In this document: positions 1-32,559 of the stretch, in pieces
Numbering within the stretch: the stretch's first letter is position 1
How the letters are laid out: every line of letters begins with the position of its first letter
Virus record (IMG/VR): IMGVR_UViG_2675903654_000020
Coordinates: 1-32,559 of that record
Reading direction: 5' to 3' (one strand)
Length of the DNA: 32,559 nt
From: a virus
Lineage: Duplodnaviria > Heunggongvirae > Uroviricota > Caudoviricetes
The notes under the pieces: model-generated
What the model saw: the letters and a program-made list of their open reading frames with translations, nothing else
Database searches by the model: none
What the model was told of the DNA's origin: nothing
Translations under genes and position numbers: made by a program

Positions 1-486
1 ACGATTGAACAACGCGGACCACAAACGGCTGATGAGCTGGCTACATTGTTTGATACCACATCACGCAAAGTGGCTTCAACGCTGGCAATGGCAATCAGCA
101 AAGGTCGTCTGATTCGTGTTAATCAGAACGGTAAATTTCGTTACTGCATGCCGGGCGGTAATTTACCAGCAGAGCCGAAAGCGGCATCGGTAGCGGAAAC
201 TGATGGTAAAGCCTTTCCTCAGCCTGCATGTGTTGCGTTACCAGTACAGGAAGCTGCAACACAGGAAGATATTAAAACAGAAACTGTGGCGGACATTGTG
301 CAGCCGCTTGAGAAGCGAGTGGATAATCTGGTTCTGCCATCGCTGCGACAGGCAAACCGCGAACTGCGTCGGGCGAAAAGTGATATCCGGAAATGGGAGC
401 GAGTCTGTGCCGCGCTGCGGGAGCTGAATAAATATCGCGATATTGTCGCCCAGCTTTGCCAGGAGGCAACCAGTGAGCAAGATTGA
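1..486 (+). CDS. hypothetical phage early-region protein, 5' end outside window
   Basis: Reading frame open from base 1 with no upstream stop; stop at 484-486; downstream gene is translationally coupled. Confidence 0.5.
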
Positions 487-679
487 CTACCAGGAATTGG
501 CTGCTGCTAACGCTTTCTTGGCGGATGTGCGGGCTGGGGCGTTTAACGACCTTTGCGCGGCGTTTGTCAGGCACGCAAAAATTGCAGGACTGGACGATGG
601 CGATCTCGTTACGGTGAAAGAAGCGACTGATGCGCTGCTGCACTGTGCAGAACAGCTTCGGGAGGGATTCAAGCAATGA
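473..679 (+). CDS. hypothetical small phage protein
   Basis: GTG at 473 with AGGAGG 7 nt upstream, overlapping the stop of the previous gene; the six-frame track start at 443 is TTG. Confidence 0.45.
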
Positions 680-930
680 GCGAATCAAAATGCCAGGTTT
701 ATGGCAATCAGATAGAGCCGTGTGCGGCACTGGCAAGGTCCCTTGAGCATGATGCTGAATACACGACGCGAAAAGGTCTGCTGAAATACAAAATCTATAA
801 CAATGAATTAATTTACTCACAAGACTTGATCATGCTGCGGTCAGGTGAATTTTCTAAATTACCGATTCGAGTTTCATTTTGCCCGTTCTGTGGTGAAAGT
901 CTGAAAACGTGGGAGAACAGAAATGAATGA
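676..930 (+). CDS. hypothetical protein with Cys pairs (zinc-ribbon-like CPFC motif)
   Basis: ATG 676 overlaps previous stop (ATGA); GGAGGG RBS at 661-666; Cys pairs at both ends of the protein. Confidence 0.5.
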   Translation: MSESKCQVYGNQIEPCAALARSLEHDAEYTTRKGLLKYKIYNNELIYSQDLIMLRSGEFSKLPIRVSFCPFCGESLKTWENRNE

Positions 931-1234
931 AATTAGAGAAATACCAGTAATACGTGATGAATATGGCTGCTGGACGCATCCTGAGTATGAAAAATTCTGT
1001 GATGGTAGAGAACATATTTCAACGGAAGAGTTTAACGCATGGATGGAGGAAAATAATCTTCAATGGACCATCAGAACTATGGATGAAGATGATTTTAATC
1101 TGGACGCAGATGGTCCCGATATTGCCTCCTGGAAACCGGAGCGCCCGGAAGGTGAAGGCTGGTTCATTGGTTCCATTCATGACACTGAAGATGGTCCTGT
1201 TTGTGTATGGCTAAGAAATAAGGCTGAAGCATAA
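923..1234 (+). CDS. hypothetical acidic phage protein
   Basis: ATG 923 with GGGAGA RBS, overlapping previous stop; 103 aa ORF. Confidence 0.5.
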   Translation: MNEIREIPVIRDEYGCWTHPEYEKFCDGREHISTEEFNAWMEENNLQWTIRTMDEDDFNLDADGPDIASWKPERPEGEGWFIGSIHDTEDGPVCVWLRNKAEA

Positions 1235-1363
1235 AGGGGATAAACCACCTGTCAACAAAACACTGAAAATTTAAATCAGAAGTGAATTTTATTAAATCCT
1301 TAACCGGAGGGATCCCAGCACCCTCAAAATATCACGAGACCGCCCGAAAAGGGCGGTGATGAA

Positions 1364-1504
1364 ATGCGAAAATTTAAAATAATTATCGAGACTGGAATAG
1401 CTTGTGAAAATTTCAAGGATGTATTTGAAGTGGATGATGATCTGACACCAGATGAAATTCATGACGAATACTGCAATTACTCATATCACGAAATAAAAGA
1501 CTAA
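1364..1504 (+). CDS. small ORF (46 aa), hypothetical
   Basis: ATG 1364 just after a GC hairpin (1339-1357); below the ORF-track length cutoff; AT-rich moron region. Confidence 0.2.
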   Translation: MRKFKIIIETGIACENFKDVFEVDDDLTPDEIHDEYCNYSYHEIKD

Positions 1505-1517
1505 GAGGAAGAATGAA

Positions 1518-1628
1518 ATGGCTTATTTTAGCTCCACTAAATATAGCGTCATTTTTGGAGAATGGCATGAACTGTTAATGGACTATGCAGAGTTACGTGG
1601 TAGAAGTGTTGCCGATGACGGAACATAA
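1518..1628 (+). CDS. small ORF (36 aa), hypothetical
   Basis: ATG 1518 with AAGAGGA RBS 8 nt upstream. Confidence 0.2.
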   Translation: MAYFSSTKYSVIFGEWHELLMDYAELRGRSVADDGT

Positions 1629-1721
1629 CGTGGTGTGAAGTTGCATAAGAAACTACTTTAATCGTCCGAAAAGAACATCGTTCTTAACGGCCAAGCAATA
1701 GAGAGTGGTGGTTATAATGAC

Positions 1722-1749
1722 CCCAACCCCGTATAATAAGGGGGTTGGG
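1722..1749 (-). terminator. GC-rich hairpin immediately downstream of the phosphatase gene (9-bp stem CCCAACCCC/GGGGTTGGG, no clear U-tract)
   Basis: Perfect inverted repeat 1722-1730 / 1741-1749 with 10-nt loop; sits about 45 bp past the stop of the minus-strand operon. Confidence 0.3.
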
Positions 1750-1793
1750 ATTAGTGTGGATAAATTAGAATCAATGTTTTTGATATCTAAAAA

Positions 1794-2510
1794 TTAGATT
1801 ACTTTTACGCCTATAAAGGTGTAATCATCCATTATGTTTTTCTCAATCCTTTTTCTTAAACTGTTCGCAAAAGACGTCGGTGAGAGCATTGTTTTCTCAG
1901 AAAACCTTGGTCTGACATCCCAATGCTTATAAGCACCATCGGACATTGCATAAATTTGAAGAGAACCATTAAAAATTAGTTGATTAATCGGAAAAGACAT
2001 TAATTCAAAATTCAGCTCTGTTGTATTTGATAAAGCATTTGTTAGGATTGAAGATAAACGCTCTTTATGATTTCTTAAATTGCGCAATTTATGCTCACCA
2101 GAATCAAGAAGTTCTTGATACCTCGTTTGATCAGTAGTTAACTGATTTAATTTGTTGTTTTTATTAAAGTATACACGGCAATCACCGGAATGGCCAATTA
2201 ACACTTCATTTTTTTTGATATGAACAATTGTTAATGTTGTGGCAGTGCTAATATCTAAATTATCAATTTCTTTTTTAGCCGAATGAAATGCACTTTCAAT
2301 TGAGAAAAAGGAAGTGTCTAGCGCGTGTTTAATACCACGAATGGCAGCATGAGACGCAAGCATTGAATTTTCAGAGGAACCAACGCCATCAGCTACTGCA
2401 AAGACAATGTTAAAATCGCTATCAAAAGATGGCGGTAAATAAAAGTCTTCATTTTCTTTTTTTTGGGGTTGTTTTAGGCTAAAACAAGCCATTTCAATTA
2501 TGTTCTTCAT
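1794..2510 (-). CDS. PP2C-family Ser/Thr protein phosphatase (238 aa)
   Basis: PP2C-like motifs: VADGVGS metal-binding Asp/Gly motif, GHSGDCRVY, MSDGAY, C-terminal DD; ATG with GAGGT RBS; overlaps kinase stop by 17 bp; AT-rich codon usage. Confidence 0.75.
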   Translation of the reverse strand: MKNIIEMACFSLKQPQKKENEDFYLPPSFDSDFNIVFAVADGVGSSENSMLASHAAIRGIKHALDTSFFSIESAFHSAKKEIDNLDISTATTLTIVHIKKNEVLIGHSGDCRVYFNKNNKLNQLTTDQTRYQELLDSGEHKLRNLRNHKERLSSILTNALSNTTELNFELMSFPINQLIFNGSLQIYAMSDGAYKHWDVRPRFSEKTMLSPTSFANSLRKRIEKNIMDDYTFIGVKVI

Positions 2511-3288
2511 TATTTACCTCCCCCATCACTTTTAAAAAATCTTCCAATAACTCCTGTGCGCTCTGATATCGTTCTTCAGGCCAATGGGCGCAACATTTAG
2601 CAATCAATCTTCTTAATTTTTCACTTCTTTCTGTTGGATATATATCAGTGATAATTTTGCCTATAGCGAATATGTCGCTTTGGAAAGAAAAAAGACCGCT
2701 CTCATGTATTTCAGGTGCTCGATATCCGTCTGTACCCATGTGATTGGGCTTAAATTTTGTTTTGACTTCAGCCCGTAGGGTATCTCTATCTTTTACCAGG
2801 CCAAAATCAGATATCTTATATTTCCCATCGGCGTAATAAAGGATGTTTCCTGGTTTTAAATCACGATGTATGTAGTTGTTTTCATGTATGGTGATAATTC
2901 CTTTTAAAATCTGAATGACAGCAGACTTCCTCTCTGCGTCATTCATTCCATTGTTGATGGCTTCATATAAGTTACATTCTGCCAGCTCCATGACAAAATA
3001 AGGTTTATCACCATTTGTATTAAACAAAACTATTGGTGCTATTGAATCATAGTTTATTCTATTGAGTTTGCATTGTGTTTTGATCTCAACTAAAAAACGC
3101 TGTCTTAAATCAGCCAGCTCTTTTATGGCTGTGTTGTCAAAGTCCGGGCAAGGTGAAAAGTATTTGCGAGCATATGTGGTCACGTTGGTCTGGGCTAAAT
3201 TATAGACTTCAACCTTATATACTTCGCCAAACCCCCCTCGTCCTAAACTGCGACCATCTTTAAGTAAATAATTACCGCACCGATCCAC
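2494..3288 (-). CDS. Hanks-type (eukaryotic-like) Ser/Thr protein kinase, kinase domain only (264 aa)
   Basis: Gly-rich loop GRGGFGEV, conserved Lys in ARK, catalytic loop HRDLKPGN, DFG (SDFGL), APE (YRAPE); GTG start with GGGGG RBS; AT-rich. Confidence 0.8.
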   Translation of the reverse strand: MDRCGNYLLKDGRSLGRGGFGEVYKVEVYNLAQTNVTTYARKYFSPCPDFDNTAIKELADLRQRFLVEIKTQCKLNRINYDSIAPIVLFNTNGDKPYFVMELAECNLYEAINNGMNDAERKSAVIQILKGIITIHENNYIHRDLKPGNILYYADGKYKISDFGLVKDRDTLRAEVKTKFKPNHMGTDGYRAPEIHESGLFSFQSDIFAIGKIITDIYPTERSEKLRRLIAKCCAHWPEERYQSAQELLEDFLKVMGEVNNEEHN

Positions 3289-3584
3289 GGCGCCCCCCTA
3301 ACTCTAAGTAATGGATTGATAAGACTGGAAAAACATATATATCTCCTTTTATACACGTTTGCTATTTTTATTGCAATGCTCCACCTGTGGAGGACCAGGA
3401 AGGGCGATATTCTGATGAGTCTTTAACTGATTGAATTCGCTCCGATGCGGGACTTCCCACATCGGGAGAACATTACCACTAGGGGTAAAAACGATTTGCG
3501 GGAAAAGGATAGTTAAGTAGAATTGCTGCGGGTGCTTGAGGCTATCTGTCTCAGGCATGCCACCAAAGGCAGATAGAGAAAAGC

Positions 3585-3650
3585 CCCAGTTAACATTACG
3601 CGTCCTGCAAGACGCTTAACATTAATCTGAGGCCAATTTCATGCCAGACA
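3585..3650 (-). ncRNA. predicted Sok-like antisense RNA of the hok locus (position approximate)
   Basis: Inferred from Hok/Sok family architecture (antisense RNA overlapping the mok start region); boundaries not resolved from sequence. Confidence 0.25.
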
Positions 3651-3853
3651 CATGTAGGTTAGCCTCTTACGTGCCGAAAGGCAAGGAGAAGCAGGCTATG
3701 AAGCAGCAAAAGGCGATGTTAATCGCCCTGATCGTCATCTGTTTAACCGTCATAGTGACGGCACTGGTAACGAGGAAAGACCTCTGCGAGGTACGAATCC
3801 GAACCGGCCAGACGGAGGTCGCTGTCTTCACAGCTTACGAACCTGAGGAGTAA
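3641..3853 (+). CDS. Mok-like overlapping reading frame of the hok locus
   Basis: ATG 3641 in frame with hok and ending at the same stop, as in hok/mok loci. Confidence 0.4.
   Translation: MPDTCRLASYVPKGKEKQAMKQQKAMLIALIVICLTVIVTALVTRKDLCEVRIRTGQTEVAVFTAYEPEE
3698..3853 (+). CDS. hokD: Hok-family type I toxin (51 aa), HokD/RelF-like
   Basis: Protein MKQQKAMLIALIVICLTVIVTALVTRKDLCEVRIRTGQTEVAVFTAYEPEE matches my recollection of HokD; single TM helix; leader homologous to hok mRNA; intrinsic terminator downstream. Confidence 0.8.
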   Translation: MKQQKAMLIALIVICLTVIVTALVTRKDLCEVRIRTGQTEVAVFTAYEPEE

Positions 3854-3921
3854 GAGACCCGGCGGGGGAGAAATCCCTCGCCACCTCTGATGTGTCAGGC
3901 ATCCTCAACGCACCCGCACTA

Positions 3922-3945
3922 AACCCGCTTCGGCGGGTTTTTTGT
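3922..3945 (+). terminator. Rho-independent terminator at the hok mRNA 3' end
   Basis: Stem CCCGC-TTCG-GCGGG followed by a run of 7 T. Confidence 0.7.
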
Positions 3946-4128
3946 TGCGCGCTGAATACGCAGTGTGAAAAATAACCATATATTTGATTATATACACAAC
4001 AAAAAATAAAAGTCATTGTACCTGCACATTAAATAATCAAATATACGGCGTGAAATAAATATTTTTCAGATTAATATTTTTGTCTCTATGTGGATATAAC
4101 CGTTTGTACTTATAAATCTGGAGGCATC

Positions 4129-4341
4129 GTGAAAAAAATAAAGAAACTATTTAGTAGTAAATACGCAGTCATACGTCGTGATGACCTGTCAGTTATAGTC
4201 GAAATGGATTACTTCCCTGAAACCCCAAAATCAATGATGTATCGTAATGGTCGAAAGGCAATTTTTTTACCGATGAGGGTAAGTGACATTATGGGAAATG
4301 ATAAACTGCTGGATGAATTGCGAGTCAGAGCATCCTGTTAG
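4129..4341 (+). CDS. hypothetical small protein, possibly Rem-like (Qin prophage synteny)
   Basis: GTG 4129 with GGAGG RBS 4 nt upstream; the longest ORF (from 4090) would be 83 aa; position between hokD and nin/Q genes resembles the Qin-like order as I recall it. Confidence 0.45.
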   Translation: MKKIKKLFSSKYAVIRRDDLSVIVEMDYFPETPKSMMYRNGRKAIFLPMRVSDIMGNDKLLDELRVRASC

Positions 4342-4412
4342 TATTGGCATTAATTCTGGTATACTACATAACGGGCTGAACACCCATTCTACTGCGCCAG
4401 CGGAGAACTACG

Positions 4413-5012
4413 ATGGCGCATATACAACTGGTCAAACAAACCTCTTCCGGATTACTTCTCCCGGCGACGCCGGAGAGTTGCGATTTTTTGCATCAAATCA
4501 AAATAGGTGAGTGGATACACGCAGACTTTAAGCGTGTACGTAACTACGCATTCCACAAGCGTTTTTTCAAACTCCTGCAACTGGGATTCGATTACTGGAC
4601 TCCGGTCGGTGGGGCGATCACCCCTCGAGAACGAAAACTGGTTTCAGGATTCGTTGATTACCTGTGCGAATCGGTAGGTCGGGAACATACTCCAGCCCTG
4701 AGTGATGCCGCAGAGCAATATTTGAATACCGTTGCGACACGCAGAACCCGGGATACGGCATTGCTAAAGTCGTTTGAGGCTTTCCGCGAGTGGGTAACCA
4801 TTCAGGCCGGATTTTACACCGAGCATATTTATCCGGACGGTAGCCGCGGGCGTCGAGCGAAATCCATCGCGTTTGCGAATATGGACGAAACCGAGTTTCA
4901 GCAGGTTTATAAATCTGTGCTGAATGTGCTGTGGAACTGGATCCTGTTCCGTAAATTTTCCTCTCCGGAACAAGTCGAAAATGTGGCCGCGCAGCTGCTG
5001 GAGTTTGCGTAA
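4413..5012 (+). CDS. hypothetical nin-region protein (199 aa)
   Basis: ATG 4413 with GGAGA RBS; coupled to downstream genes; typical of lambdoid nin region upstream of Q. Confidence 0.55.
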   Translation: MAHIQLVKQTSSGLLLPATPESCDFLHQIKIGEWIHADFKRVRNYAFHKRFFKLLQLGFDYWTPVGGAITPRERKLVSGFVDYLCESVGREHTPALSDAAEQYLNTVATRRTRDTALLKSFEAFREWVTIQAGFYTEHIYPDGSRGRRAKSIAFANMDETEFQQVYKSVLNVLWNWILFRKFSSPEQVENVAAQLLEFA

Positions 5013-5302
5013 TGGTGGATTTACGTAAAGCGGCGCGGGGGCAGATGTGCACCGTCAGAATCCCTGGATACTGCAATCACAATCCTGAAACGTCTGTGCT
5101 GGCGCATTACCGACTGGCGGGAACGTGTGGAACGGCGATAAAACCACACGATATGCAGGCAGCGATTGCCTGTAGCTCGTGCCACGATTTAATCGACGGG
5201 CGGGTAAAAACCAGCGATTACACCAAAGAAGAATTACGCCTGATGCATGCAGAAGGTGTTTTTCGCACACAAGAAATCTGGAGAAAGGAAGGTTATTTAT
5301 GA
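5012..5302 (+). CDS. Cys-rich putative zinc-binding protein (96 aa)
   Basis: ATG overlaps previous stop (TAATG); Cys clusters CxxxxxxxxC and CxxC-like (CSSCH). Confidence 0.5.
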   Translation: MVDLRKAARGQMCTVRIPGYCNHNPETSVLAHYRLAGTCGTAIKPHDMQAAIACSSCHDLIDGRVKTSDYTKEELRLMHAEGVFRTQEIWRKEGYL

Positions 5303-5853
5303 TTTACCCAACGAATACAGGAAAAAGCGGAGAACACCTTCGTCTCACCACGCTGGAAAGTGTCTGGATTCAGGGGAAACTGCGTATGTGGGGGCGCTGG
5401 TCGTATATTGGTGGCGGTAAGACGGGGAATATGTTTAACCAGATGTTGACCTCTAAAAAGCTGACAAAAACGGCAATTAACGAGGCGCTCCGGAGGATGA
5501 AAAAAGCAGGGCTGGACAAACCTGAACTTGAGGCTTTTTTGCGGGATATGATCAACGGCAAGCAAAAAAGCTGGCTGGTGCATTGTACTGATGCAGAGGC
5601 GTTATGCATTGATCGGGTGATTAGTGAAGTGCTGGCAGAACACCCAGGATTGATTTGTATCCTCCGGCAACGATATGAAGGGAGGGGGATGACTAAGCGA
5701 AAAATGGCTGAATTGCTGAATGGTTCACACCCTGAGTGGTGTTACGCCACGTGCCGTAATCGCATAGATGCGTGGTTGAAAATGGCAGAGTTTATGCTCT
5801 ATCTGCCGATGCGTGATGCATTCTCTTCCGGGGATCTAAAAACCGTCTGTTGA
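5299..5853 (+). CDS. late-gene antiterminator Q-like protein (184 aa)
   Basis: ATG 5299 with AAGGAAGG RBS, overlapping previous stop (ATGA); immediately followed by a near-consensus promoter and a terminator, the classic Q-pR'-tR' arrangement; family assignment by position and recollection, not by search. Confidence 0.55.
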   Translation: MIYPTNTGKSGEHLRLTTLESVWIQGKLRMWGRWSYIGGGKTGNMFNQMLTSKKLTKTAINEALRRMKKAGLDKPELEAFLRDMINGKQKSWLVHCTDAEALCIDRVISEVLAEHPGLICILRQRYEGRGMTKRKMAELLNGSHPEWCYATCRNRIDAWLKMAEFMLYLPMRDAFSSGDLKTVC

Positions 5854-5879
5854 CTCAATCTGTTATCCGGGGCTATATT
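5850..5879 (+). promoter_or_regulatory. candidate late promoter pR' (TTGACT -35, 18-bp spacer, TATATT -10)
   Basis: -35 TTGACT at 5850-5855 overlapping the Q stop codon, -10 TATATT at 5874-5879. Confidence 0.5.
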
Positions 5880-5940
5880 CCTCACGCGCCAGCAAAATCT
5901 GGCGTCGGGATTGGCGTCCTGGATAGAGACCGCGACAGAT

Positions 5941-5963
5941 ACACGCCGCGAGCGTGTTTTTTA
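5941..5963 (+). terminator. intrinsic terminator downstream of the candidate late promoter (tR'-like)
   Basis: Stem ACACGC / GCGTGT with 5-nt loop followed by TTTTTT. Confidence 0.55.
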
Positions 5964-6123
5964 TTGTCGTATGCACGCGCACATCTGAATTATGGTGGGC
6001 TGTGTGGGGGCGGAGAGATCCGCGCCGGTCGGTTTCCCGGTTACGCCAACCCTGCACAGTTCACCACCAGACGATTGGCGTCGTCGGTGGTGAGTTATTA
6101 AGAAACCACCAGAGGGCGTCATT

Positions 6124-6735
6124 ATGACAACTCAAATTTCTGTTGAAACTCTCTCCCCTATCACCCATAACCAGATTCCTGTTATTACCACCGAACTTTT
6201 GGCGCAGCTTTACGGCACTGAGCCGGTGCGTATTCGCCAGAATCATCATGAGAACAAAGCACGCTTCGTTGAAGGGAAACACTTTTTCAAAGTTGTTGGT
6301 AATGACCTTAAAGAATTGCGGGTAGCTTTAAACTACTCACAAAATTTGCGGGTTACTTTAAGTAACTCACAAAATTTGCAACCATCTTTAAGAGGGTTAC
6401 AAATTTCCCCGAAAGCCCGCTCCCTTATCCTCTGGACAGAACGAGGCGCAGCCCGTCACGCCAAAATGCTCGAAACCGATCAGGCGTGGGATGTGTTCGA
6501 AAAACTGGAAGACTGCTATTTCAGACAAAAGGATCTGTCAGCGCCAGCTTCATGCCAGAAAAGTTACGACACGCGAGTTCTCTGTTATCAGCGAGGCGGT
6601 GTCACTGTTTCCACAATTCAGTTGCGGGATGATGATATTGTTATTTCCCTTGAGTCATGGCTGGAACTGGCGAGAGCCAATGGTTGGTTTGTTGTTCGCA
6701 GAGATAAACTGGTGGAAAGGCTGATGCAGCTTTAA
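6124..6735 (+). CDS. ORF6N-domain (Bro-N/antirepressor-like) protein
   Basis: N-terminal ORF6N-like region (IPVITTELLAQLYGTEPVRIRQNHHENKARFVEGKHFFKV) and conserved LILWTERGAARHAKMLETDQAWDVFEKLE segment; ATG with AGAGGG RBS. Confidence 0.65.
   Translation: MTTQISVETLSPITHNQIPVITTELLAQLYGTEPVRIRQNHHENKARFVEGKHFFKVVGNDLKELRVALNYSQNLRVTLSNSQNLQPSLRGLQISPKARSLILWTERGAARHAKMLETDQAWDVFEKLEDCYFRQKDLSAPASCQKSYDTRVLCYQRGGVTVSTIQLRDDDIVISLESWLELARANGWFVVRRDKLVERLMQL
6318..6377 (+). repeat. two tandem 30-bp units (25/30 identical) inside the ORF6N gene, with a degenerate third copy to about 6406
   Basis: Units 6318-6347 and 6348-6377; each contains a near-palindrome (for example GTTAC-TTTAA-GTAAC); in frame, encoding a 10-aa repeat. 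Confidence 0.6.
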
Positions 6736-6830
6736 AAAAGTTCTTGCAATTTTAGCCATAAACTGCTTCAATTCCGGTACGCTTCGCAAAGCTGTATCGC
6801 GAGGCGAATCAAGCGCATGAACTTTACCAG

Positions 6831-6859
6831 AACCCGCCATTGAGCGGGTTTTGTTGTTT
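6831..6859 (+). terminator. intrinsic terminator after the ORF6N gene
   Basis: Stem CCCGC / GCGGG with CATTGA loop followed by a T-rich tract. Confidence 0.55.
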
Positions 6860-7082
6860 CTGACGGATAGAAAAATGAAATAGCTAAATAAAAAGAATGC
6901 ATTGGATGCCATATATTGGCAACGTGACGACAGCGTTAATCTGGTCGGGCTCCCATGGCGACGTAGTGAGGGAGAGGAAGCGTAAAGCATCACTGAGTTA
7001 CGGTTGGCACCCGGTTTAACGCGTAAGTAGCCTGATAAAGAGATAGTGCACCGCGGCACTCACAGCGGCAACGATTAACTGA

Positions 7083-7107
7083 CCTCGGCATTTGCCGGGG
7101 TTTTTTT
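7083..7107 (+). terminator. strong intrinsic terminator upstream of the lysis genes
   Basis: 7-bp GC-rich stem (CCTCGGC / GCCGGGG) with 4-nt loop followed by 7 T. Confidence 0.65.
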
Positions 7108-7207
7108 ATTTAAGGCCGCAGACAGGCCCATTTAGTGCAACGCCTTTCCCCGTTTCCGCTCCTGGAATATTCGGGGATTTTTTATTCCCTCAATTTGCAC
7201 CCGCGAT

Positions 7208-7567
7208 ATGTGCGAGGTGAGAGATGATGAAATGCCTCATAACCCAAATACCTGGCCGGACTGGCTGGAGTTGTTTCAGAGCTGGTGGCGTGGAGACACA
7301 CCGCTGGGTGCAGTGATTATGTCGATCGTTATGGCTGGTTTGCGCATCGCCTATTTTGGCGGTGGTGGGGGCTGGAAACGAAAAACGCTTGAGATTTTGC
7401 TCTGTGGTGCCCTGACGCTGACCTTTGCATCCGCGCTTGAGTATGTCGGATGGCCTAAATCACTTTCTGTTGCCATTGGTGGTGGGGTGGGGCTGATTGG
7501 TGTTGATGCTATTCGTGGTGCGGCAATGAGGGTCATCGGTAACAAGTTCGGTGCCCATAAGGAGTAA
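7208..7567 (+). CDS. phage holin, class I-like (3 predicted TM helices), possible dual start
   Basis: Three hydrophobic segments and a charged C-terminus; in-frame ATGs at 7208 and 7232 (the latter with GAGGTGA RBS); directly upstream of the endolysin. Confidence 0.7.
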   Translation: MCEVRDDEMPHNPNTWPDWLELFQSWWRGDTPLGAVIMSIVMAGLRIAYFGGGGGWKRKTLEILLCGALTLTFASALEYVGWPKSLSVAIGGGVGLIGVDAIRGAAMRVIGNKFGAHKE

Positions 7568-7570
7568 TTA

Positions 7571-8047
7571 ATGCAGACACTTAATTCCCAGCGTAAAGCT
7601 TTCCTTGATATGGTGGCATGGTCAGAAGGAACGGATAACGGGCGACAACCGACACGTAACCACGGTTATGATGTTATTGTTGGTGGCGAACTGTTCACTG
7701 ATTACTCCGATCACCCTCGCAAACTTGTCACGCTAAATCCGAAACTCAAATCAACAGCCGCCGGACGTTACCAGCTTCTTTCACGCTGGTGGGATGCCTA
7801 CCGCAAGCAACTTGGTCTGAAAGATTTTTCTCCAGAAAGCCAGGATGCTGTAGCGCTGCAGCAGATTAAAGAGCGTGGCGCTTTACCGATGATTGACCGC
7901 GGCGATATTCGTCAGGCAATCGACCGTTGCAGCAATATCTGGGCGTCGTTACCTGGTGCAGGTTACGGTCAGTATGAACATAGAATCGGTGACCTGATTT
8001 CCCGATTTAAAGAAGCTGGTGGGGTGGTAAATGAAGCTGAGATATAA
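7571..8047 (+). CDS. R: endolysin, lambda R-type lytic transglycosylase
   Basis: Near-identical over most of its length to phage lambda R as I recall it (QRKAFLDM..WSEGTDNGRQ..TRNHGYDVIVGGELFTDYSDHPRKLVTLNPKLKST..). Confidence 0.9.
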   Translation: MQTLNSQRKAFLDMVAWSEGTDNGRQPTRNHGYDVIVGGELFTDYSDHPRKLVTLNPKLKSTAAGRYQLLSRWWDAYRKQLGLKDFSPESQDAVALQQIKERGALPMIDRGDIRQAIDRCSNIWASLPGAGYGQYEHRIGDLISRFKEAGGVVNEAEI

Positions 8048-8423
8048 GCTGGTTATTGTTGCCTTCTTTGTTACCGTCATCGGTTCTTTTATCTGGTCTG
8101 CCGGGCATTACTACAGCAAATATCAGCACGAAAAGGAGCGTGCTGATGAGGCTGTACGAAATGCTGAATCTGCAACAGCCATTACCAGTAACGTCCTGCA
8201 ATCTCTGCAAATCATCAATACAGTTATAGAGGCTAACCAGCATGCAAAACAGCAGATCGCACTGGAGTCACAGAGAACCCAGGAAGATATCAAAGTGGCT
8301 GTTGCGGGTGATGATTGCGCTGTTCGTATCGTTCCTTCTGGCGCAGTTAAGCGGTTGCACGAATACGCGAACGGTATACGTGTCGGTGCCGGTCGTTCCG
8401 TTACCAGCCAGTCTGACGGATGA
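8031..8423 (+). CDS. Rz: i-spanin (Rz-like)
   Basis: N-terminal TM helix, coiled-coil-like middle; ATG overlaps the end of R by 17 bp. Confidence 0.7.
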   Translation: MKLRYKLVIVAFFVTVIGSFIWSAGHYYSKYQHEKERADEAVRNAESATAITSNVLQSLQIINTVIEANQHAKQQIALESQRTQEDIKVAVAGDDCAVRIVPSGAVKRLHEYANGIRVGAGRSVTSQSDG

Positions 8424-8586
8424 AACACCCCAGCCAGATTTACCCGACCCGTTTACGTGGGGAGCCAGCCTTAACCTGAATGTTGCGTTGCTGTCAGCGT
8501 TAGCACAGTGCAACAGGGATAAGGCCGATATCAGGACTTTTGAGAAAAACAGGGCAGCACAAACTAATGGCACGATTAAACGTTGA
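8311..8586 (+). CDS. Rz1: o-spanin lipoprotein (Rz1-like), +1 frame overlapping Rz
   Basis: Signal peptide with lipobox LSGC, proline-rich mature part; starts inside Rz in another frame and extends past the Rz stop. Confidence 0.65.
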   Translation: MIALFVSFLLAQLSGCTNTRTVYVSVPVVPLPASLTDETPQPDLPDPFTWGASLNLNVALLSALAQCNRDKADIRTFEKNRAAQTNGTIKR

Positions 8587-8752
8587 AGTTATCCCACCAG
8601 ACAGCGAAACGATGAACGGGATTTTTGCAGAGATTGAACGTAAATATGCGCATCAGCCGATGACGCCAAAAGTTATCGATGAAATGCAACGCGAAGCGGC
8701 GCGCCTTGTACGGCGAGCGACAAACACGAAGGTTACGTTCGTTCGGGACTGA
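8567..8752 (+). CDS. hypothetical small protein (61 aa)
   Basis: ORF with ATG 8567; weak RBS; start uncertain. Confidence 0.3.
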   Translation: MARLNVEVIPPDSETMNGIFAEIERKYAHQPMTPKVIDEMQREAARLVRRATNTKVTFVRD

Positions 8753-8809
8753 CATTACAGAAGCTCCTTTGATAAGGGGCTTCGATAATGTCACTAAGAG
8801 GAAAAATTC

Positions 8810-9559
8810 ATGGCAAAACCGGACTGGGAGGCCATCGAATCGGCATACCGGGCCGGAGTCCTTAGCCTCCGTGATATAGGCGAGAAATACGGCGTAACAG
8901 AAGGGGCTATCAGGAAGAGGGCTAAAAAGCTTGGTTGGGTACGCAGTGGCGGTACGCAGGTTTGCAAAAATGGTACGCAAAAAAGAAAAGTGCGTACCAG
9001 CAGAAAGCCTGCCATTACTGGCCTTACACAAAAAGGTACGCAACCAAAAACAGAAGCTACACCGGATACGAAACCGATACGCGGAATGCGTACCGATCCC
9101 CCGACTAACCCATTCCAACCCGGTAACCAGCAGGCATTAAAACACGGTGGTTATGCCCGTCGCCTTCTGCTCAAAGATGAGGTGATAGAGGACGCTAAAG
9201 CGTTGACGCTCGAGGACGAATTATTTCGCCTTCGTGCTAACAACCTTGTCGCTGCAGAGAATATTGGTCGGTGGCTGGTGTCGCTGGAAGATGCTAATGG
9301 GGACCAGGAAAGGAAGATGCTGATGGAAAATATCAGCGCCGCCGAGAAAGCAATGATGCGCAATACAGTTCGTATTGAGTCCATCGTTGGCACGCTTGCG
9401 ACGGTAGGAAAAATATTTGCTGATACAGCCTACCGCAAGGCCGCCACTGATAAGGTGTCTCTGGAGGCTGATCGTCTTCGCCGTGATGCAGGTATTGATG
9501 ATGGCAATGGAGAGCGTGACCTCAATGACTTCTACTCTGACATCCAAACCGACGCTTAA
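8810..9559 (+). CDS. terminase small subunit
   Basis: N-terminal HTH-like region, immediately upstream of and overlapping the large terminase; AAGAGGA RBS. Confidence 0.7.
   Translation: MAKPDWEAIESAYRAGVLSLRDIGEKYGVTEGAIRKRAKKLGWVRSGGTQVCKNGTQKRKVRTSRKPAITGLTQKGTQPKTEATPDTKPIRGMRTDPPTNPFQPGNQQALKHGGYARRLLLKDEVIEDAKALTLEDELFRLRANNLVAAENIGRWLVSLEDANGDQERKMLMENISAAEKAMMRNTVRIESIVGTLATVGKIFADTAYRKAATDKVSLEADRLRRDAGIDDGNGERDLNDFYSDIQTDA
8938..9094. repeat. cluster of octamer repeats GGTACGCA (4 direct, 2 inverted) inside the small terminase gene; candidate pac-type recognition site
   Basis: GGTACGCA at 8938, 8951, 8972, 9035; TGCGTACC at 8991 and 9087. Confidence 0.4.
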
Positions 9560-10928
9560 TCCGGCTTTACGTAGTTTCTGGACTACGCGGGCACGTAACA
9601 AAGTGCTTTATGGTGGCCGGTCATCGTCAAAATCATGGGATGCCGCTGGCATTGCCATATTTCTGTCGAATAAATACACCCTGCGTTTTTGTTGTGCCCG
9701 TCAGATCCAGAACAAAATCGAAGAGTCGGTGTATACCCTGCTCAAAATTCAGATAGACAGGTTTGGCCTGCGGCACCGTTTCCGTATTCTGAACAACAAA
9801 ATCATTAACCGGGTTACTGGCTCGGAATTTGTTTTTTATGGATTATGGCGCAACATCGAAGAAATTAAGTCACTGGAGGGGATCGATGTGTTGTGGCTGG
9901 AAGAAGCCCACGCACTGACGGAATACCAGTGGAAAATTCTGGAGCCAACGATCCGTAAAGAGGGGTCGGAATGCTGGTTCATATTCAACCCCGGACTTGT
10001 TACTGATTTCGTCTGGCGCAACTTCGTTGTTGATCCGCCCGAAGGCACTCTCATCCGCAAAATTAACTATGACGAAAATCCGTTTCTGTCTGACACCATG
10101 CTTAAGGTTATCGACGCGGCGCGACGCCGTGATCCGGATGGTTTTAAACATGTGTATGAGGGCGTTCCGGAGTCTGATGATGATGCGGCAATCATCAAAC
10201 TGTCCTGGATAGAAGCCGCAGTGGATGCGCACAAAACGTTAAATTTCGAACCCAGTGGAAGAAAGCGTATTGGCTTTGACGTGGCTGACAGTGGTACAGA
10301 TAAGTGCGCTAACGTTTACCGTCACGGATCCGTTGTTTTCTGGGCCGACGAATGGAAGGCCAAAGAAGATGAATTACTGAAGAGCTGCCAGCGTACTTAT
10401 CAGGCGGCGCTGGAGCGTGAAGCAGATATTGTTTACGACTCTATCGGTGTTGGTGCGTCTGCCGGTGCTAAATTCTCTGAAATTAACGCTGACCGGAAGA
10501 GCGAGAATGCATACGCGAGACGAGTGAATTACCAGAGGTTTAACGCCGGTGCTGGTGTGCATGAGCCAGATGACGAATACAACGGCATCCCCAACAAAGA
10601 CTTTTTCGCAAATCTTAAGGCTCAGGCATGGTGGCTGGTGGCTGACCGTTTCAGAAATACGTTTAACGCCATTAACAACGGAGAACAGTATCCTGTGGAT
10701 GAGCTGATCAGCATAGATTCTAGTTGTCCGTTGCTTGAAAAGCTGAAACTGGAACTGACAACACCTCATCGCGATTTTGACCGTAACGGACGTGTGATGG
10801 TCGAAAGTAAAAAAGACCTCGCAAAACGCGAGATACCGTCACCAAACGTTGCTGACGCATTCATTATGGCCTTCGCGCCAATTGATACATCGCTGGATAT
10901 CTGGGAACAGCTGGGGAGACAGGCCTGA
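9501..10928 (+). CDS. terminase large subunit
   Basis: 476-503 aa ORF after terS with ATPase then nuclease-like organisation; start uncertain (in-frame ATGs at 9501, 9507, 9525; the track start at 9417 is upstream). Confidence 0.8.
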   Translation: MAMESVTSMTSTLTSKPTLNPALRSFWTTRARNKVLYGGRSSSKSWDAAGIAIFLSNKYTLRFCCARQIQNKIEESVYTLLKIQIDRFGLRHRFRILNNKIINRVTGSEFVFYGLWRNIEEIKSLEGIDVLWLEEAHALTEYQWKILEPTIRKEGSECWFIFNPGLVTDFVWRNFVVDPPEGTLIRKINYDENPFLSDTMLKVIDAARRRDPDGFKHVYEGVPESDDDAAIIKLSWIEAAVDAHKTLNFEPSGRKRIGFDVADSGTDKCANVYRHGSVVFWADEWKAKEDELLKSCQRTYQAALEREADIVYDSIGVGASAGAKFSEINADRKSENAYARRVNYQRFNAGAGVHEPDDEYNGIPNKDFFANLKAQAWWLVADRFRNTFNAINNGEQYPVDELISIDSSCPLLEKLKLELTTPHRDFDRNGRVMVESKKDLAKREIPSPNVADAFIMAFAPIDTSLDIWEQLGRQA

Positions 10929-12394
10929 TGGCACGAAACAAACAAGCCCTGCGGCGAACTGCGCAGGCCACAGCTGATGGTTATGAGAATTTTATTGCCC
11001 GCGTAGGGATGCAGACACCTAACCAGCACTCAGCATCCACCTACCGGGCTAATTTCACCAGTCGTAACCGCATGCTGGTGGAATGGTCCTATCGTTCGTC
11101 CTGGATCATCGGCGAAGCGGTCGATGCTATCCCAGATGATATGACCCGCAAAGGCATTCGCATCACTTCGGAAATTGATGCAAAAGATCGCGGCATTCTC
11201 GAATCACAACTGGATGAGTTGCAAATCTGGGATGCACTGAACGACGTGCTGAAATGGTCGCGCCTCTATGGCGGCGCGGTGGGTTTCATCATGATTGAGG
11301 GGCAGGCACCAATGACCCCTCTGCGACCCGAAACCATCGGTAAAGGCAAGTTTAAGGGCATTCTCCCGCTCGACCGCTGGATGATTGACCCGGTACTGAC
11401 CCGCCGCATTAAAGATATGGGGCCGGACCTGGGTAAACCTGAGTTTTATGATGTGGTGACCACAGCAACGGGAATTCCTGCCTGGCGCATTCATCACAGT
11501 CGCCTGATTCGCTTTGATGGCGTCACGCTGCCATTTCAGCAGAAGATGACCGAGAACGAATGGGGAATGTCGGTTGTAGAGCGTATCTGGGATCGTCTTA
11601 CCGCGTTCGACAGCGCTACTGTCGGTGCGGCGCAGCTGGTCTACAAGGCGCATTTGCGTACCTACAGCGTGGAGAAGCTACGCGAGCTTATCGCACTTGG
11701 TGGTCCTGCGTATGAAGCGTTGCTGAAGAATATTGACCTGATTCGACAGTTCCAGAGCAATGAAGGCATGACTCTCATGGACTCGCGGGATAAGTTTGAA
11801 ACCCATCAGTACAGCTTCAGTGGTCTGGATGACATCCTTTCACAGTTTGCAGAACAGATTAGTGGCGCTGTTGGTATCCCACTGGTGCGGTTGTTCGGAC
11901 AGTCCCCGAAGGGATTTTCTACCGGCGATGCAGACCTTGCCAACTATTACGACCGGGTAAGTTCGTTGCAGGAGAGGCGTTTACGTCTTCCGGTGCGGCG
12001 GATACTGGACATCATGCATCGTTCGGAACTTGGCAAGCCGCTCCCGGATGATTTTACATTTGAGTTTAACCCGCTCTGGCAAATGTCTGATGTCGATCGT
12101 TCAACGGTGGCATTAAATACCACCAACGCAATCAGTACAGCGCTGGGTGATGGTCTGATGACACTGAAAGCTGCTATGACCGATTTGCGCGAAAATTCTG
12201 ACGTAACCGGCATCGGGGCATCCATTACCGATGAGGACATAGAGAATGCCGAAGACGAAGCGCCGCCCGGCATCGGCGAACCTGATGACGAACCGCAGGA
12301 ACCGTCAGGCGGAAATCCGCTATCGAACCAGCCTACGCAGGATAGCGCGGGCGGTCGGGGACATCGTAAATGGTCGCTACGATGGTTCAAATGA
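10928..12394 (+). CDS. portal protein
   Basis: 488 aa ORF directly after terL (TGATG overlap), acidic C-terminus, followed by head morphogenesis gene. Confidence 0.7.
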   Translation: MARNKQALRRTAQATADGYENFIARVGMQTPNQHSASTYRANFTSRNRMLVEWSYRSSWIIGEAVDAIPDDMTRKGIRITSEIDAKDRGILESQLDELQIWDALNDVLKWSRLYGGAVGFIMIEGQAPMTPLRPETIGKGKFKGILPLDRWMIDPVLTRRIKDMGPDLGKPEFYDVVTTATGIPAWRIHHSRLIRFDGVTLPFQQKMTENEWGMSVVERIWDRLTAFDSATVGAAQLVYKAHLRTYSVEKLRELIALGGPAYEALLKNIDLIRQFQSNEGMTLMDSRDKFETHQYSFSGLDDILSQFAEQISGAVGIPLVRLFGQSPKGFSTGDADLANYYDRVSSLQERRLRLPVRRILDIMHRSELGKPLPDDFTFEFNPLWQMSDVDRSTVALNTTNAISTALGDGLMTLKAAMTDLRENSDVTGIGASITDEDIENAEDEAPPGIGEPDDEPQEPSGGNPLSNQPTQDSAGGRGHRKWSLRWFK

Positions 12395-13019
12395 CAGTAT
12401 CACGGAAATTATTGAGGCGCTGGAACGCTACAGTGAAATCATCACCCCCTGGGCGACAAAGGTCGCGGAAAACTTTACCGCCGATATTGTGCGCAAGAAT
12501 GATGAGCAGTGGCGTAAACACAGCAAAACCATCAGCCGTGAGCTACGCAATCTGGTAAACAGTGCCCCGCCAGGGCAGGTGATGAAATCCATCGTTGCTG
12601 AACAGGTTAAGTACATTAAATCGCTACCCCTCGAGGCGGCTGACAGGGTGTACGACATCCAGAATCGGGCGATTGAAGCTGTTGTGACCGGTGGGAGAGC
12701 GGAACATTTTGCTAAAGAAATAGCCGCATCGGGTGATATAGCAAAGTCCAGAGCTGACCTGATTGCCCGTACTGAACTTGGACGTGCAACCGGCGCGCTG
12801 GATCAGGCGCGTGCGCTGTCAATTGGTTCGAATGGTTATATCTGGCGTACAGCCGAAGATGGTGACGTCAGGCATTCTCATCGGGAAATGGAAGGTAAAT
12901 TTGTCGAATGGGGCAAACCTCCAACGCTTGACGGCATGACCGGTCACGCTGGCGAGCTCCCGAATTGTCGTTGTTATAAAGAAATCGTTTTTCCCTCCTC
13001 CCATTCTTATCCCGCCTGA
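12246..13019 (+). CDS. head morphogenesis protein, Mu F-like / SPP1 gp7 family (minor capsid)
   Basis: Basic N-terminus and conserved mid-region typical of Mu F-like proteins; overlaps portal 3' end by about 150 bp (alternative ATG at 12285). Confidence 0.6.
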   Translation: MPKTKRRPASANLMTNRRNRQAEIRYRTSLRRIARAVGDIVNGRYDGSNDSITEIIEALERYSEIITPWATKVAENFTADIVRKNDEQWRKHSKTISRELRNLVNSAPPGQVMKSIVAEQVKYIKSLPLEAADRVYDIQNRAIEAVVTGGRAEHFAKEIAASGDIAKSRADLIARTELGRATGALDQARALSIGSNGYIWRTAEDGDVRHSHREMEGKFVEWGKPPTLDGMTGHAGELPNCRCYKEIVFPSSHSYPA

Positions 13020-13033
13020 ATCGCAGGTAACCC

Positions 13034-14254
13034 ATGAAATATTTTTTCAATACCCGGCTGGGGGAAACCCGCTATCAGCTGGCTGACGGCTCGTTGCTGT
13101 GCAAAGACGTGCCGATAGGACGAACAGGTAAGCAGCTCTATGGTGCTGATGACCTGCCAAAACTGAAACCCGATAAGTTCGGTGAAATAGTCGTCACGCG
13201 TTCTCCCGAACAGGTATTTCATCCGGCCACGCTTGCCTCATTCGAAGGGATGAGCATCACGGTGCTGCATCCCGAGGATGAAAACGGGGATGTGCGGCTG
13301 GTAAATCCCGAGAACTGGAAAGAGCTTGCTGTCGGGCACCTCCAGAATGTCCGGCGCGGGACGGGTGAGCAGTCTGATTTGATGCTGGCTGACCTTATCG
13401 TCAAAGACGAAAACGCCATTCAGCTGATCGAAGATGGCCTGCGCGAAGTGTCGTGCGGCTATGACGCGGAGTATGAGCAGACCGAGCCAGGTAAAGCCGA
13501 GCAGGTCGATATTACCGGAAACCATGTGGCTCTTGTCCCTAAAGGCAGAGCCGGAAATCGTTGTGCAATTGGAGACAGAGACACAATGGCAAATCAAAAG
13601 AAAAGCTGGTGGACCCGCATGCGCACGGCCATCAAAACGGGTGACGCTGACACCATGAACGAACTGGTGGAGTCGGCTCCCGTATCGGTTACAGGAGATG
13701 AGGGGGATTTGCCGCAGGGCGTTAATCTCAACATCAACCTGTCCCCGCAGCAACCGCTACCGGACAAAGCACCAGAGATGGGCGGAGGTCCAACCGGCGA
13801 CAGTGATGATGACCTCAAAACATTACTGAAAGCCCTGCTGGCTAAGCTGGAAGGAAATGCGACGGGCGATAACGACAATAAGCCTGACGATAATCCGACC
13901 GGTGACGGCGAGGACGATGAAGAGGAAACCACGATTACTGGTGACTCAGCCTGGCGTGCCGAAGTTATCGTTCCGGGTATCGATCTGAGCCGTAAGATGA
14001 AACCGACCGCGTTCAAACGCGAGGTTCTGGCTTCTGCTGACAAAACGCTGGTTCGCCAGATAGTCGGTGATGCGGATATCCGCAAATTACCGAAACAATC
14101 GGTCGACATGGCGTTTAATGCCGTGTCTGAGATTGCCAAAGGGCGAAACACCAGCGCCACCACCGGCGATGCACAGCGCCCAAACATGGGCATGACCAGT
14201 ATCGCTTCCCTGAACAAACAAAACGCTGAATTCTGGGCAAACCGTAAAGGGTAA
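13034..14254 (+). CDS. putative prohead protease/scaffolding protein with acidic low-complexity linker
   Basis: Position between head morphogenesis and capsid genes; D/E-rich linker; function inferred from gene order. Confidence 0.45.
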   Translation: MKYFFNTRLGETRYQLADGSLLCKDVPIGRTGKQLYGADDLPKLKPDKFGEIVVTRSPEQVFHPATLASFEGMSITVLHPEDENGDVRLVNPENWKELAVGHLQNVRRGTGEQSDLMLADLIVKDENAIQLIEDGLREVSCGYDAEYEQTEPGKAEQVDITGNHVALVPKGRAGNRCAIGDRDTMANQKKSWWTRMRTAIKTGDADTMNELVESAPVSVTGDEGDLPQGVNLNINLSPQQPLPDKAPEMGGGPTGDSDDDLKTLLKALLAKLEGNATGDNDNKPDDNPTGDGEDDEEETTITGDSAWRAEVIVPGIDLSRKMKPTAFKREVLASADKTLVRQIVGDADIRKLPKQSVDMAFNAVSEIAKGRNTSATTGDAQRPNMGMTSIASLNKQNAEFWANRKG

Positions 14255-14257
14255 AAA

Positions 14258-14764
14258 ATGAATAATGTATTTCTGTACCGGATGCCTGTTGGCATTGCCG
14301 GGGCTGTCTCTCGCCCGCAGGACTTAACCGTCGAACCGGTGGTCCTTAAATCCGATAACGCCTTCGCTGCCTATGGGCTGGCTGGTAAATACGATGATGA
14401 CGGTTTTTTCGTGCCGCTGGCAGATGGTGATACCGCAGACAAGGTGAAGGGGATCTACGTGCGCCCTTATCCGACCACTTCGCAGCCGGACATGGTTCGC
14501 CAGGTGGGGAGTGGCAAGAACTTCCCGGGCGACGCCATGAAGCGTGGCTACGTGACCGTTAATCTCGGTTCTGATTTTGATGCCAGCACCATCAAAAAAG
14601 GCGACCCGGTATACGTTGTCGTCTCCACTGATGAATCCATCAAAGTGCCGCTGGGTGGATTCATGGCCACGTCAGTCAGTGGCAAAAACGTGGTGCTGAC
14701 CAACGCTGAATTCACAGGTGCCGGTGATGCTGACGGCAATGCAGAAATTTCCTGGAAGATTTAA
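14258..14764 (+). CDS. head structural protein (possible decoration protein)
   Basis: 168 aa ORF immediately upstream of the major capsid gene; AAGGG RBS. Confidence 0.45.
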   Translation: MNNVFLYRMPVGIAGAVSRPQDLTVEPVVLKSDNAFAAYGLAGKYDDDGFFVPLADGDTADKVKGIYVRPYPTTSQPDMVRQVGSGKNFPGDAMKRGYVTVNLGSDFDASTIKKGDPVYVVVSTDESIKVPLGGFMATSVSGKNVVLTNAEFTGAGDADGNAEISWKI

Positions 14765-14775
14765 GGAACAGACGA

Positions 14776-15717
14776 ATGATTACTTTTGATCAGGCAACCG
14801 TTGACAACTCTGGTGCCTTTCTCATCGGGGAGCTGGAGCGACTCGACCAGACGCTGAACCTGCCACTGGTGGGGTACACCTGGACCCGCGATATTCAGTT
14901 GCGTGAAGATGTCTCTATCGCAGATGACATTTCCAGCTGGACGAATACCAGCTTCGCCGCTGCGGGTACTGGTGCAAATCCGAATGGCAAAAACTGGGTA
15001 GGCAAAGACTCAACCGCTATTGCTGGCGTGAACGTGGATATCGGCAAATCCGGTAACCCGCTGAACCTTTGGGGGATGGAACTTGGCTGGACGGTCATAG
15101 AATTGCAGGCTGCTCAGCAGATCGGACGCCCGATTGATACGCAGAAGTATGACGGGATGCAACTGAAATGGCAGATGGATAACGATGAACAGGTATATGT
15201 TGGCGATTCCGCATTAAACCTGAAAGGTCTTGTTACCCTGGACGGCGTGCCTGTCAACAACGCTGCCAAAACGTGGGCAACCTCAACACCGGACGAAATC
15301 CGCGCAAGCATTAACCAGGTGCTGTCTGATGCGTGGGCCGCTTCCGGTTACTCTGTGGTTCCGCGTGATTTGCTGATCCCGCCTGAGCAGTTTGCTCTGT
15401 TGTCCAGCATCATCGTTTCATCTGCGGGTAACCAGTCCCTGTTGACGTACCTTCAGACCAACACCATCAGCTATCACCAGAACGGTATTCCGCTGAATAT
15501 CCGCGCGGTTAAATGGCTGAAAGGCCGTGGTGTGGGGAATAAGGATCGCATGGTTGCGTACACCAACGATAAAAAATACGTCCGCTACCCGCTGGTTCCG
15601 CTTCAGAGCGTGCCGGTGCAGTATCGCGGTCTGTATCAGATCGTCACTTACTACGGCAAGCTGGGTGCAGTCGAGCCAGTGTACAAAGAAACCATTTCGT
15701 ACGTTGATGGCATTTAA
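14776..15717 (+). CDS. major capsid protein (putative)
   Basis: 313 aa ORF with strong AAGGA RBS in the head module; hairpin immediately downstream. Confidence 0.55.
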   Translation: MITFDQATVDNSGAFLIGELERLDQTLNLPLVGYTWTRDIQLREDVSIADDISSWTNTSFAAAGTGANPNGKNWVGKDSTAIAGVNVDIGKSGNPLNLWGMELGWTVIELQAAQQIGRPIDTQKYDGMQLKWQMDNDEQVYVGDSALNLKGLVTLDGVPVNNAAKTWATSTPDEIRASINQVLSDAWAASGYSVVPRDLLIPPEQFALLSSIIVSSAGNQSLLTYLQTNTISYHQNGIPLNIRAVKWLKGRGVGNKDRMVAYTNDKKYVRYPLVPLQSVPVQYRGLYQIVTYYGKLGAVEPVYKETISYVDGI

Positions 15718-15758
15718 CAGCCACATGGCCCCCTGGCGGGGCCATTAAGGATGACCCG

Positions 15759-15980
15759 ATGGCAAAAAATAATGCAGTAATACACGTACATACCCCGTTT
15801 GTGCTCACGCTTCCCGACGGTTCACGGCGCGAGTTTGTTAAAGGCCGTCATGCTGTGGAGGAAGACGTTGCCACGCACTGGTTCACTCGTGCGCACGCGG
15901 AAGTATCCGTTGGCAAAGCCACAGACGCGCGTAACGAGGTAAAAAATGCCAAAGAATCAAAGTCTGCCAGCGGTAAGTGA
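15759..15980 (+). CDS. hypothetical small head/neck protein
   Basis: ATG with AAGGA RBS; overlaps next gene by 35 bp. Confidence 0.35.
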
Positions 15981-16353
15981 TTTTCGCCGCGACTTCCCGC
16001 AGTTTGCTGACCCTGCCAAATATCCCGAAGCGCAAATCCAGTTTCGTCTGAATCTGGCCGATGAACTGCTGAGCGAAAACGTCACCGGCAAAAAGTTGTT
16101 TCCGTACTTTGCCGGGTTGTTCGTTGCGCACTACATGACACTCTGGGCGGCAGACAGCCGGGCGATGCTGGCTGGTGGTTCGGGCGGTTCAACCAATGGT
16201 GTTCAGTCCTCAAAGTCCGTGGATAAGGTAAGCGTCAGTTATGACACCAGCGCGACGCTGAATCCTGATGCAGGTTTCTGGAATAACACCCGATATGGCG
16301 CTGAATTTTATCAGTTGATCACGATGTTCGGTGCAGGCGGTCGCCAGCTATGA
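15946..16353 (+). CDS. head-tail connector/completion protein (putative)
   Basis: ATG with GAGGT RBS; gene order. Confidence 0.45.
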
Positions 16354-16904
16354 ATTTCAAAAGCGGTGTAACAACGAGGGTGGATAACGCTAAGGCCATT
16401 CTGGATGCGCTCAGGTCGTTAACCAAAAAAGATGTGCTGGTCGGCATCCCTTCGGAAGACAGCGAGCGGGATGATGTTCCGTTTGGTAATGCGGGCATCG
16501 GTTACCTCAACGAATACGGCTCACCAGAGCAGAACATCCCGCCACGACCTCACCTGGCCCCCGGCGTTAAATCGGCAGAAGAGCAGACGGTGCCGCAGCT
16601 CAAAGCCGCGGCGCAGGCTGCGCTTGATGGTAATGCGTCGGGTGCGGAAAGAGCGCTCAACCGTGCCGGAACGCTGGCCGTTAATGGTGTCAGGCGTTAC
16701 ATGACCATTACCGGCTTTACGCCGCTTGCTGACAGTACTGTTGAAGCCCGGGCTCGTCGGGGGCGCAAGGGGGCAACACTGGAACTTGCCCGGCGTGCTG
16801 CTGGCGAATCTCCCGGAACCGATCTGGCGAAACCATTAATTGACACCGGGCAATATCGCAGAGCTATTACCCATGTAGTGAGGGATAAAGATGCCGACTC
16901 TTGA
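16350..16904 (+). CDS. head-tail joining protein (putative)
   Basis: ATGA overlap with previous gene; gene order. Confidence 0.45.
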
Positions 16905-26044: not shown

Positions 26045-27243
26045 TGGCTCTGAACCTTGATTCTCTCGGTTTATCTGCAAAGGTAACCGCGGAGGGGATC
26101 AGTGCGCCTGATTATCAGACGATACTCAGCACCCTGATTAGCTATTTTCAGCAGATTTATGGCAGTGATGCCTACCTCGAACCGGACAGCAAAGACGGCC
26201 AGATGGTAGCTCTGATGGCGCTGGCGATTCATGATGCCAATAATATGGCGATAACTGTCTACAACTGTTTTTCACCGGCAACTGGCTATGGGGCTGCACT
26301 GACCAGTAACGTGAAAATAAATGGTATTTCACGTAAAGGCGCGACGAATTCTACGGTTGATTTGCTTCTTACAGGAACTGCCGGAACAACCATCATTAAT
26401 GGCAGCGTGAAAGACAGTAATAATGTGATATGGCGTTTGCCTGCTTCAGTGGTGGTCGGCGTGGATGGTACAGTGATGGTGACCGCAAAATGTTCCGTCA
26501 GTGGTGCAGTGGCGGCGCTGGCTGGAACTATCACTGAAATTAATACGCCAACCCGTGGCTGGGTTTCGGTAACCAATCCTGCTGCAGCTACTGTAGGCAC
26601 TCCAGCAGAAACTGATGCGGAGTTACGTATCCGCCAGTCGCAAAGTGTTGCGTTGCCATCAATAACCCCATTTGAAGCACTGGATGGTGCTGTTTCTAAT
26701 GTTACCGGTGTAACCCGCCACAAACTCTATGAAAACGATACTGGTTCGGAGGACGGTAACGGGTTACCGCCACACTCTGTTGCTGTAATTGTGGATGGCG
26801 GTGATGTGACGGATATTGCTCAGGCTATCAGAGGAAATAAAGGCCAGGGGACAGCCACTCACGGTACAACATCCGTTACGGTTCCGGATAAATACGGCAA
26901 TCCCCATGTAATCAAATTCTCGCGTTCCAGTGATGTGCCTGTTTACGCTCGGATTAAATTAAAAGTTTTTACGGGTTATACCTCACAGATAGGGCAGCAG
27001 ATCCAGCAGGCTATTTCCGACTATATCAATAGTCTGATGATTGGTGATTCGGTCCTTTTAAGTCGCATTTACTCACCGGCGAATCTTGGCGTGGTGAGTG
27101 GCGGGAATGCACGCTATTACGATATTCAGGAACTGACGATTGGGAAATCCCCGGGGGCTTTGTCGTCATCAAACATTGATATCAGATACAACGAATCTGC
27201 GTCCTGTACCCCGGAAAATATCGTTATAACGGTGGAGTCATGA
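26044..27243 (+). CDS. baseplate J-like protein (Mu gp47-like, putative)
   Basis: 399 aa ORF, TAATG-coupled; position upstream of the tail fibre genes. Confidence 0.55.
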   Translation: MALNLDSLGLSAKVTAEGISAPDYQTILSTLISYFQQIYGSDAYLEPDSKDGQMVALMALAIHDANNMAITVYNCFSPATGYGAALTSNVKINGISRKGATNSTVDLLLTGTAGTTIINGSVKDSNNVIWRLPASVVVGVDGTVMVTAKCSVSGAVAALAGTITEINTPTRGWVSVTNPAAATVGTPAETDAELRIRQSQSVALPSITPFEALDGAVSNVTGVTRHKLYENDTGSEDGNGLPPHSVAVIVDGGDVTDIAQAIRGNKGQGTATHGTTSVTVPDKYGNPHVIKFSRSSDVPVYARIKLKVFTGYTSQIGQQIQQAISDYINSLMIGDSVLLSRIYSPANLGVVSGGNARYYDIQELTIGKSPGALSSSNIDIRYNESASCTPENIVITVES

Positions 27244-27920
27244 GCAAATACACCGAACTAATCACGAACTACCACGCCACCAAACCTAAATTTCTTGCGC
27301 ATGTTGATCTGATGACCCGGCCACTTATTGATGTTGCGGCTGCCACCAGAGGGCTGATTACTGCATTTGATATTGACTCTGCGGTTGGTGTGCAACTTGA
27401 CATTCTTGGATTGTGGATCGGACGTAGCCGTGTTGTCAGCCAGCCTATCTCAGGTGTCTATTTCAGCTGGGATACCGACGGGCTTGGATATGATCAGGGG
27501 GTATGGCAGGGACCATACGATCCTGATTCAGGATACATGTATCTCAGCGATGAAACTTATCGTGTCATTCTTAAAGCGAAGATTGCGATTAATAACTGGG
27601 ATGGACGGAATGATTCGCTTCCGGCAATTCTTGACGCTGCAACAGCAGGATCCGGGCTGCGAATGCAGATAGTCGATAACCAGGACATGACGATATCGGT
27701 CTGGGTCTTTCCTGATACTGATATTTCAGATGTATCGCGTGAGTTAATTGCGGCAATTAAACAGGGGTATCTCACAGTAAAAGCCGCCGGGGTATGGGCG
27801 GGTGGCATTGAAACACCTTCGGTGGAAACCCCATCGGAAGGCTCAAAATTTTTTGGTTTTGATATGGATAACGAATTCATCAGTGGCTTTGATGTAGGAG
27901 CATGGGGAGTATTACTCTGA
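27240..27920 (+). CDS. tail protein (Mu gp48 / P2 gpI-like, putative)
   Basis: ATGA-coupled 226 aa ORF immediately upstream of the tail fibre gene. Confidence 0.5.
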   Translation: MSKYTELITNYHATKPKFLAHVDLMTRPLIDVAAATRGLITAFDIDSAVGVQLDILGLWIGRSRVVSQPISGVYFSWDTDGLGYDQGVWQGPYDPDSGYMYLSDETYRVILKAKIAINNWDGRNDSLPAILDAATAGSGLRMQIVDNQDMTISVWVFPDTDISDVSRELIAAIKQGYLTVKAAGVWAGGIETPSVETPSEGSKFFGFDMDNEFISGFDVGAWGVLL

Positions 27921-29068
27921 TGGCGAAAAATGACTTTAAAGCGTTTGCAACGGATCGAAATGCCAATGTTATATCGCAGGAGGAATGGGAAGCGTTGCCC
28001 GCGCTTTTATCTGGATTTACAGCAGGGAAAGCCTCCAGTGCGCAAGTCAATAAGGTTATTCGGCAGGCCAGCTTTATTGCTGCAGCTCTGGCCCAGTTTG
28101 TAAGTGATAAAACGCAACGGGATGTGCTTGATAATGGTGATCTGCCCGGTTTTGTTGAATTGCTGGGATCGGGGTTTGCTGTTGAATACCTGAGCCGCAA
28201 GAATCCGTTTGGCGATATCAAATCGGACGGCACGGTGAAAACGGCTCTCGAAAATCTTGGTTTAGAAAGATGTGATCAGGACACTAACGAAACACGCATT
28301 TGGTCACCAGACAAAAAATCTTATGTTTTTGTGCAGAATGATGGATGGGGGGCATATTCAATAAATCCCCAGGCAGGGACTATTGCACTGCAATTATCAT
28401 CTGGCGGTACAGGTGCAAAAGATGCTGCCAGCGCGCGTAGTAATCTTGGTCTGGGAGATGTGGCAACGGAGAACACAGTACCTCTGTCTAAGGGGGGAAC
28501 TGGCGGGACTTCTCTGGCAGAAGCGCGTAGTAACCTTGGCGTCAATCGTTTAGTACAAGGCTTAGTTGACACATACATTACTTCACAAAGCGATAACTAT
28601 CGGCTGTTTGTGAATGATAGTGGTGCATGGGGCGTACTTAACAATATCGGAACGCCAATGGCTCTAGCGCTTAGTCAGGGCGGAACCGGCGCGACCACAG
28701 CTGCCGACGCACGAGCAAATTTAGGGCTTGGCTCAGCAGCAACAGCAAACCTGGGAAATGGGGCTAATCAGGTTCCGACAATGGCTAATTTCACATCAGG
28801 TCCTGGCTGGGTGAAATTTCCTGACGGCACCATCATGCAGTTTGGTACGAACATTTCAGGCTCTGCTGGCTACCCAACTGCTGTTAATTTCCCGATACCT
28901 TTTACCGATGATTATCGCGTCGCATGTTCTTTCGATACGCCAACCAGTGCAGAAGACTGCCCGGCATTCTCGACAAGTAAGATAAATAACTATGGTTTTT
29001 ATCTCGCGTCATCGCGTCAGGGGGCTGTCAAAGGAGCTGGTGCCAACTGGATAGCAATAGGAAGATAA
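27902..29068 (+). CDS. tail fibre protein (constant N-terminal part plus currently expressed variable C-terminal part)
   Basis: Three copies of a GGTG...AR.NLGLG motif typical of tail fibres; followed by tail fibre assembly gene; internal Gin-type crossover site at 28245-28270. Confidence 0.7.
   Translation: MGSITLMAKNDFKAFATDRNANVISQEEWEALPALLSGFTAGKASSAQVNKVIRQASFIAAALAQFVSDKTQRDVLDNGDLPGFVELLGSGFAVEYLSRKNPFGDIKSDGTVKTALENLGLERCDQDTNETRIWSPDKKSYVFVQNDGWGAYSINPQAGTIALQLSSGGTGAKDAASARSNLGLGDVATENTVPLSKGGTGGTSLAEARSNLGVNRLVQGLVDTYITSQSDNYRLFVNDSGAWGVLNNIGTPMALALSQGGTGATTAADARANLGLGSAATANLGNGANQVPTMANFTSGPGWVKFPDGTIMQFGTNISGSAGYPTAVNFPIPFTDDYRVACSFDTPTSAEDCPAFSTSKINNYGFYLASSRQGAVKGAGANWIAIGR
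28245..28270. repeat. left recombination site of invertible segment (gix/pix-like, weaker match)
   Basis: CTCTCGAAAATC-TT-GGTTTAGAAAGA resembles the Gin/Hin/Pin site consensus TTnTCnnAAACC-nn-GGTTTnnGAnAA; lies inside the tail fibre gene. Confidence 0.45.
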
Positions 29069-29070
29069 AA

Positions 29071-29508
29071 ATGAAATATTTATACGACGCAGTAACTAAC
29101 GCATTTTATCCATTAGCAATGCAGGCAGACTATGAGGCGGCAGGGATGTGGCCCGAAAAAGGCGTGGAAGTTGATGAAGAGACTTTTGTTGCATTTCAGA
29201 AGCCACCGGAGGGAAAAATGAGGATTGCGGGTGATGATGGTTATCCCGTATGGAGTGATATTCCGCCACTGGCACCTGAAGAACTGATAAAGATGGCAGA
29301 ATACGAGCGTCAGCGGCGCATAGATACTGCCAATGAGCACATGAATAACAGGCAATGGCCAGGTAAAGCAGCTATTGGTCGTCTGAAAGGTGAGGAACTG
29401 GCGCAATATAATTTGTGGCTGGATTATCTGGACGCACTGGAACTGGTTGATACCTCCAGTGCGCCAGATATTGAATGGCCTACGCCTCCGGCAGTTCAGG
29501 CAAGATGA
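29071..29508 (+). CDS. tail fibre assembly protein (Tfa / Mu U-like)
   Basis: 145 aa ORF directly after the fibre gene, AGGAAG RBS. Confidence 0.7.
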   Translation: MKYLYDAVTNAFYPLAMQADYEAAGMWPEKGVEVDEETFVAFQKPPEGKMRIAGDDGYPVWSDIPPLAPEELIKMAEYERQRRIDTANEHMNNRQWPGKAAIGRLKGEELAQYNLWLDYLDALELVDTSSAPDIEWPTPPAVQAR

Positions 29509-30073
29509 CATCCGGCGCGGTGCTGGTATCTGTTGCAGTCACCGCGTCAATGTAATCCAGCACGGCGTTAAGTCGGGTTGTTTCTGTCTGCGTCAGTTTA
29601 CGTGCGGCCTGCAATTTCAGCTGAATCAGACTGATGGAAGCCATTGCAGCATCAATCAGTGACTGACGCTGTGCTTCTGCCGCGTCTACTGCAGCGCTAT
29701 GCTGTGCATCAGTATCGGTCACCCATTTCTCACCATCCCATTTATCGTATGGCGTTAACGGTGAAAGCGTGACATAACCGTCTTTGATGGCACCGATATA
29801 ATCCACTGTAACAGCTGCGCCATTTTCGATTGAGTAAACAGTCTCATTGCGGTGGTCTTCTTCATGGCTCCATCCCTTACCCGTAAATACTGCCACTTTC
29901 CCCGGAATGTATTCGCCAGGGTCAATACCAGTGGAACAGGCGGGCATACTTACGCCAGTATTAATATATTCATCAGACCAGCCCGTATATTCATACGTTA
30001 CTGCATCATAATAAAAACAACGCATATCGCCCGGCACTGTAGCCAGCCCATTTTCATCAAAAACAGGTTTCAT
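29480..30073 (-). CDS. alternative tail fibre assembly protein (U'-like), inverted orientation
   Basis: 197 aa minus-strand ORF converging on and overlapping the + strand assembly gene by 29 bp. Confidence 0.65.
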   Translation of the reverse strand: MKPVFDENGLATVPGDMRCFYYDAVTYEYTGWSDEYINTGVSMPACSTGIDPGEYIPGKVAVFTGKGWSHEEDHRNETVYSIENGAAVTVDYIGAIKDGYVTLSPLTPYDKWDGEKWVTDTDAQHSAAVDAAEAQRQSLIDAAMASISLIQLKLQAARKLTQTETTRLNAVLDYIDAVTATDTSTAPDVILPELPEA

Positions 30074-30582
30074 TATTTAGCCCTTACTAAAAAGTTGAAT
30101 GCGATGTTACGGGGACGCGTTTCAGTACCGCCTGGGTTTTGAAAAGCGGGCAAAGCACTTCCACCCGGCTGACTAACGCCGCTGGTATATAATGGAGAAG
30201 CATTCGAAACGGTGCCAAACACTACATTACTGCCACTTCCATTTAGCCCTAAAAATTTATGCTCGTGCGTTTTGAAATCGTCTGATTGCGCGGAAAGTAA
30301 CGCACGGCCACTATCAACACCACGGCCATCATCCCAGATACGAATGAAATCACCGCGGGCTTCAGGTAATACCAGCGAAGGAAACACTTTTGCCAGCACA
30401 GGGTAATCAGAGGCAGAAAATTTCGCCCCGTTGAACTTCAAAAACACCATACTGGACCAGCTGTCGATTACAGTATTTGGCATTGCAGCGGACGGCCAGA
30501 AGAACGGAACGCCAATAGCTGGAGCACCTTCTCCCAAACCAACGTTTATGAAAATGCAGAAATAACAAGCAAATGGCATCAT
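30073..30582 (-). CDS. alternative tail fibre C-terminal segment (Sv'-like), silent in this orientation
   Basis: Minus-strand frame open up to 30603 without a credible start or RBS; its 5' end carries the gix-like site and encodes ..NVGLGEG.. matching the ..ENLGLE.. junction in the + fibre gene; stop overlaps the U'-like start. Confidence 0.55.
   Translation of the reverse strand: MMPFACYFCIFINVGLGEGAPAIGVPFFWPSAAMPNTVIDSWSSMVFLKFNGAKFSASDYPVLAKVFPSLVLPEARGDFIRIWDDGRGVDSGRALLSAQSDDFKTHEHKFLGLNGSGSNVVFGTVSNASPLYTSGVSQPGGSALPAFQNPGGTETRPRNIAFNFLVRAK
30529..30554. repeat. right recombination site of invertible segment (gix/pix-like, strong match)
   Basis: TTCTCCCAAACC-AA-CGTTTATGAAAA matches the Gin/Hin/Pin site consensus; located just upstream of the invertase gene. 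Confidence 0.6.
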
Positions 30583-30608
30583 TCCTGCTTTTACCAGGGG
30601 GATTTAAC

Positions 30609-31162
30609 ATACTTATTGGCTATGTACGCGTATCAACAAATGACCAGAACACCGATCTGCAACGTAATGCACTGAACTGCGCGGGATGTGAGCGGGTTTT
30701 TGAGGATAAAATCAGTGGCACTAAGTCCGACAGACCGGGGCTTAAAAAACTGCTCAGGACACTATCGGCAGGAGACACTCTGGTTGTCTGGAAGCTGGAC
30801 AGGTTGGGGCGCAGTATGCGGCATCTTGTTACGCTGATAGAAGAGTTGCGTCAGCGTGGCGTGAATTTCCGAAGCCTGACTGACAGTATTGATACCAGCA
30901 CCCCAATGGCCGTTTCTTTTTTCATGTCATGGGTGCCCTGGCTGAAATGGAGCGTGAACTGATTGTTGAACGAACAAAAGCTGGACTGGAAGCTGCTCGC
31001 GCACAGGGACGAATTGGCGGTCGCCGTCCCAAACTTTCATCAGAACAATGGGCGCAGGCCGGGCGACTAATTGCATCAGGAGTTCATCGCCAGAATGTGG
31101 AGATCATCTATGATGTTGGCGTATCGACTTTGTATAAGAAGTTTCCGGTCGGAGATAAATGA
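30609..31162 (+). pseudogene. serine DNA invertase (Pin/Gin/Cin family), apparently disrupted: canonical start replaced by ATA and 1-bp frameshift near 30908
   Basis: N-terminal part ..IGYVRVSTNDQNTDLQRNAL..VWKLDRLGRSM.. ends in frame 0 at 30962; C-terminal part ..MGALAEMERELIVERTKAGL..GRIGGRRPKL.. continues in another frame (30929-31162); a missing G in the GGG run at 30908-30909 explains the shift. Confidence 0.65.
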
Positions 31163-31465
31163 AACCGCAGCACGTCGTATGCAAGAACGTGCCACGGCTG
31201 GCTGATGGACGTTCGATAGCGCGAGTTTGAATGAAAATCAGCCGAAGGTGATTTTACATAATTGCTACGGAATTATTCAATACAGGAATTGCTTGTGTAT
31301 GCATGGATTGACCTGAAATATTCCCGAAAATTTCTCTAAAAAACTCGAAAAAAATGGTAACTAATTGAATGTATTAATATGTAATGGTATGTGTTAGGGA
31401 TTAAAAGATGAGCATAAATTTATTTAACACATTAATTCTAAAGGATTTTGTCGTTTGTTGACGAA

Positions 31466-31491
31466 AACAGGAATCGTGTTCGGTCTCTTTT
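31466..31491 (+). ncRNA. 3' end of sRNA SdsR (RyeB)-like sequence with terminator; probable prophage attachment core
   Basis: ACAGGAATCGTGTTCGGTCTCTTTTT matches my recollection of the SdsR 3' end; upstream sequence does not look like the SdsR 5' region, consistent with a prophage inserted at the sRNA 3' end. Confidence 0.35.
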
Positions 31492-31626
31492 TATCTGTTA
31501 AAAGCCAGAAGCATTTCCTTCGCTGACTTTATAGTCAACCATAACACACACTCTACTGTCTGAGTCCAGCGTTTTTTAACATTCTTGTTAAGATTATGTG
31601 ATCTTTAGCGCGGGAGGAAAATATTG

Positions 31627-32283
31627 ATGAAACAGCCTGCGCCCGTTTATCAGAGAATTGCGGGTCATCAATGGCGACATATCTGGCTTTCTGGCGATAT
31701 ACACGGTTGTCTTGAGCAGTTGCGCCGCAAATTATGGCATTGTCGTTTTGATCCGTGGCGAGATTTACTTATCTCAGTGGGAGACGTTATCGATCGTGGG
31801 CCGCAAAGTTTACGTTGTCTGCAGTTACTGGAACAACATTGGGTTCGTGCGGTAAGAGGCAATCATGAACAGATGGCGATGGATGCGCTGGCATCCCAGC
31901 AGATGTCTTTGTGGTTGATGAATGGCGGCGACTGGTTTATTGCGCTGGCAGATAATCAACAGAAACAAGCGAAAACGGCGCTGGAAAAATGTCAGCATTT
32001 GCCCTTTATTCTTGAAGTACACAGCCGCACCGGCAAACATGTTATTGCTCATGCCGATTATCCAGATGATGTTTATGAATGGCAAAAGGACGTTGATTTG
32101 CATCAGGTCTTGTGGAGCCGCTCACGATTAGGTGAACGCCCAAAAGGGCAGGGAATTACAGGTGCTGATCATTTCTGGTTTGGTCATACACCGTTGCGAC
32201 ATCGCGTGGATATTGGCAACCTGCATTATATTGATACCGGTGCTGTCTTTGGGGGCGAACTGACTCTTGTGCAATTGCAATAA
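31627..32283 (+). CDS. pphA: serine/threonine protein phosphatase 1 (PPP family, lambda-phosphatase-like), host gene
   Basis: PPP motifs GDIHG, GDVIDRG, GNHE; protein matches my recollection of E. coli PphA (218 aa); ATG 31627 with GGGAGGA RBS. Confidence 0.8.
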   Translation: MKQPAPVYQRIAGHQWRHIWLSGDIHGCLEQLRRKLWHCRFDPWRDLLISVGDVIDRGPQSLRCLQLLEQHWVRAVRGNHEQMAMDALASQQMSLWLMNGGDWFIALADNQQKQAKTALEKCQHLPFILEVHSRTGKHVIAHADYPDDVYEWQKDVDLHQVLWSRSRLGERPKGQGITGADHFWFGHTPLRHRVDIGNLHYIDTGAVFGGELTLVQLQ

Positions 32284-32559
32284 TTAAAAATCACCGTACT
32301 CCTGCGCAGGTCGCCAGAAACCATCTATAAAATCCTCAATCGGAAAACAACCGCCCTGGCGGATCCGTTGATCGCTCATAGAATGAAGACACTGCTGTTC
32401 CGTGTTGTAGACATCCACAACAATATCTTCACAACCGCCATCCAGGTAGCAAACAAAAAGTACCAGCGCGAACATTTCATCCCCGAAGTGTGGTGCCGTA
32501 CCGTTAAGTTTAGGAGAGATTTTACAACGGGGGAATAACCAGGACAAATAACCCGCCAT
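32284..32559 (-). CDS. hypothetical host protein, 3' part only (start beyond window end)
   Basis: Minus-strand ORF running from the window end to a stop at 32284, convergent with pphA. Confidence 0.4.
   Translation of the reverse strand: MAGYLSWLFPRCKISPKLNGTAPHFGDEMFALVLFVCYLDGGCEDIVVDVYNTEQQCLHSMSDQRIRQGGCFPIEDFIDGFWRPAQEYGDF

Follow-up and report, generated by a model that had tools for sequence, protein, structure and literature searches.

The closest functional precedent for a prophage-borne operon of kinase and phosphatase genes is KKP (PfkA/PfkB/PfpC), a toxin-antitoxin (TA) and anti-phage system of Pf6 and other prophages (Guo et al. 2024, PMC11341870). The PP2C phosphatase of KKP is the antitoxin, and a phage protein that inhibits it unleashes the kinases (PMC11341870). 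KKP is defined by a PP2C gene followed by two Pkinase genes of 900-1300 bp each; PfkA carries a cold-shock domain (CSD) and PfkB an FHA domain, and both domains are required for toxicity (PMC11341870). Single-gene defence by Ser/Thr kinases is represented by PD-T4-6 (Vassallo et al. 2022) and Stk2 (Depardieu et al. 2016), each of which has an extra C-terminal region. Stk1/Stp1 and PknB/PstP are encoded on the core chromosome, and their kinases are membrane-anchored and carry PASTA sensors. The TerY-P triad consists of a vWA protein (TerY), a PP2C phosphatase, and a Ser/Thr kinase (YegL/YegK(PphC)/YegI in E. coli), and is said to have been listed as a defence system by Gao and co-workers in 2020. 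The Stx phage 933W encodes Stk, a tyrosine kinase with no known partner phosphatase; in work attributed to Friedman and co-workers in 2011, Stk reportedly excludes HK97.

We analysed a 32,559-nucleotide stretch of Caudoviricetes DNA (IMG/VR record IMGVR_UViG_2675903654_000020, referred to as the window) in which a single Hanks-type kinase gene is followed by a single PP2C gene. The features at this locus are as follows.

2494-3288, minus strand: kinase gene (795 bp, 264 aa, GTG start), Hanks-type Ser/Thr kinase of the RD type, catalytic domain only
1794-2510, minus strand: phosphatase gene (717 bp, 238 aa, ATG start), PP2C/PPM-family Ser/Thr phosphatase, catalytic domain only
1796-3381, minus strand: minimal mobile cassette comprising promoter region, kinase gene, and phosphatase gene; the stretch shared with viral contig L017
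3348-3376, minus strand: putative sigma-70 promoter with -35 TTGCAA (3376-3371), 17-nt spacer, and -10 TATAAA (3353-3348), identified by eye and by conservation
3293-3299, minus strand: Shine-Dalgarno-like AGGGGGG, 4 nt 5' of the kinase GTG
2517-2524, minus strand: strong Shine-Dalgarno GGGGGAGG of the phosphatase, within the kinase 3' end and 6 nt 5' of the ATG
1720-1751, minus strand: G+C-rich hairpin of 11 bp, 43 nt 3' of the phosphatase stop
1357-3481, strand not applicable: AT-rich island of variable content that takes the place of other cargo in syntenic prophages, delimited by homology breakpoints and GC content
1364-1504, plus strand: DUF7167-like small ORF inside the island, part of the phage backbone and not of the cassette
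3530-3853, plus strand: hok/sok type I TA locus (hokD CDS 3698-3853), divergent from the kinase operon; a neighbour outside the cassette

The first-pass annotation of this DNA had described two overlapping minus-strand genes, AT-rich relative to their flanks, transcribed against the surrounding genes, and next to hok. This layout was confirmed throughout. ORFs are present at exactly the coordinates it gave and share 17 nt (2494-2510), an overlap that implies translational coupling of the phosphatase to the kinase. GC content is 0.33-0.38 over ~1400-3300 compared to ~0.50 in flanking DNA, and both genes are antisense to the plus-strand phage genes on either side. The hokD gene, whose annotation was taken from the 99.7% identical E423 locus, and a sok element (Rfam RF01794, 118 bits at 3530-3703) are immediately adjacent. 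Homology to the closest syntenic prophages ends at 1356/1366 and restarts at 3482/3507. The DUF7167-like ORF was assigned to the backbone because prophage YDC107 retains DUF7167 and lacks the cassette. The sole stretch common to the window and an 81%-identical homologue on the IMG/VR viral contig L017 is 1796-3381, with homology beginning at the putative -35 box and stopping at the phosphatase stop codon. The two genes appear to form a self-contained operon with its own putative promoter, an autonomous unit.

Promoter boxes and their spacing are kept in L002 and L017, while the DNA upstream of the boxes diverges, and we infer that 3348-3376 would drive transcription of the cassette. A scan for consensus promoters and terminators found no convincing operon sites; it missed this promoter because the -10 box lacks the final T. 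The kinase starts with GTG in 11 of 11 non-redundant clade-A loci, although their upstream DNA diverges, and the phosphatase ATG start is preserved in 58/58 loci. The combination of an ATG and a strong Shine-Dalgarno for the phosphatase with a conserved GTG for the kinase in the E. coli clade would favour an excess of phosphatase. The 1720-1751 hairpin (RNA fold of -26.1 kcal/mol, z = -3.9 versus shuffles) was not called by the terminator scan. It has no U-tract and is therefore not a canonical intrinsic terminator, and may act as a 3' end or stabiliser. A permissive Rfam scan of 1200-4100 produced no match in the untranslated regions of the cassette.

Both proteins look catalytically competent from their sequences and predicted structures, and the motifs quoted in the first-pass annotation are all present on invariant alignment columns. 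The kinase matches Pfam Pkinase (9.1e-32, 111 bits) and phrog_2361 (6.7e-55). Invariant columns in a 38-sequence family alignment are G18, G21, K42, E68, H141-R142-D143, N148, D161-F162-G163, P192-E193, D205, and R240. The full Hanks set is present (G-loop, VAIK Lys, alphaC Glu, HRDxKxxN, DFG, APE, subdomain IX Asp, and subdomain XI Arg), and HRDLKPGN and GTDGYRAPE are Ser/Thr signatures. The AlphaFold (AF2) model is a confident bilobal fold (pLDDT 89.2) with a disordered activation loop at 174-178, within which T177 is near-invariant. Members of the kinase family have 250-265 aa; the next-closest kinases are solitary, 440 aa long, and found in defence-island-like neighbourhoods. The phosphatase matches Pfam PP2C_2 (2e-10), the Stp1/IreP model (1.3e-19), and phrog_5650 (1.1e-32), with profile matches to PstP, tPphA, and Stp1 at 1e-19 to 1e-15. 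Its invariant columns are D22, D41-G42, G109-D110, D191-G192, and D228-D229. All metal ligands are present, and the metal-coordinating Asp residues of motifs I, II, VIII, and XI together with a PPM beta-sandwich fold place it in the PP2C/PPM family. Its AF2 model (pLDDT 93.3) superposes on PstP (1txo; Foldseek) and MspP with a TM of ~0.76 (0.76-0.77 to PstP). Pfam searches returned only kinase families for the 264-aa kinase and identified no sensor, DNA-binding, or targeting domain in either protein.

The kinase gene is directly upstream of the phosphatase gene on the same strand in all 89 loci surveyed, 87 of which were found via the phosphatase and two via a DNA match to the window. Where both genes are intact, the intergenic gap ranges from -28 to +7 nt with a mode of -4. 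A survey anchored on the kinase gave 78 loci with 71 intact pairs, and the phosphatase follows in every locus that could be evaluated, i.e., with downstream sequence present (76/76). The two proteins co-diverge (r = 0.87, 69 unique pairs). Values of dN/dS are 0.07-0.13 for both genes, indicating purifying selection and that neither is a chance ORF. These data support an obligate, co-inherited pair of putatively antagonistic enzymes. Six viral contigs have a truncated kinase and an intact phosphatase, and one has an intact kinase and a disrupted phosphatase, with two lesions that are both A8 to A7 and typical of sequencing error. This asymmetry of decay, with the kinase lost more than the phosphatase, comes from few, partly related contigs and is suggestive only.

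The same pair occurs in genomes as distant as Vibrio, Acinetobacter, Yersinia, and E. coli. Klebsiella elements are also named among the carriers. Family size in the homologue sets is at least 88 and ~100 clusters. In E. coli the cassette is rare, present in 33 of 5426 complete genomes (0.6%) and always in a prophage; carriers would include prophages of STEC O103, O145, O45, O121, and some O157 strains. Judged by sequence comparison, the pair is a conserved mobile unit of Gammaproteobacteria, shared by temperate phages, integrative elements, and small plasmids.

Sites occupied by the cassette in temperate phages include Q–holin, Rz–terminase, cI/N, P4 psu, and the nin/hok slot. Across ~65 loci, the immediate upstream neighbours are Q, Rz, cI/N, and Psu, and the immediate downstream neighbours are holin, small terminase, antirepressor, integrase, and SieB. 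These are classic moron and defence hotspots. In the inducible phage phiES15, the cassette is at the Q–lysis position. On Acinetobacter plasmids of 14-19 kb, the pair is directly downstream of full-length Septu PtuA/PtuB (3.2e-127 and 1.3e-63), and it is also found on an integrative mobilisable element. Prophages that are ~97% identical differ in the content of the slot that separates replication genes from hokD. The first-pass annotation placed relBE in this slot of the Qin-like order, correctly: in K-12 Qin, relB-relE is directly upstream of hokD, with flxA and ydfV before it. Other syntenic E. coli prophages have in the same slot a full-length PD-Lambda-2_C-like protein (1.3e-41) with a 'cll'-like partner, or a BstA-like KilA-N protein. 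The view of the cassette as accessory cargo in a variable prophage slot, used elsewhere by TA and defence genes, is supported.

KKP resembles this locus in being a prophage or mobile-element operon of Hanks-type Ser/Thr kinases and a PP2C phosphatase. It differs in that here one 795-bp kinase gene precedes a 717-bp PP2C gene, the reverse of the KKP order. No second kinase was seen across more than 80 surveyed loci, and Pfam found no CSD or FHA in the 264-aa kinase. As a comparator we used the PP2C–kinase–kinase triplet of the P2-like Klebsiella phage Kp4865-2, and kinship was rejected on similarity that is at the domain level only. The kinase has 30% and 26% identity to the two triplet kinases, confined to the core, and the phosphatase aligns to that of the triplet with an hhalign probability of 87% over 104 columns, the triplet being an architecture-matched surrogate and not a published KKP, in which Pfam likewise found no CSD or FHA. 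On kinase number, missing CSD and FHA, reversed gene order, and similarity limited to domains, the cassette is not KKP.

Defence models added no assignment. PADLOC models of both PD-T4-6 and Stk2 match the kinase, which differs from these single-gene systems in always being paired with a phosphatase. The best PD-T4-6 model, PDLC04047, is matched only over 16-202 of 327 positions at 120 bits, similar to the generic Pkinase score of 111 bits. Matches to PD-T4-6 and mad6 are limited to the kinase core, with unrelated solitary kinases scoring the same or higher, and the Stk2 match is limited to profile positions 163-362 of 500. Current defence finders would tag the kinase as PD-T4-6-like from its catalytic core and overlook the obligate phosphatase, for which the only match among defence models is to the candidate system PDC-M21C (1e-3). 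TerY-P is alike in linking a Hanks-type kinase to a PP2C phosphatase within the setting of a conflict system. Its third gene, the vWA TerY, is required, whereas neighbours of this cassette vary and no third gene is conserved; the vWA family is absent from ~136 neighbours of cassette loci, and the phosphatase has no PADLOC TerY-P match at E<=0.01. An analogy with 933W Stk, drawn in the first-pass annotation, is one of position and candidate exclusion function, i.e., a kinase in the accessory slot of a lambdoid prophage. Kinship did not survive a tblastn search of 50,697 phage records, 933W among them, in which the kinase matched no Stx phage at E<=1e-5, and the motifs here are of the Ser/Thr type (HRDLKPGN and GTxxYxAPE). 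The claim that the pair is undescribed holds in part. No paper on the two-gene pair was found in the literature searched, the DefensePredictor and Vassallo papers yielded no equivalent validated pair, and RefSeq names are generic only. On the other hand, the concept of a prophage kinase/PP2C TA and defence system has been published as KKP (PMC11341870), and PHROGs already has families for both proteins.

The pair may be a TA-like switch for abortive infection or exclusion, with the phosphatase restraining a kinase that has no sensor, a reading that we adopt as close to, and still short of, an even call. In the resting lysogen, the phosphatase would hold the kinase off, probably by dephosphorylating its activation loop (T177), and may also keep the cellular targets of the kinase unphosphorylated. 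By analogy with KKP, the trigger could be a protein of the infecting phage that inhibits the phosphatase; the switch could equally be tripped if the cassette is lost or host gene expression is shut off. The kinase would then autoactivate and phosphorylate many host and/or phage proteins, with several conceivable outcomes: arrest of growth, abortive infection, exclusion of the infecting phage, or stabilisation of the element by a post-segregational effect. Such a two-gene switch, for TA or defence, would work by phosphorylation in a type VII-like manner. We infer the type VII-like status from the enzyme pairing, and obligate linkage, translational coupling, and decay asymmetry are consistent with it. 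It is conceivable, if short of probable, that the cassette represents a minimal two-gene phosphorylation TA and abortive-infection system with an evolutionary origin separate from that of KKP. Such a system would be widespread in Gammaproteobacteria, on temperate phages, plasmids, and integrative elements; its sensor-less Hanks kinase would have the cognate PP2C as sole check, and phage attack would be sensed by the phosphatase or by the ratio of kinase to phosphatase. Observations counted against a TA or defence reading are the putative-toxin-first gene order, which is atypical for TA loci and the reverse of KKP, the rarity of the cassette in E. coli, its co-orientation with phage operons in most phages, and matches to defence models and to the KKP-type triplet at the domain level only.

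A lysogenic-conversion or regulatory role, in which the pair sets the phosphorylation of host or prophage regulators (e.g., nucleoid proteins or repressors) and tunes prophage induction or host physiology without a toxic or abortive output, is unlikely, and is compatible with the TA/defence reading. KKP itself governs Pf lysogeny via phosphorylation of the H-NS-family host protein MvaU (PMC11341870). Some cassettes adjoin cI/N immunity genes or lie at lysogenic-conversion sites such as Q–holin, where stx sits, and a balanced kinase and phosphatase is the standard form of a reversible regulator, with Stk1/Stp1 and PknB/PstP, which have the same catalytic chemistry, as the best sequence and structure matches. 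The absence of sensor, DNA-binding, and targeting domains from both proteins does not favour this role, nor does the co-localisation of the cassette with Septu and its exchange with TA and defence cargo. Hosts of this one cassette range over Acinetobacter, Vibrio, and E. coli, and its vehicles over phages, plasmids, and integrative elements, a spread that speaks against a regulatory target specific to one host.

Antisense, lysogen-style placement of the pair is confined to the E. coli clade. Among other phages, the cassette mostly runs in the direction of late or early phage operons (35/60 loci), frequently just past Q or Rz in the late transcript, and may therefore be expressed mainly in lytic growth. 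These positions would suit a lytic-cycle tool, in which the kinase phosphorylates host proteins (e.g., defence systems or RNA polymerase) for takeover or counter-defence and the phosphatase limits or times this activity. T7 gp0.7 is a kinase that phosphorylates host proteins; to our knowledge, known takeover kinases have no dedicated phosphatase, which counts against such a tool here. A preprint reports that the T7 kinase disables bacterial defences through pervasive phosphorylation (bioRxiv 10.1101/2024.12.20.629319). However, a gene in a late operon would come too late to serve takeover or counter-defence, and the E. coli clade has the cassette antisense to phage operons with its own conserved putative promoter. 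The pair is also carried by small non-phage plasmids and an integrative mobilisable element, and we consider a lytic-cycle tool improbable.

A displaced housekeeping pair of the Stk1/Stp1 or PknB/PstP kind, or a functionless decaying remnant, is very improbable and effectively refuted by the distribution and selection data: the best curated-model matches are indeed the Stk1 PASTA kinase and the Stp1/IreP phosphatase, and RefSeq names are generic, but scores are far under the equivalog cut-offs (94 vs 450 bits and 71 vs 230 bits), PASTA and transmembrane regions are absent, the pair is minimal, mobile, and confined to prophages in 0.6% of complete E. coli genomes, and purifying selection is strong with all catalytic residues invariant.

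If the pair does act as a TA-like abortive-infection or exclusion switch, it would be the simplest known design for bacterial kinase immunity or addiction, with nothing but a kinase domain and a phosphatase domain. It would offer a tractable model for how infection is sensed by a phosphorylation switch without a dedicated sensor domain and for which substrates must be phosphorylated to halt a phage. It would also be an added defence or exclusion determinant in prophages of several Shiga-toxin-producing E. coli lineages and in elements of Vibrio, Yersinia, Klebsiella, and Acinetobacter, with relevance to phage therapy and prophage competition.

Homopolymer tracts in the phosphatase gene were considered as a source of phase variation. 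The 32.5-kb window has only two A8 tracts, both within this gene, and both are shortened to A7 in one viral contig. Phase variation was rejected because at least two A8 tracts occur in 29% of dinucleotide shuffles of the gene and the tracts are missing outside E. coli alleles; sequencing error is the simpler explanation for the shortened tracts.

Two overlapping minus-strand genes encoding a kinase and a PP2C-family phosphatase lie at 1794–3288, exactly where the first-pass annotation had placed them, and their ORFs overlap by 17 nt. Pfam searches identified a protein kinase domain (9.1e-32) in the kinase and a PP2C domain (2e-10) in the phosphatase, with no further domains in either protein. 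The cassette region has a G+C content of 33–38% compared to ~50% for its flanks, is antisense to the flanking plus-strand phage genes, and is adjoined by hokD and a hok/sok RNA element; the AT-richness, orientation, and hok neighbour are as first described.

Features of the kinase–phosphatase locus
2494–3288, minus strand: kinase ORF, 264 aa, GTG start (ORF call)
1794–2510, minus strand: phosphatase ORF, 238 aa, ATG start (ORF call)
3376–3348, minus strand: promoter-like element, TTGCAA–17 nt–TATAAA
3530–3703: sok (hok/sok RNA element; Rfam, 118 bits)

Family members were gathered (about 100 clusters for the kinase and 88 for the phosphatase), and diverse ones were aligned. Every Hanks signature of the kinase is invariant in the family alignment (G18, G21, K42, E68, H141-R142-D143, N148, D161-F162-G163, P192-E193, D205, and R240), as are the metal-binding aspartates of the phosphatase (D22, D41, D110, D191, and D228/D229), which bears out the catalytic motifs first reported for both proteins. 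The kinase loops HRDLKPGN and GTDGYRAPE have the Ser/Thr-type form. Because the enzyme is an RD kinase, activation-loop phosphorylation is likely; this loop contains a nearly invariant T177. The AlphaFold model of the kinase is confident overall (pLDDT 89.2), with disorder only at 174–178, and that of the phosphatase (pLDDT 93.3) superposes full-length on PstP, MspP, tPphA, and Stp1 (TM ~0.75). Values of dN/dS range from 0.07 to 0.13 for both genes, in comparisons of the two E. coli alleles with each other and with an 81%-identical cassette on an IMG/VR viral contig (L017). The kinase is intact and sensor-less.

The two genes were found together throughout the family. Phosphatase homologues with 37%–50% identity in Vibrio, Acinetobacter, another E. 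coli locus, and Yersinia all have a 250–263-aa kinase directly upstream (4/4 loci). A phosphatase-profile scan of IMG/VR yielded 129 viral contigs; all 80 that were retrieved, and 9/9 genome loci, carry a same-strand kinase homologue immediately 5' of the phosphatase gene. Where both genes are intact the gap between them is −28 to +7 nt, most commonly a 4-nt ATGA overlap. The reciprocal kinase-profile scan (108 contigs) added 78 new loci, 71 with both genes intact; wherever downstream sequence was available, a kinase lacking its phosphatase was never seen. Pairwise identities of the kinases and phosphatases correlate (r = 0.87, 69 unique pairs), so nothing suggests that partners have been exchanged. 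The kinase family has a sharp edge, where E-values drop from 1e-34 to 1e-24. The next-closest kinases, on metagenome contigs L179 and L180, are 440 aa long, have ~30% identity, and lack an adjacent PP2C; their neighbours include DNA methylase, HNH/HNH_2, CTD10/MC6/MC7/DUF2326, DUF4365, and SIR2/SIR2_2 genes, a defence-island-like setting. The phosphatase is a dedicated and translationally coupled partner that travels with the kinase as accessory cargo on mobile elements. In PHROG profiles, the kinase aligns to 7–270 of the 415 positions of phrog_2361 and the phosphatase to 273–517 of the 565 positions of phrog_5650, which hints at fused or read-through kinase-phosphatase ORFs in some phage records.

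Six contigs have a truncated kinase and an intact phosphatase. The reverse was found in one contig (L102), in which two A8 runs are shortened to A7 (at about 3825 and 4072), breaking the phosphatase frame. The corresponding runs (2209–2216 and 2457–2464, minus strand) are the only A8 runs in the 32.5-kb window, and both are in the phosphatase gene. Since the pair of tracts can be explained by composition alone (P = 0.29) and is confined to E. coli alleles, the A7 lesions are likely sequencing errors.

Homology to the most similar prophages (~97% identical backbone) stops at 1356/1366 and restarts at 3482/3507. The L017 homologue has only 1796–3381 in common with the window, comprising the two genes and 93 nt upstream; the promoter-like element is kept, and all sequence farther upstream is different. 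The cassette is autonomous, consisting of the genes and their own promoter-like stretch. The kinase GTG start (3286–3288) is present in 11/11 non-redundant members of the window's clade (60%–99% identity; homologous loci L002, L003, L017, and L020–L028), despite unrelated upstream sequences, and is replaced by ATG in more distant members. The phosphatase starts with ATG in 58/58 and has a strong Shine-Dalgarno sequence within the 3' end of the kinase gene. An 11-bp G+C-rich hairpin without a U-tract (folding z = −3.9) lies 3' of its stop codon.

The cassette is rare in E. coli, being present in 33 of 5426 complete genomes, always chromosomal and under generic annotation names. One allele (~98%–100% identity to the window) occurs in four genomes and the other (~92%) in 29, including O103:H2 12009, O145:H28, O45:H2, O121, some O157:H7, and porcine ETEC. 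The accessory slot named in the first-pass annotation lies between the replication genes and hokD and has differing cargo among prophages; the Qin order given there is correct.

Other cargo of the slot
K-12 Qin: relB-relE just upstream of hokD, preceded by flxA/ydfV
RM10740 and an O111:H8 strain: 'sce7726 family' protein and 'beta family' protein
A Rac-like prophage: KilA-N protein matching BstA (3.2e-21)
YDC107 and PEC178: small nin-type genes

The 'beta family' protein matches PD-Lambda-2_C full-length (1.3e-41), and the 'sce7726 family' protein matches the PADLOC 'cll' model (2.4e-28). The two genes are convergent (L091 6043–7678, L092 5364–6999); other PD-lambda-2 components are absent beside them, so the pair may be a distinct two-gene system.

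Elsewhere, the cassette lies between Q and lysis genes (phiES15 and Yersinia prophages) or between Rz and the small terminase (Flotzy). A census of immediate neighbours over about 65 loci found Q antiterminators (8), Rz (7), cI-type repressors (3), N (3), and P4 Psu (1) upstream, and small terminase (7), antirepressors (4), holins (4), integrases (2), and SieB (1) downstream, all standard accessory or 'moron' sites. One Y. pseudotuberculosis carrier prophage, with the cassette between Q and holin, also has a HicA/HicB pair between its small and large terminase regions (L009 10216–10850). Other carriers are a Vibrio integrative mobilisable element and 14–19-kb Acinetobacter plasmids; on the plasmids the pair is directly downstream of full-length Septu PtuA/PtuB. 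On the non-mobilisable A. baumannii plasmid plas3_LRT (14.2 kb; L178 2750–6544), PtuA/PtuB, the co-oriented kinase–PP2C pair, and a DUF1643 gene make up a miniature defence island.

Conceptually, the nearest system is KKP, the PfkA/PfkB/PfpC module of Pf6 and other prophages, in which toxicity is exerted jointly by the kinases and the antitoxin is a PP2C that is inhibited by T4 Gp59 (PMC11341870). The same phosphatase-restrains-kinase logic is proposed here. However, a KKP locus comprises three genes of 900–1300 bp each (PP2C–kinase–kinase), with CSD and FHA domains (PMC11341870), whereas the window has one 795-bp kinase followed by a 717-bp PP2C without extra domains; gene number, order, sizes, and CSD/FHA content all exclude membership. 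Similarity to a KKP-type triplet in a P2-like Klebsiella phage, matched by architecture and distinct from published KKP, is at the domain level only. PADLOC models for PD-T4-6, mad6, and Stk2 match only the kinase core and score unrelated kinases equally well, so membership was rejected; these systems are single genes, whereas the cassette kinase is never alone. The suggested kinship with the Stx-phage kinase was not upheld, as no homology to 933W Stk was detectable (tblastn of the kinase against 50,697 phage records returned no Stx phage at E ≤ 1e-5). The TerY-P triad requires a vWA gene, and none was found among the cassette neighbours. Full-text literature searches, and the DefensePredictor and Vassallo papers, turned up nothing that describes or tests the two genes as a pair. 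The label 'undescribed' needs qualifying, because a TA-defence module built from a prophage kinase and phosphatase is already in print as an idea; the pair is a variant and no new category, though a well-defined, widespread, minimal version.

The first-pass observation is confirmed, and its reading as an antagonistic defence or TA-like pair is plausible though unproven. The phosphatase would keep the kinase off, probably at its activation loop; a disturbed balance would unleash broad Ser/Thr phosphorylation, which would arrest the cell or the infecting phage. We infer such a TA/defence mechanism tentatively, at slightly under an even chance. Four weaker indicators support it: the conserved kinase GTG against the phosphatase ATG and strong Shine-Dalgarno sequence, slot exchange with TA and defence cargo together with Septu adjacency, the six truncated kinases against one reverse case resembling sequencing error, and carriage on small plasmids, on which addiction modules are often found. 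It is unlikely, though compatible with the TA/defence reading, that the pair has a non-toxic role in regulation or lysogenic conversion. Lytic-cycle takeover or counter-defence is more doubtful still, although co-oriented late-operon positions suggest it. The cassette has the orientation of both its flanks in 35/60 evaluable loci and is consistently antisense to its neighbours only in the E. coli clade. A housekeeping or decaying pair is very improbable, contradicted by distribution and selection, and Stk1/Stp1-type housekeeping models matched far below cut-offs.

Rfam also identified isrK (75.5 bits), C4 antisense RNA (66.7 bits), and c4 a1/b1 target sites (50.5 bits) in tandem at 5873–6071 (plus strand), just 3' of a Q-like DUF1133 gene and just 5' of an ORF6N/antirepressor-like ORF (6124–6735, plus strand). 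The arrangement resembles P1/P7-type C4–ant or Gifsy IsrK-type antirepressor control, here in a lambdoid prophage. Another isrK-like match, weak at 30.6 bits and under the gathering score, directly follows hokD at 3862–3943 (plus strand) and overlaps a clean terminator hairpin at 3921–3940.

Follow-up and report, generated by a model that had tools for sequence, protein, structure and literature searches.

A complete hok/mok/sok cassette in a lambdoid prophage

The window analysed here, a 32,559-nt stretch of tailed-phage DNA, carries at positions 3487-3946 a type I toxin–antitoxin cassette, hok/mok/sok of the hokD/hokW subfamily, that is intact and self-contained. It belongs to a lambdoid prophage, where it occupies part of the nin (early-right) region. 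The gene order of the prophage is DUF1627, the hok locus, DUF1367, YbcO, Q-like DUF1133, holin, terminase, portal, capsid, tail and baseplate. All of the elements that a preliminary description of this DNA had assigned to 3487-3946 were found, well above chance, and these limits match the edges of the conserved module in other genomes, with both the 5' and the 3' end intact, unlike in E. coli K-12. Each element is whole, and the cassette is free of IS insertions, stop codons and truncations. Its features are listed here in order along the window.

3495-3500, + strand: candidate -35 of the hok promoter, TTTGCG, a weak match (spacer of 17 nt)
3518-3523, + strand: hok promoter -10, TAGAAT (predicted from conservation of sequence and position)
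3530-3944, + strand: full-length hok mRNA, about 415 nt (Rfam model start at 3530; terminator end near 3944)
3530-3541, + strand: tac (translational activator), the 5' terminus of the mRNA; its partner is fbi in the minimum free energy (MFE) fold of the full-length RNA, and ucb in the isolated leader and the Rfam consensus
3579-3649, - strand: predicted Sok RNA, about 71 nt (mapped from the 933W sokW annotation)
3581-3587, + strand: ucb (anti-Shine-Dalgarno), AAGCCCC; partner of tac in the 5' hairpin and of the mok Shine-Dalgarno (SD) region in the full-length MFE fold
3629-3632, + strand: mok SD, GAGG; counterpart of the GAGG mok SD of R1 (PMC9841398)
3641-3853, + strand: mok ORF, 70 aa; the hok frame extended by 19 N-terminal codons
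3661-3656, - strand: Sok promoter -10, TAACCT (conserved hexamer)
3660-3665, + strand: dcb, AGCCUC; binds the mok SD when the RNA is open (Rfam consensus structure, constrained fold)
3684-3679, - strand: Sok promoter -35, TTGCCT (17-nt spacer)
3683-3688, + strand: hok SD, AAGGAG (read from the sequence; the homology to K-12 hokD begins here)
3698-3853, + strand: hok ORF, 51 aa plus stop (Pfam HOK_GEF)
3836-3838, + strand: Tyr47 codon TAC in CUUACGAA; candidate TadA A-to-I editing site (Y to C)
3861-3882, + strand: 3' stem-loop (seen in folds; compensatory changes in alignments)
3903-3915, + strand: fbi (fold-back inhibition) element, CCUCAACGCACCC; pairs with 3530-3541 in the MFE fold
3921-3944, + strand: rho-independent terminator of the hok mRNA (stem 3921-3940, then a T run)

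The 51-aa product had been described as a Hok protein of the hokD type, and database comparison agrees: it scores 82.9 bits against Pfam HOK_GEF (PF01848; E 1.2e-23, cutoff 22) and is 100% identical to K-12 HokD/RelF (WP_000813254.1). The overlapping mok frame, likewise anticipated, starts with an ATG at 3641, about 57 nt upstream of the hok start, and continues in frame to 3853 in the same layout as mokW of phage 933W. The N-terminal extension of Mok (M-x-x-x-C/I-R-L-A-S-Y...) is found in most of 45 related loci. Placement of mok in a frame other than that of hok was ruled out here, in 933W and in the R1-type locus, although a few relatives (e.g. Rac 442/2) do have this arrangement.

Upstream of the cassette lie genes for a Ser/Thr kinase and a PP2C phosphatase, on the strand opposite to hok. 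The kinase matches the PADLOC families mad6, PD-T4-6 and Stk2 and resembles anti-phage kinases; no PADLOC model matches Hok. One Escherichia phage record was matched by the kinase, phage Flotzy (39.7%) is the best of the matches listed, and 933W, with its Stk, is not among them. Downstream, the ORF that follows hok (4090-4341) was considered as a homolog of K-12 Rem, and it has the same length (83 aa), yet tblastn found no similarity between the two. Farther on, positions 5873-6735 hold a P1 immI-like c4/isrK RNA cluster and an ORF6N antirepressor-like gene.

A dedicated promoter predicted for hok

The hok transcript probably starts at about G3530, close to the start near 3529 that had been predicted earlier. 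The TAGAAT hexamer proposed as its -10 is present, but it had been placed at 3514-3519, 4 bases away from its actual position. A TAnnnT hexamer stands at -12 to -7 from the conserved GGG start in 44 of 45 diverse loci, as TAGAAT (13), TATATT (12), TATAAT (8), TACAAT (3) or other variants, and its position is kept even in loci with unrelated DNA farther upstream. The candidate -35 is conserved in cq9, O157 Z1504, 933W and E423, and the promoter region differs from that of the 933W copy by 2 bases in about 50. A generic sigma-70 promoter scan, with a threshold of 9 of 12 matches over the -35 and -10, called neither the hok nor the Sok promoter. Both pairs of hexamers fall under this threshold, in the case of hok because the -35 is weak, and we therefore used phylogenetic conservation instead. 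This comparison provides strong evidence for a putative dedicated hok promoter with its start at G3530.

The preliminary description had proposed that hok either depends on its own promoter or is silent. The first half of this proposal is supported by the comparison, whereas silence appears unlikely, since the -10 is fixed relative to the predicted transcript start in all but one of these loci. The kinase and phosphatase genes diverge from hok and so cannot drive its transcription. At the other end, the strong 3' terminator recognised earlier consists of an 8-bp stem (5 GC pairs), a 4-nt loop and a T run. It is the sole + strand terminator in the region, and none was found on the + strand between 3250 and 3529. 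The 415-nt transcript folds with a predicted energy of -178.1 kcal/mol (z = -9.2), and 0 of 100 shuffled sequences were as stable.

A conserved RNA switch

A leader homologous to that of the plasmid R1 hok mRNA was among the elements first noticed at this locus, and Rfam RF01794 matches 3530-3703 over the full model with 118.2 bits (gathering score 59; E 1.4e-26). The model starts at GGGUGCUUGAG and ends at the hok AUG. This 'sok' match falls on the sense strand of hok, so what it attests is the hok leader; Sok itself is not detected by it. The leader motifs quoted in support of the R1 likeness, GCTTGAGGC (3534-3542), GGCAGA (3568-3573) and AGCCCC (3582-3587), are shared with an IncFII plasmid locus. 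The Hok protein of that plasmid locus matches what we take to be the R1 Hok sequence.

The first 12 nt of the hok mRNA (GGGUGCUUGAGG) pair with CCUCAACGCACCC to form the tac/fbi clamp, which has a predicted energy of -21.5 kcal/mol against -14.3 +/- 2.7 for shuffled 3' UTRs. We fetched 61 loci encoding relatives of Mok and Hok from Escherichia, Shigella, Kluyvera, Citrobacter, Photorhabdus, Pantoea, Erwinia and others, and compared the 44 that were distinct and usable. Their mean 5'-3' duplex energy is -21.1 kcal/mol, against the same -14.3 +/- 2.7 for shuffled 3' UTRs, and in nearly all of them the stretch that pairs best with the 5' end is found 45-56 nt beyond the hok stop. In an alignment of related loci (A1), pairing over the tac/fbi helix and the inner 5' hairpin combined reaches 91.5%, compared with 41-54% when the partners are slid by 1-3 columns. 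Alignment pair 4-429 is compensatory (UA in 28 rows, CG in 12) and involves a base that is bulged in the alternative tac/ucb helix, which is itself 95.6% paired across loci. The dcb columns are invariant. The tac, fbi and sok elements, whose mapping by alignment to known loci was suggested at the outset as a check, are all located, with the fold-back pairing conserved.

In the full-length fold the mok SD is sequestered. When the open (tac/ucb) form was forced by constrained folding, it cost 13.0 kcal/mol in the full-length RNA and 3.7-4.1 kcal/mol with fbi removed, and the partner of the mok SD is then dcb, in agreement with the Rfam consensus. Unconstrained MFE folds of 3'-truncated RNAs did not flip to the open form and instead had a 5' metastable-like hairpin. 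Since the truncated RNA does not flip by itself, the refolding step in our model is taken from R1, whose mechanism and element names we follow (PMC9841398). By analogy with the same system, the 3861-3882 stem-loop is expected to cap the processed hok mRNA.

A predicted Sok antisense RNA

A Sok promoter, which was to be sought by alignment, is present on the minus strand as TTGCCT-17-TAACCT and is conserved in A1. The TTG of its -35 is invariant (on the + strand, the CAA of CAAGGAG); within the -10, A2 is invariant and T6 is at least 90% conserved. Alignment with 933W sokW places the start of Sok at about G3649. The predicted RNA starts with a 5' tail that can pair with the mok AUG and SD, continues into a long hairpin and stops at about 3579 with a CUUUU tail; its fold is that of SokW (-30.6 kcal/mol, z = -5.0). 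To judge from primers YO-421/422, the 'pro-less' sokW mutant made in Sp5 replaced this very TAACCT hexamer. A cis-encoded Sok gene with its own promoter lies over the mok initiation region, and from the sequence we predict that it is expressed.

Relatives in 933W, Sp5, K-12 and R1

The mokW/hokW/sokW locus of the Stx2 phage 933W (AF125520), which has carried these annotations since 1999, is 93.6% identical in nucleotide sequence to the window over 94% of the query locus. The two share the promoter region, tac, the leader, an in-frame mok, the Sok hexamers (TTGCCT / TAACCT), the Sok hairpin and fbi. HokW is 92% identical to the window Hok, with a C-terminus of VDYESEK against TAYEPEE. The 933W copy has a different allele of the Sok 5' tail and mok N-terminus, with a YUNR loop (CUGA) at the place of the CCAG of the window. 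The homology ends at window position 3920, and 933W is without the terminator hairpin of the window. The 933W copy also differs in location: it lies near attR, beyond the tail genes, whereas the window copy lies upstream of Q, within the nin region.

In the Sakai prophage Sp5, the toxicity of HokW is neutralised by SokW, which is transcribed from its own promoter and acts partly via RNase III and Hfq (PMC8621323). Both RNAs are present in uninduced lysogens; upon RecA-dependent induction, SokW vanishes and HokW builds up in the inner membrane, and deletion of the locus halves phage release (PMC8621323, Takada et al. 2021). Since the position of the Sp5 copy in its phage is a different one, near attR, this induction phenotype may not transfer to the location of the window copy.

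These observations bear on an alternative in which hok is driven mainly by antiterminated early-right read-through, as for relBEF in K-12, with the local promoter, Sok and the RNA switch being secondary. HokW production in Sp5 does require RecA-dependent prophage induction (PMC8621323), the 3250-3529 interval offers no + strand terminator to stop such transcription, and hok is co-oriented with upstream replication genes and downstream Q in all of the at least 17 loci with recognisable neighbours. Yet hokW mRNA is already present before induction in Sp5 (PMC8621323), the genes immediately upstream of the window hok are on the opposite strand, and the -10 keeps a constant spacing to a conserved 5' end that must stay free as tac. 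We consider it very improbable that read-through is the main driver of hok; it would complement the canonical hok/mok/sok mechanism, which we favor, and not replace it.

The K-12 counterpart is hokD (relF), the third gene of relBEF in the Qin prophage. Its site is also a lambdoid nin region upstream of a Q gene, and it shares with the window the hok SD, ORF, 3' stem-loop, fbi and terminator (98.9% identical). The homology runs rightward from window position 3684 (query base 198), just before the hok SD. To the left of this junction, K-12 has relBE where the window has the hok promoter, tac and ucb, the start of mok and all of sok. The window therefore departs from a Qin-type relBE-hokD arrangement, having the leader, mok and sok but, as first described, no relB or relE anywhere along its length. 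HokD is toxic, and hok is enriched in prophages (bioRxiv 10.1101/2025.08.07.668861).

Plasmid R1 hok/sok (parB) and its IncF relatives have the same order of elements as the window: promoter, tac, ucb, Sok target and mok SD, continuing with an in-frame mok, dcb, hok, the 3' hairpin and fbi. The R1-type locus belongs to the same Rfam family, and its Sok promoter, TTGCGC-17-TATCCT, occupies the same place as TTGCCT-17-TAACCT in the window. The differences are an R1 Hok about 45% identical to the window Hok, a leader whose tac hairpin has an apical loop larger by 18 nt and whose Sok-target hairpin is shorter, and a YUNR loop that is present in the R1 type and missing from the window. R1 hok/sok is plasmid-borne and is used for post-segregational killing.

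The full-length module is the usual form

Matches to the 460-nt query occur in 4943 of 5426 complete E. coli genomes, at a median of 2 and a maximum of 10 places per genome. The full-length module, defined as a single place covering at least 80% of the query, is present in 3907 of the 5426, and the relBE-hokD arrangement in 1163. The form without relBE is therefore the usual one and the K-12 form a truncated minority. The PGAP label for the ORF is hokD, in thousands of genomes. In genomes with recognisable neighbours, the hokD-type locus is flanked on one side by replication genes (DnaC-like, DUF1627) and on the other by nin/Q genes (DUF1367/YbcO/DUF1133-Q or DUF968/RusA/Q), and it has the same orientation as both.

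The slot upstream of hok is a variable stretch of the lambdoid nin region. The preliminary description had seen the kinase and phosphatase as standing in the place of relBE; the two genes are as described, but these counts do not support relBE-hokD as the reference form. The kinase-PP2C-hok block itself occurs in 33 genomes, of which strain E423 is the best match (99.2%), with different flanks.

A variable Sok-target segment

Variability among 16 hokD-type loci is highest at 3630-3659. The whole mRNA differs from that of E423 at 14 positions, 11 of which belong to 3634-3654, a 21-nt segment that spans the 5' tail of Sok, the start of mok and the target loop; 11 of these 21 positions thus differ, against about 0.8% elsewhere. 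Divergence so local against such a background points to segment exchange or selection and not to relaxed constraint. The target loop, which directly follows the mok AUG, has the sequence CCAG, and the closest relatives have CUAG, from which the window differs by a single U-to-C change. The YUNR U-turn motif is consequently absent at the Sok-target loop of the window, whereas it is present at the same spot in 38 of 58 related loci. In R1 this motif is reported to be decisive for fast Sok binding (PMC6562991).

The lost motif raises the question of whether the window locus could be a relic, complete-looking but dead, with promoters that are too weak or regulation impaired by loss of the U-turn. 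Both promoters are weak by consensus, the YUNR motif differs from the nearest alleles by that one change, and hok loci on the K-12 chromosome are reported to be inactivated, or inactive in post-segregational killing (10.1101/2025.08.07.668861; PMC12214031). Against this, none of the cassette's elements is interrupted or shortened, the hok -10 and the structural pairs are visibly conserved and covarying, and the Sp5 copy, 93.6% identical to the window, is functional (PMC8621323). Moreover, the exact 55-nt allele is common to 56 genomes, IAI1 among them, and a defect in Sok binding would raise the toxicity of the locus instead of silencing it. We judge a decayed locus to be improbable, and favor a working hok/mok/sok cassette that follows the canonical mechanism.

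It is possible, although we hold this only tentatively, that 3634-3654, where prophage modules that are otherwise almost the same carry quite different alleles, is a swappable specificity cassette by which each Sok would neutralise only its own hok, so that co-resident copies would act as independent, prophage-specific addiction or lysis-timing devices.

Proposed mechanism and role

The anatomy of the window locus is that of a canonical hok/mok/sok system, and it very probably operates as one, with the dynamics drawn by analogy from R1 and Sp5. We envision a scenario in which a weak constitutive promoter (-10 TAGAAT) would yield a stable hok mRNA of about 415 nt from G3530. In the full-length RNA, tac would be paired with fbi and the mok SD held by ucb, permitting neither translation nor Sok binding. 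Slow 3' trimming would then remove fbi, allowing tac to refold onto ucb and exposing the mok SD, and translation of mok from 3641 would lead to coupled translation of hok from 3698. The stronger convergent promoter (3684-3656, minus strand) would meanwhile supply an unstable Sok RNA of about 71 nt (3649-3579), which would pair with the mok initiation region of the processed mRNA, blocking translation and leading to cleavage by RNase III. Once the supply of Sok ends, be it because the element is lost, transcription is shut off or the prophage is induced, Hok would be made, enter the inner membrane and depolarise or lyse the cell. For the window copy we infer transcript stability, 3' processing, refolding, RNase III cleavage, toxicity and the role in the prophage from these better-known systems.

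That role is likely to be an aid to lysis and phage release on induction, as in Sp5, and/or prophage addiction or abortive infection. Earlier work cited in 10.1101/2025.08.07.668861 found no post-segregational killing by chromosomal hokA, hokB and hokC. Antiterminated early-right read-through at induction may in addition occlude the convergent Sok promoter and thereby time the release of Hok. A further layer of control could act on the mRNA itself: K-12 hokD mRNA is edited by TadA to about 6% at the Tyr homologous to Tyr47 (PMC12214031), making the TAC at 3836-3838 a candidate for the same edit.

Implications for the hokD family

The hok/mok/sok cassette of the window was already known. In view of the 1999 annotation of 933W, the PGAP hokD labels and the characterisation of Sp5 in 2021, it carries little weight as a discovery. 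What changes is the perspective, in that relBE–hokD of K-12 is a truncated derivative, and the full-length, self-regulated module is common in lambdoid prophages, most of which, in E. coli, have a Hok/Sok cassette in their early region. Because the full-length module is the common form, annotators should expect mok, Sok and an RNA switch beside 'hokD' calls. For cross-talk among multiple copies of hok/sok, the allele without YUNR and the hypervariable segment recognised by Sok provide small leads.

Results and Discussion

The most divergent part of the hok locus (3487-3946, + strand) is the region in which the antisense RNA Sok would meet its target. Variability across 16 hokD-type loci reaches its maximum at 3630-3659, and the copy in E423, an E. 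coli strain, differs at 14 positions, 11 of them within 3634-3654, while being 99% identical otherwise. An identical 55-nt allele is carried by 56 of 5426 genomes.

3630-3659, hypervariable segment, spanning the Sok 5' tail, the mok start and the target loop

The target loop (3644-3647), which directly follows the AUG of mok, the frame that starts ahead of hok, reads CCAG and does not fit the YUNR pattern of a U-turn. At this position CUAG is found in the nearest alleles and CUGA in phage 933W and in the R1-type locus. With CCAG, mok codon 2 also becomes Pro instead of Leu, and YUNR is likewise missing from this spot in about one third of related loci. Some relatives (L005, which is Rac 442/2, L020-L022, L027, L037 and L052) have an in-frame stop 12 codons 5' of hok. 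The annotated mok and hok of Rac 442/2 lie in different frames, so a simple N-terminal extension of Hok does not describe mok in every case.

Within the toxin frame, codon 47 is homologous to the site at which the K-12 hokC, hokD and hokE mRNAs undergo A-to-I editing that converts Tyr to Cys (PMC12214031).

3836-3838, hok codon 47, TAC (Tyr), a candidate editing site within CUUACGAA, a context like that recognized by TadA, the editor of K-12 hokD mRNA

At the 3' end, homology to the 933W/Sp5 copy ceases just past the fbi element (933W locus ~3277-3300, corresponding to position 3920 onward), and the terminator hairpin present here and in most chromosomal copies is absent from that copy.

Divergent from hok lies a kinase/phosphatase pair.

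2494-3288, - strand, Ser/Thr kinase
1794-2510, - strand, PP2C phosphatase

Hits of 136, 120 and 98 bits link the kinase to the PADLOC anti-phage families mad6, PD-T4-6 and Stk2, respectively, so the two genes likely constitute a prophage-borne defence pair. The Stk-carrying phage 933W is absent among the phage matches listed for the kinase. Among 5426 E. coli genomes, 33 carry the kinase-PP2C-hok block; its best match, in E423, lies between flanks that differ from those found here.

Downstream, an 83-aa ORF (4090-4341) occupies the position of rem, also 83 aa, in K-12; no resemblance to Rem was detected, and neither Pfam nor PADLOC gave a match. Judged from Rfam and domain matches, the region just 3' of the Q-like DUF1133 gene looks like a P1/P7 immI-like c4/ant module (5873-6735).

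5873-5925, c4-a1b1 (Rfam)
5886-5962, isrK (Rfam)
5988-6071, C4 antisense RNA (Rfam)
6124-6735, antirepressor-like ORF with an ORF6N domain, following the C4 antisense RNA

Finally, the match to Rfam RF01794, named 'sok antitoxin', lies on the hok sense strand, where it covers the mRNA from its 5' terminus as far as the hok AUG (3530-3703). Annotation based on this family would misplace Sok, assigning it both the wrong strand and the wrong extent.

What the first reader, a model, noticed from the sequence alone, without database searches (positions are those of the whole stretch)
5012..5302. Cys-rich 96-aa nin-region protein, possibly a zinc-binding nuclease-like factor
Two cysteine clusters (C..C and C..CSSCH) suggest a zinc-ribbon or HNH-like fold. 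The gene is tightly coupled to its neighbour upstream and to the Q gene downstream, as for nin-region recombination and nuclease accessory genes in lambdoid phages.
Basis: inference. Interest (0 to 1): 0.2.

Follow-up and report, generated by a model that had tools for sequence, protein, structure and literature searches.

The report
YbcO-type prophage HNH zinc-finger nuclease gene
The 96-codon gene is an ordinary, already catalogued member of the YbcO (DUF1364) family of small prophage proteins, whose crystal structure and conserved residues mark it as a zinc-stabilised HNH-type nuclease, although nobody has yet shown what it cuts.

Summary
The ORF at 5012..5302 (+) is real. It has 96 codons and 5 Cys. 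It overlaps the upstream gene by 1 nt (TAATG) and the downstream Q-like antiterminator gene by 4 nt (ATGA).

It is a clear member of Pfam PF07102 YbcO/DUF1364 (E 3.8e-45). It is 61% identical to E. coli K-12 DLP12 YbcO (crystal structure 3G27) and one residue away from proteins annotated in many E. coli and Shigella prophages.

Across 125 representatives of 50%-identity clusters, C13, C21, C54, C57, H32, H58, D47, D62 and K44 are at least 93% conserved. C39 is not (28%).

Published analyses already class YbcO as a treble-clef zinc finger of the His-Me (HNH) superfamily and predict that it is a nuclease.

"Zinc ribbon" is not. Nuclease activity and substrate remain untested.

One inference goes modestly beyond the annotation. 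The gene is usually coupled to DUF1367, whose model best matches lambda NinB/Orf. The pair may be a split form of the Orf-HNH fusion family DUF968.

Low interest; already known.

The parts
5012..5302 (+). YbcO/DUF1364-family gene (96 aa): predicted treble-clef Zn finger and His-Me (HNH) nuclease. Proposed Zn ligands are C13, C21, C54 and C57. The proposed general base is H32. The proposed catalytic-metal ligands are H58 and possibly D62 or D47.
4413..5012 (+). Upstream, translationally coupled DUF1367 gene (199 aa), a probable NinB/Orf-like recombination mediator and a candidate partner of the nuclease.
5299..5853 (+). Downstream, translationally coupled Q-like late antiterminator gene (DUF1133, 184 aa).
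   Evidence: Pfam DUF1133 6.3e-107 and Phage_antitermQ 26.2 bits; PHROG 753 1.7e-80; ATGA overlap.

Best explanation
The gene encodes a small, single-domain His-Me finger (HNH / beta-beta-alpha-metal) nuclease of the YbcO/DUF1364 family. Four cysteines hold a structural zinc in a treble-clef arrangement that braces the beta-hairpin against the helix: C13 and C21 lie before strand 1, and C54 and C57 lie at the start of the helix. H32, at the end of strand 1, would act as the general base. H58, the H of the C-x-x-C-H motif on the helix, would bind the catalytic divalent metal, perhaps with D62 or D47. The gene is transcribed from the early-right operon and translated by coupling between the DUF1367 gene and Q. 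It most likely acts on phage replication or recombination intermediates (ssDNA-containing or branched DNA), as the other nin-region nucleases do. It possibly works with the upstream NinB/Orf-like DUF1367 protein, which would supply DNA binding. Family membership, fold, residue conservation and gene context are shown here. Zinc binding is inferred from the motif and from the published treble-clef classification of 3G27. Catalysis, substrate and partnership are inferred.

For: Residues: C13, C21, H32, K44, D47, C54, C57, H58 and D62 are 93-99% conserved in 125 representatives of 50%-identity clusters. H32 and H58 are invariant in a 54-sequence alignment at 40-58% identity.

Links to HNH families: the YbcO-family profile aligns to the C-terminal HNH part of Qin YdfU (DUF968) (hhalign E 2.6e-5). 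YdfU itself hits PHROG 131 (2e-6) and Pfam HNHc_6 (5.8e-6). There are weak hits of residues 52-83 to PADLOC HNH effectors.

Context: in 54 genomic loci the gene sits after DUF1367 (32 of 52), or after replication or methylase genes. It sits before Q-type antiterminators (PF06530 22, of which about 15 also match DUF1133; PF06323 6; PF03589 3 of 53), RusA (5) or VRR-NUC (3), mostly with 4-nt overlaps.

Literature: YbcO is a treble-clef Zn finger with a His superimposing on the catalytic His of His-Me nucleases (PMC4999995). It is placed in His-Me group 7 with DUF968 (PMC5714182).
Confidence: 0.75

Rival explanations
1. It is a non-catalytic zinc-finger protein. The treble-clef/HNH scaffold would serve only to bind DNA or a partner protein, for example as a regulator or an adaptor for the neighbouring Orf-like protein, RusA or Q, and it would not cut nucleic acid.
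For: The HNH motif is non-canonical: A31-H32 in place of D/H-H, and no clear central Asn. No direct hit to Pfam HNH models. One group-7 member is annotated as a transcriptional regulator (PMC5714182). Non-polar deletions of the irsA homologue, which a Rac phage record equates with the upstream DUF1367 gene, had no effect on Gifsy induction (PMC3121763). Many treble-clef fingers are purely structural (PMC4999995).
Against: H32 and H58 are as conserved as the zinc ligands, and D47, D62 and K44 are at least 93% conserved. That is hard to explain without a catalytic or metal site. H32 lies at the end of strand 1, and the published superposition puts the equivalent YbcO His on the catalytic His of His-Me nucleases (PMC4999995).
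Confidence: 0.15
2. It is an HNH accessory factor for DNA packaging, like HK97 gp74, which stimulates terminase cutting.
For: Small stand-alone phage HNH proteins with that role exist (general knowledge; not tested here).
Against: Such genes lie next to the terminase genes. This gene lies in the early-right nin-like block, about 3.5 kb and a lysis cassette upstream of the terminase (8810..10928), and before Q. In 54 loci its neighbours are replication, recombination and Q genes, never terminase. The large terminase is PBSX/Terminase_3 type.
Confidence: 0.03
3. It is a nuclease used against foreign or host DNA (superinfection exclusion, anti-defence or host DNA degradation) rather than for the phage's own recombination.
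Against: The PADLOC hits are marginal (E about 1e-3, 30 residues). There is no sensor or immunity partner. The gene is embedded by overlapping codons in the conserved replication-to-Q operon rather than in a moron with its own promoter and terminator.
Confidence: 0.07

Closest known systems
E. coli K-12 DLP12 prophage YbcO (b0549; PDB 3G27; Pfam PF07102 YbcO/DUF1364)
   Same: Same family, same length (96 aa) and 61% identity. All conserved Cys, His and Asp residues are shared. The predicted fold superposes at 1.1 A. Both lie in the nin-like block upstream of a Q gene.
   Different: In DLP12 the order is ybcN-ninE-ybcO-rusA-ylcG-quuD. Here the gene is flanked directly by a DUF1367 gene and a DUF1133-type Q, with no rusA or ninE. 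The upstream partner belongs to a different Pfam family from YbcN.
DUF968 proteins (E. coli Qin YdfU; phiETA Orf20-like Orf-HNH fusions)
   Same: The C-terminal approximately 85 residues of YdfU align to the YbcO-family profile with the Cys, His, Lys and Asp residues in register (hhalign E 2.6e-5; PHROG 131 hit 2e-6). His-Me group 7 joins the two families (PMC5714182). ydfU lies immediately upstream of the Q gene of Qin, downstream of hokD-rem. That is the slot occupied here by DUF1367 plus DUF1364.
   Different: DUF968 is one polypeptide of about 350 aa with an Orf-like N-terminal domain (PMC4118853); here there are two separate genes. YdfU has CRKHH where this protein has CSSCH, giving a CCCH-type site. 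No sequence similarity was detected between DUF1367 and the YdfU N-terminal part.
Bacteriophage P1 Ref (RecA-dependent HNH nuclease; PDB 3PLW; Pfam PF16786)
   Different: No direct sequence hit, so it is not a member of PF16786. Dependence on RecA filaments is untested.
Lambda nin-region nucleases (Rap/NinG, RusA)
   Same: Same genomic neighbourhood and presumed job: processing recombination or replication intermediates before late gene expression. RusA or VRR-NUC genes follow YbcO homologues in 8 of 53 loci.
   Different: Unrelated folds. Rap and RusA have demonstrated branch-specific activities, whereas YbcO has none demonstrated.

Membership tests
Pfam PF07102 YbcO / DUF1364 | Full-length match to the family model above the gathering score | tested here: met
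   152.3 bits against a cutoff of 29.9; residues 3-94 on profile positions 2-91 of 92.
Pfam PF07102 YbcO / DUF1364 | Single-domain protein of about 90-100 aa with conserved C-x7-C ... H ... C-x2-C-H | tested here: met
   96 aa. C13, C21, H32, C54, C57 and H58 are present and 96-99% conserved in the family.
Pfam PF07102 YbcO / DUF1364 | Fold of the solved member 3G27 | tested here: met
   [not shown]
Pfam PF07102 YbcO / DUF1364 | Prophage nin-like context between replication genes and Q | tested here: met
   Window order is hok/sok, 83-aa ORF, DUF1367, this gene, Q-like. The same holds in E. coli prophages and Rac-like phages and in 54 genomic loci.
His-Me finger (HNH, beta-beta-alpha-metal) nuclease superfamily | Beta-hairpin followed by an alpha-helix (beta-beta-alpha core) | tested here: met
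   [not shown]
His-Me finger (HNH, beta-beta-alpha-metal) nuclease superfamily | Invariant catalytic His at the C-terminal end of strand 1 | tested here: met
   H32 directly follows strand 29-31 and is 99% conserved or invariant. A published superposition on catalytic His residues exists for YbcO (PMC4999995).
His-Me finger (HNH, beta-beta-alpha-metal) nuclease superfamily | Metal-binding His, Asn or Asp on the helix | tested here: inconclusive
   H58 (98%) and D62 (96%) lie on helix 55-62 in the C-x-x-C-H position typical of zinc-finger HNH enzymes. The geometry could not be measured because no coordinates were accessible.
His-Me finger (HNH, beta-beta-alpha-metal) nuclease superfamily | Sequence match to established HNH family models | tested here: inconclusive
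   No Pfam HNH model hits at E up to 10. PADLOC HNH effectors hit weakly at E 1.6e-3 to 6e-3. There is an indirect link through YdfU, which hits HNHc_6. PHROG 131 is annotated 'HNH endonuclease'.
His-Me finger (HNH, beta-beta-alpha-metal) nuclease superfamily | Metal-dependent nuclease activity | not testable with these tools
   Needs biochemistry. No published assay was found.
Treble-clef zinc finger | Two ligands from a knuckle or loop before the hairpin and two from the N-terminus of the following helix, binding one Zn | tested here: met
   C13 and C21 lie before strand 1. C54 and C57 lie at the strand 2/helix junction (helix 55-62). 3G27 is classed as a treble clef (PMC4999995). Actual zinc occupancy was not testable here.
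   [not shown]
Pfam PF06147 DUF968 (YdfU-like Orf-HNH fusions) | Protein of about 350 aa with an N-terminal Orf-like domain plus a C-terminal HNH zinc finger | tested here: not met
   The window protein has only the HNH-like part. No DUF968 Pfam hit. Only the C-terminal 84 columns align.
P1 Ref / RecA-dependent nuclease (PF16786) | Match to the family model; RecA-filament-dependent cleavage | tested here: not met
   [not shown]

The most novel reading that the evidence does not exclude
The DUF1367 and DUF1364 genes, joined by a 1-nt overlap here and adjacent in about 60% of related loci, would be a split, two-subunit version of the DUF968 'Orf-HNH' fusion proteins. A NinB/Orf-like ssDNA/SSB-binding ring would recruit the small HNH nuclease to ssDNA-containing recombination or replication intermediates. 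That would give lambdoid prophages of the Rac/Gifsy type a mediator-coupled nuclease, and it would occupy the same slot before Q that ydfU fills in Qin.
Probability: 0.3. Interest if true: 0.35.

Novelty: already known. Interest (0 to 1): 0.12.

Why it matters
It matters little as a discovery. The gene is annotated as 'DUF1364 domain-containing protein' in many E. coli, Shigella and Salmonella prophages. A close homologue has a crystal structure, and two published surveys already predict that it is an HNH-type nuclease.

The open point is experimental. No activity, substrate or phenotype is known for this widespread family: about 1200 clusters at 50% identity match at E up to 0.001. Its frequent coupling to an Orf-like gene suggests a testable role in phage recombination.

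Tried and rejected
1. NCBIfam gave no hit for the protein or its neighbours.

2. Pfam at E up to 10 gave no second family.

3. An HMM of 54 diverse family members against PDB sequences found only 3g27; the other hits were chance Cys-rich matches to ferredoxins and ribosomal proteins.

4. hhalign of the family profile against a PGAP-annotated 'HNH endonuclease' from the related E. coli prophage found nothing. This is uninformative, because it was a single-sequence target.

5. The afdb50 fold library was unavailable.

7. Sequence comparisons of DUF1367 with K-12 YbcN and with the YdfU N-terminal part found nothing. Only the fold search pointed to NinB.

8. Ten longer family members (138-184 aa) were scanned for informative fused domains. 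None was found, so the N-terminal extensions are probably over-extended start calls.

9. A whole-word literature search for 'YbcO' returned only superconductor papers.

10. The window's 83-aa ORF and its Q are not homologous to Qin Rem and YdfT by BLASTP. The Qin comparison is therefore positional only.

11. The minus-strand ORFs inside the gene (5021..5185, 5055..5270) have no support. No Rfam family, tRNA or above-chance promoter or terminator lies within 5012-5302.

Full report
**Observation.** The window holds an ATG-initiated ORF at 5012..5302 on the + strand, encoding 96 residues. The sequence is MVDLRKAARGQMCTVRIPGYCNHNPETSVLAHYRLAGTCGTAIKPHDMQAAIACSSCHDLIDGRVKTSDYTKEELRLMHAEGVFRTQEIWRKEGYL.
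- It has five cysteines: C13, C21, C39, C54 and C57. The last is followed by H58.
- The start shares one base with the stop of the upstream 199-codon ORF (TAATG).
- Its TGA overlaps the ATG of the downstream 184-codon ORF (ATGA).
- Shine-Dalgarno-like GGAG and AAGGAAGG motifs precede the two starts.
Only the notation 'C..CSSCH' is slightly off: the motif is C54-S-S-C57-H58, with no Cys two residues before it.

**Identity.**
- The protein is an unambiguous member of Pfam PF07102 (YbcO, formerly DUF1364; 'Putative nuclease YbcO'), at 152 bits against a cutoff of 29.9.
- It matches PHROG 131, annotated 'HNH endonuclease' (5.9e-43).
- NCBIfam has no model for it.
- Its only significant match among solved structures is 3G27, the DLP12/phage-82 YbcO protein (E 2.7e-31), to which it is 61% identical.
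- It differs by one residue from proteins annotated 'DUF1364 domain-containing protein' in E. coli and Shigella prophages.
- The 2.2-kb surrounding segment has matches in 1963 of 5426 complete E. coli genomes. In 128 of them the match covers at least 80% of the segment.
- An exhaustive search of 1.84 billion cluster representatives finds about 1200 clusters at E up to 0.001.

**Conserved residues.**
- I aligned the query with the 125 listed representatives (50%-identity clusters) that are 88-200 aa long.
- The positions conserved at 93% or more are A8, C13, C21, H32, G40, K44, D47, C54, C57, H58 and D62.
- C39 is only 28% conserved.
- In a 54-sequence alignment at 40-58% identity to the query, the two invariant columns are H32 and H58.
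- The metal-site candidates are therefore four cysteines, not five, plus two histidines and two aspartates.

**Fold.**
- An AlphaFold2 model built on 26 homologues has mean pLDDT 89.6. It shows strands 29-31 and 51-53, a helix at 55-62 and a long C-terminal helix at 72-93.
- The next hits form a coherent second tier of HNH nucleases:
  - CBASS Cap5 (4.7)
  - phage P1 Ref (4.5)
  - ScoMcrA (4.3)
  - IscB (4.3)
  - EcoKMcrA (4.1)
  - Cas9 HNH and TagI (3.1)
- Foldseek finds only 3g27 significantly.
- H32 sits at the end of strand 1, and C54-x-x-C57-H58 sits at the start of the helix. That is the layout of zinc-finger HNH enzymes: C..C ... H ... C-x-x-C-H.
- The first Cys pair lies before the hairpin and the second at the helix N-terminus. 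This is a treble clef, not a zinc ribbon.

**Literature.**
- Kaur and Subramanian (PMC4999995) classed 3G27 as a treble-clef zinc finger. They linked it by FFAS to P1 Ref and HNHc_6, noted a conserved His superimposing on the catalytic His, and predicted a nuclease.
- Jablonska et al. (PMC5714182) placed DUF1364 with DUF968 in His-Me finger group 7. They hypothesised a role in recombination and repair.
- I found no paper reporting an activity assay.

**Context.**
- The window is a Rac/Gifsy-like lambdoid prophage segment with a myovirus-type late region.
- The local order is:
  - hok/sok (3530-3853)
  - an 83-aa ORF
  - DUF1367 (4413..5012)
  - this gene
  - a DUF1133/Q-like antiterminator (5299..5853)
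  - a promoter-like site followed by the isrK/C4-type RNAs
  - an ORF6N antirepressor-like gene
  - the lysis genes
- No above-chance promoter or terminator interrupts 4413-5853.
- In 54 loci from different species (Enterobacterales, Pseudomonas, Neisseria/Kingella):
  - The upstream neighbour is DUF1367 in 32 of 52. Otherwise it is a replication (P, DnaB, DnaC-like), methylase or NinE/NinX gene.
  - The downstream neighbour is a Q-type antiterminator of three different Pfam families in roughly 31 of 53, RusA in 5 and VRR-NUC in 3.
  - The 4-nt overlap with the downstream gene holds in 40 of 51 loci.

**A further inference.**
- Curtis et al. (PMC4118853) showed that DUF968 proteins combine an Orf (NinB)-like N-terminal domain with a C-terminal zinc-finger HNH motif.
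- In K-12 Qin, the DUF968 gene ydfU lies directly upstream of the Q gene, downstream of hokD-rem.
- The YbcO-family profile aligns to YdfU residues 263-346 with the Cys, His, Lys and Asp residues in register (hhalign E 2.6e-5, probability 75%).
- YdfU hits PHROG 131 (2e-6), Pfam HNHc_6 (5.8e-6) and, weakly, RecA_dep_nuc (3.7e-3).
- The upstream DUF1367 protein is labelled 'NinB/Orf' by PHROGs.
- That margin over generic helical hits is small.
- The DUF1367-DUF1364 pair may therefore be a split counterpart of the DUF968 fusion. This is a moderate-confidence inference, not a demonstrated fact.

**Mechanism.**
- Most likely (about 0.75), the protein is a zinc-braced HNH nuclease. H32 would be the general base, and H58, perhaps with D62 or D47, would hold the catalytic metal. 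It would act on recombination or replication intermediates.
- The main rival (about 0.15) is a catalytically inert zinc-finger adaptor or DNA binder. The non-canonical A31-H32 and the lack of direct HNH-model hits favour that rival. The near-invariance of H32, H58, D47, D62 and K44 argues against it.
- A packaging-HNH role is unlikely, given the position far from the terminase.
- A defence or exclusion role has only marginal support.

**Verdict.** The feature is already known and annotated, so interest is low.

Noticed in passing
window 3530-3940: A hok/sok type I toxin-antitoxin module. Rfam sok scores 118 bits at 3530-3703. A Hok/Gef-like ORF lies at 3641..3853 (the Hok peptide is MKQQKAMLIALIVICLTVIVTALVTRKDLCEVRIRTGQTEVAVFTAYEPEE). 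A terminator-like hairpin lies at 3921-3940.
   Followed up: partly
window 5850-6735: Directly after the Q stop there is a promoter-like site (TTGACT-18-TATATT, 5850-5879). It is followed by Rfam c4-a1b1 (5873-5925), isrK (5886-5962, with a terminator at 5941-5957) and C4 antisense RNA (5988-6071). An ORF6N antirepressor-like gene follows at 6124..6735. The arrangement resembles, from memory and untested here, the Gifsy-1 isrK/anrP late-region switch, and it sits where a Q-dependent late promoter and terminator would be expected.
   Followed up: partly
window 1794-3288 (- strand): Two overlapping minus-strand genes: a eukaryote-like Ser/Thr protein kinase (2494..3288; Pfam Pkinase 8.9e-32) and a PP2C-type phosphatase (1794..2510). 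The kinase hits the PADLOC defence models mad6, PD-T4-6 and Stk2 (down to 3.6e-40). This is possibly a prophage-borne kinase-based anti-phage module.
   Followed up: partly
[not shown]
   Followed up: yes
window 27902-30962: A tail-fibre gene and a tail-fibre assembly gene lie on the + strand (27902..29068, 29071..29508). A second assembly gene and a 168-aa ORF lie on the - strand (29480..30073, 30073..30582). A resolvase-family ORF of only 129 aa follows (30573..30962). This looks like a Mu G / P1 C-type invertible host-range segment whose invertase may be truncated. No long inverted repeats were found.
   Followed up: partly
window 31624-32283: A calcineurin-like metallophosphoesterase gene (219 aa; Pfam Metallophos 5.8e-15) lies beyond the tail-fibre region, near the end of the window.
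   Followed up: no
protein P0296 (public collection; not in the window): A 213-aa database protein carries both DUF1367 and DUF1364 Pfam hits. At that length it can hold only part of each domain, so it is probably a deletion or frameshift artefact rather than a natural fusion.
   Followed up: no
L009, L034 (related loci): Near-identical YbcO-type loci appear in records titled 'Candidatus Nanosynbacter' MAG (93% identity) and Chryseobacterium sp. (65%). These hosts are unlikely for an enterobacterial prophage gene, so the hits are probably binning or assembly contamination. The best whole-segment phage hit, 'Actinobacillus phage vB_Apl-pPE4' (92% identity), is a similarly unexpected host attribution.
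   Followed up: no

Follow-up and report, generated by a model that had tools for sequence, protein, structure and literature searches.

Results

We analysed a 32,559-nt stretch of DNA from a virus of the Caudoviricetes (IMG/VR record IMGVR_UViG_2675903654_000020), hereafter the window, in which a Q-like gene is followed by a promoter, two structured RNAs, an anti-repressor gene and a second promoter-like unit that lies ahead of a holin gene (Table 1). A preliminary description of this DNA, made from its letters, had recognised the Q-like open reading frame at 5299, the near-consensus hexamers whose TTGACT lies over the Q stop codon, the terminator some 60 bp further on and three additional terminators in the late operon, all of which are present, the hexamers at precisely the positions given for them. 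It had also read the promoter and terminator directly behind the Q-like gene as a lambdoid pR'-qut-tR' unit, and it is this reading that we revise.

Table 1. Features from the Q-like gene to the holin gene, and one later terminator (window positions).
Feature	Position	Strand	Description
Q-like gene	5299-5853	+	ATG 5299, TGA 5851-5853; 184 aa; DUF1133, predicted phage-21-Q-like fold
PisrK-type promoter	5850-5879	+	TTGACT 5850-5855, 18-nt spacer, TATATT 5874-5879; 10/12 matches
IsrK-like small RNA, 77 nt	5886-5962	+	Rfam isrK RF01394 and c4-a1b1 RF03163; hairpin 1; hairpin 2 with b1 TTGGCGT 5911-5917 in its loop; a1 GAGACCG 5926-5932; terminator
Intrinsic terminator	5941-5963	+	Hairpin ACACGC-CGCGA-GCGTGT 5941-5957, then TTTTTT 5958-5963
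C4-type antisense RNA (STnc1160 equivalent)	5988-6071	+	Rfam C4 RF01695; long closing stem, two inner hairpins; a' CGGTTTC 6030-6036 in the loop of hairpin 2
C4 site b'	6043-6049	+	ACGCCAA, single-stranded
ant mRNA target sites	6075-6116	+	b2 TTGGCGT 6075-6081; a2 GAAACC 6102-6107; Shine-Dalgarno GAGGG 6112-6116
ant (AnrP equivalent)	6124-6735	+	ORF6N-domain anti-repressor; Pfam ORF6N E=2.5e-19
Candidate pR'-like promoter	6744-6773	+	-35 TTGCAA 6744-6749, -10 TCAATT 6768-6773
Alternative -10 of candidate pR'	6767-6772	+	TTCAAT preceded by TGc
Conserved initially transcribed element	6781-6805	+	GCTTCGCAAAGC-TGTATC-GCGAGGC; candidate pause or Q-loading element
Candidate tR'	6828-6859	+	Hairpin 6828-6853 and T-rich tail; ends predicted ~80-nt RNA
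Second strong intrinsic terminator	7081-7109	+	Hairpin 7081-7102 and T7; upstream of holin gene
Holin gene	7208-7567		Family PF05106
Later terminator	24896-24915		Intrinsic hairpin, followed by TTTT

The homology search that the preliminary description had proposed for assigning the Q protein to a family leads to DUF1133, which is the main Pfam match (355 bits, E=6e-107), and from there to the Q protein of phage 21. The match to PF06530, the Q21 family, is borderline (26.2 bits, where 26.0 is required), and phmmer finds the Q21 structures 6P18 and 6JNX (E=5e-4). With an AlphaFold2 model (pLDDT 68.5, residues 101-170 averaging 85-94 and the N-terminal half only moderately confident) as the Foldseek query, phage 21 Q accounts for each of the best 11 matches in the PDB (probability 1.00; TM 0.63-0.68), and the next has E>2. 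These matches support the view that the DUF1133 open reading frame encodes a Q-type, Q21-like protein, for which antitermination is predicted. The window's Q matches ~880 database clusters across Enterobacterales, the RefSeq annotation labels the gene just DUF1133 and leaves the RNAs unmarked, and in the literature, where one paper mentions the DUF1133 name, we found no experiment on any member of this family. We considered whether AntQ of the Salmonella prophage Gifsy-1 might be such a member and ruled this out: the published cloning primer leads to a protein beginning MNTQYLQ..., which Pfam places in PF06323, so the antitermination experiments done with AntQ are not transferable to the DUF1133 Q.

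The region behind the Q-like gene matches three Rfam families, isrK, c4-a1b1 and C4 (the latter two from Weinberg et al. 2010, PMC2864571), in the expected order and on the expected strand. The isrK match scores 75.5 bits, where the gathering score is 50, and covers model positions 1-77 of 77, the c4-a1b1 match scores 50.5 bits, also above its gathering score, in a model that starts at the promoter -10, and the C4 match scores 66.7 bits against 45, which establishes the family membership of this leader. The C4 RNA has a minimum free energy of -44.5 kcal/mol (z=-4.2), and its 3' end, ...CACCACC, is conserved. For the promoter itself the pattern of hexamers does not go beyond chance: TTGACT-18-TATATT is the sole sigma-70-like match in 4500-8500, where shuffled sequences would be expected to give 3.5. 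We regard the promoter as real not from this pattern but because its hexamers are conserved in register and because its Gifsy-1 homologue is active. The -35 TTGAC and the -10 TATATT keep their register in 16 of 19 independent leaders, despite upstream genes as different as ninE, ninB, a Q82-family Q and the DUF1133 Q, and the homologous promoter of Gifsy-1 yielded a 77-nt RNA, with an activity of 280 Miller units as against 3 (PMC4825925).

The Gifsy-1 locus has the order antQ - PisrK - IsrK - orf45/STnc1160 - anrP - isrJ (Hershko-Shalev et al. 2016, PMC4825925) and can be laid over the window base by base. If transcription starts at 5886, which agrees with the Gifsy-1 cloning primer ACGCCAGCAAAATCTG, then the residues of the Gifsy-1 mutations, C18, G28, G31, A107, C159 and C162, land on identical bases; A107, of the orf45 AUG, falls on the window's ATG at 5992, and the contacts G28:C162 and G31:C159 become b1:b' pairs. 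Both loci have a Q gene, TTGAC(N)-18-TATATT at the Q stop, a 77-nt IsrK with the same b1 TTGGCGT, a C4-like RNA, an ORF6N anti-repressor and, next, ahead of the lysis genes, a short promoter-terminator unit. They differ in the Q protein, which in Gifsy-1 is of 225 residues, belongs to the Q82 family and is unrelated to the 184-residue, Q21-like protein of the window; in the a-site class, the C4 loop being TCGGTGAT in Gifsy-1 and CGGTTTC in the window; in orf45, which has 45 codons and overlaps anrP in Gifsy-1, whereas its counterpart in the window has 33 codons (5992-6093) and ends 30 nt upstream of ant; and in the downstream short-RNA unit, which is IsrJ in Gifsy-1 and unrelated sequence in the window. 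In the window another frame (GTG 6002 or 5954 to TGA 6125-6127) overlaps ant as ATGA, an overlap that several relatives do not have. For the Gifsy-1 homologue it has been shown that the promoter is active, that the 77-nt RNA is made, that some transcription reads through and that activation works in trans, and the two contacts have been shown as well (PMC4825925); basal read-through into anrP there amounts to 280 Miller units, and AnrP induces the prophage (PMC4825925). The analogy supports the expectation that the promoter and terminator of the window would likewise yield a short terminated RNA with partial read-through. To this extent, and in recognising a Q-type protein, the preliminary description stands; its reading of 5850-5963 as a unit onto which Q loads is not supported.

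The C4 RNA exposes two segments, a' and b', that are complementary to a1 and b1 in the upstream small RNA and to a2 and b2 downstream, where the target abuts the ribosome-binding site of the ORF6N ant message; a2 stops 5 nt 5' of the ant Shine-Dalgarno sequence in the window and overlaps that sequence or the AUG in several relatives. Three-way covariation of C4 with its upstream and downstream targets supports these pairings. For b1:b' every one of the 133 cells across relatives (100%) is paired, 30 of them by double changes and with compensatory change at four of the seven pairs, a level that none of 500 shuffles equalled and that compares with 13-41% in slid controls. The b':b2 comparison, also over 133 cells, has 29 double changes and is paired in 99.2%, and again no shuffle reached this figure. 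The b sites fall into at least seven specificity classes, in one of which the three sites have all gained 1 nt in concert, and a2 covaries with a' in at least nine classes. Calculated a-site duplex energies are lower for cognate than for non-cognate pairs (-12.5 versus -9.3 and -11.8 versus -8.2 kcal/mol), in a matrix that is noisy because the conserved CCGG stems pair too, and for the a classes we rely on the listed sequences instead.

Phage genomes at large separate this leader from Q. The cassette leader occurs in 276 phage records and the DUF1133 Q in 33, and the full Q-leader-ant arrangement in one. An anti-repressor gene lies 3' of the leader in every context that we read, and in Stx phages the homologues of the window's ant carry the annotation Ant or anti-repressor. 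In the nine of these contexts without a DUF1133 Q the cassette lies away from the phage's Q, save for Gifsy-1 type loci, where the same insertion, of 841 bp, stands between the Q82-family AntQ and IsrJ. In the nin region of VT2-Sakai, for example, a segment 98.9% identical to window 5863-6524 follows ninE; it lies ahead of tRNA genes and stx2A, and the phage's own Q, which is a different one, is ~2.5 kb downstream of it. Among 80 close relatives of the window's Q in IMG/VR, 31 have Q, cassette and downstream unit, and 49 have Q and the unit with no cassette between them; the presence or absence of the cassette is thus established, and the 5850-5963 unit, being absent from 49 of 80, is not coupled to Q. 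The relatives align either to residues 1-184 of the window's Q or only to residues 1-176/177, and the final 8 codons of the window's Q are unlike those of cassette-free relatives. In a Salmonella pair that differs in the presence of the cassette the downstream DNA is identical.

These observations bear on the possibility that 5850-5879 is pR', the region transcribed from it a Q-utilisation site and 5941-5963 tR', the adjacent Q driving read-through into ant and the late operon. The promoter does directly adjoin a genuine Q-type gene, its -35 lies over the Q stop as in cassette-free relatives, it matches 10 of 12 consensus positions, and a terminator follows ~55-77 nt past the start. Moreover, CAAAAT at 5893-5898 (+8 to +13) resembles a -10 in its A2 and T6 and could pause sigma-70, and the Gifsy-1 long transcript rises 8-fold under conditions where AntQ is also induced. 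Against this, all c4-a1b1 leaders conserve CAAAAT as the loop of their hairpin 1, the unit is part of a cassette found mostly away from Q in the contexts that we read, and Q in the relatives that have no such unit adjoins another conserved promoter-terminator unit, which is kept even when the cassette is present. Read-through into anrP in Gifsy-1 is, furthermore, already basal. The identical unit also stands behind Q proteins of DUF1133 and of PF06323, and a Q-specific site within the cassette, shared as one binding element by unrelated Qs, is not plausible. We therefore consider it highly unlikely that 5850-5963 is the late promoter, qut and tR', and read it as the leader of an IsrK/C4 system.

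Where, then, might Q act? A promoter-element-terminator unit of the kind at 6744-6859 is found in all 49 cassette-free and all 29 evaluable cassette-bearing IMG/VR loci, the latter being those whose contig reaches past ant, and in the 49 cassette-free relatives it stands directly 3' of the Q stop. Linkage of the downstream unit to Q is thereby established. In the window the putative promoter has an A-tract upstream and a predicted start at ~6779-6781. Promoters of the form TTGACT-16-TAAATT, or with TATAGT, TAGTAT or TATGAT as the -10, occupy the homologous position directly 3' of DUF1133 genes in Serratia, Proteus, Providencia, Edwardsiella and Yersinia; hexamers are near-consensus in 16 of 54 species-level DUF1133 loci. 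The transcribed motif or its GCTCGGGACG variant recurs in ~38 of the 54, its distance from the -10 being fixed at 7-10 nt, and a terminator follows 35-82 nt past the motif in 37 species-level loci (37 of 42 motif matches), with at least five different terminator sequences behind the same promoter. The candidate tR' of the window folds with z=-3.0.

Within 6744-6805 the candidates for a Q site are a semi-conserved spacer motif and the GCTTCGCAAAGC / GAAGCT / TGTATC element. The element at 6781-6805 can fold into an 8-bp 5' hairpin, and individual clades can form such a hairpin with some compensatory changes; RNAalifold returned no family-wide consensus structure at the motif from 28 sequences, in part because three of these are off register and the bulges differ. 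Several other assignments were tried and set aside. TTGAAT at the Q stop of Klebsiella KpF5 is placed by the motif alignment at -10 rather than -35. TTGGCT-18-TATATT in the 3' end of Q in a cassette-free relative falls on conserved LYIPMR codons, is absent from the window and was judged to be chance. The unit is not an isrJ homologue either, there being no isrJ Rfam match, even at E<=1, in the window or in Salmonella DUF1133 loci.

It might be argued that 6744-6859 is no promoter at all and is just the end of the early/Q operon, with its terminator and 3' region, or else an unrelated gene for a small RNA, that DUF1133 proteins are not antiterminators and that the late genes are expressed otherwise. 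The putative -10 of the window's clade (TCAATT or TTCAAT) indeed lacks the near-essential A at -11, that of the Klebsiella clade alternates between TAAATT and TGAATT, and RefSeq describes DUF1133 as a domain of unknown function. But at the homologous site 10 of 12 hexamer positions match the consensus in Proteus, Providencia, Yersinia and Edwardsiella, the spacing to the transcribed motif is fixed with several interchangeable terminators behind it, and the Q fold matches Q21 and nothing else. In relatives the unit precedes tRNA, toxin and lysis genes, like known pR' regions, and in a cassette-free relative the interval from Q to the holin gene contained no better promoter. We give this explanation hardly any weight. 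In the window itself we found none of the tRNA genes that follow Q in Stx phages. From sequence comparison, 6744-6859 is the best candidate for pR'-tR', and the Q-controlled late promoter most likely lies ~900 bases past the 5850 promoter; the terminator given as 6831-6859 in the preliminary description, which had counted it among those needing read-through in the late operon, is probably the real tR'.

Discussion

We have found that ~5850-6740 can be read, with a probability that we put at about three in four, as a self-contained mobile anti-repressor control cassette lying between a Q21-like gene and its late promoter. The IsrK/C4/anti-repressor cassette itself is already known from Gifsy-1 and is related to the immI region of P1; the Q21-like Q that adjoins it is uncharacterised.

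We propose that the 5850-5879 promoter would start RNA at approximately 5886, and that most transcripts would end at 5941-5963 to give a 77-nt IsrK-type RNA while a fraction reads through. The read-through RNA would carry the C4-type antisense RNA and the ant message, and pairing of a' and b' with a2 and b2 upstream of the ribosome-binding site would leave ant untranslated. The IsrK RNA holds the target copies a1 and b1, and excess IsrK may, in the manner of a decoy, compete for C4 or remodel the leader such that ant is translated. Ant would then inactivate the prophage repressor, early transcription would rise and Q would be made. Q would most likely load onto RNA polymerase at 6744-6805, and Q-loaded polymerase would pass the terminators at 6828-6859, at 7081 and beyond to reach the lysis and morphogenesis genes.

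The pairing logic resembles that of the P1/P7 immI operon, which has the order c4 antisense RNA - icd - ant (Citron and Schuster 1990, summarised in PMC8198154). In both systems an antisense RNA encoded in cis presents two exposed segments to paired a1/b1 and a2/b2 targets, the downstream target lies by the ribosome-binding site of the message leading to the anti-repressor, and all copies of a site change together, which gives rise to specificity classes. In P1, RNase P processing releases C4 from the primary transcript, and the conserved 3' end of the window's C4 may point to a similar release. Unlike P1, the window has an intrinsic terminator between a1/b1 and C4, with the consequence that a1/b1 would also be freed as a small RNA; it has no icd homologue, its anti-repressor is of the ORF6N type, and its host element is a lambdoid rather than a plasmid prophage. 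The CI RNA of P4, with seqA and seqC, is likewise a processed RNA, from an untranslated leader, that pairs with sequences up- and downstream of itself (PMC4825925), but it causes premature termination of transcription of replication genes, whereas the targets in the window flank the ribosome-binding site of the anti-repressor.

The downstream unit, in turn, can be compared with the lambdoid cassette of Q, pR', a sigma-dependent pause element and tR', especially that of phage 21 (Yin et al. 2019, 2022; PMC9388147). As in phage 21, a Q with a predicted Q21 fold is accompanied by a candidate promoter, a conserved promoter-proximal transcribed element and a terminator, followed by cargo and lysis genes, and in relatives of the window the 3' end of Q overlaps the promoter. 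In the window, by contrast, 0.9 kb of foreign cassette parts Q from the unit, Q is filed as DUF1133 and is only borderline in PF06530, the -10 of the clade is non-canonical, and the Q-binding and pause elements are candidates.

It is conceivable that the two systems are coupled, with Q suppressing the IsrK terminator by acting without a dedicated site alongside the IsrK/C4 switch; positive feedback through ant, derepression and Q would result, and transcripts from 5886 would aid late expression. Overexpressed AntQ of Gifsy-1 disturbs termination genome-wide in this manner, and overexpression of IsrK, supplied in trans, results in 8-fold more long transcript (PMC4825925), a rise that could include Q-mediated read-through of the IsrK terminator. 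That the cassette separates Q from the late unit in two Q families suggests, moreover, that the position is itself selected. On the other hand, loading of the Q21 type requires a promoter-proximal binding element and a paused complex that contains sigma, the global effect of AntQ is seen solely on overexpression and in the other Q family, and most of the cassette copies that we read in context function away from any Q. We consider such coupling unlikely, and prefer the reading of a self-contained cassette placed ahead of a separate late promoter.

A broader reading, which we offer tentatively and with less than even confidence, is that in lambdoid prophages whose Qs are unrelated the cassette has repeatedly come to occupy precisely the Q/pR' junction, its -35 replacing the end of Q and a TTGCAA -35 rebuilding pR' beyond it, and that a repressor-inactivating switch is thereby wired in immediately ahead of the late-gene checkpoint. 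The short RNAs displaced in this way, IsrJ in Gifsy-1 and the predicted ~80-nt RNA of 6780-6859, would then be pR'-tR' transcripts, and DUF1133 would be a fourth, uncharacterised branch of Q antiterminators, with a loading site that has a conserved palindrome or hairpin at approximately +2 to +27 and is perhaps mechanistically unlike those of lambda, 21 and 82. In Gifsy-1, IsrJ, with a TTGCAA-17-TATATT promoter, is the analogous unit of a Q82-family Q, and the comparison suggests that it is the pR' transcript of AntQ.

A promoter and a terminator right behind a Q gene are not safely annotated as pR' and tR', because the pair found there in the window belongs to a mobile anti-repressor switch, with the actual late-gene checkpoint probably 0.9 kb further on. 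For the large Q21-like family the comparison offers a concrete pR'-like unit that can be tested. It also accounts for IsrK, which becomes a freed copy of the sites, a1 and b1, that a C4-type antisense RNA targets. Lastly, the natural classes catalogued here, at least seven for the b sites and at least nine for the a sites, could guide the engineering of orthogonal RNA switches, and the same catalogue could predict cross-induction between co-resident prophages.

An IsrK/C4 anti-repressor cassette follows the Q-like gene

The elements that the preliminary description placed after the Q-like gene are all present in the sequence. The ORF runs from ATG at 5299 to TGA at 5851-5853 (184 aa) and is followed by TTGACT (5850-5855) over the stop codon, an 18-nt spacer, TATATT (5874-5879), a hairpin (5941-5957) with six T after it, and further terminators at 6828-6853, 7081-7102 and 24896-24915. 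The σ70-like pattern by itself is not beyond chance (1 site versus 3.5 in shuffles), and the reality of the promoter is therefore argued from conservation and from experiments on a homolog. The finding itself stands, with one correction to its label: the 5850-5963 promoter and terminator, read earlier as a Q-loaded pR'-tR' unit, form instead the PisrK/IsrK leading part of an already known anti-repressor switch of C4 type. Rfam matches, taken at curated thresholds, give three families in order ahead of ant, the ORF6N anti-repressor gene (see the table).

The element layout is the same as that of the Gifsy-1 isrK locus (PMC4825925), and the window locus adds a further example to known systems. 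In Gifsy-1, isrK promoter activity is 280 versus 3 Miller units, the IsrK RNA is 77 nt long, some transcripts continue past the IsrK terminator to cover orf45 and anrP (an anti-repressor gene), IsrK in trans raises anrP translation ~140-fold, and AnrP induces the operon carrying the antiterminator gene antQ (PMC4825925). The Gifsy-1 leader, checked against published primers, is near-identical to that of the window. With +1 set at 5886, all mutated Gifsy-1 positions (C18, G28, G31, A107 in the first orf45 AUG, C159 and C162) are the same bases in the window, and the Gifsy-1 compensatory pairs G28:C162 and G31:C159 are TTGGCGT:ACGCCAA contacts here, between the sites that we call b1 and b'.

Coordinates of the cassette, its pairing sites and the downstream unit
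Feature	Position	Strand	Sequence	Evidence or location
c4-a1b1 (RF03163)	5873-5925	+		Rfam
isrK (RF01394)	5886-5962	+		Rfam, 75.5 bits
C4 antisense RNA (RF01695)	5988-6071	+		Rfam, 66.7 bits
ORF6N-domain gene (ant)	6124-6735			Pfam; downstream of C4
b1	5911-5917		TTGGCGT	loop of IsrK hairpin 2
b'	6043-6049		ACGCCAA	single-stranded in C4
b2	6075-6081		TTGGCGT	3' of C4
a1	5926-5932		GAGACCG	IsrK center
a'	6030-6036		CGGTTTC	loop of C4 hairpin 2
a2	6102-6107		GAAACC	5 nt 5' of ant Shine-Dalgarno
-35	6744-6749		TTGCAA	downstream unit
-10	6768-6773		TCAATT	downstream unit
Predicted start	~6780			downstream unit
Conserved motif	6781-6805			downstream unit
Terminator	6828-6859			downstream unit

The pairing scheme is supported by an alignment of 19 distinct leaders from E. 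coli, Salmonella, Stx phages, phiV10, one Yersinia phage and one Klebsiella phage. Standard b1:b' pairs occur in 100% of 133 cells, with compensatory change at four of the seven pairs and 30 double-change cells; none of 500 shuffles scored as high, and slid controls gave 13-41%. For b':b2 the corresponding pairing is 99.2%, with 29 double changes. There are seven b-classes (GGCGT, AGCAC, GGAAC, AGGAAC, TGCAC, GGTCT and CGAAC), with AGGAAC having a 1-nt insertion that is coordinated across the three sites, while the a sites show three-way covariation across at least nine classes, and in several relatives the Shine-Dalgarno or AUG lies inside a2. This pairing logic is shared with immI of P1/P7, in which ant is kept silent only with the C4 antisense RNA (PMC8198154), and C4-type motifs are defined in PMC2864571. 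Unlike immI, the window cassette has a terminator after a1/b1, which frees the target sites as a small RNA; we infer that this RNA would compete for C4, a role that fits the trans-activation seen in Gifsy-1.

We also note that the promoter spacer (...GTTATCCGGGGC, 5856-5873; columns 10-27 of the leader alignment A4) hardly varies among leaders, even where the genes upstream of them are unrelated. This conservation exceeds what a spacer needs, and the sequence may be an operator for a regulator of the cassette. Within ant, a 30-nt unit (ttgcgggtagctttaaactactcacaaaat / ttgcgggttactttaagtaactcacaaaat / ttgcaaccatctttaag...) is repeated in tandem ~2.5 times at positions 6317-6400 and encodes a recurring LRVxLxxSQN peptide; weak minus-strand Rfam matches to rivX and CbSR14 on this repeat are probably spurious.

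A mobile cassette with no fixed link to Q

A segment between ninE and roi in VT2-Sakai is 98.9% identical to window 5863-6524. The Q of VT2-Sakai itself is a different one and lies ~2.5 kb downstream of that copy, with tRNA genes and stx2A after it; the alignment places TTGACG at the same register in VT2-Sakai's own sequence, after an unrelated upstream gene. Among phage records the leader is found in 276, a DUF1133 Q in 33 and the full Q-leader-ant arrangement in one; 44 of 5426 complete E. coli genomes have the window-type arrangement. Seven more annotated contexts place the leader after ninE, ninB, a tail-fiber region or a HigA region, in each case with an anti-repressor gene 3' of it. Two IsrK/C4 cassettes (277-476 and 3575-3768) occur in a Salmonella enterica strain s1 prophage (L098): the nin region carries one of them, the other follows Q, and they differ in specificity class (b sites TGCAC and GGTCT).

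A conserved unit downstream of the cassette is tied to Q

We compared 80 close Q relatives in IMG/VR. In 31, Q (residues 1-184) is followed by the cassette and then by a segment homologous to window 6736-6862; in the other 49, Q (matching residues 1-176/177, with another tail) is joined directly to that segment from window 6750. All 29 cassette loci with a long enough contig keep the segment, and in a Salmonella pair the cassette is the sole difference, the DNA beyond being identical. Since the swapped tail begins past the last predicted helix (H149-176), the Q fold is left untouched.

A profile-based scan, in which each species was represented by a single genome, yielded 54 loci spanning Escherichia to Proteus and Edwardsiella (Q identity 32-89%). 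These were anchored on a conserved motif, GCTTCGCGAAGC, or on the form that it takes in Klebsiella/Enterobacter, GCTCGGGACG. The motif or variant is present in ~38 of the 54 (of 42 script matches, 3 were considered spurious). The shared architecture, which lies at the Q stop or immediately beyond it, consists of a -35 (TTGACT, TTGACA, TTGCAA or TTGATT), a 16-18 nt spacer, a -10 (TAAATT, TAGATT, TATAGT, TAGTAT or TATGAT), 7-10 nt to the motif and 20-50 nt from there to an intrinsic terminator. Sixteen loci pass a stringent promoter test (at least 9/12 matches plus A2 and T6 of the -10 hexamer), and in 37 a terminator lies 35-82 nt beyond the motif. Close relatives carry at least five different terminators after the same promoter region, and the Q stop codon falls over the -35, -10 or start region depending on the clade. 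The -10 of the window clade is without the A at -11, and that of the Klebsiella clade alternates between TAAATT and TGAATT. RNAalifold gave no structure for the motif that is common to the family; the ~80-nt RNA predicted for the window unit would fold with one hairpin at its 5' end and another at the terminator (z=-3.0). In one cassette-free relative the interval from Q to the holin gene offered no better promoter. Judged from sequence, 6744-6859 is most likely the Q-dependent checkpoint, as the best candidate for pR', Q-loading region and tR'. The preliminary description had listed the terminator of this unit (there 6831-6859) among those that would need read-through.

Several features flank these loci. 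In cassette-free relatives the candidate unit is closely followed by tRNA genes for Thr and Gly (L089 4392-4542, L004 3397-3547, L006 3249-3321), and the same slot, a cargo position known from Stx phages, holds pertussis-like toxin genes (eplBA) in Rac-SA53 (L005). From the candidate tR' to the holin gene the window has a 345-bp non-coding stretch (6863-7207) with a second strong terminator (7081-7109) at its end; it is absent from the phage collection, though a near-identical start follows this unit in Citrobacter murliniae (L113), and it folds ordinarily over 6960-7108 (z=0.17). Upstream of Q is a hok/sok-type module (3530-3853), in which a sok antitoxin RNA (Rfam, 3530-3703, 118 bits) overlaps a 70-aa Mok/Hok-like ORF (3641-3853); many related loci have such a module ~1.5 kb upstream of Q (L005, L087, L089, L094).

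The Q-like protein resembles Q21

The preliminary description had proposed a homology search to assign the Q family. The protein matches DUF1133 (E=6e-107) and, at the borderline, PF06530 (26.2 bits, cut-off 26); Yin et al. (PMC9388147) equate PF06530 with phage 21 Q, PF03589 with lambda Q and PF06323 with phage 82 Q. Among PDB sequences phmmer matched Q21 alone (6P18, 6JNX; E=5e-4), the alignment covering colinear stretches at the N and C termini. An AlphaFold2 model built with 28 diverse family members (mean pLDDT 68.5; 85-94 on average for residues 101-170) gave Foldseek matches in the PDB of which the best 11 are all Q21 structures (probability 1.00, TM 0.63-0.68), the next having E>2. By sequence and modeled fold, therefore, the gene product is a Q21-like protein. 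RefSeq labels it just 'DUF1133 family protein', and one paper in the literature collection searched mentions the DUF1133 name.

Enterobacterial-type DUF1133 Q loci also occur in records labeled Actinobacillus phage vB_Apl-pPE4 (L002, PP818812.1; Q 93% and Q-to-ant DNA 90% identical to the window's), a Candidatus Nanosynbacter MAG (L100, JARKOR010000130.1; Q 89%) and Vagococcus sp. (L106, NZ_JBQPOM010000001.1; Q 56%). The host labels or assemblies of these three may be contaminated or mis-assigned.

The same junction in an unrelated Q family

Gifsy-1 AntQ, which begins MNTQYLQ, belongs to the phage 82 family (PF06323, E=6e-119) and is unrelated to the window Q. Searching IMG/VR with the published IsrJ probe sequence gave 76 loci. 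In ~15 of Gifsy-1 type, isrK separates antQ from the probe site, which lies 1570 nt downstream of the antQ start; ~21 of a cassette-free type lack isrK, and there the distance is 729 nt. The 841-bp difference is the cassette. In cassette-free L157, compared with L160 of Gifsy-1 type, a TTGCAA-17-TACATT promoter lies over the antQ 3' end and the Salmonella small RNA IsrJ directly follows antQ. The RNA predicted from this promoter to the terminator is ~74 nt, the reported size of IsrJ, which points to IsrJ as AntQ's pR'-tR' transcript. Two unrelated Q families thus have the same cassette between Q and a family-specific short-RNA unit, a strong argument against the cassette containing a Q-specific site. 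Two leads emerge: for the Q21-like DUF1133 family, a conserved unit resembling pR', and a junction between Q and pR' at which the cassette has inserted repeatedly.

Follow-up and report, generated by a model that had tools for sequence, protein, structure and literature searches.

Results

The window, i.e., the whole stretch of 32,559 nucleotides of viral DNA that was analysed (IMGVR_UViG_2675903654_000020:1-32559), carries an AnrP-like ORF6N-domain gene on its plus strand (6124 to 6735 in the ORF list, encoding 203 amino acids), and this gene is the host of the tandem repeats described here. The encoded protein matches PF10543 with 69.8 bits against a cut-off of 27.8 (amino acids 12-115, profile positions 3-86) and PHROG 2379 (anti-repressor) with an E-value of 6e-92. 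An identical gene in E. coli AH19B041 is annotated as 'ORF6N domain-containing protein', and Salmonella proteins of 185 amino acids share 82-84% identity with the window protein in the N-domain. Based on its PHROG class and on the N-domain identity to the Salmonella proteins, the product is a putative antirepressor. Among homologues, the same N-module is joined to differing C-termini.

Directly upstream of the antirepressor module, the ORF list places a Q-like antiterminator gene (AntQ, DUF1133), which ends at 5853 and whose counterpart in loci L001 and L002 is annotated as a DUF1133 family protein. Between this gene and the antirepressor gene are an isrK promoter-like site (5850-5879), an isrK RNA (5886-5962; Rfam, 75.5 bits against a threshold of 50), the isrK terminator (5941-5957) and a small ORF (5954-6127), whose stop overlaps the antirepressor start as an ATGA over the ATG at 6124; the Rfam matches upstream of the gene were c4-a1b1, isrK and C4 antisense RNA. 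The lysis genes lie on the other side, with a holin gene at 7208-7567 and a lysozyme gene at 7571-8047. The antirepressor gene is thus found between the Q-like gene and the lysis genes, in the slot taken by stx in Stx phages, as an earlier note on this DNA had pointed out.

The antQ-isrK-orf45-anrP arrangement, including the AUGA overlap, is known from Gifsy-1 (Hershko-Shalev et al. 2016, PMC4825925), and all of its elements are also present in the window, i.e., the Q-like gene, isrK with promoter and terminator, the small ORF with its ATGA overlap and the AnrP-like ORF6N gene. The subject of the Gifsy-1 study was the control of anrP translation by the 5' RNA, and the paper contains no mention of an internal palindrome or of repeats in anrP (PMC4825925). 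The AnrP protein of Gifsy-1 and Salmonella (185 amino acids) represents a one-unit form, whereas the E. coli gene in the window has three units.

These units were detected by Tandem Repeats Finder at 6316-6379 (period 30, 2.1 copies, 85% matches, score 93), with a second, overlapping row at 6335-6392 (78%). In the register used here, set 2 nt to the left of that of the earlier note, the three units follow each other in frame in the ORF: Unit 1 (U1) at 6316-6345, encoding LRVALNYSQN (amino acids 65-74), Unit 2 (U2) at 6346-6375, encoding LRVTLSNSQN (amino acids 75-84), and Unit 3 (U3) at 6376-6405, encoding LQPSLRGLQI (amino acids 85-94). U1 and U2 are identical at 25 of 30 positions and U3 is identical to each of them at 18 of 30, which supports the previous description of 30-bp tandem repeats in frame with a degenerate third copy; the repeated decapeptide, RVALNYSQNL / RVTLSNSQNL in the frame of the earlier note, was likewise found as described.

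A 27-nt dyad, in which 13 Watson-Crick pairs are possible, was found in each unit. The U1 dyad (TTGCGGGTAGCTT-T-AAACTACTCACAA; 6316-6342, centre at 6329) has 10 of the 13 pairs, while the U2 dyad (6346-6372, centre at 6359) and the U3 dyad (6376-6402, centre at 6389) have 11 each. The core of U2 is a perfect 15-nt palindrome, GTTACTTTAAGTAAC, and the core of U3 reads AACCATCTT-T-AAGAGGGTT. The near-palindrome GTTAC-TTTAA-GTAAC, which had already been recognised, is present at 6352-6366 and forms the core of the larger 27-nt dyad. The outermost arms end in a self-complementary AAA(A)TTT, as seen at the unit junction CAAAATTTGCGGG (6340-6352), and each unit is therefore framed by a short sequence that is directly repeated at a distance of 30 nt. 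The arms are unlike between U1, U2 and U3 (GTAGC, GTTAC and AACCATC, respectively). All 5 differences between U1 and U2 fall in the arms, where two pairs are compensatory, and 5 pairs are altered on both sides between U2 and U3, with 4 of these 5 still being paired.

Dyads with at least 10 pairs were found at 10 positions in the 32.5-kb window, compared to 4.8 expected from shuffles; three of the 10 are the units, at an exact spacing of 30 nt. The best single palindrome of the window was not significant in a synonymous-codon shuffle (p=0.11), and further half-site copies elsewhere in the 32.5-kb window were not found above chance. The significance of the dyad therefore comes from the presence of three units in register and from comparison across the family, not from a single palindrome in the window.

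Copy number varies among homologous prophages, as the earlier note had considered possible, with alleles of 1, 2, 3 or 4 units. A megablast search of 5,426 complete E. coli genomes identified the gene or its N-module in 936, with match lengths that vary by multiples of 30. The VT2-Sakai ant gene (L005) has the same arrangement as the window, the O157 strain FDAARGOS_293 (L003) has one additional U2, loci L001 and L004 have one full unit and the third unit, and locus L002 and Salmonella have the short form with U1 only. U2 is missing from 2-unit alleles and doubled in 4-unit alleles, U3 is missing from short alleles (a 24-nt difference), and DNA alignment of the alleles showed clean 30-nt indels and one 24-nt step. 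In 120 protein clusters, the segment from HFFK to LWTE has 28, 36, 38, 46 or 56 residues, and the same series of lengths recurs in 80 phage contigs. Relative to the ORF6N family, the repeat represents an insertion: 104 residues of the window protein align over 84 positions of the PF10543 profile, the approximately 20 extra residues being the added units, and most relatives have one unit. Independent tandem expansions were found in Pectobacterium, Symbiopectobacterium (about four units), Xenorhabdus and Citrobacter.

While the window gene shows the head-to-tail copies and the copy-number polymorphism of a VNTR, its units U1, U2 and U3 were not derived from one another by duplication. U1 has 0/19 mismatches to the sole unit of genes that share the putative recognition helix of the window gene. 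U2 has 5/19 mismatches to the units of single-unit genes with the same helix but matches the only unit of other genes (Izhakiella L007, L042/L043 type) with 0/19 mismatches, and U3 has 8/19 mismatches to same-helix units and 0/19 to the sole unit of 'PSLRG'-class genes. Multi-unit genes contain exactly one unit of the class that accompanies their helix in single-unit genes; in locus L004, the order of the units is reversed. Since U2 and U3 are the sole units of genes with other helices, the arrays are, as judged by unit class, composites from different paralogues, in which units are stacked and true duplications are occasional. Plain duplication was found only for the U2-U2 pair in the 4-unit alleles of O157 strains, and the junction between the identical units is itself a dyad (L003). 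The proposal of a recent duplication thus holds for this pair and fails for U1, U2 and U3, which represent three palindrome classes.

ORF6N relatives from approximately 70 species were taken from a collection with one genome per species. Most of them have a single motif in the loop, and nearly all of these motifs are palindromic with differing sequence, including perfect palindromes of 16 bp in Roseospira (CCGAGCAGAGGGTCTTAAAGACCCTCTGCTCGG), 17 bp in an Acinetobacter MAG and 15 bp in Chromatium. The single, non-palindromic and invariant copy that would have spoken against the earlier proposal is therefore not what homologues carry, as single copies are palindromic and copy number varies. The palindrome is real but not peculiar to the repeat, as it represents a covarying element that is conserved across the ORF6N family. 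This element has a fixed place, which comprises the end of helix 3 and the loop behind it, and the conserved (LW)TE(R)G motif is found 40-60 nt downstream of it.

Since the position of the dyad varies by 1-2 codons with respect to both flanks, the register of the protein alignment was unusable and a position-blind scan for the strongest 27-nt dyad in the approximately 450-nt coding region of the N-domain was used instead. The best dyad was located in the loop for 125 of 131 distinct proteobacterial genes and for 47/47 Bacteroidota-type genes. When synonymous codons were permuted and the amino acids kept, the observed palindrome outperformed the shuffles at p<=0.01 in 27 of 76 distinct genes, compared to approximately 0.8 expected, and at p<=0.05 in 40 of the 76. 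In a formal count over 82 distinct proteobacterial sequences, 84% of the cells were paired versus 57% in shuffled sequences, and 31-42% of cells were paired when the partner was slid. In the proteobacterial set, all 13 pairs (13/13) were altered on both sides, and the covariation score was 0.63 versus 0.21, a value that was reached by 0/500 shuffles. Complementarity spans positions +-1 to +-13 and is at background level at +-14, and in 59 of 84 proteobacterial cases the dyad is centred on the second codon base. The centres for these formal counts were picked by maximal dyad score, a caveat which is answered by the position-blind scan.

The Bacteroidota-type ORF6N set represents a distant branch of the family, for which tblastn confirmed 194 hits. 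These genes have dyads in the equivalent loop (e.g., GTTTGAGGTCACAAATTGTGACCTCAAAC and TTGAGGTGCCAAATTGGCACCTCAA), where the protein reads RSQIVT, RCQIGT, RFQIGT or RSQIAS; 88% of cells were paired versus 76% in shuffled sequences, and this level was reached by 0/500 shuffles. Reading of the sequences placed the dyad centre on the first codon base, one nt out of the proteobacterial phase. This difference in codon phase between the two ORF6N branches indicates that palindromy has been maintained rather than inherited base by base. Since the arms are coding, the covarying arms dictate the amino acids of the loop, and residue pairs around the centre follow reverse-complement codons (L-Q, V-N, V-Y, V-D, L-E, L-K, M-H, V-H, T-S and S-R). 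The palindrome has been lost in some homologues (L029, L030, L048, L055-57, L059, L073 and L075) and is, therefore, not indispensable. The ORF6N element of approximately 27 nt, or nine codons, is conserved as a palindrome and not as a sequence.

A second family of antirepressor genes was found to have a similar feature. In neighbours that are roi-type genes (Phage_pRha and KilAC), 40 of 42 distinct sequences have their best dyad approximately 138-141 nt from the start of the gene, and its inner arms covary (CCTGCA/TGCAGG, CCTCAA/TTGAGG and CCCCCA/TGGTGG). The loop palindrome of the roi-type gene of SSU5, TTTTCCACCAATGGTGGAAAA, has 10/10 pairs, and the same pRha loop is palindromic in a Pseudomonas phage, ICP1, KpV79, Vibrio phages and APSE-7. 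A separate covarying intragenic dyad is present in the Phage_pRha/Roi N-domain family, in phages of E. coli and also in ICP1, SSU5 and Pseudomonas phages; in HK022 (NC_002166), the roi dyad is located at about 34,790. HK022 Roi itself, in work by Clerget and Boccard from 1996, was reportedly found to recognise a site that lies inside roi and adjoins an IHF site.

The structure of the ORF6N N-domain was predicted by AlphaFold. While a model built from 28 close homologues had a pLDDT of 41 and was discarded, diverse members from a profile search yielded a pLDDT of 77. The N-domain is predicted to have a helix-turn-helix (HTH)-like fold, in which the second helix of the pair (PVRIRQNHHE; codons 34-43, 6223-6252 on the plus strand) is the putative DNA-recognition helix, and the added units fall in a low-confidence, looped-out segment. 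A Foldseek search against the PDB returned nothing significant. In a comparison of 94 distinct genes, a Mantel r of 0.42 (partial 0.37) was obtained between the inner arm of the first dyad and residues 35-46, a stretch that overlaps with the second helix (34-43); by comparison, r was 0.10 (partial -0.01) for the equally variable segment between helix and dyad. The arm is less correlated with nearer segments than with the helix, while plain linkage would give the opposite order.

Several other types of elements were considered for the array and rejected. A LexA box does not fit, as ACAG...CTGT has the opposite orientation to CTGT...ACAG; a -1 frameshift site (U_UUA_AAC) is present in U1 only; a CRISPR would have spacers, and there are none; and the array does not have the GC-rich stem and U-tract of an intrinsic terminator. 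IHF sites, boxB-like hairpins, invertase gix-like sites, REP elements and MLVA loci were also considered and none of them fits.

Discussion

We tentatively favor the explanation that the dyad is a putative DNA site of the predicted winged-HTH domain encoded in the same gene and serves cis or autogenous control, even though this reading falls somewhat short of being probable. A dimer of the putative winged-HTH ORF6N domain, which is encoded approximately 90 nt upstream in the same gene, would read the dyad, and binding could place the gene, which would induce the prophage if its expression leaked, under autogenous or cis control. Such an arrangement would keep the specificity of the protein and its site inseparable in mosaic phage genomes. 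U1 alone would then be the cognate site of the window protein, while U2 and U3 would be passenger sites for other paralogues. The direct repeats 30 nt apart could provide microhomology for slippage, or for unequal recombination between co-resident ORF6N paralogues, by which whole in-frame units may be added or removed. This explanation is consistent with the loop dyad being the strongest dyad in nearly all genes of both ORF6N sets, with its covariation and the excess over synonymous shuffles, with its defined extent of +-13 and a mismatch pattern that points to DNA rather than RNA, with an arm that tracks the putative recognition helix better than it tracks the intervening segment, and with the presence of exactly one helix-matching unit per array. 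The separate covarying intragenic dyad of the pRha/Roi family, and the copy-number series with its clean 30-nt indels, are also in agreement with it.

A number of observations argue against control of this kind. The arms differ among the three units of one gene, so that one protein cannot read all three in a sequence-specific manner. Uniform complementarity of approximately 13 bp per arm exceeds a typical operator half-site and resembles base-pairing, and conservation falls on the AT-rich centre (CTTTAAG) rather than on the outer half-sites. In the 1.5-kb flanks of 37 loci, additional half-sites were no more common than expected by chance (26 observed compared to 25.8 expected). Moreover, the two ORF6N branches differ in the codon phase of the dyad centre, the palindrome has disappeared from some homologues, and the correlation between helix and arm may reflect linkage together with homoplasy in the control segment.

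An RNA hairpin, i.e., a stem-loop selected in the mRNA or in an antisense transcript, would keep synthesis of the antirepressor low by slowing ribosomes, by serving as an entry point for RNase III or RNase E, or by binding a protein, with the tandem trio strengthening the effect; we consider this explanation unlikely. On both strands, the predicted fold of the 111-nt array is much more stable than that of dinucleotide shuffles (-29.2 kcal/mol and z of -4.1 in sense; -34.9 kcal/mol and z of -4.7 in antisense, with three clean hairpins), strong covariation across 13 pairs of variable sequence is what a base-paired structure classically displays, and the AT-rich centre could form a loop. Antirepressor genes are also typically RNA-controlled (PMC4825925), and isrK and C4 are encoded just upstream. 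However, over positions 1-13 of the dyad, G.T mismatches (45) and A.C mismatches (56) are about equally common, and this balance implies that neither strand is favored as RNA. Non-standard pairs make up approximately 16% of cells, far above the approximately 4.5% of G-U pairs. The dyad is continuous through the centre in 43 of 84 cases, with positions +-1 and +-2 being complementary in 62% and 82%, although they would be unable to pair in a hairpin. No terminator-like site was found at 6300-6410 on either strand, with no U-tract after the stem, and no promoter-like site for an antisense RNA was found at the array. Rfam yielded nothing at the gathering score for the array, where the best matches in E-value mode had 15-19 bits against thresholds of 49-172. 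An RNA hairpin would also leave unexplained why the arms track the HTH helix. Taken together, the balanced mismatches, the scarcity of G-U pairs, pairing through the centre, and the lack of promoter, terminator and Rfam family at the array favor a constraint on the symmetry of double-stranded DNA, or a process at the DNA level, over a strand-specific RNA.

Another explanation is mutational. Correction of quasi-palindromes is an established mutational mechanism in E. coli, and template-switch errors could continually re-perfect a functionless quasi-palindrome in a tolerant loop, while hairpins that promote slippage would create covariation and arrays without selection. Changes do cluster in the arms as multi-base compensatory sets, many palindromes are perfect right through the centre, the loop accepts 10-30 extra residues that are predicted to be disordered, and the palindrome has decayed in some lineages. 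A palindrome that perpetuates itself nevertheless appears unlikely: the dyad persists in one loop across Bacteroidota and Proteobacteria and has an independent counterpart in the pRha family, it employs rare codons and imposes changes of amino acids, it always ends at +-13 and thus has a defined rather than a drifting length, and its arm class tracks the distant HTH helix and not the adjacent segment. The dyad could instead be a structure-specific site, i.e., a cruciform, hairpin or core site for a recombinase, resolvase or nuclease, and a preferred place for the exchange of modules between antirepressor genes of the 'Bro-network'. The recombinant stacks of units from different paralogues, the joining of one N-module to various C-termini, the resemblance of 13-bp arms around an AT-rich centre to classical cruciform-forming repeats, and the many megablast matches in E. 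coli that start or stop at the repeat edges (e.g., query 1-190 or 278-612 only) would all be expected. Such a site is improbable, given that the dyad lies inside the ORF6N domain and not at the boundary where C-termini are swapped, and that no recombinase is consistently linked to it; the breakpoints may simply reflect a loop of hypervariable sequence, which separates a variable N-half from a C-half with almost no variation. A minisatellite at the protein level, in which the palindromes are incidental to the peptide of a linker with variable copy number, would account for the in-frame gain and loss of units and for the predicted disorder of the added units. This explanation is highly improbable, as it is contradicted by the result of the synonymous-codon shuffle; in addition, the serines in R-V-T-x-S-x-S-V use AGT and TCT, respectively, as required for pairing, and residue pairs obey the reverse-complement codon rule. 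Control through a DNA site read by the protein of the same gene thus remains the explanation that we prefer.

Similar arrangements are known from other systems. The ori iterons of lambda are tandem repeats at regular spacing, imperfectly palindromic and approximately 20-30 bp long, which lie in frame in gene O and encode a flexible segment of O, whose N-terminal DNA-binding domain reads them. The window array resembles lambda ori in having tandem, in-frame palindromic units within a lambdoid coding sequence, where site and specificity would travel together. By contrast, lambda iterons share one consensus while the window units have different arms, lambda ori has an adjacent AT-rich unwinding region while none follows the window array, and lambda O is a replication initiator while the window protein is an ORF6N protein and not O- or DnaA-like. 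In addition, lambda ori has several iterons, whereas ORF6N genes mostly have a single unit, which is a putative binding site. HK022 Roi is similar in combining an N-terminal DNA-binding domain with an antirepressor C-domain (the 'Bro-network') and in its nin-region neighbourhood, but its N-domain belongs to another family (Phage_pRha-KilAC) and tandem arrays were not seen in roi. Bacterial in-frame VNTRs share the head-to-tail order, units that are a multiple of three, strain polymorphism and clean steps; the window units, however, are different alleles of a conserved palindromic element and are partly stacked from paralogues. In attC sites, REP hairpins and the target stem-loops of antisense RNAs, symmetry or structure is likewise kept while the sequence is variable. 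These elements are located in intergenic regions or at cassette ends, whereas the ORF6N dyad is embedded in the coding sequence of a domain and has no strand asymmetry and no associated integrase or transposase.

Genes that contain the binding sites of their own product are already known, as for lambda ori in gene O and for Roi, and in-frame VNTRs are ordinary. In the literature on ORF6N, KilA-N/Bro-N and antirepressor genes, no description of such a palindrome was found. What appears to be new is a covarying palindrome in the coding sequence of a domain, which is found across phyla, dictates residues of a loop and is sometimes stacked. A more far-reaching possibility is that ORF6N and pRha/Roi N-domains in general carry their own operator in their coding sequence, with helix and dyad forming a co-evolving cassette and heterologous units conferring a response across prophages; this broader proposal seems rather unlikely. 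If it were true, stacked units would make the antirepressor gene of one prophage answer to the ORF6N proteins of co-resident prophages, which would represent a network of cross-prophage induction in polylysogenic E. coli such as EHEC, and part of what is seen as a 'conserved protein motif' in a Pfam domain would be a DNA element.

Conclusions

Antirepressors decide between prophage silence and induction, including in Shiga-toxin phages with the same N-module (VT2-Sakai ant), and a conserved cis-element in the antirepressor coding sequence would thus represent an unrecognised control point. The palindromic element explains why the loop is a hotspot for in-frame expansion in several lineages, and the number and order of units provide a simple marker that separates otherwise very similar lambdoid prophages. 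The ORF6N loop also represents a natural example of a nucleic-acid constraint that dictates the amino acids of a protein loop across phyla, which affects how the 'conserved motif' of the ORF6N Pfam domain is to be read.

Antirepressor genes and their palindromes

The ORF6N proteins vary in their N-terminal halves, as opposed to the segment formed by residues 99-122 of the window protein (RSLILWTERGAARHAKMLETDQAW), which is nearly invariant from E. coli to relatives in Acinetobacter, Chromatium and Desulfovibrio. The conservation boundary is unusually sharp and falls immediately after the palindrome. In a Bacteroidota-type ORF6N on an IMG/VR contig (L154), the LRSQ motif is duplicated (ESLRSQIMTAERGTEDETNLRSQFVTS), which shows that this distant branch also undergoes loop expansion.

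Three antirepressor genes follow one another in E. coli O157 FDAARGOS_293 (L003, 1501-3437), namely a four-unit ORF6N gene, an ORF6N-P22AR_C gene and a KilAC/roi-type gene. The second of these carries a palindrome, CACAGCATGTCTTTAAGACCTTCTGTG, unlike that of the four-unit gene. In arrays, a further dyad is present where identical units meet (centred at 1751 with 11/13 pairs in the four-unit gene), so alternative hairpins are possible. E. coli 2014C-3599 (L002, 1501-2292) has a one-unit ORF6N allele, annotated as a truncated pseudogene; a tRNA-Met gene lies 3' of it and the downstream context differs from that of the window.

The Phage_pRha/Roi antirepressor family carries a covarying palindrome of its own, located at about nt 138-141 of the gene, with outer TTCC...GGAA and variable inner arms (L005, L246-L334). 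This palindrome, present in VT2-Sakai roi (L005, 3304-4032), ranges from Stx phages to SSU5, ICP1, APSE-7 and one Pseudomonas phage.

RNA elements and dyads elsewhere in the prophage

Further 27-nt dyads with 10-11 of 13 pairs are centred at window positions 1735 (CCCAACCCCGTATAATAAGGGGGTTGG), 1898, 2478 (GGGGTTGTTTTAGGCTAAAACAAGCCA) and 4068; these may be early-region terminators or operators. In the nin region, a match to the sok antitoxin RNA (3530-3703, + strand; Rfam RF01794, 118 bits vs 59) implies a hok/sok-type toxin-antitoxin module.

The 470-nt gap between the ORF6N and holin genes contains two strong terminator-like hairpins on the + strand (6828-6853 and 7081-7102). In Gifsy-1 the equivalent slot is occupied by the isrJ sRNA; an Rfam search of the window's gap gave no match.

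Upstream of the ORF6N gene, the + strand of 5873-6127 holds overlapping Rfam matches to c4-a1b1 (5873-5925), isrK (5886-5962) and C4 antisense RNA (5988-6071), as well as a small ORF (5954-6127, + strand) whose terminal ATGA overlaps the ORF6N start. The counterpart of the Gifsy-1 orf45 region thus scores as a P1-type C4 RNA, which ties the isrK system to the c4-icd-ant design of P1 immI.

What the first reader, a model, noticed from the sequence alone, without database searches (positions are those of the whole stretch)
8938..9094. Octamer repeat array (GGTACGCA) inside the small terminase gene: candidate pac site
Four direct copies of GGTACGCA (8938, 8951, 8972, 9035) and two inverted copies (TGCGTACC at 8991 and 9087) cluster within about 160 bp of terS. 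Inverted copies argue for a DNA-level function rather than only peptide repetition (the region encodes GTQ repeats). Packaging recognition sites in pac-type phages commonly lie within the small terminase gene.
Basis: partly seen in the sequence, partly recalled or inferred. Interest (0 to 1): 0.5.

Follow-up and report, generated by a model that had tools for sequence, protein, structure and literature searches.

The report
TerS recognition-site array, likely pac
Six exact copies of GGTACGCA inside a prophage's small-terminase gene are very probably the DNA sites that this protein's own DNA-binding domain recognises to start genome packaging, because in related phages the repeat sequence and the protein's DNA-reading helix always change together.

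Summary
Six of the window's seven GGTACGCA octamers lie in 8938-9094 (0.84 expected for the whole window), inside terS (8810-9559). The repeats are selected as DNA, not as peptide. They occur in two reading frames and inverted, and the codons inside them are strongly biased (Thr = ACG 94% against 25% elsewhere in terS). The same heptamer array follows the same N-terminal helix-turn-helix (HTH) in three TerS backbones, where it encodes G-T-Q, V-R-K or x-R-T. Across 112 non-redundant TerS, 19 recognition-helix variants map one-to-one onto 8 heptamers (for example EGAIRKR-GTACGCA, DTAIRKR-GTTCGCA, HATILKR-GTAACCA, HGAINKR-GTATCCA). All 3-4 copies of an array switch together. The most informative residues are helix positions 1, 2 and 5 (E31, G32, R35). 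Motif-first scans gave 222 arrays with a readable helix and no mismatch. The array encodes the disordered linker after the HTH. The partner TerL is an Sf6-type headful terminase. Best reading: these are the cognate TerS binding sites, that is, the pac recognition site. Binding, cleavage and packaging are inferred, not shown. It is a new member of a known kind (closest: P1 pac, lambda cosB R sites). I found no published description of the family-wide helix-to-site code.

The parts
8810..9559 (+). terS, small terminase subunit, 249 aa
   Evidence: ORF. PHROG 370 'terminase small subunit', E 9e-95 over the full length. No Pfam or NCBIfam family. RefSeq annotates it as hypothetical protein.
8810..8938 (+). 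Coding segment for the N-terminal three-helix HTH domain (aa 1-43). The recognition helix is aa 31-41 (nt 8900-8932), with specificity residues E31, G32 and R35.
   Evidence: AlphaFold models show helices 6-15, 20-27 and 31-41 with pLDDT 82-91. Structural neighbours are all HTH DNA-binding domains, none individually significant. Mutual information with the repeat core peaks at E31, G32 and R35.
8938..8945 (+). Site 1, GGTACGCA (reads W-V-R-S, codon phase 2 of the octamer)
8951..8958 (+). Site 2, GGTACGCA (G-T-Q)
8959..8966 (+). Decayed copy, GGTTTGCA. The aligned position is an intact GGTACGCA in Klebsiella-phage relatives.
   Evidence: alignment A1; family D3
8972..8979 (+). Site 3, GGTACGCA (G-T-Q)
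8991..8998 (-). Site 4, inverted copy (TGCGTACC on the + strand, reads V-R-T). With site 3 it forms a 9-bp inverted repeat separated by 11 nt.
   Evidence: I7
9023..9030 (+). Decayed copy, CTTACACA. The aligned position is CGTACGCA in several relatives.
9035..9042 (+). Site 5, GGTACGCA (G-T-Q)
9087..9094 (-). Site 6, inverted copy (TGCGTACC on the + strand, reads M-R-T)
8936..9121 (+). Coding segment for the low-confidence, probably disordered, basic linker (aa 43-104) between the HTH and the long helices (aa 107-226). The whole array lies inside it.
   Evidence: pLDDT is about 30 for aa 48-104. The array at nt 8938-9094 corresponds to aa 43-95.
9525..10928 (+). terL, large terminase of the Sf6/PBSX headful type. 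The start is approximate and overlaps the end of terS.
   Evidence: Pfam Terminase_3, E 4.5e-38. TIGR01547. Homolog of solved Sf6 gp2 (4idh), E 9e-79.

Best explanation
The array is the set of cognate DNA sites for the N-terminal HTH domain of the TerS encoded by the same gene, and it most likely serves as the recognition part of the prophage's pac site. Proposed mechanism: TerS assembles into an oligomer through its long C-terminal helices. Its HTH domains, tethered by linkers of about 55 residues, each read one G-GTACGCA site with recognition-helix positions 1, 2 and 5 (E31, G32, R35). Four closely spaced sites (8938-8998) plus two distal ones (9035, 9087), in both orientations, give multivalent and therefore specific binding. 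The bound TerS recruits the Sf6-type TerL, which makes the first cut nearby, and headful packaging proceeds from there. The sites sit in the coding sequence of a disordered linker, where the protein tolerates whatever peptide the DNA signal imposes. They also lie directly next to the HTH-coding segment, so protein specificity and target are inherited together. Shown here: the repeats are real, they are under DNA-level selection, they co-vary one-to-one with the recognition helix, they lie in the linker-coding segment, and TerL is of headful type. Inferred: physical TerS binding, oligomeric state, cleavage position, direction of packaging, and that the biological role is packaging initiation.
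For: (1) Enrichment: 6 of the 7 octamers in the window lie in 157 bp, against 0.84 expected for the window. Family-wide, the class-specific heptamer occurs at 15.6 per kb in terS nt 90-420 and 0.14 per kb in the flanks (566 against 41 hits). (2) DNA-level selection: copies occur in codon phases 0 and 1 and inverted, encoding GTQ/STQ/RTQ, VRK/VRN/VRS and VRT/MRT. Thr in x-T-Q is ACG in 230 of 245 cases against 186 of 730 elsewhere in terS. Val-Arg in the linker is GTA-CGC (182 of 250) or GTG-CGT (53 of 250), against 3 of 56 GTA-CGC elsewhere. (3) The same array follows the same HTH in three TerS backbones whose C-terminal parts differ (about 250, 200 and 170 aa). (4) Covariation: in 112 non-redundant TerS, 19 helix variants map one-to-one onto 8 heptamers. 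In the 170-aa backbone the four sites keep their positions, G-T and C-A stay invariant, and core bases 3-5 change together in all copies, including synonymous changes such as GTA to GTT and CGT to CGA. The most informative protein columns are E31, G32 and R35, while helix 1 is invariant. (5) Reciprocal motif-first scans: 232 triple arrays of four different heptamers have the NTD upstream. All 222 parsable helices are of the predicted class. (6) The array encodes the disordered linker. (7) TerL is a close homolog of the Sf6 headful terminase. Erwinia phage 59, which carries the same NTD and array, packages by headful (PMC7317114). (8) Precedent: the pac of P22 and of P1 lie inside the terS/pacA gene. 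P1's cut sites map at pacA nt 275-285, flanked by hexamer repeats (PMC11260489 and PMC9611059).
Against: There are no direct data on TerS binding, on virion DNA ends or on cis-requirement for any member of this family. The covariation samples are phylogenetically related, and the HTH-coding segment and the array are physically adjacent, so part of the association could reflect co-inheritance. The concerted change of all copies is what argues for function. Sf6-type terminases can initiate over a broad region, so the cut need not be at the array. Homology of this TerS to P1 PacA, whose repeat-type pac is proven, could not be established. Sites 3 and 4 can also form a hairpin in a single strand (z = -3.6).
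Confidence: 0.72

Rival explanations
1. The sites are bound by TerS, but as an operator. TerS would bind its own coding region to autoregulate transcription or translation of the terS-terL operon, and the real packaging signal would lie elsewhere.
For: All the covariation evidence shows only that TerS's helix and the sites are coupled, not what the binding does. Sf6-type terminases are known to initiate imprecisely.
Against: No promoter-like element overlaps the array. TerS proteins are defined by recognition of packaging signals. In every worked-out pac phage that I can cite (P22, SPP1, P1), the TerS target in or near terS is pac. An orphan copy of an array in a non-coding region of another element (L269) has no terS to regulate.
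Confidence: 0.12
2. The repeats are a by-product of a low-complexity peptide linker (G-T-Q repeats generated by slippage or duplication) and have no DNA-level role.
For: Three copies encode G-T-Q. Copy number varies by 12-bp in-frame indels among relatives. The segment is predicted to be disordered.
Against: Copies lie in different frames and orientations and encode unrelated peptides. Synonymous codons are nearly fixed inside the sites. The same DNA motif encodes V-R-K in other backbones. Synonymous and non-synonymous changes switch together between classes.
Confidence: 0.02
3. The element works as a nucleic-acid hairpin or cruciform (forward copy paired with inverted copy) in mRNA or single-stranded DNA, or is bound by a protein other than TerS.
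For: Sites 3 and 4 form a 9-bp stem. The 186-nt region folds with z = -3.57. Concerted changes in both arms would look like compensatory mutations.
Against: Most arrays of the 200-aa backbone have only direct copies. The extra direct copies change together as well. A hairpin would not explain the coupling with TerS helix residues. There is no Rfam match.
Confidence: 0.05
4. The repeats are mainly recombination junctions: shared microhomology at the boundary where N-terminal and C-terminal TerS modules are exchanged between phages.
For: The array sits exactly at the boundary between the shared NTD and the divergent C-terminal backbones. The first 50 nt of terS are 94-96% identical to HK639 and SEN34 although the rest is unrelated.
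Against: This does not explain exact multi-copy homogeneity within an array, the class-specific cores, or the link to helix residues. It is more likely a side effect than the selected function.
Confidence: 0.04

Closest known systems
Phage P1 pac site (PacA/PacB pacase)
   Same: It is a pac site made of several copies of a short element (seven TGATCA/G hexamers) spread over about 160 bp. It lies inside the small-subunit gene just after the part that encodes an N-terminal HTH-like segment, and the cleavage sites sit between the repeat clusters (annotation and sequence; 'seven hexanucleotide repeats', PMC11260489). The position in the gene (pacA nt about 190-370) matches the position here (terS nt 129-285).
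   Different: The motif is different and carries no GATC, so Dam-methylation control is not expected. No IHF site was identified here. PacA (397 aa) is not detectably homologous to this TerS (BLASTP not significant; NTD profile against PacA E about 1). Only the Stx-phage relatives give a weak hint (E 0.009; hhalign 95.6% for mixed profiles). The partner TerL is Sf6-type, not PacB.
Lambda-like cosB R sites and the gpNu1 (TerS) recognition helix (lambda, 21, N15, Monarch)
   Same: Several TerS-binding sites occur in direct and inverted orientation next to or inside the TerS gene. Packaging specificity is set by matched differences between the recognition helix and the R-site sequence. The 5' end of terS plus its sites can be swapped as a specificity cassette (PMC4669245).
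   Different: Those are cos phages, with a GpA-type TerL and a separate cosN nicking site, and the R sites lie mostly upstream of the gene. Here the terminase is headful-type, the sites are 7-8 bp at 12-15 bp spacing inside the linker-coding region, and at least seven natural specificity classes are visible rather than two or three.
P22 pac (22-bp site in gene 3) and SPP1 pacL/pacR
   Same: The recognition signal for headful packaging lies in or overlaps the terS gene (PMC9611059; PMC11260489).
   Different: P22 uses a single asymmetric 22-bp site. SPP1 uses two regions flanking the cut, and its TerS binding in vitro is weak or non-specific. Neither is an array of exact short repeats, and their TerS proteins belong to other families.
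Lambda O protein and the ori iterons inside gene O (my own knowledge, not tested here)
   Same: An array of binding sites for a protein's N-terminal DNA-binding domain lies within that protein's own gene, in the part coding for a flexible inter-domain linker.
   Different: That system serves replication initiation, not packaging, and the protein family is unrelated.

Membership tests
pac site of a headful-packaging phage | Lies in or next to the terminase small-subunit gene of a phage whose TerL is of headful type | tested here: met
   The array lies inside terS. TerL is a homolog of Sf6 gp2, E 9e-79, and belongs to TIGR01547.
pac site of a headful-packaging phage | Specifically recognised by the cognate TerS | tested here: inconclusive
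   Support is indirect only: one-to-one covariation of the recognition helix and the site core. Physical binding cannot be tested with these tools.
pac site of a headful-packaging phage | Required in cis for initiation, with the ends of the first headful mapping at or near it | not testable with these tools
   No virion-end or genetic data were found for this family. SEN34 packaging sequences were 'not identified'. Erwinia phage 59 is headful, but its pac site is unmapped.
P1-type pac (PacA) | Multiple copies of a short element in clusters within the small-subunit gene | tested here: met
   There are 6 exact and 2 decayed copies in 157 bp: a cluster of four, then two distal sites.
P1-type pac (PacA) | Each element contains a Dam site (GATC), so cleavage is methylation-controlled | tested here: not met
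   GGTACGCA has no GATC. The Stx-phage relatives, in contrast, carry four GATCAT at a 12-bp period.
P1-type pac (PacA) | The small subunit is homologous to PacA | tested here: not met
   BLASTP gives no significant match. The NTD HMM against PacA gives E about 1 among 831 decoys.
Lambda-type cosB | R sites adjacent to a cosN nicking site, with a GpA-type TerL and cohesive ends | tested here: not met
   TerL is of the Terminase_3/Sf6 type, not GpA.
TerS family PHROG 370 (HTH NTD shared with PHROGs 1206, 51, 1889, 509, 2606) | Full-length profile match; N-terminal HTH, then linker, then helical oligomerisation region | tested here: met
   PHROG 370, E 9e-95, residues 1-248. The models show this architecture.

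The most novel reading that the evidence does not exclude
This TerS family carries a readable, natural recognition code for packaging specificity. Residues 1, 2 and 5 of the HTH recognition helix would specify bases 3-5 of a G-GT-NNN-CA site (E·G··R = ACG, D·T··R = TCG, H·A··L = AAC, H·G··N = ATC, H·T··N = TTC, H·V··T/Q = TAC, H·Q··S = TGC). The HTH plus its site array would move between terminase backbones as a self-contained specificity cassette. If so, pac specificity in a large group of enterobacterial phages could be predicted from sequence and re-programmed. Orphan arrays such as the intergenic one in L269 would then mark elements that parasitise a given helper's TerS.
Probability: 0.55. 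Interest if true: 0.78.

Novelty: new member of a known kind. Interest (0 to 1): 0.62.

Why it matters
How pac-type small terminases recognise their own DNA is still described as unclear and controversial. In-vitro binding was weak or non-specific for P22, Sf6, SF6 and SPP1 (PMC9611059), and the pac sites of well-studied phages such as ES18 are still unknown (PMC11260489). Here sequence alone gives a defined 8-bp site, its multiplicity and geometry, the three protein residues most likely to read it, and a natural series of at least seven specificity variants. Together these turn the question into simple swap experiments. This terS is unannotated ('hypothetical protein', with no Pfam or NCBIfam model), yet it is present in 207 of 5426 complete E. 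coli genomes and is common in Klebsiella prophages. Knowing its pac site and orientation would allow prediction of which chromosomal regions these prophages mobilise by lateral transduction, and which satellites they can package.

Tried and rejected
- Literature search for the octamer itself returned only primers and unrelated sequences.
- Searches for prior descriptions of a repeat-type pac in this TerS family, or in Klebsiella, HK639, SEN34 or Stx phages, found none. The Mulock announcement does not mention packaging. The Mecenats66 paper concerns an unrelated GpA-type terminase.
- A sequence search of TerS against solved structures gave nothing relevant.
- A Foldseek search with the full-length model returned only generic long-helix matches. 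With the NTD alone it returned generic HTH domains, none significant and none a TerS.
- Homology to P1 PacA was considered because of the similar layout. It was rejected as unproven, despite a weak Stx-TerS/PacA match and a profile-profile hit driven by the Stx and RothC sequences.
- Record start and end positions of related phage genomes were examined as possible termini. They coincide with gene starts and are arbitrary.
- The orphan-array element L269 was searched against phages, plasmids and E. coli genomes. Nothing matched beyond the 34-bp array itself.
- Promoter, terminator and Rfam scans of the region were negative.

Full report
**Observation.** The window contains seven exact GGTACGCA octamers on both strands. 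Six lie within 8938-9094: four direct (8938, 8951, 8972, 9035) and two inverted (8991, 9087). Shuffles predict 0.84 copies for the whole 32.6-kb window, and none of 100 shuffles reached seven. The core heptamer GTACGCA has eight exact copies, six of them in the array, and one-mismatch variants are not enriched (69 found, 81 expected).

**Host gene and neighbours.** The array lies in the ORF 8810-9559, which matches PHROG 370 'terminase small subunit' over its whole length (E 9e-95). A Terminase_3 large subunit, a portal protein and a Mu-F-like head protein follow it, and an endolysin and spanins precede it. The window is an enterobacterial prophage about 97% identical to prophages in a dozen complete E. 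coli genomes. This terS is present in 207 of 5426 complete E. coli genomes, where RefSeq calls it 'hypothetical protein'. Neither Pfam nor NCBIfam has a model for it.

**Reading frames.** Only three direct copies are in the G-T-Q frame. The copy at 8938 reads W-V-R-S, and the inverted copies read V-R-T and M-R-T. The same 8-bp word therefore appears in three coding contexts within one gene.

**Close relatives.** Klebsiella temperate phages at about 88% nucleotide identity keep the array but with different copy numbers: up to 7 direct plus 2 inverted copies, changing through 12-bp in-frame indels. The alignment shows two decayed copies in the window (8959-8966 and 9023-9030).

**The key comparison.** Phages that share only the first 45 or so residues of this TerS carry three or four copies of the same GTACGCA immediately after the HTH-coding part. 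These are HK639, SEN34, Klebsiella phage ST11-VIM1phi8.1 and Erwinia phage 59. There the sites sit mostly in another frame and encode V-R-K, V-R-N or V-R-S. TerS proteins with a different HTH have different repeats at the same place:
- Enterobacter phage BHUENT3 has GGTAACCA.
- Klebsiella phage RothC has TGCGAATTCGCA palindromes.
- The Stx-converting phages have four GATCAT at an exact 12-bp period.

**Enlarged sample.** I collected 146 further loci encoding the N-terminal domain from IMG/VR and from one genome per bacterial species. For each I found the most repeated GT...C. heptamer downstream of the HTH de novo. Among 112 non-redundant TerS sequences, 19 recognition-helix variants map one-to-one onto eight heptamers:

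| Recognition helix | Heptamer |
|---|---|
| (S/T)EG(A/G)IRK(R/K) | GTACGCA |
| SDTA(I/V)RK(R/K/H) | GTTCGC(A/G) |
| NHATI(L/I)K(R/K) | GTAACCA |
| TH(G/S)A(I/V)NKR | GTATCCA |
| SHTAINNR | GTTTCCA |
| SHVGI(T/Q)KR | GTTACCA |
| THQAISKR | GTTGCCA |

The EG·IRK class occurs on three backbones whose C-terminal parts differ (about 250, 200 and 170 aa). Several classes occur on each of the 170- and 200-aa backbones.

**Density and geometry.** The class-specific heptamer occurs at 15.6 per kb in terS nt 90-420 and at 0.14 per kb in the flanking DNA (566 against 41 hits). In the 170-aa backbone the four sites stay at the same positions whatever the motif: nt 175/178, 187/190 and 200/203 direct, and 215/218 inverted. 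In the orthologous alignment, G-T and C-A are invariant at all four sites, while core positions 3-5 change together.

**Concerted synonymous changes.** Some of these concerted changes are synonymous in one copy and non-synonymous in another. GTA to GTT keeps Val, and CGT to CGA keeps Arg, while G-T-Q becomes G-S-Q or G-N-Q. Only selection on the DNA word explains this.

**Codon usage.** In the GTACGCA class, Thr in x-T-Q is ACG in 230 of 245 cases, against 186 of 730 Thr codons elsewhere in terS. Val-Arg in the linker is GTA-CGC (182 of 250) or GTG-CGT, the inverted site (53 of 250), against 3 of 56 GTA-CGC elsewhere.

**Which residues track the site.** Mutual information between N-terminal-domain columns and the site core peaks at window residues E31, G32 and R35. 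Helix 1 is invariant across classes. Arg at position 35 goes with G at core position 5; Leu, Asn, Thr, Ser or Gln there goes with C.

**Structure models.** The AlphaFold models place these residues at positions 1, 2 and 5 of the third helix of a confident three-helix domain (helices 6-15, 20-27 and 31-41; pLDDT 82-91). The nearest solved structures are all HTH DNA-binding domains, though none is significant for so small a domain. Residues 48-104 are modelled with pLDDT of about 30, and long helices follow (107-226). The array (aa 43-95) therefore encodes the flexible linker, a region where the protein can tolerate whatever peptide the DNA word imposes.

**Reciprocal test.** I scanned IMG/VR for any triple array of four of the heptamers, without reference to proteins. 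I then asked what lies upstream.

| Heptamer | Arrays with NTD upstream | Arrays found |
|---|---|---|
| GTACGCA | 97 | 121 |
| GTAACCA | 46 | 121 |
| GTATCCA | 73 | 120 |
| GTTCGCA | 16 | 127 |

All 222 helices that could be parsed belong to the predicted class, with no off-diagonal case. The arrays without the domain are truncated family members, tandem peptide repeats, simple repeats in unrelated viruses, or iteron-like arrays in GC-rich phages.

**The orphan array.** One exception is notable. In L269, the exact 34-bp array of Klebsiella phage ST11-VIM1phi8.1 lies in an intergenic region of a 19-kb provirus with no terS nearby. Two copies of GGTTCGC, the motif of another class, lie 120 bp away. 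The 34 bp are the only part of that region that matches any known phage.

**Packaging type.** The window's TerL is a close homolog of the solved large terminase of phage Sf6 (4idh, E 9e-79), a classic headful packager. Erwinia phage 59, which has the same N-terminal domain and array, was found experimentally to package by headful (PMC7317114). The authors of SEN34 state that its packaging sequences were not identified (PMC5261728). I found no paper that describes these repeats.

**Interpretation.** The evidence shows a DNA element under selection as DNA, and one that tracks the recognition helix of the protein encoded around it. The most economical reading is that the sites are bound by the TerS HTH. 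Because TerS exists to recognise the packaging signal, the array is most likely the recognition part of pac.
- The multiplicity and 12-15 bp spacing fit multivalent binding by an oligomer with tethered HTH domains.
- The mixed orientation has a precedent in lambda cosB, where R2 is inverted relative to R3 and R1 (PMC4669245).
- Binding, the position of the first cut and the direction of packaging are inferences.

**Rivals.**
- *Autoregulatory operator.* This is not excluded by sequence alone. However, there is no promoter-like signal at the array, and the orphan array has no terS to regulate.
- *Pure peptide repeat.* This is contradicted by frames, codons and cross-backbone conservation.
- *Hairpin.* Sites 3 and 4 can form a hairpin (z = -3.6), but it cannot explain direct-only arrays or the link to the protein.
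- *Co-inheritance.* Adjacency of the HTH-coding segment and the array could inflate the association. It cannot explain why all copies within an array are identical and switch together.

**Comparison with known systems.** Phage P1's pac is the nearest pac-type analogue. It has seven hexamers over about 160 bp inside pacA, just after an HTH-like N-terminus, with the cuts between the clusters. This TerS is not detectably homologous to PacA, and the sites lack the Dam motif that controls P1 pac. The lambda, 21 and N15 cosB R sites are the nearest analogue for matched helix and site specificity, but they belong to cos phages with a different terminase. I therefore file the window's array as a new member of a known kind (a repeat-type packaging recognition site inside terS). 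The family-wide helix-to-heptamer code is an apparently undescribed and directly testable feature.

**Caveats.** The sequences are related, so counts are not independent events. The minimum number of specificity switches is about six (four on the 170-aa backbone and two on the 200-aa backbone). The full-length model has low overall confidence (mean pLDDT 63), and only its N-terminal domain and the helical core are reliable.

Noticed in passing
window 8750-8793: A strong hairpin lies just upstream of the terS ribosome-binding site: 20-nt arms, 85% complementary, 4-nt loop, -25.9 kcal/mol, z = -5.4. No T-run follows and there is no Rfam match. The 3' arm is invariant in the Klebsiella-phage relatives. 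Its function is unknown (RNA processing or stability site, or a protein-binding palindrome).
   Followed up: partly
L008 1642-1683 (phage VT2-Sakai terS); identical in L009 and many Stx-converting phages: Four copies of GATCAT lie at an exact 12-bp period in the linker-coding part of the 933W-type terS (peptide IDHEIDHKTDHEIDHD). Each contains a Dam site and resembles P1's pac hexamer TGATCA/G. The TerS N-terminus gives a weak match to P1 PacA (E 0.009). This suggests a P1-like, possibly methylation-sensitive, pac in Stx phages.
   Followed up: partly
L269 10219-10252 and 10371-10391 (IMGVR_UViG_2791355396_000002): An orphan, intergenic, exact 34-bp copy of the terS array of Klebsiella phage ST11-VIM1phi8.1 (3 x GTACGCA), with two GGTTCGC sites of another specificity class 120 bp downstream. 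It lies in a 19-kb provirus that has an excisionase and tail-like genes but no terS nearby. It may be a pac mimic of a satellite or defective element.
   Followed up: partly
L007 598-642 (Klebsiella phage RothC terS): This TerS is 47% identical to the window's but has a different HTH. It carries two TGCGAATTCGCA palindromes plus a half-site at the equivalent position, which may be another specificity class with a palindromic site.
   Followed up: no
window 8810-9559 and its homologs: This TerS family has 2231 database hits at E <= 1e-5 and occurs in 207 complete E. coli genomes. It has no Pfam or NCBIfam model and is annotated 'hypothetical protein' in RefSeq and in most phage records. Tools that rely on annotated TerS therefore miss the terS and pac of these prophages.
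   Followed up: yes
L166 6792-6850, L193 3520-3570, L271 7893-7945: GC-rich viral contigs carry 3-4 direct GGTACGCAGCC repeats at an 11-bp period, followed by an inverted copy, at the start of or inside long ORFs and without the TerS N-terminal domain. They look like iterons for some other DNA-binding protein.
   Followed up: no
L201 7640-7720: 12-bp tandem GGTACGCAAAT(G) repeats encode (M/S)(G/E)TQ units inside a 379-aa ORF that is not a TerS. This may be another case of binding sites embedded in a linker-coding region.
   Followed up: no
window 11655-11662 (-) and 15555-15561 (-): The only exact copies of the octamer or heptamer outside the array lie singly in the portal gene and in a head gene. 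Their number is as expected by chance.
   Followed up: yes
window 8810-8859 compared with HK639 and SEN34: The first 50 nt of terS are 94-96% identical to HK639 and SEN34, although the rest of those genomes does not match at the DNA level. This is a sign of recent exchange of the 5' end of terS between otherwise unrelated phages.
   Followed up: partly

What the first reader, a model, noticed from the sequence alone, without database searches (positions are those of the whole stretch)
12246..12394. Unusually long overlap between portal and head morphogenesis genes
The Mu-F-like gene (ATG 12246) overlaps the portal 3' end by about 150 bp in a different frame. Either the overlap is real, or the head morphogenesis gene starts later (ATG 12285 still overlaps), or the portal C-terminal tail (ending GGRGHRKWSLRWFK) is an artefactual extension.
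Basis: seen in the sequence. Interest (0 to 1): 0.2.

Follow-up and report, generated by a model that had tools for sequence, protein, structure and literature searches.

The report
Real 149-base portal/MuF gene overlap
Two neighbouring phage head genes (portal and MuF-like minor head protein) share 149 bases read in two frames, selection keeps both readings across dozens of related prophages, and annotation pipelines routinely shorten the second gene to avoid the overlap.

Summary
The portal ORF (10928-12394) and the MuF ORF (12246-13019) overlap by 149 nt, with MuF in the +1 frame. It is not an assembly artefact: all 95 distinct related loci from Escherichia, Shigella, Salmonella, Citrobacter, Hafnia, Pantoea, Erwinia, Yersinia and Xenorhabdus keep a 149-158 nt overlap.

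The MuF start is ATG 12246, not 12285. The ATG/GTG and the GAGGA 8 nt upstream are held invariant at portal-synonymous positions, and a TAG closes the frame just upstream. ATG 12285 exists in only 8 of 31 representatives.

The portal tail is not neutral read-through. MuF codons Y45-D46-G47 are TAC-GAT-GGT in 31/31 representatives, which fixes the portal residues R-W-F. MuF codons just past the portal stop vary freely.

Site-class rates give omega of about 0.15 for the MuF N-terminus and about 0.45 for the portal tail, both significantly below 1. More distant relatives have 1-19 nt overlaps or short gaps, so the long overlap is derived, probably by overprinting.

This is an ordinary kind of thing (a dual-coding phage gene overlap). 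It is a clean, undescribed instance that is systematically mis-annotated.

The parts
10928..12394 (+). Portal gene (488 aa, Phage_portal_3/DUF1073 family); stop TGA at 12392-12394
   Evidence: ORF. PF06381 at 354 bits. phrog_146 portal. Closest solved portals are Pam3 8hds and 9jlf/9l01, aligned only to residue ~413-452.
12246..13019 (+). MuF-like minor head / head morphogenesis gene (257 aa), starting at ATG 12246
   Evidence: ORF. PF04233. phrog_324. tblastn matches from residue 1 in loci down to 44-57% identity. The N-terminus is homologous to non-overlapping relatives.
12233..12237 (+). GAGGA Shine-Dalgarno for MuF, 8 nt before the ATG, embedded in portal codons D435-E436-D437
   Evidence: Sequence. 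Portal E436 is GAG in 29/29 (never GAA), with one K=AAG, so the third base is G in 30/30.
12240..12242 (+). TAG in the MuF frame, which makes ATG 12246 the first possible MuF start in the window
   Evidence: MuF frame open from 12243.
12246..12394 (+). Dual-coding overlap (149 nt): MuF residues 1-49 and portal residues 440-488
12246..12305 (+). Overlap part 1. Basic, poorly conserved MuF N-terminus (MPKTKRRPASANLMTNRRNR) lies over the acidic portal linker (AEDEAPPGIGEPDDEPQEPS). The portal motif AE.E.PP is ancestral.
   Evidence: dN/dS is 0.74 for MuF and 0.48 for portal. The EAExxxPP motif is present in distant portals.
12306..12394 (+). Overlap part 2. Conserved MuF segment QAEIRYRTSLRRIARAVGDIVNGRYDGSN lies over the portal tail GGNPLSNQPTQDSAGGRGHRKWSLRWFK*.
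   Evidence: MuF omega 0.15-0.17 and portal omega 0.42-0.47, with both 95% CIs below 1.
12377..12391 (+). Portal C-terminal motif L-R-W-F-K, encoded by the same bases as MuF Y45-D46-G47-S48 (12378-12389)
   Evidence: TAC/GAT/GGT are invariant in 31/31 representatives, while N49/D50/S51 just past the portal stop use 2-5 codons each. Single-codon columns are 1/140 outside the overlap versus 4/14 for MuF and 6/9 for portal inside it.
12285..12287 (+). Alternative ATG, used as the MuF start by NCBI PGAP in E. coli genomes; probably not the main start
   Evidence: Annotated start. ATG here in only 8/31 representatives, with no start codon nearby in the Yersinia, Hafnia psychrotolerans-type or Xenorhabdus loci. 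No SD-like sequence upstream.

Best explanation
This is a real, evolutionarily maintained out-of-frame overlap of two translated genes.

Shown by comparative evidence:
- The portal is translated to TGA 12392-12394.
- MuF is initiated independently inside the portal gene at ATG 12246, from a GAGGA placed 8 nt upstream within the portal's conserved D-E-D-I-E codons.
- In the first ~60 nt both products are loosely constrained linkers. An acidic portal linker read in +1 gives a basic MuF N-terminus.
- In the last ~90 nt the MuF frame carries a conserved, ancestral N-terminal segment. The portal frame carries a more weakly constrained tail that ends in a conserved L-R-W-F motif.

Inferred:
- The arrangement arose in an Enterobacterales-associated lineage from an ancestor with the usual 4-8 nt portal/MuF overlap in the same relative frame.
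- The ancestor lost the original portal linker, tail and stop, so the portal now reads over the MuF 5' region (overprinting).
- Initiating MuF inside a translated ORF may help keep MuF at a low level relative to the portal. This would fit MuF being a low-copy, portal-bound head protein, as in SPP1.
- The tail lies beyond the C-terminal crown, which faces the capsid interior in known portals. It probably acts as a short docking or assembly peptide.
For: Overlap kept in every relative:
- It is present in 95/95 distinct loci: 149 nt in 70, 152 in 22, 155 in 1 and 158 in 2. These span at least nine named genera.

Start at 12246:
- There is an ATG in 28/31 and a GTG in 3/31 representatives at the aligned codon.
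- Portal codon 440 is AAT/GAT/AGT, so its third base is T in 30/30 although the amino acid varies among N, D and S. Portal E436 is always GAG.
- In several loci, including the window, an in-frame stop lies immediately upstream.
- Non-overlapping distant MuF proteins start with a similar MP..basic..AE.RY..LR.IAR.VG N-terminus.

MuF frame selected:
- dN/dS is 0.22 for residues 21-49.
- dNS/dS(neutral) is 0.145, 95% CI 0.07-0.24.

Portal frame selected:
- The MuF-synonymous, portal-nonsynonymous rate is 0.57, against 1.35 at MuF synonymous sites outside the overlap. The ratio is 0.42, CI 0.27-0.66.
- dNN/dNS is 0.47, CI 0.31-0.77.
- Among amino-acid-invariant degenerate columns, a single codon is used in 1/140 outside the overlap, versus 4/14 (MuF) and 6/9 (portal) inside it. 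Permutation gave 0 of 20,000 draws, so P<5e-5.
- The constraint is punctate and stops exactly at the portal stop.
- The one variable base in the portal Leu codon gives only Leu or Ile.

Other points:
- There is no RNA structure signal, z=+0.21.
- The overlap is derived. Thirty portal-MuF junctions in more distant relatives (MuF 26-48% identical to the window's in the five genome loci; portals 24-52%) have overlaps of 1-19 nt or gaps.
- Portal homology to the window ends at residue ~442-469 in most of them.
- The prototype phages also overlap these genes as annotated: Mu by 20 nt and SPP1 by 44 nt.
Against: - There is no direct protein or ribosome-profiling evidence for either end.
- MuF residues 2-20 are only weakly constrained (dN/dS 0.74-0.83). 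Their translation rests on the conserved start codon, the SD and the basic composition rather than on sequence conservation.
- In 22-23 of 31 representatives a TTG or ATG at codon 13/14 could serve as an additional start.
- Given MuF x-Y-D-G-S, the portal frame can only read [LIV]-[R/stop]-[W/R]-[FLIV]. Part of the L-R-W-F pattern is therefore forced by MuF, and the pairwise statistics are not phylogenetically independent.
- The proposed function of the tail and the expression-level rationale are inferences.
Confidence: 0.85

Rival explanations
1. MuF really starts later: at ATG 12285 as PGAP annotates, or at the 12411/12489 equivalents as the phage records annotate. The overlap would then be shorter (110 nt) or absent.
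For: Annotators chose these starts. Position 12282-12285 corresponds roughly to where distant MuF proteins start relative to the AE.RY motif. MuF residues 2-13 are poorly conserved.
Against: - ATG 12285 occurs in only 8/31 representatives.
- The Yersinia, Hafnia psychrotolerans-type and Xenorhabdus loci have no start codon between codon 1 and positions inside or beyond the conserved segment.
- Codon 12411 is ATT in the window, and the conserved MuF segment 21-49 lies upstream of it.
- The start codon and SD at 12246 are kept at portal-synonymous sites.
- No SD precedes 12285.
Confidence: 0.07
2. The portal tail is translated but functionless read-through, or is a sequencing/frameshift artefact. 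Its conservation would be a passive by-product of selection on MuF.
For: The tail lies beyond the region aligned to any solved portal and is low-complexity. MuF is the more strongly constrained frame. The MuF motif YDGS restricts what the portal frame can read.
Against: - An artefact is excluded by identical architecture in 95 independent loci.
- Passive conservation does not explain invariant MuF-synonymous bases (TAC/GAT/GGT in 31/31, ATA in 31/31, CTA in 30/31) when synonymous sites elsewhere have pS about 0.63 and codons just after the portal stop vary.
- dNN/dNS is 0.47, with P(>=1)=0.0025.
Confidence: 0.06
3. The extra constraint on MuF-synonymous sites comes from a nucleotide-level element (an RNA structure, a regulatory or packaging site), not from the portal protein.
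For: Invariant bases alone cannot distinguish protein-level from nucleotide-level selection.
Against: - There is no thermodynamic signal for structure in 12200-12420: z=+0.21, and 118/200 shuffles fold as well.
- The constraint is punctate at portal first codon positions and ends at the portal stop codon.
- The variable base in the portal Leu codon gives only Leu or Ile.
Confidence: 0.04
4. A programmed +1 ribosomal frameshift in the overlap makes a portal-MuF fusion protein.
For: MuF is exactly in the +1 frame of the portal. Portal-MuF fusion proteins exist elsewhere, since the 717-position profile phrog_2662 'portal protein' matches MuF at positions 495-709.
Against: - MuF has its own conserved start codon and SD.
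- No conserved shift-prone site was seen.
- The portal stop context varies: TGA, CGA-TAG one codon later, TAA one codon earlier in Yersinia, and four codons later in Xenorhabdus.
- None of the 150 portal representatives carries a MuF domain.
Confidence: 0.03

Closest known systems
Bacillus phage SPP1 gene 6 (portal) / gene 7 (MuF-like gp7)
   Same: The gene order is the same, with the MuF-family gene immediately after the portal. The annotated genes overlap by 44 nt. gp7 binds the portal and is present at 1-2 copies per capsid (PMC5576092).
   Different: The overlap here is over three times longer and was tested for dual selection. The portal belongs to a different Pfam family (PF06381). Binding of this MuF to this portal has not been tested.
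Phage Mu gp29 (portal H) / gp30 (F, the MuF prototype)
   Same: The order is portal then MuF, followed by the protease and major head genes. The annotated overlap is 20 nt.
   Different: The overlap is short and typical of translational coupling. No overprinted portal tail is known.
Nearest non-overlapping relatives (environmental viral contigs L111-L142; Sulfuricella, Desulfomicrobium and Gallionella MAG prophages)
   Same: They carry a homologous portal (39-50% identity) and MuF. The relative frame is the same (+1) in most. The portal motif ..DEDIE.AE...PP and the MuF N-terminal segment are both present.
   Different: The portal stop lies 1-19 nt into MuF or before it. The portal tail is separately encoded, and in 16 of 25 it ends ...[DE][RK][LI]x[AD]W[LIV][NK]G.
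Classical overprinted phage genes (phiX174 overlapping genes, MS2 lysis gene, lambda Rz/Rz1); from my own knowledge, not tested here
   Same: Same-strand, out-of-frame dual coding with both products functional. One frame is older and more constrained than the other.
   Different: Here only the termini of two otherwise separate structural genes overlap. No entire gene is embedded.
Portal proteins with C-terminal extensions or fusions
   Same: The portal C-terminus is a variable, extendable end. 107 of 150 family representatives exceed 600 aa. L026 and L029 carry PBECR1 nuclease and InPase domains.
   Different: Here the extension is only about 40 residues with no domain, and it is encoded over the next gene.

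Membership tests
Phage_portal_3 (PF06381, formerly DUF1073) portal proteins | Match to the family HMM above the gathering score | tested here: met
   354.4 bits against a cutoff of 33.8, residues 55-402. phrog_146 portal at E=3.5e-174.
Phage_portal_3 (PF06381, formerly DUF1073) portal proteins | Position in the head module between the large terminase and the MuF, protease and major head genes | tested here: met
   TerL 9417-10928, portal 10928-12394, MuF, protease-like DUF2213 13034-14254, major head 14776-15717.
Phage_Mu_F (PF04233) minor head / head morphogenesis proteins | Match to the family HMM above the gathering score | tested here: met
   64.4 bits against a cutoff of 29.6, residues 137-243. 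phrog_324 head morphogenesis at E=2e-90.
Phage_Mu_F (PF04233) minor head / head morphogenesis proteins | Gene immediately downstream of the portal gene (context used by Jamet et al. 2017, PMC5576092) | tested here: met
Phage_Mu_F (PF04233) minor head / head morphogenesis proteins | Physical binding to the portal and presence in the capsid (shown for SPP1 gp7) | not testable with these tools
   No experimental data for this phage group was found.
Functional out-of-frame overlapping (dual-coding) gene pair | Both reading frames stay open over the shared stretch in all relatives | tested here: met
   95/95 distinct loci, overlap 149-158 nt. The chance expectation for one sequence is 0.047.
Functional out-of-frame overlapping (dual-coding) gene pair | The downstream gene has its own conserved start codon and ribosome-binding site inside the upstream gene | tested here: met
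   ATG/GTG in 31/31. The third base of portal codon 440 is T in 30/30, and E436 is GAG in 29/29.
Functional out-of-frame overlapping (dual-coding) gene pair | Purifying selection detectable in each frame separately | tested here: met
   MuF omega 0.15-0.17 and portal tail omega 0.42-0.47, with bootstrap CIs below 1. There is an excess of invariant synonymous sites.
Functional out-of-frame overlapping (dual-coding) gene pair | Direct evidence that both products contain the overlap-encoded residues (MS, N-terminal sequencing, ribosome profiling) | not testable with these tools
   The SEN34 paper contains no mass spectrometry.
Programmed +1 frameshift fusion | A conserved shift site or stop context, and no independent initiation signals for the downstream frame | tested here: not met
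   The stop context varies. An independent SD and ATG are conserved.
Assembly or annotation artefact (frameshift error extending the portal) | Close homologues have the portal ending before the MuF start | tested here: not met
   0 of 95 loci in the clade. Only distant relatives, whose portal tails differ in sequence, end earlier.

The most novel reading that the evidence does not exclude
The portal tail is a de novo, overprinted sequence. After the ancestral portal linker, Trp-containing C-terminal peptide (...ERLKAWLNG*) and stop were lost, the portal read into the MuF 5' region. The +2 reading of the conserved MuF D-G-S codons (GAT GGT TC) already spelled R-W-F there. Selection then fixed L-R-W-F as a functional replacement for the lost peptide. 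This would be a documented case of a structural-protein motif re-created by overprinting on the neighbouring, interacting gene.
Probability: 0.3. Interest if true: 0.55.

Novelty: new member of a known kind. Interest (0 to 1): 0.3.

Why it matters
Overlaps longer than about 60 nt in prokaryotic annotations are usually treated as mispredictions, and pipelines trim them. Four different MuF starts are in use for essentially the same gene: 12246, 12285, and the equivalents of 12411 and 12489. The last three remove 13, 55 and 81 residues, including the most conserved N-terminal segment. The gene occurs in 382 of the 5426 complete E. coli genomes searched.

The case gives a clean comparative example with both ancestral (non-overlapping) and derived (overlapping) states available. 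It shows how a portal tail can be encoded over the next gene. It also points to a short conserved C-terminal portal peptide (L-R-W-F) as a candidate interaction motif in head assembly.

It does not change any general principle.

Tried and rejected
- RNA structure as the cause of the synonymous constraint: the fold of 12200-12420 is no better than shuffles.
- Portal-MuF fusion among close portal homologues: an HMM built from the MuF alignment found no MuF domain in the 150 best portal representatives. A fusion profile, phrog_2662, exists in PHROGs.
- A universal C-terminal Trp motif in the PF06381 family: not supported. Among the 150 representatives the tails are very diverse, and 107 are long extensions. 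The motif is common only in the nearest non-overlapping relatives.
- Literature: searches for portal/MuF overlap, overprinting and SEN34 gave nothing on this overlap and no proteomics.
- The minus-strand ORF 11947..12390 (147 aa) and the third-frame ORF 12370..12558 (62 aa) were not pursued. The ATG at 12370 is absent in SEN34, one of the five relatives aligned, and nothing suggests either is a gene.
- I did not run structure prediction. A single-sequence model would be poor, and the tail lies outside all solved homologues.

Full report
**1. The observation**

The window holds a portal ORF at 10928..12394 (488 aa, ending GGRGHRKWSLRWFK*) and a MuF-like ORF at 12246..13019 (257 aa). They share 149 nt, 12246-12394. 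The MuF frame is +1 relative to the portal frame.

Pfam assigns the first ORF to Phage_portal_3 (PF06381, 354 bits, residues 55-402) and the second to Phage_Mu_F (PF04233, 64 bits, residues 137-243). PHROGs agrees and identifies the next gene (13034-14254, DUF2213) as a head maturation protease.

All other junctions in this module are tight. TerL and the portal share 1 nt, and MuF and the protease are 14 nt apart. The 149-nt overlap stands out.

In the portal frame downstream of the portal stop, stops occur at 6% of codons. A 49-codon open run has P of about 0.05 in a single sequence.

**2. Not an assembly artefact**

- The 2.2-kb region is 98% identical to four induced E. coli phages and 79-86% identical to Citrobacter, Salmonella (SEN34, genus Brunovirus) and Hafnia phages.
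- It occurs in 382 of 5426 complete E. coli genomes.
- Scans of GTDB genomes and IMG/VR gave 105 more loci.
- In all 95 distinct loci of this clade both frames are open. MuF identity to the window falls to 55%, and the hosts include Shimwellia, Pantoea, Dryocola, Erwinia, Xenorhabdus, Yersinia and Hafnia.
- The overlap is 149 nt in 70 loci, 152 in 22, 155 in 1 and 158 in 2.

**3. Annotators disagree**

- NCBI PGAP starts MuF at the equivalent of 12285.
- The SEN34 and Hafnia yong1 records start it at the equivalent of 12411, which is ATT in the window.
- vB_EcoM-606R2 starts it at a GTG equivalent to 12489.
- None uses 12246.

**4. Where MuF starts**

- In 31 representatives (under 97% nucleotide identity to each other) the aligned first codon is ATG in 28 and GTG in 3 (Yersinia).
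- This start is made from the third base of portal codon 440 plus the first two bases of the invariant Ala441.
- Codon 440 is AAT (21), GAT (6) or AGT (3). The amino acid changes, but the third base is T in 30/30, although each of these amino acids also has a C-ending codon.
- The GAGGA at 12233-12237, 8 nt upstream, depends on portal Glu436 being GAG. It is GAG in 29/29, plus one Lys AAG, while other Glu codons nearby use both GAA and GAG.
- In the window a TAG at 12240-12242 closes the MuF frame, so 12246 is the first possible start.
- ATG 12285 exists in only 8/31 representatives.
- The Yersinia, Hafnia psychrotolerans-type and Xenorhabdus loci have no start codon between codon 1 and positions inside or beyond the conserved segment.
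- Distant MuF proteins that do not overlap their portal gene align from their own N-termini: MP..basic..AE.RY..LR.IAR.VG.IV..DG.

**5. Which frames are under selection**

Nei-Gojobori estimates over all pairs of representatives:

| Frame and region | dN | dS | dN/dS |
|---|---|---|---|
| MuF residues 21-49 (overlap) | 0.12 | 0.56 | 0.22 |
| MuF outside the overlap | | 1.38 | |
| Portal residues 460-488 (overlap) | 0.20 | 0.22 | |
| Portal outside the overlap | | 1.32 | |

Both frames therefore lose synonymous change in the overlap, as expected for dual coding.

I then separated sites by their effect in each frame (an OLGenie-like count):

| Site class | Rate |
|---|---|
| dNN (nonsynonymous in both) | 0.096 |
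| dNS (MuF-nonsynonymous, portal-synonymous) | 0.197 |
| dSN (MuF-synonymous, portal-nonsynonymous) | 0.571 |
| Neutral reference | 1.35 |

Bootstrapping codons gives these estimates:

| Frame | Ratio | Median | 95% CI |
|---|---|---|---|
| MuF | dNS/dS | 0.145 | 0.07-0.24 |
| MuF | dNN/dSN | 0.167 | |
| Portal tail | dSN/dS | 0.42 | 0.27-0.66 |
| Portal tail | dNN/dNS | 0.47 | 0.31-0.77 |

For the portal dNN/dNS ratio, P(>=1) is 0.0025.

The first 20 MuF codons and portal residues 440-459 are loosely constrained in both frames (dN/dS 0.74 and 0.48).

**6. The constraint is punctate and protein-like**

- MuF Y45-D46-G47 are TAC-GAT-GGT in 31/31 representatives.
- I33 is ATA in 31/31, L30 is CTA in 30/31 and Y26 is TAT in 28/28.
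- These third positions are the first positions of portal R485, W486, F487, S473, T470 and S466.
- Immediately after the portal stop, MuF N49, D50 and S51 use 2-5 codons each in near-equal proportions.
- Among amino-acid-invariant degenerate columns, a single codon is used in 1 of 140 outside the overlap, but in 4 of 14 (MuF) and 6 of 9 (portal) inside it. Permutation gave 0 of 20,000 draws, so P<5e-5.
- The variable base in the portal Leu484 codon yields only CTA, TTA or ATA, that is Leu, Leu or Ile.
- The region has no RNA-folding signal, z=+0.21.

The tail is therefore selected as protein, more weakly than MuF, with a conserved ..SN..T.DS....L-R-W-F end.

One caveat applies. Given MuF x-Y-D-G-S, the portal frame can only read [LIV]-[R/stop]-[W/R]-[FLIV]. 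MuF forces part of the motif, and the evidence for portal selection is the choice among MuF-synonymous codons.

**7. Origin**

- A second IMG/VR scan seeded with a Sulfuricella MuF gave 34 environmental loci.
- All those tested encode a homologous portal (39-50% identity) just upstream of MuF. Homology to the window portal ends at residue ~442-469 in most.
- Of the 34, 25 have an identifiable upstream portal end. Together with five distant genome loci that gives 30 junctions.
- In all 30 the portal stop lies 1-19 nt inside MuF (most often 8 nt, in the same +1 relative frame) or upstream of it. The long overlap is therefore derived.
- The portal motif DEDIE.AE...PP is ancestral, so in overlap part 1 MuF is the newcomer.
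- The MuF segment AE.RY...DG is ancestral, so in part 2 the portal is the newcomer.
- In 16 of 25 distant loci, and in L027, the separately encoded portal tail ends ...[DE][RK][LI]x[AD]W[LIV][NK]G.
- Read past the stop, the +2 frame of distant MuF genes is full of stops. It already spells R-W-F where MuF has D-G-S encoded GAT GGT TC, as in L122.

I infer overprinting after loss of the original tail and stop. Whether L-R-W-F functionally replaces the older Trp motif is a hypothesis.

**8. Comparison with known systems**

- muf genes lie immediately downstream of portal genes, and SPP1 gp7 binds the portal at 1-2 copies per capsid (PMC5576092).
- The annotated prototypes also overlap: Mu gp29/gp30 by 20 nt and SPP1 genes 6/7 by 44 nt.
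- The present case is the same arrangement taken further, with both frames demonstrably constrained.
- A +1 frameshift fusion is unlikely. MuF has independent initiation signals, the portal stop context varies, and no MuF domain occurs in 150 portal representatives.
- I found nothing in the searchable literature on this overlap.

**9. Verdict**

The overlap is real and conserved, and both readings are functional. MuF should be annotated from 12246 and the portal to 12394.

It is a new, well-supported member of a known kind of feature. The main practical consequence is a correction of widespread start-site annotation. A modest evolutionary interest attaches to the overprinted portal tail.

Noticed in passing
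L026:151-2376 and L029:657-2462; P0003-P0150: Portals of this family often carry large C-terminal extensions. L026 has a PBECR1 nuclease domain and L029 an InPase domain. 107 of the 150 best family representatives exceed 600 aa, up to 1779 aa. The portal C-terminus appears to be a hot spot for cargo or polyvalent-protein fusions.
   Followed up: partly
window 8810-10928: The terminase module is mosaic relative to the closest E. coli prophage. From the portal onward the DNA is 98.5% identical. The window's TerL, however, shares only 37% identity, and only in its C-terminal half, with the 540-aa TerL of strain FDAARGOS_144. The TerS genes also differ: 249 aa here against 190 aa there. The recombination junction lies near the TerL 3' end.
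   Followed up: partly
window 9417-9559: The TerL ORF is open from 9417, while the small-terminase ORF ends at 9559. Another overlap of up to 143 nt is possible, depending on the true TerL start. In-frame stops at 9321, 9354 and 9405 exclude an earlier start.
   Followed up: no
NZ_CP148474.1 (hit H21): In one E. coli genome PGAP names the same portal homologue 'anti-CBASS protein Acb1 family protein' instead of 'DUF1073 domain-containing protein'. This looks like a naming-rule problem rather than biology.
   Followed up: no
L019:2501-2719 (Apirhabdus apintestini): The MuF gene is interrupted after about 70 codons (..ITPGRRR*), although the portal/MuF overlap is intact. It is probably a decaying prophage.
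   Followed up: no
L018:859-2613 (Xenorhabdus bharatensis): The portal has a different, roughly 60-residue longer segment before the overlap (..AERIMGSVGNGF..). It still reads through the MuF 5' region in the same frame, to ..FLRWFQRFGD*. The shared tail is therefore retained across a mosaic joint.
   Followed up: partly
window 12246-12305: There is a charge inversion between the two frames. The acidic portal linker AEDEAPPGIGEPDDEPQEPS, read in +1, gives the basic MuF N-terminus PKTKRRPASANLMTNRRNR. This follows directly from GAN-rich codons. The basic character is kept in all relatives although the sequence is not.
   Followed up: partly
window 11947-12390 (minus strand) and 12370-12558 (plus strand, third frame): Mechanical ORFs of 147 aa and 62 aa lie over the same region. 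Nothing suggests they are genes. The ATG at 12370 is absent in SEN34, one of the five relatives aligned.
   Followed up: no

What the first reader, a model, noticed from the sequence alone, without database searches (positions are those of the whole stretch)
15727..15743. GC hairpin immediately after the major capsid gene
GGCCCC-CTGGC-GGGGCC forms a 6-bp stem right after the capsid stop and before the next RBS, with no U-tract. Such structures after highly expressed capsid genes often act as partial terminators or mRNA stabilisers that set head-to-tail protein stoichiometry.
Basis: seen in the sequence. Interest (0 to 1): 0.2.

Follow-up and report, generated by a model that had tools for sequence, protein, structure and literature searches.

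The report
Conserved RNA hairpin after capsid gene
A small GC-rich RNA hairpin sits just after the major capsid gene of this E. coli prophage and is kept at the same spot in related phages, where it most likely protects the capsid part of the long late mRNA from decay; this kind of element is already known, so the finding is real but ordinary.

Summary
The hairpin exists and is slightly larger than described: ATGGCCCC-CTGGC-GGGGCCAT, an 8-bp stem at 15725-15745. It starts 8 nt after the stop of a PF09950 major capsid gene and ends 1 nt before the AAGGA ribosome-binding site of the next gene. There is no U-tract on either strand.

In the window alone it is only mildly unusual (shuffle p about 0.007). 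Comparison makes it convincing:
- 46 of 50 distinct post-capsid spacers of 25 nt or more in related phages and prophages carry a stable hairpin there.
- The stems differ by compensatory changes.
- 30 of 39 tetraloops are GNRA on the + strand.
- About a third of these hairpins are full intrinsic terminators with U-tracts. Relatives without a spacer have no hairpin.

So this is a U-tract-less variant of a recurrent post-capsid terminator hairpin, selected as + strand RNA.

The prophage encodes a Q-like antiterminator, and canonical terminators lie inside its late operon. Real termination at a U-less hairpin is therefore unlikely. I favour a barrier to 3'-to-5' exonucleases that stabilises the head-gene part of the mRNA (confidence about 0.5). 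Weak termination and insulation of the downstream ribosome-binding site are the rivals. No transcript data could be examined. Interest is low.

The parts
14776..15717 (+). Major capsid protein gene (313 aa), stop TAA at 15715-15717
   Evidence: Pfam PF09950 Major_capside, E 1.3e-87. It is preceded by a DUF2213 gene and a cement/minor capsid gene, PF23982.
15725..15745 (+). RNA hairpin: 8-bp perfect stem ATGGCCCC/GGGGCCAT with loop CUGGC.
   Evidence: Pair probability is 0.97-0.98. It is conserved in position with covarying stems in relatives. It occurs once in the window.
15747..15751 (+). Shine-Dalgarno AAGGA of the downstream gene, 7 nt before the ATG, starting 2 nt after the stem
   Evidence: Read from the sequence. 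The same hairpin-then-SD layout is seen in relatives: AGAAGGA, ACAGGAG.
15759..15980 (+). Downstream gene, 73 aa, STY1053-family phage-associated protein of unknown function
   Evidence: NCBIfam NF047914, E 2.8e-20. PHROG 6497, E 6e-52. PGAP uses the same name in E. coli genomes.
5179..5853 (+). Context: Q-like late antiterminator candidate
   Evidence: PHROG 753 'anti-termination protein Q-like', E 3e-80. Pfam DUF1133, E 1e-106. PF06530 Phage_antitermQ scores 26.2 bits against a cut-off of 26.
6828..6862 (+). Context: canonical intrinsic terminator (AACCCGCC-AUUGA-GCGGGUU followed by UUGUUGUUU) between the Q/anti-repressor genes and the lysis genes. A second one lies at 7081-7110.
24896..24925 (+). 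Context: canonical intrinsic terminator (AACCCGCC-ACCC-GGCGGGUU followed by UUUUGCUUU) inside the late operon, just before the baseplate genes (ATG at 24940)
   Evidence: Baseplate genes lie downstream.

Best explanation
The element is an intercistronic stem-loop that acts as + strand RNA within the long late (head-tail) transcript of a lambdoid-regulated myovirus prophage. It is the U-tract-less form of a hairpin that recurs directly after the major capsid gene in this phage group.

Proposed mechanism (inferred, not shown). Late transcription by Q-modified, terminator-resistant RNA polymerase runs through the site. The hairpin folds once the RNA has emerged. After endonucleolytic cuts downstream, it blocks 3'-to-5' exonucleases (PNPase, RNase II). 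The upstream segment (terminase to capsid) therefore outlives the neck and tail segment, and more capsid protein is made per transcript. At most a small fraction of polymerases would stop here.

The stem starts 5 nt or more after the stop codon in every relative. It could therefore stay folded while ribosomes terminate on the capsid gene.
For: Shown:
- The hairpin is real, stable and forms with probability 0.97-0.98.
- A hairpin of -10 kcal/mol or better lies between the capsid stop and the next SD in 46 of 50 distinct spacers of 25 nt or more from related phages and prophages of many Enterobacterales genera. Shuffle p is 0.05 or less in each, with a median of 0.005. The 33 relatives without a spacer have none. 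The spacer (35-45 nt) is essentially hairpin plus SD.
- Stems differ by compensatory changes (GGCCCC, AGCCCC, GCGGCCC, GGCGGG and others). All six inner pairs show two-sided changes, and 92.5% of cells are paired against 31-67% when partners are slid.
- 30 of 39 tetraloops are GNRA on the + strand, where 1 in 32 is expected. A population variant gives G-U on the + strand, which would be A-C on the minus strand. This points to selection on the sense RNA.
- 26 distinct hairpins have 2 or fewer U in the 8-nt tail. The hairpin is thus kept without the element needed for termination.
- There is a Q-like gene, terminators between it and the lysis genes, and a canonical terminator directly ahead of the baseplate genes. 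Late transcription must read through terminators.

From established knowledge: intercistronic hairpins such as REP in malE-malF and the puf operon stabilise upstream mRNA segments (references listed in PMC7509114). Terminator hairpins also raise upstream mRNA abundance (PMC11696848).
Against: - No transcript, 3'-end or half-life data exist for this phage or its relatives (literature searches).
- The stem has only 8 bp and is far weaker than the -22 to -28 kcal/mol reported as best for stabilisation.
- About a third of relatives carry a full U-tract, so termination may be the ancestral and main function.
- The Q assignment rests on family names and a borderline Pfam score. The late promoter was not mapped.
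- The covariation alignment was anchored on the best hairpin of each spacer, so its pairing percentage is partly circular.
Confidence: 0.5

Rival explanations
1. Weak (partial) intrinsic terminator. A fraction of RNA polymerases release the transcript at the hairpin, which lowers transcription of the neck and tail genes relative to the head genes.
For: - At the homologous site many relatives have textbook terminators, e.g. AGCCCCUUCACAGGGGCUUUUUU, GGCGGGGAAACCCGCCUUUUUUU and Edwardsiella phage ZHS.
- More distant phages with the same capsid family also have them. KpV79 carries an annotated rho-independent terminator, and VchM-138 and RHEph06 have canonical ones.
- A terminator at the end of the procapsid module inside the late operon is noted for phage L and P22, with partial termination offered as a possible role.
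- Inefficient terminators that balance phage gene expression are documented for T7 and LUZ7.
Against: - Only 2 U in the 8 nt after the stem, where the purine-rich SD sits instead. The U-tract is a defining feature of intrinsic terminators (abstract of 10.64898/2026.05.29.728758).
- The consensus scan does not call it a terminator.
- The Q-like antiterminator and the canonical terminators within the late operon imply terminator-resistant transcription.
- 26 distinct relatives keep the hairpin with no U-tract.
Confidence: 0.2
2. Translational insulator. The hairpin separates capsid translation from the downstream STY1053-family gene. It locks up the G/C-rich spacer so that the SD stays exposed, and replaces the stop-start coupling seen in hairpin-free relatives with independent initiation.
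For: - The stem always ends 12-20 nt before the start codon, with the SD directly after it.
- Hairpin-free relatives have overlapping or abutting stop, SD and start.
- In silico SD accessibility is 0.65 with the native hairpin and 0.23 with the hairpin deleted.
- The hairpin and the downstream gene are exchanged together as one cassette between otherwise 98-100% identical prophages.
Against: - Native SD accessibility is not significantly above that of shuffled hairpin sequences (0.52 +/- 0.18; 26% of shuffles are as high or higher).
- This does not explain why a third of relatives add a U-tract, or why distant phages place terminators at the same spot.
- The tight geometry may simply reflect a minimal spacer.
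Confidence: 0.12
3. No present function. The hairpin is a decayed terminator or a by-product of a recombination junction at a module boundary.
For: - A mosaic breakpoint lies at the capsid 3' end. The stretch of about 15690-15975 is swapped between E. coli prophages whose flanks are 98-100% identical.
- The C-run in the 5' arm and loop varies from 4 to 9 C in the population.
- In the window alone the hairpin is only mildly unusual.
Against: - Pairing is maintained through many different stem sequences across genera.
- GNRA loops are about 25-fold enriched.
- Population variants spare or preserve pairing in all but one sequence.
- A relic would not persist this way.
Confidence: 0.06
4. Binding site for a protein: an RNA operator for a phage translational repressor, or a palindromic DNA site.
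For: It is a perfect palindrome next to a ribosome-binding site, and it travels with the downstream gene.
Against: - The stem sequence is not conserved; only the pairing is. The loops are generic GNRA rather than a specific motif.
- GNRA bias and G-U pairs argue against a double-stranded DNA site.
- There is no Rfam match.
- The stem is too short (8-9 bp) for RNase III, which needs about two helical turns (established knowledge).
Confidence: 0.04

Closest known systems
Intra-late-operon terminator at the end of the procapsid (coat) gene module of P22-like phages (phage L, P22)
   Same: A lambdoid, Q-type antiterminated late operon carries a hairpin element directly after the capsid gene module. 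The authors state that its role is unknown and that partial termination or stopping spurious transcripts are possibilities (bioRxiv 10.1101/2020.10.05.325894).
   Different: Those elements are predicted rho-independent terminators with U-tracts, whereas the window's hairpin has none. The capsid family and virion type also differ (podovirus versus a PF09950-capsid myovirus).
Rho-independent terminators after the major capsid gene in other PF09950-capsid phages (Klebsiella phage KpV79, Vibrio phage VchM-138, Rhizobium phage RHEph06, Edwardsiella phage ZHS, and Raoultella, Enterobacter and Citrobacter prophages)
   Same: Same gene neighbourhood and same position, a few nt after the capsid stop. 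They are GC-rich stems, often with GNRA or UUCG-like loops.
   Different: They carry a run of 5-7 U after the stem. In the window the U-tract is replaced by the SD.
Intercistronic mRNA-stabilising hairpins (REP in malE-malF; the puf operon hairpins of Rhodobacter; papB-papA)
   Same: A stable stem-loop without terminator activity lies 3' of the cistron needed in larger amounts within a polycistronic mRNA. These elements block 3' exonucleases and give segmental differences in stability (references in PMC7509114; mechanism from established knowledge).
   Different: The window's hairpin is not a REP element. It occurs once, has no REP consensus and is a single short 8-bp hairpin. A stabilising effect is not demonstrated here.
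T7 T-phi terminator after the major capsid gene 10
   Same: An RNA hairpin right after the capsid gene lets only part of transcription continue into the downstream tail genes (own knowledge; inefficient T7 terminators that balance expression are cited in PMC9163698).
   Different: T-phi acts on T7 RNA polymerase and has a U-run. It is a true terminator of measured efficiency.

Membership tests
Canonical intrinsic (Rho-independent) terminator | GC-rich RNA hairpin with a short loop | tested here: met
   8-bp stem with 6 G-C pairs and a 5-nt loop; -14.7 kcal/mol for the bare hairpin.
Canonical intrinsic (Rho-independent) terminator | U-rich tract directly 3' of the stem | tested here: not met
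   The tail is UAAGGAUG, with 2 U in 8 nt. The consensus scan does not report it. The minus-strand tail GUGGCUGU is also not U-rich.
Canonical intrinsic (Rho-independent) terminator | Releases transcripts (measured termination efficiency) | not testable with these tools
   This needs in vitro transcription or 3'-end sequencing.
Intercistronic mRNA stabiliser hairpin (works like REP or the puf hairpins) | Stable stem-loop 3' of the more highly required cistron, inside a polycistronic unit | tested here: met
   It lies between the capsid gene and the neck and tail genes. It is the only hairpin-bearing gap in the head module, where the other gaps are about 10 nt.
Intercistronic mRNA stabiliser hairpin (works like REP or the puf hairpins) | Selection acts on RNA pairing rather than on sequence | tested here: met
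   Two-sided changes occur at all six inner pairs and 92.5% of cells are paired. GNRA loops number 30 of 39. A G-U variant exists. Caveat: the alignment was anchored on the hairpins.
Intercistronic mRNA stabiliser hairpin (works like REP or the puf hairpins) | The upstream segment is more stable or abundant, and this depends on the hairpin | not testable with these tools
   No transcript data are available.
REP / BIME repeat | A dispersed repeated palindromic sequence with the REP consensus | tested here: not met
   The pattern occurs once in the window even with 2 mismatches allowed. The stem sequence differs among relatives.
RNase III processing site | A duplex of about 20 bp or more | tested here: not met
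   The stem is 8 bp (9 bp in some alleles), with no extended duplex in the fold.
Any curated RNA family (Rfam 15) | Match to a covariance model | tested here: not met
   No match at E up to 10 in 15500-16000 on either strand.

The most novel reading that the evidence does not exclude
The U-tract-less, GNRA-capped hairpin could be a distinct regulatory device rather than a degenerate terminator. It lies just outside the footprint of a ribosome terminating on the capsid gene (stem start 5-13 nt after the stop) and abuts the next SD. It might therefore couple the expression or decay of the downstream neck and tail mRNA to capsid translation, or serve as an operator for a phage RNA-binding protein. 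That would explain why it is exchanged as a unit with the STY1053-family gene.
Probability: 0.07. Interest if true: 0.5.

Novelty: new member of a known kind. Interest (0 to 1): 0.2.

Why it matters
Tailed phages need hundreds of capsid subunits for each handful of neck and tail proteins, yet many transcribe all of them from one antiterminated late operon. Hairpins placed right after the capsid gene are a simple way to set that ratio, and authors have noted them with the comment that their role is unknown.

This group of related phages offers a natural series at one site: no hairpin, hairpin without a U-tract, and hairpin with a U-tract. That series could be used to separate termination from mRNA stabilisation experimentally. 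For annotation, it shows that such hairpins should not be labelled terminators by default. Beyond that, the element is ordinary.

Tried and rejected
- Consensus terminator scan: the hairpin is not called because it has no T-run.
- Rfam search of 15500-16000 at E up to 10: no match.
- REP or dispersed-repeat idea: single copy in the window.
- RNase III site: the stem is too short.
- Minus-strand function: the minus-strand hairpin is equally stable (-16.0 kcal/mol). It has no U-tail, there is no gene on that strand, and loop and G-U evidence favour the + strand.
- First scan of viral contigs with the capsid protein alone: only near-identical E. coli prophages came back. They were useful for polymorphism but not for covariation. 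An alignment query on genome contigs was needed.
- Literature searches for SEN34-like phages and for post-capsid stem-loops: no transcript maps found. The LF82 prophage Gally, checked as a possible relative with RNA-seq data, is P22/HK620-like and irrelevant.
- In silico SD accessibility with and without the hairpin: inconclusive.
- My automatic start-codon picking failed for a few loci (L003, L088, L102, L137, L157). The simple hairpin finder also missed the bulged terminator of phage ZHS (L089). These cases were read by eye.

Full report
**Observation.** The perfect stem is longer than described: ATGGCCCC / GGGGCCAT, 8 bp with 6 G-C pairs and loop CUGGC, spanning 15725-15745. It begins 8 nt after the TAA (15715-15717) of the ORF 14776-15717. 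That ORF matches Pfam PF09950 Major_capside at E 1.3e-87 and is preceded by DUF2213 and cement-protein genes. The stem ends 1 nt before the AAGGA Shine-Dalgarno (15747-15751) of a 73-aa ORF starting at 15759. This ORF belongs to the STY1053 family of phage-associated proteins, whose function is unknown. The 8 nt after the stem are UAAGGAUG, so there is no U-tract. The minus strand has none either, and the consensus terminator scan does not report the site.

**Is it more than chance?** In the window alone the evidence is modest.
- The 41-nt spacer folds at -17.2 kcal/mol, with a z-score of -1.7 against dinucleotide shuffles.
- The best simple hairpin of the spacer is matched by 0.7% of shuffles.
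- Only 0.3% of 41-nt windows on the + strand hold an equally stable simple hairpin. It ranks seventh among about 33 hairpins at or below -10 kcal/mol.
- In a 181-nt context the stem pairs have probability 0.97-0.98.
- There is no Rfam match, and the motif occurs once in the window.

**Relatives.** The stretch is part of an E. coli prophage present in 319 of 5426 complete E. coli genomes. It is 98.5% identical to Escherichia phages vB_EcoM-606R2, -689R2, -611R5 and -683R1. More distant relatives include Salmonella phage SEN34 (Brunovirus), Citrobacter phage Omnitron, Hafnia phage yong1 and several Klebsiella phages. All of these carry a GC hairpin at the same place with a different sequence:
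- Omnitron: GGCCCC-GAAA-GGGGCC
- SEN34: TGGCCCC-GAAA-GGGGCCA
- yong1: GGCCCCC-ATAT-GGGGGCC
- Mulock: GCGGCCC-GAAA-GGGCCGC

A scan of one genome per species with a capsid alignment returned 80 prophage loci, with these results:
- Of 50 distinct post-capsid spacers of 25 nt or more, 46 contain a hairpin of -10 kcal/mol or better with shuffle p of 0.05 or less (median 0.005).
- Of the four exceptions, three are artefacts of my start-codon or hairpin picking (L088, L157, L089). The fourth, L128, has a -10.7 kcal/mol hairpin whose shuffle p is 0.13.
- Thirty-three further loci have a spacer under 25 nt or overlapping genes, and no hairpin. These are Burkholderia, Cupriavidus, Pseudomonas, Acinetobacter, Dyella and Xenorhabdus.
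- The distribution is therefore bimodal: either no spacer, or a 35-45-nt spacer made of hairpin plus SD. Stems start 5-13 nt after the stop and end 12-20 nt before the start codon.

**Evidence that sense-strand RNA is the selected form.**
- On 36 distinct hairpins, all six inner pairs show two-sided changes (C-G to G-C, G-C to A-U). 92.5% of cells are paired, against 31-67% when the 3' partners are slid. The alignment was anchored on each spacer's best hairpin, so the pairing percentage is partly circular. The independent evidence is that a hairpin exists at all in 46 of 50 spacers.
- Thirty of 39 tetraloops are GNRA (GAAA 20, GCAA 5, GUAA 4, GCGA 1) on the + strand, where 1 in 32 is expected. 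This holds even in the class whose arms are inverted (GGCGGG-GAAA-CCCGCC).
- Among 80 near-identical E. coli prophages, the variants are mostly changes in C-run length and loop substitutions.
- One 3'-arm change gives G-U on the + strand. Only one sequence loses a (closing) pair.

**Relation to terminators.** At the same site 13 distinct relatives have 5-7 U in the 8-nt tail and are textbook intrinsic terminators. Examples are the Raoultella/Trabulsiella form AGCCCCUUCACAGGGGCUUUUUU, the Enterobacter/Citrobacter form GGCGGGGAAACCCGCCUUUUUUU, Morganella, and Pantoea stewartii. Seven have 3-4 U, and 26, including the window, have 2 or fewer.

Phages with more distant capsids of the same family show the same habit. 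Edwardsiella phage ZHS has a canonical terminator after the capsid gene, as do Vibrio phage VchM-138 and Rhizobium phage RHEph06. Klebsiella phage KpV79 has an annotated rho-independent terminator there. Vibrio phage K375 and Agathobaculum phage AB434P2 have none. The window's hairpin is thus the U-tract-less form of a recurrent post-capsid terminator hairpin. In the U-less forms the purine-rich SD occupies the place of the U-tract.

**Context that bears on mechanism.** The window is a prophage with lambdoid regulation:
- NinB, an HNH/NinG-like gene and a Q-like protein at 5179-5853. The Q-like assignment rests on PHROG 753 (E 3e-80), Pfam DUF1133 (E 1e-106) and PF06530 Phage_antitermQ scoring just at its cut-off.
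- An anti-repressor gene, followed by two canonical terminators (6828-6862 and 7081-7110) ahead of the holin gene at 7208.
- Lysis, terminase, portal, head, neck and tail genes, all on the + strand.
- Inside the tail module, a reverse-strand moron (24351-24716). It is flanked by a bidirectional terminator (24314-24347) and a canonical + strand terminator (24896-24925) placed immediately before the baseplate genes.

Any polymerase that expresses the baseplate and fibre genes must read through that last terminator. Together with the Q-like gene, this implies (by inference) that late transcription is terminator-resistant. That makes appreciable termination at a hairpin with no U-tract unlikely.

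**Most likely mechanism.** I favour an RNA-level role. Once transcribed, the hairpin forms and acts as a barrier to 3'-to-5' exonucleases after downstream endonucleolytic cleavage. This lengthens the life of the head-gene segment relative to the neck and tail segment. The principle is established for intercistronic hairpins such as REP in malE-malF and the puf operon (references in PMC7509114). Terminator hairpins are also reported to raise upstream mRNA abundance (PMC11696848).

- Shown: the presence, stability, conservation, covariation and strand bias of the hairpin; the retention of the hairpin without a U-tract; and the presence of terminators within the late operon.
- Inferred: the antitermination, the exonuclease block and any effect on stoichiometry.

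The minimum stop-to-stem distance of 5 nt would let the hairpin stay folded while ribosomes terminate. This rests on my own knowledge of the ribosome's mRNA footprint and was not tested.

**Rivals.**
1. Weak intrinsic termination is supported by the terminator relatives and by precedent. The phage L/P22 paper notes a terminator at the end of the procapsid module inside the late operon, says its role is unknown and names partial termination as one possibility. Inefficient terminators balance expression in T7 and LUZ7. The missing U-tract counts against it, since the U-tract is a defining terminator element. So does the antitermination context.
2. A translational insulator for the downstream gene fits the tight hairpin-SD geometry. 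It also fits a predicted fall in SD accessibility from 0.65 to 0.23 when the hairpin is deleted. However, the native value is not distinguishable from shuffled hairpins (0.52 +/- 0.18).
3. A neutral relic or recombination scar is suggested by a cassette swap. The stretch of about 15690-15975 (hairpin plus downstream gene) differs between prophages with 98-100% identical flanks. This reading is contradicted by the covariation and the loop bias.
4. A protein-binding site is unlikely because only pairing, not sequence, is conserved.

**Comparison with what is known, and novelty.** The element works like known post-capsid terminators and stabilisers: phage L/P22, T7 T-phi, and the annotated terminator of KpV79. 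It is not a canonical intrinsic terminator, because the U-tract test was not met. It is not a REP element, an RNase III site or a member of any Rfam family. It is a new member of a known kind.

The one point of modest interest is the natural series at a single homologous site: no hairpin, U-less hairpin, and full terminator. That series could be used to separate termination from stabilisation. Interest: 0.2.

Noticed in passing
window 15690-15975 (compare L029): Cassette exchange. E. coli prophages whose capsid and flanks are 98-100% identical carry one of two alleles of the spacer plus the STY1053-family gene: the window type of 73 aa, or a SEN34-like longer type with a GAAA-loop hairpin. Breakpoints lie at the capsid 3' end and at the start of the DUF4054 gene.
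   Followed up: partly
window 15729-15733 (C-run of the 5' arm and loop): The C-run varies from 4 to 9 C among near-identical prophages, and some alleles add a G to the 3' arm to give a 9-bp stem. This looks like homopolymer slippage that changes loop size but not pairing.
   Followed up: partly
window 24314-24925: A reverse-strand moron (24351-24716, 121 aa, no clear family) is inserted in the tail module. It is flanked by a bidirectional terminator (24314-24347) and a canonical + strand terminator (24896-24925) right before the baseplate genes.
   Followed up: partly
window 6740-7200: Between the anti-repressor gene and the holin gene lie a promoter-like stretch and two canonical terminators (6828-6862, 7081-7110). 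This resembles the PR'/tR' arrangement of lambdoid phages. The anti-repressor gene (6124-6735) sits between the Q-like gene and this region.
   Followed up: partly
window 8760-8783: A second intergenic hairpin without a U-tract lies in the late operon (GAAGCUCCUU-UGAU-AAGGGGCUUC, -14 kcal/mol), in the gap before the small terminase gene (8810).
   Followed up: no
window 22399-22438, minus strand: The most stable simple hairpin of the window (16 pairs including G-U, -27.6 kcal/mol) lies on the minus strand inside the + strand ORF 22037-22624. It is unexplained.
   Followed up: no
window 19422-20052: The tail assembly chaperone gene (19422-19874) is followed by a 177-nt gap before the tape-measure gene. 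Hairpins lie at 19535-19552 and 19956-19983. This is the usual place for a programmed frameshift product, but it was not examined.
   Followed up: no
window 3861-3950: In the early region, two hairpins follow the small ORF 3641-3853. One is a canonical terminator (AAACCCGC-UUCG-GCGGGUUU followed by UUUGUUG, 3921-3947).
   Followed up: no

What the first reader, a model, noticed from the sequence alone, without database searches (positions are those of the whole stretch)
28245..30554. Gin/Pin-type invertible tail fibre segment (host-range switch)
The tail fibre gene is followed by an assembly gene on +, then a second assembly gene and a startless fibre C-terminus on -, then an invertase gene: the Mu G-segment / P1 C-segment / e14 P-segment layout. 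Two 26-bp sites resembling the Gin/Hin/Pin consensus (AAACC-nn-GGTTT core) flank the unit at 28245-28270 and 30529-30554. Inversion at their centres would fuse the constant fibre part in frame to the alternative C-terminus (..ALENLGL | GEGAPAIGVPFF..). The left site is noticeably degenerate (about 16/26 matches to the right site).
Basis: partly seen in the sequence, partly recalled or inferred. Interest (0 to 1): 0.6.

Follow-up and report, generated by a model that had tools for sequence, protein, structure and literature searches.

The report
Invertible phage tail-fibre switch, invertase broken
This is an ordinary Pin/Gin-type flip-flop DNA segment that lets an E. coli prophage swap the tip of its tail fibre; it has really flipped in nature at the predicted sites, although its own flipping enzyme gene is broken.

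Summary
The layout is fibre gene, assembly gene (+), assembly gene (-), startless fibre C-terminus (-), then an invertase gene. Two 26-bp sites lie at 28245-28270 (core TT) and 30529-30554 (core AA). The right site is identical to the right site of the E. coli e14 P segment. The left site matches the e14 left site at 21/26.

Another E. coli assembly (L027, same pphA locus) is colinear with the in-silico inverted window: 99.57% over 4,681 bp, no gaps. It carries exactly the predicted hybrid sites. So inversion at these two sites has happened in nature.

Its start codon is ATG->ATA and it has a 1-bp deletion. The same two lesions occur in several independent assemblies and in both orientation states. 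The invertase was therefore most likely supplied in trans by another prophage, as published for e14; this step is inferred.

This is a new member of a well-known kind, of low interest. It sits in a myovirus-tailed prophage next to pphA.

The parts
27920..29068 (+). Tail fibre gene as currently expressed (382 aa). It joins the constant N-terminal part (27920-28256) to a long gp53-like variable C-terminus.
   Evidence: ORF. Pfam Gp53-like_C, E 3e-10. The exact protein occurs on 12 public contigs.
28245..28270 (.). Left crossover site CTCTCGAAAATC TT GGTTTAGAAAGA, with core TT at 28257-28258. It lies inside the fibre ORF (codons ..ALENLGLER..).
   Evidence: It matches the e14 left site at 21/26 (hand count). 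It was used as a crossover site in L027.
28259..29068 (+). Variable cassette 1 (ON): a long gp53-like C-terminus with three ..A(R/N)xNLG.. repeats.
   Evidence: It is found in the OFF state as 283-aa ORFs P0244, P0245 and P0247.
29071..29508 (+). Tail fibre assembly protein (145 aa), the chaperone that goes with cassette 1.
   Evidence: Pfam Caudo_TAP, E 5.8e-33.
29480..30073 (-). Tail fibre assembly protein (197 aa), TfaE-like, the chaperone that goes with cassette 2.
   Evidence: Pfam Caudo_TAP, E 2.2e-24. 122/197 residues identical to e14 TfaE.
30073..30540 (-). Variable cassette 2 (OFF): a startless StfE-like (tail-collar type) fibre C-terminus, 156 aa, with the reading frame intact.
   Evidence: 41% identical to e14 StfE, E 1e-34. 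The in-silico fusion is 98-99% identical to P0001-P0004.
30529..30554 (.). Right crossover site TTCTCCCAAACC AA CGTTTATGAAAA, with core AA at 30541-30542.
   Evidence: 26/26 identical to the e14 right site. It contains the published e14 inverted repeat CCTTCTCCCAAACCAA (PMC12529663).
30609..31162 (+). pin invertase pseudogene. The start codon is ATG->ATA (30609-30611). One G is missing from the GGG run (30908-30909), which shifts the frame at codon 101.
   Evidence: Alignment to e14 pinE and GCEC19 pin. After repair, 166/184 residues match PinE. RefSeq calls the identical COL60J copy 'frameshifted'. The lesions are shared by L001, L012-L014, L027 and L028.
30627..30698 (+). Stretch equivalent to the recombinational (Fis) enhancer annotated in P1 cin (nt 19-90 of the invertase gene).
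   Evidence: P1 annotation and alignment. 64/72 nt match e14 (hand count). Its function was not tested.

Best explanation
This is a Pin-type (e14 P-segment-like) invertible tail-fibre segment. It belongs to a prophage with lambdoid early genes and a contractile tail, inserted next to pphA in E. coli.

**How the switch works (from knowledge of the family).** A small serine invertase binds as dimers to the two 26-bp sites. Together with a Fis-bound enhancer it cuts both sites at their central dinucleotide (TT at 28257-8, AA at 30541-2) and rotates the ends. This inverts 28257-30542.

**What flipping changes.** In the present orientation the constant fibre N-terminus (27920-28256) is joined to a long gp53-like receptor-binding C-terminus, followed by its chaperone. 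After flipping it is joined in frame to a tail-collar-type (StfE-like) C-terminus, followed by the other chaperone. The expected result is a change in which bacteria the phage can adsorb to; this is inferred.

**What is special about this copy.** The adjacent invertase gene is dead: the start codon is lost and there is a -1 frameshift. Yet the same element, carrying the same two lesions, exists in both orientations in different isolates. The most likely reading is that a related invertase from another prophage in the cell flips the segment in trans, and probably rarely.

**Shown here:** the anatomy, the homology, natural inversion at these sites, and the pseudogene.

**Inferred:** the trans supply of invertase, the use of Fis and the enhancer, and the host-range effect.
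For: - **Anatomy and in-frame swap:**
- **Sites:** the right site is identical to the e14 right site and the left site is 21/26 to the e14 left site. Both resemble cix and gix sites taken from annotated P1 and Mu records.
- **Natural inversion:** L027 is colinear with the in-silico inverted window (99.57% over 4,681 bp, no gaps). Against the real window it splits three ways: left flank up to 28263, 28257-30542 inverted (99.78%), right flank from 30536. It carries the hybrid sites CTCTCGAAAATCTTGGTTTGGGAGAA and TCTTTCTAAACCAACGTTTATGAAAA. This places the exchange inside the 7-bp identity TTGGTTT, which includes the core.
- **OFF-state ORFs:** MMPFA(C/R)YFCIFINVGL|ERCDQD.. proteins exist in public data.
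- **Same cassette in both states across the family:** among 5,426 complete E. coli genomes, the junction 'constant part | StfE-like' occurs in 155 and 'StfE-like | pin' in 249. L002 and L008 differ by inversion at the same locus.
- **Pseudogene:**. The identical lesions occur in L001, L012-14, L028 (ON state) and L027 (OFF state).
- **Trans action is established for this family:** PinQ, PinR and PinE all invert the e14 segment (PMC12529663). Of 5,426 E. coli genomes, 3,523 carry related modules, with a median of 2 places per genome.
Against: - No sequencing reads were available, so ongoing inversion within one culture is not shown.
- No other invertase gene can be seen, because only this window is available.
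- The ON state predominates among contigs carrying this allele: window, L012-14 and L028 are ON, against L027 OFF.
- The left flank of L027 is only 96.4% identical to the window, so homologous recombination has also reshaped the region.
- The enhancer-equivalent stretch differs from e14 at 8 of 72 positions, with unknown effect.
- The left site carries T instead of C at position 11 of its outer half. This is not seen in the cix, gix or e14 sites, though L008 has the same change in another half-site next to an intact pin.
Confidence: 0.7

Rival explanations
1. Frozen relic. The segment inverted only while pin was still intact. The two pin lesions arose later and spread to both orientation states by homologous recombination or gene conversion. 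Today the segment is locked.
For: The pin ORF is clearly disrupted. The region is mosaic: the L027 left flank is 96.4% identical against 99.8-99.95% for the rest, and the + cassette differs between COL60J and the window although their pin is identical. Most carriers are in the ON state.
Against: Moving both lesions (30611 and 30908) into an oppositely oriented copy needs a crossover within the 54 bp between the right site and the mutated start codon. Otherwise it needs a short conversion tract. The segment and right flank of L027 differ from the window by only 6 substitutions in about 4.3 kb, so the flip is recent relative to the shared lesions.
Confidence: 0.2
2. Leaky pseudogene. A little full-length Pin is still made. 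Translation would start at the in-frame upstream ATG (30573) or at the ATA. A -1 ribosomal slip on T TTT TTC (30917-30923) lies in register in the mutant frame and would restore the downstream frame, giving ..MAVSFFHVMG.. instead of ..MGRFFFHVMG...
For: The heptamer and its register are read directly from the sequence. Both orientation states carry the same lesions.
Against: There is no stimulatory RNA structure downstream (z = 0.15). There is no Shine-Dalgarno sequence before the upstream ATG. Three residues at the start of helix E would be changed. Trans action is a simpler and documented explanation.
Confidence: 0.05
3. Not a site-specific switch. The resemblance of the left site is chance, and the L027 arrangement arose by RecA-dependent or illegitimate recombination.
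For: The left site alone scores at a level expected 0.12 times per window by chance. A generic inverted-repeat search does not pick out the pair.
Against: The two sites share only 7 bp of identity, which is too short for RecA. The breakpoints fall exactly on the two consensus sites, at the position homologous to the left site of e14 and its relatives. Hundreds of genomes show the same two junction types.
Confidence: 0.02

Closest known systems
P segment / PinE of the E. coli K-12 cryptic prophage e14 (stfP-tfaP-tfaE-stfE-pinE)
   Same: The gene order is the same. The right crossover site is identical at 26/26 and the left site at 21/26. The repaired Pin is 166/184 identical to PinE. Tfa(-) is 122/197 identical to TfaE, and the silent C-terminus is 41% identical to StfE.
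   Different: - It sits in a different, apparently complete myovirus-tailed prophage next to pphA rather than at icd.
- The + cassette is a long gp53-like type carrying about 150 extra residues.
- The inner halves of the two sites are not a perfect inverted repeat.
- The invertase is a pseudogene.
G segment / Gin of phage Mu and C segment / Cin of phage P1
   Same: - The logic is the same: Sc-Sv/U versus Sv'/U' plus an adjacent serine invertase.
- The crossover sites are 26 bp with an AAACC..GGTTT core.
- The enhancer lies inside the 5' end of the invertase gene.
- The repaired Pin matches the Gin crystal structures 3uj3 and 4m6f at E 9e-92 and 2.4e-90.
   Different: Protein identity is lower: 138/193 to Gin and 143/186 to Cin. 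The core dinucleotide is TT/AA, as in cix and e14, not the TC/GA of gix. The cassettes are much shorter. The invertase is not intact.
Invertible segments flipped by an invertase from another element (PinQ/PinR on e14; Fin on the Salmonella H segment)
   Same: The segment exists in both orientations although its own invertase is defective. This fits trans action as published (PMC12529663).
   Different: The trans-acting enzyme is not identified here. In e14 the resident pinE is intact. No anti-phage role of the chimeric fibre protein was tested.
Multiple-inversion systems (Min of p15B; P2-like shufflon in EPEC, PMC4272514)
   Same: The invertase family is the same, and fibre C-termini are exchanged.
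   Different: Only two sites and two cassettes are present. No third 26-mer in the window reaches 14/20.

Membership tests
Gin/Cin/Pin/Hin-type invertible tail-fibre segment | A gene of the small serine DNA-invertase family (Resolvase catalytic domain plus C-terminal HTH_7) lies directly beside the segment. | tested here: met
   Pfam Resolvase, E 5e-37, and HTH_7, E 1.7e-11, on the two ORF pieces. After repair it is 90% identical to PinE. It matches the Gin structures at E 9e-92.
Gin/Cin/Pin/Hin-type invertible tail-fibre segment | The invertase ORF is intact, so the switch is autonomous. | tested here: not met
   The start codon is ATG->ATA and there is a 1-bp deletion at 30908-9, compared with e14 and GCEC19. 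The lesions are identical in six other public sequences. RefSeq annotates the identical copy as 'frameshifted'.
Gin/Cin/Pin/Hin-type invertible tail-fibre segment | Two 26-bp quasi-palindromic crossover sites in inverted orientation, with matching central dinucleotides. | tested here: met
   L has core TT and R has core AA. R is identical to the e14 right site. L is 21/26 to the e14 left site and scores 15/20 against the consensus, compared with 17-18/20 for cix and gix.
Gin/Cin/Pin/Hin-type invertible tail-fibre segment | One site lies inside the fibre ORF, so that inversion swaps the C-terminus in frame. Two opposed sets of C-terminus plus chaperone are present. | tested here: met
   The in-frame fusion gives a 268/274-aa protein. 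Two Caudo_TAP genes lie on opposite strands. The fusion product occurs in nature.
Gin/Cin/Pin/Hin-type invertible tail-fibre segment | Both orientations occur, with breakpoints at the sites. | tested here: met
   L027 equals the inverted window and carries the predicted hybrid sites. Window versus L008 and L002 versus L008 show the same breakpoints. The two junction types occur in 155 and 249 genomes.
Gin/Cin/Pin/Hin-type invertible tail-fibre segment | A Fis-dependent recombinational enhancer in cis, within the 5' part of the invertase gene. | tested here: inconclusive
   The stretch equivalent to the annotated P1 enhancer is present at 30627-30698, about 85-155 bp from the right site core. 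It matches e14 at 64/72. Fis binding cannot be tested with these tools.
Gin/Cin/Pin/Hin-type invertible tail-fibre segment | Mixed orientations within one clonal population (ongoing switching). | not testable with these tools
   No read data could be accessed. Runs that carry the element are listed.
Multiple-inversion (shufflon-like, Min-type) fibre system | Three or more crossover sites and three or more alternative cassettes. | tested here: not met
   Only two 26-mers score >=15/20; the next best in the window score 13/20. An internal NLGLG repeat at 28434 scores only 12/20.

The most novel reading that the evidence does not exclude
The pin 'pseudogene' is not dead. The 1-nt deletion places a T TTT TTC slippery heptamer (30917-30923) in register, so that a -1 ribosomal frameshift restores the invertase frame. 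Together with a poor start codon, this would give a very low dose of enzyme and make inversion rare by design. Such a frameshift-throttled DNA invertase would explain why copies with identical lesions exist in both orientations without invoking a helper prophage.
Probability: 0.04. Interest if true: 0.55.

Novelty: new member of a known kind. Interest (0 to 1): 0.2.

Why it matters
The finding has practical value for annotation. The 'incomplete phage tail protein', the paired chaperone genes and the 'frameshifted pinE' at this locus are parts of one invertible host-range module. They are not unrelated debris. Assemblies of the same strain may legitimately differ by a 2.3-kb inversion here.

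It also gives a natural example of two things:
- A crossover site with five changes from the canonical e14 sequence still recombines.
- An invertible segment keeps flipping after its own invertase has decayed, which supports the published idea that Pin-family invertases of different prophages service each other's segments.

Because the two sites share only 7 bp of identity, the natural recombinant maps the exchange to TTGGTTT around the core. It does not open a new question.

Tried and rejected
- **A wrong conclusion that I corrected.** A homologue search with the hypothetical OFF-state ORF returned only 382- and 367-aa ON-state proteins. I had concluded that the long cassette never inverts and that the left site was dead. 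That search lists only cluster representatives. Listing the cluster members revealed three 283-aa OFF-state ORFs and led to L027.
- **Metagenome scan.** An exact scan for the predicted hybrid right site found nothing. This is uninformative, because the carriers are isolate genomes.
- **Generic inverted-repeat search.** It lists 21 pairs in 27900-31200 but not the two sites. The pair cannot be recognised as a plain inverted repeat.
- **Frameshift stimulator.** Folding the RNA downstream of the slippery heptamer gave no structure (z = 0.15).
- **Complete-genome search for the long cassette.** Only three of the 5,426 complete genomes hold it (A41, 33-6, 58-3). All lack pin and a second cassette. 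This first suggested that the cassette came from a non-invertible fibre. L015, L027, L029 and the OFF-state ORFs show that it also lives in invertible contexts.
- **Access failures.** A review on serine invertases (PMC4384473) is not held.
- **Not attempted.** I did not try to judge half-site quality from published Hin or Gin mutagenesis, because no accessible source was found.
Full report
**Observation**

The ORF map shows a fibre gene at 27902/27920-29068 (+). It is followed by a 145-aa gene at 29071-29508 (+) and a convergent 197-aa gene at 29480-30073 (-). Next comes a startless ORF at 30073-30582 (-), then two overlapping ORF pieces at 30573-30962 and 30929-31162 (+).

Pfam assigns these genes as follows:
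- Gp53-like_C to the fibre C-terminus.
- Caudo_TAP to both small genes.
- A weak Collar hit to the minus-strand ORF.
- Resolvase and HTH_7 to the last two pieces.
- Upstream, DUF2612 and Baseplate_J.

They match each other at 16/26.

They are the only 26-mers in the window that score >=15/20 against TTCTCNNAAACCNNGGTTTNNGAGAA. They are also the only matches to AAAYCWWSGTTT, where 0.14 are expected. The right site (18/20) never arose in 300 shuffles. The left site (15/20) would arise by chance about 0.12 times per window. A generic inverted-repeat search does not report the pair. The left site is therefore credible only because of where it lies.

Inverting 28257-30542 in silico fuses ..ALENLGL to GEGAPAIGVPFF.. 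in frame.

**Context**

The window is the late region of a prophage:
- Early and control genes: NinB, Q, and an anti-repressor with C4/isrK RNAs.
- Lysis genes.
- Head genes: terminase, portal and capsid.
- Tail genes: sheath, tape measure and baseplate.

The prophage ends next to pphA-yebW-yebV-rsmF of E. coli. Related induced phages exist, such as vB_EcoM-606R2, at 97% identity over the baseplate-to-invertase region.

**Homology with known systems**

In K-12 e14 the order is stfP-tfaP-tfaE-stfE-pinE. Its sites are CTCTCGAAAACCTTGGTTTGGGAGAA and TTCTCCCAAACCAACGTTTATGAAAA.
- The window's right site is identical to the second of these.
- The left site differs from the first at 5 positions: one in the outer half (C->T at position 11) and four in the inner half.

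The published e14 inverted repeat, TTGGTTTGGGAGAAGG / CCTTCTCCCAAACCAA (PMC12529663), is thus intact on the right and 11/16 on the left. Sites taken from the annotated P1 and Mu records have the same build.

The left site lies 325 nt into the fibre gene, the same offset as in relatives L006 and L007.

Protein comparisons:
- The silent C-terminus is 41% identical to StfE.
- Tfa(-) is 62% identical to TfaE.
- The repaired invertase is 90% identical to PinE, 77% to Cin and 71% to Gin.
- It matches the Gin structures at E 9e-92.

**Evidence that the segment inverts**

Across the family:
- Prophages at the same pphA locus differ by inversion bounded by the sites. This holds for L002 versus L008 and for the window versus L008.
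- In 5,426 complete E. coli genomes, the junction 'constant part | StfE-like C-terminus' occurs in 155 genomes. The junction 'StfE-like C-terminus | pin flank' occurs in 249.

For this very element:
- Cluster members P0244, P0245 and P0247 are 283-aa ORFs reading MMPFA(C/R)YFCIFINVGL|ERCDQD... This is exactly the predicted OFF-state ORF of the long cassette.
- Assembly GCA_041882125.1 (L027) is at the same pphA locus. It is colinear with the in-silico inverted window at 99.57% over 4,681 bp without gaps.
- Against the real window, L027 splits at 28257-28263 and 30536-30542, with the middle inverted at 99.78%.
- Its sites are the predicted hybrids CTCTCGAAAATC TT GGTTTGGGAGAA and TCTTTCTAAACC AA CGTTTATGAAAA.
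- L and the reverse complement of R share only TTGGTTT, so the exchange is mapped to that 7-bp stretch around the core.
- This fits a serine invertase. Seven base pairs is too short for RecA.

**State of the invertase**

Relative to e14 pinE and the intact pin of GCEC19, the window has ATA in place of the ATG start and lacks one G of a GGG run. This shifts the frame at codon 101, the start of helix E, and separates the catalytic domain from the HTH domain.

The lesions are not sequencing errors:
- L001 (COL60J), L013 and L014 are 100% identical over the 554 nt, and L012 is 99.8% identical.
- L028, an IMG/VR contig, has both lesions.
- RefSeq flags the COL60J copy as frameshifted.
- L027, the inverted copy, has the same two lesions.

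**Most likely mechanism**

The switch works as in e14, P1 and Mu. Invertase dimers bind the two sites and a Fis-bound enhancer lies within the 5' part of the invertase gene. That stretch is present at 30627-30698 and matches e14 at 64/72. Cleavage at the central dinucleotide and a 180-degree rotation follow; this part rests on established knowledge of the family (PMC3798978).

Both orientation states share identical pin lesions, while the segment and right flank differ by only 6 substitutions in about 4.3 kb. The flip therefore most probably happened after pin died. It would have been catalysed by a related invertase from another prophage.

Cross-action of PinQ, PinR and PinE on e14 is published. 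Related modules are common in E. coli: 3,523 of 5,426 genomes carry one, with a median of 2 places per genome. This step is inferred, because the rest of the genome is not visible.

**Rival explanations**

- **Locked relic.** The lesions would have spread to both orientations by recombination. This is possible because the region is mosaic: the L027 left flank is 96.4% identical, and the + cassette differs between COL60J and the window. It needs a crossover within 54 bp or a short conversion tract.
- **Leaky pin.** A -1 slip on T TTT TTC (30917-30923) would restore the frame. No downstream structure supports it.
- **Chance or RecA.** This is contradicted.

**Evolution of the left site**

The long + cassette carries about 150 extra residues between the crossover motif ENLGL and the stretch that aligns with the start of canonical short gp53-like cassettes. 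Its inner half-site GGTTTAGAAAGA travels with it.
- It occurs in prophages with no invertase (A41, 33-6).
- It occurs beside an intact Pin (L015).
- It occurs beside the pseudogene (window, L012-14, L028).

All fibre genes of this family carry the outer half-site plus GGTTT, because it encodes ALENLGL. This includes the non-invertible ones (L019-24).

**Novelty**

Every component and the mechanism are known, and RefSeq already names the parts. This copy is a new member of a known kind. It adds two modest points:
- A natural recombinant proves that a diverged site is usable.
- An invertible segment has outlived its own invertase.

Interest is low.

**Limits**

I had no reads, no whole genome of the source strain and no experiment. 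Host-range change, Fis dependence and the identity of the helper invertase are all inferred.

Noticed in passing
window 30609-31162: The pin invertase next to the segment is a pseudogene (ATG->ATA start, 1-bp deletion at 30908-9). Identical lesions occur in at least six other public sequences.
   Followed up: yes
window 30917-30923: In the mutant pin frame, T TTT TTC forms a -1 slippery heptamer that would restore the original frame. No downstream RNA structure was found (z = 0.15).
   Followed up: partly
window 28434-28459: An internal fibre repeat (..ARSNLGLGD..) reads CGCGTAGTAATC TT GGTCTGGGAGAT. Its right half is 10/12 to the canonical inner half-site, and it has the same reading frame relative to the core. 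Overall it scores only 12/20. It may be a quasi-site; I saw no evidence that it is used.
   Followed up: no
L019-L024 (loci), about 8331-8450: Sister prophages, some at the same pphA locus and some at other chromosomal loci, have a non-invertible 376-aa fibre plus one chaperone, followed by an acyltransferase gene. They retain only the last 120 bp of pin (95% identical). This is a remnant showing that the switch was lost by replacement.
   Followed up: partly
L001 (COL60J) 3239-4467: The closest complete genome has an IS3 element inserted 27 nt into the fibre gene. It has a different short gp53-like cassette with yet another left-site variant (CTCTCTCAAATCTTGGTTTAAAAGAA), but an identical pin pseudogene.
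   Followed up: partly
L008 7196-7221: A relative with an intact Pin has TTCTCCCAAATC in the inner half of its right site. This is the same C->T change at position 11 that the window has in its left outer half.
   Followed up: no
window 3530-3703 and 5873-6071: Rfam finds a sok antitoxin RNA (hok/sok-type), and isrK plus C4 antisense RNA with its a1b1 target. These lie just upstream of an anti-repressor gene (6124-6735), giving a P1/P7-style immunity control in a lambdoid early region.
   Followed up: no
window 1794-3288 (-): Adjacent genes encode a eukaryote-like Ser/Thr protein kinase (Pkinase, E 9e-32) and a PP2C-type phosphatase in the prophage early region.
   Followed up: no
window 24351-24716 (-): A 121-aa ORF on the opposite strand sits among the baseplate genes, with no Pfam or PHROG match. 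The same slot in relatives holds different cargo: DUF4282, a Phd/Fic pair, or DUF2335. It looks like a variable moron site.
   Followed up: partly
L016, L017, L018; L009-L011; L027 start: Many draft contigs break inside the chaperone genes or at the fibre gene start. This is probably because these sequences are repeated among prophages. The breaks are not at the 26-bp sites.
   Followed up: no
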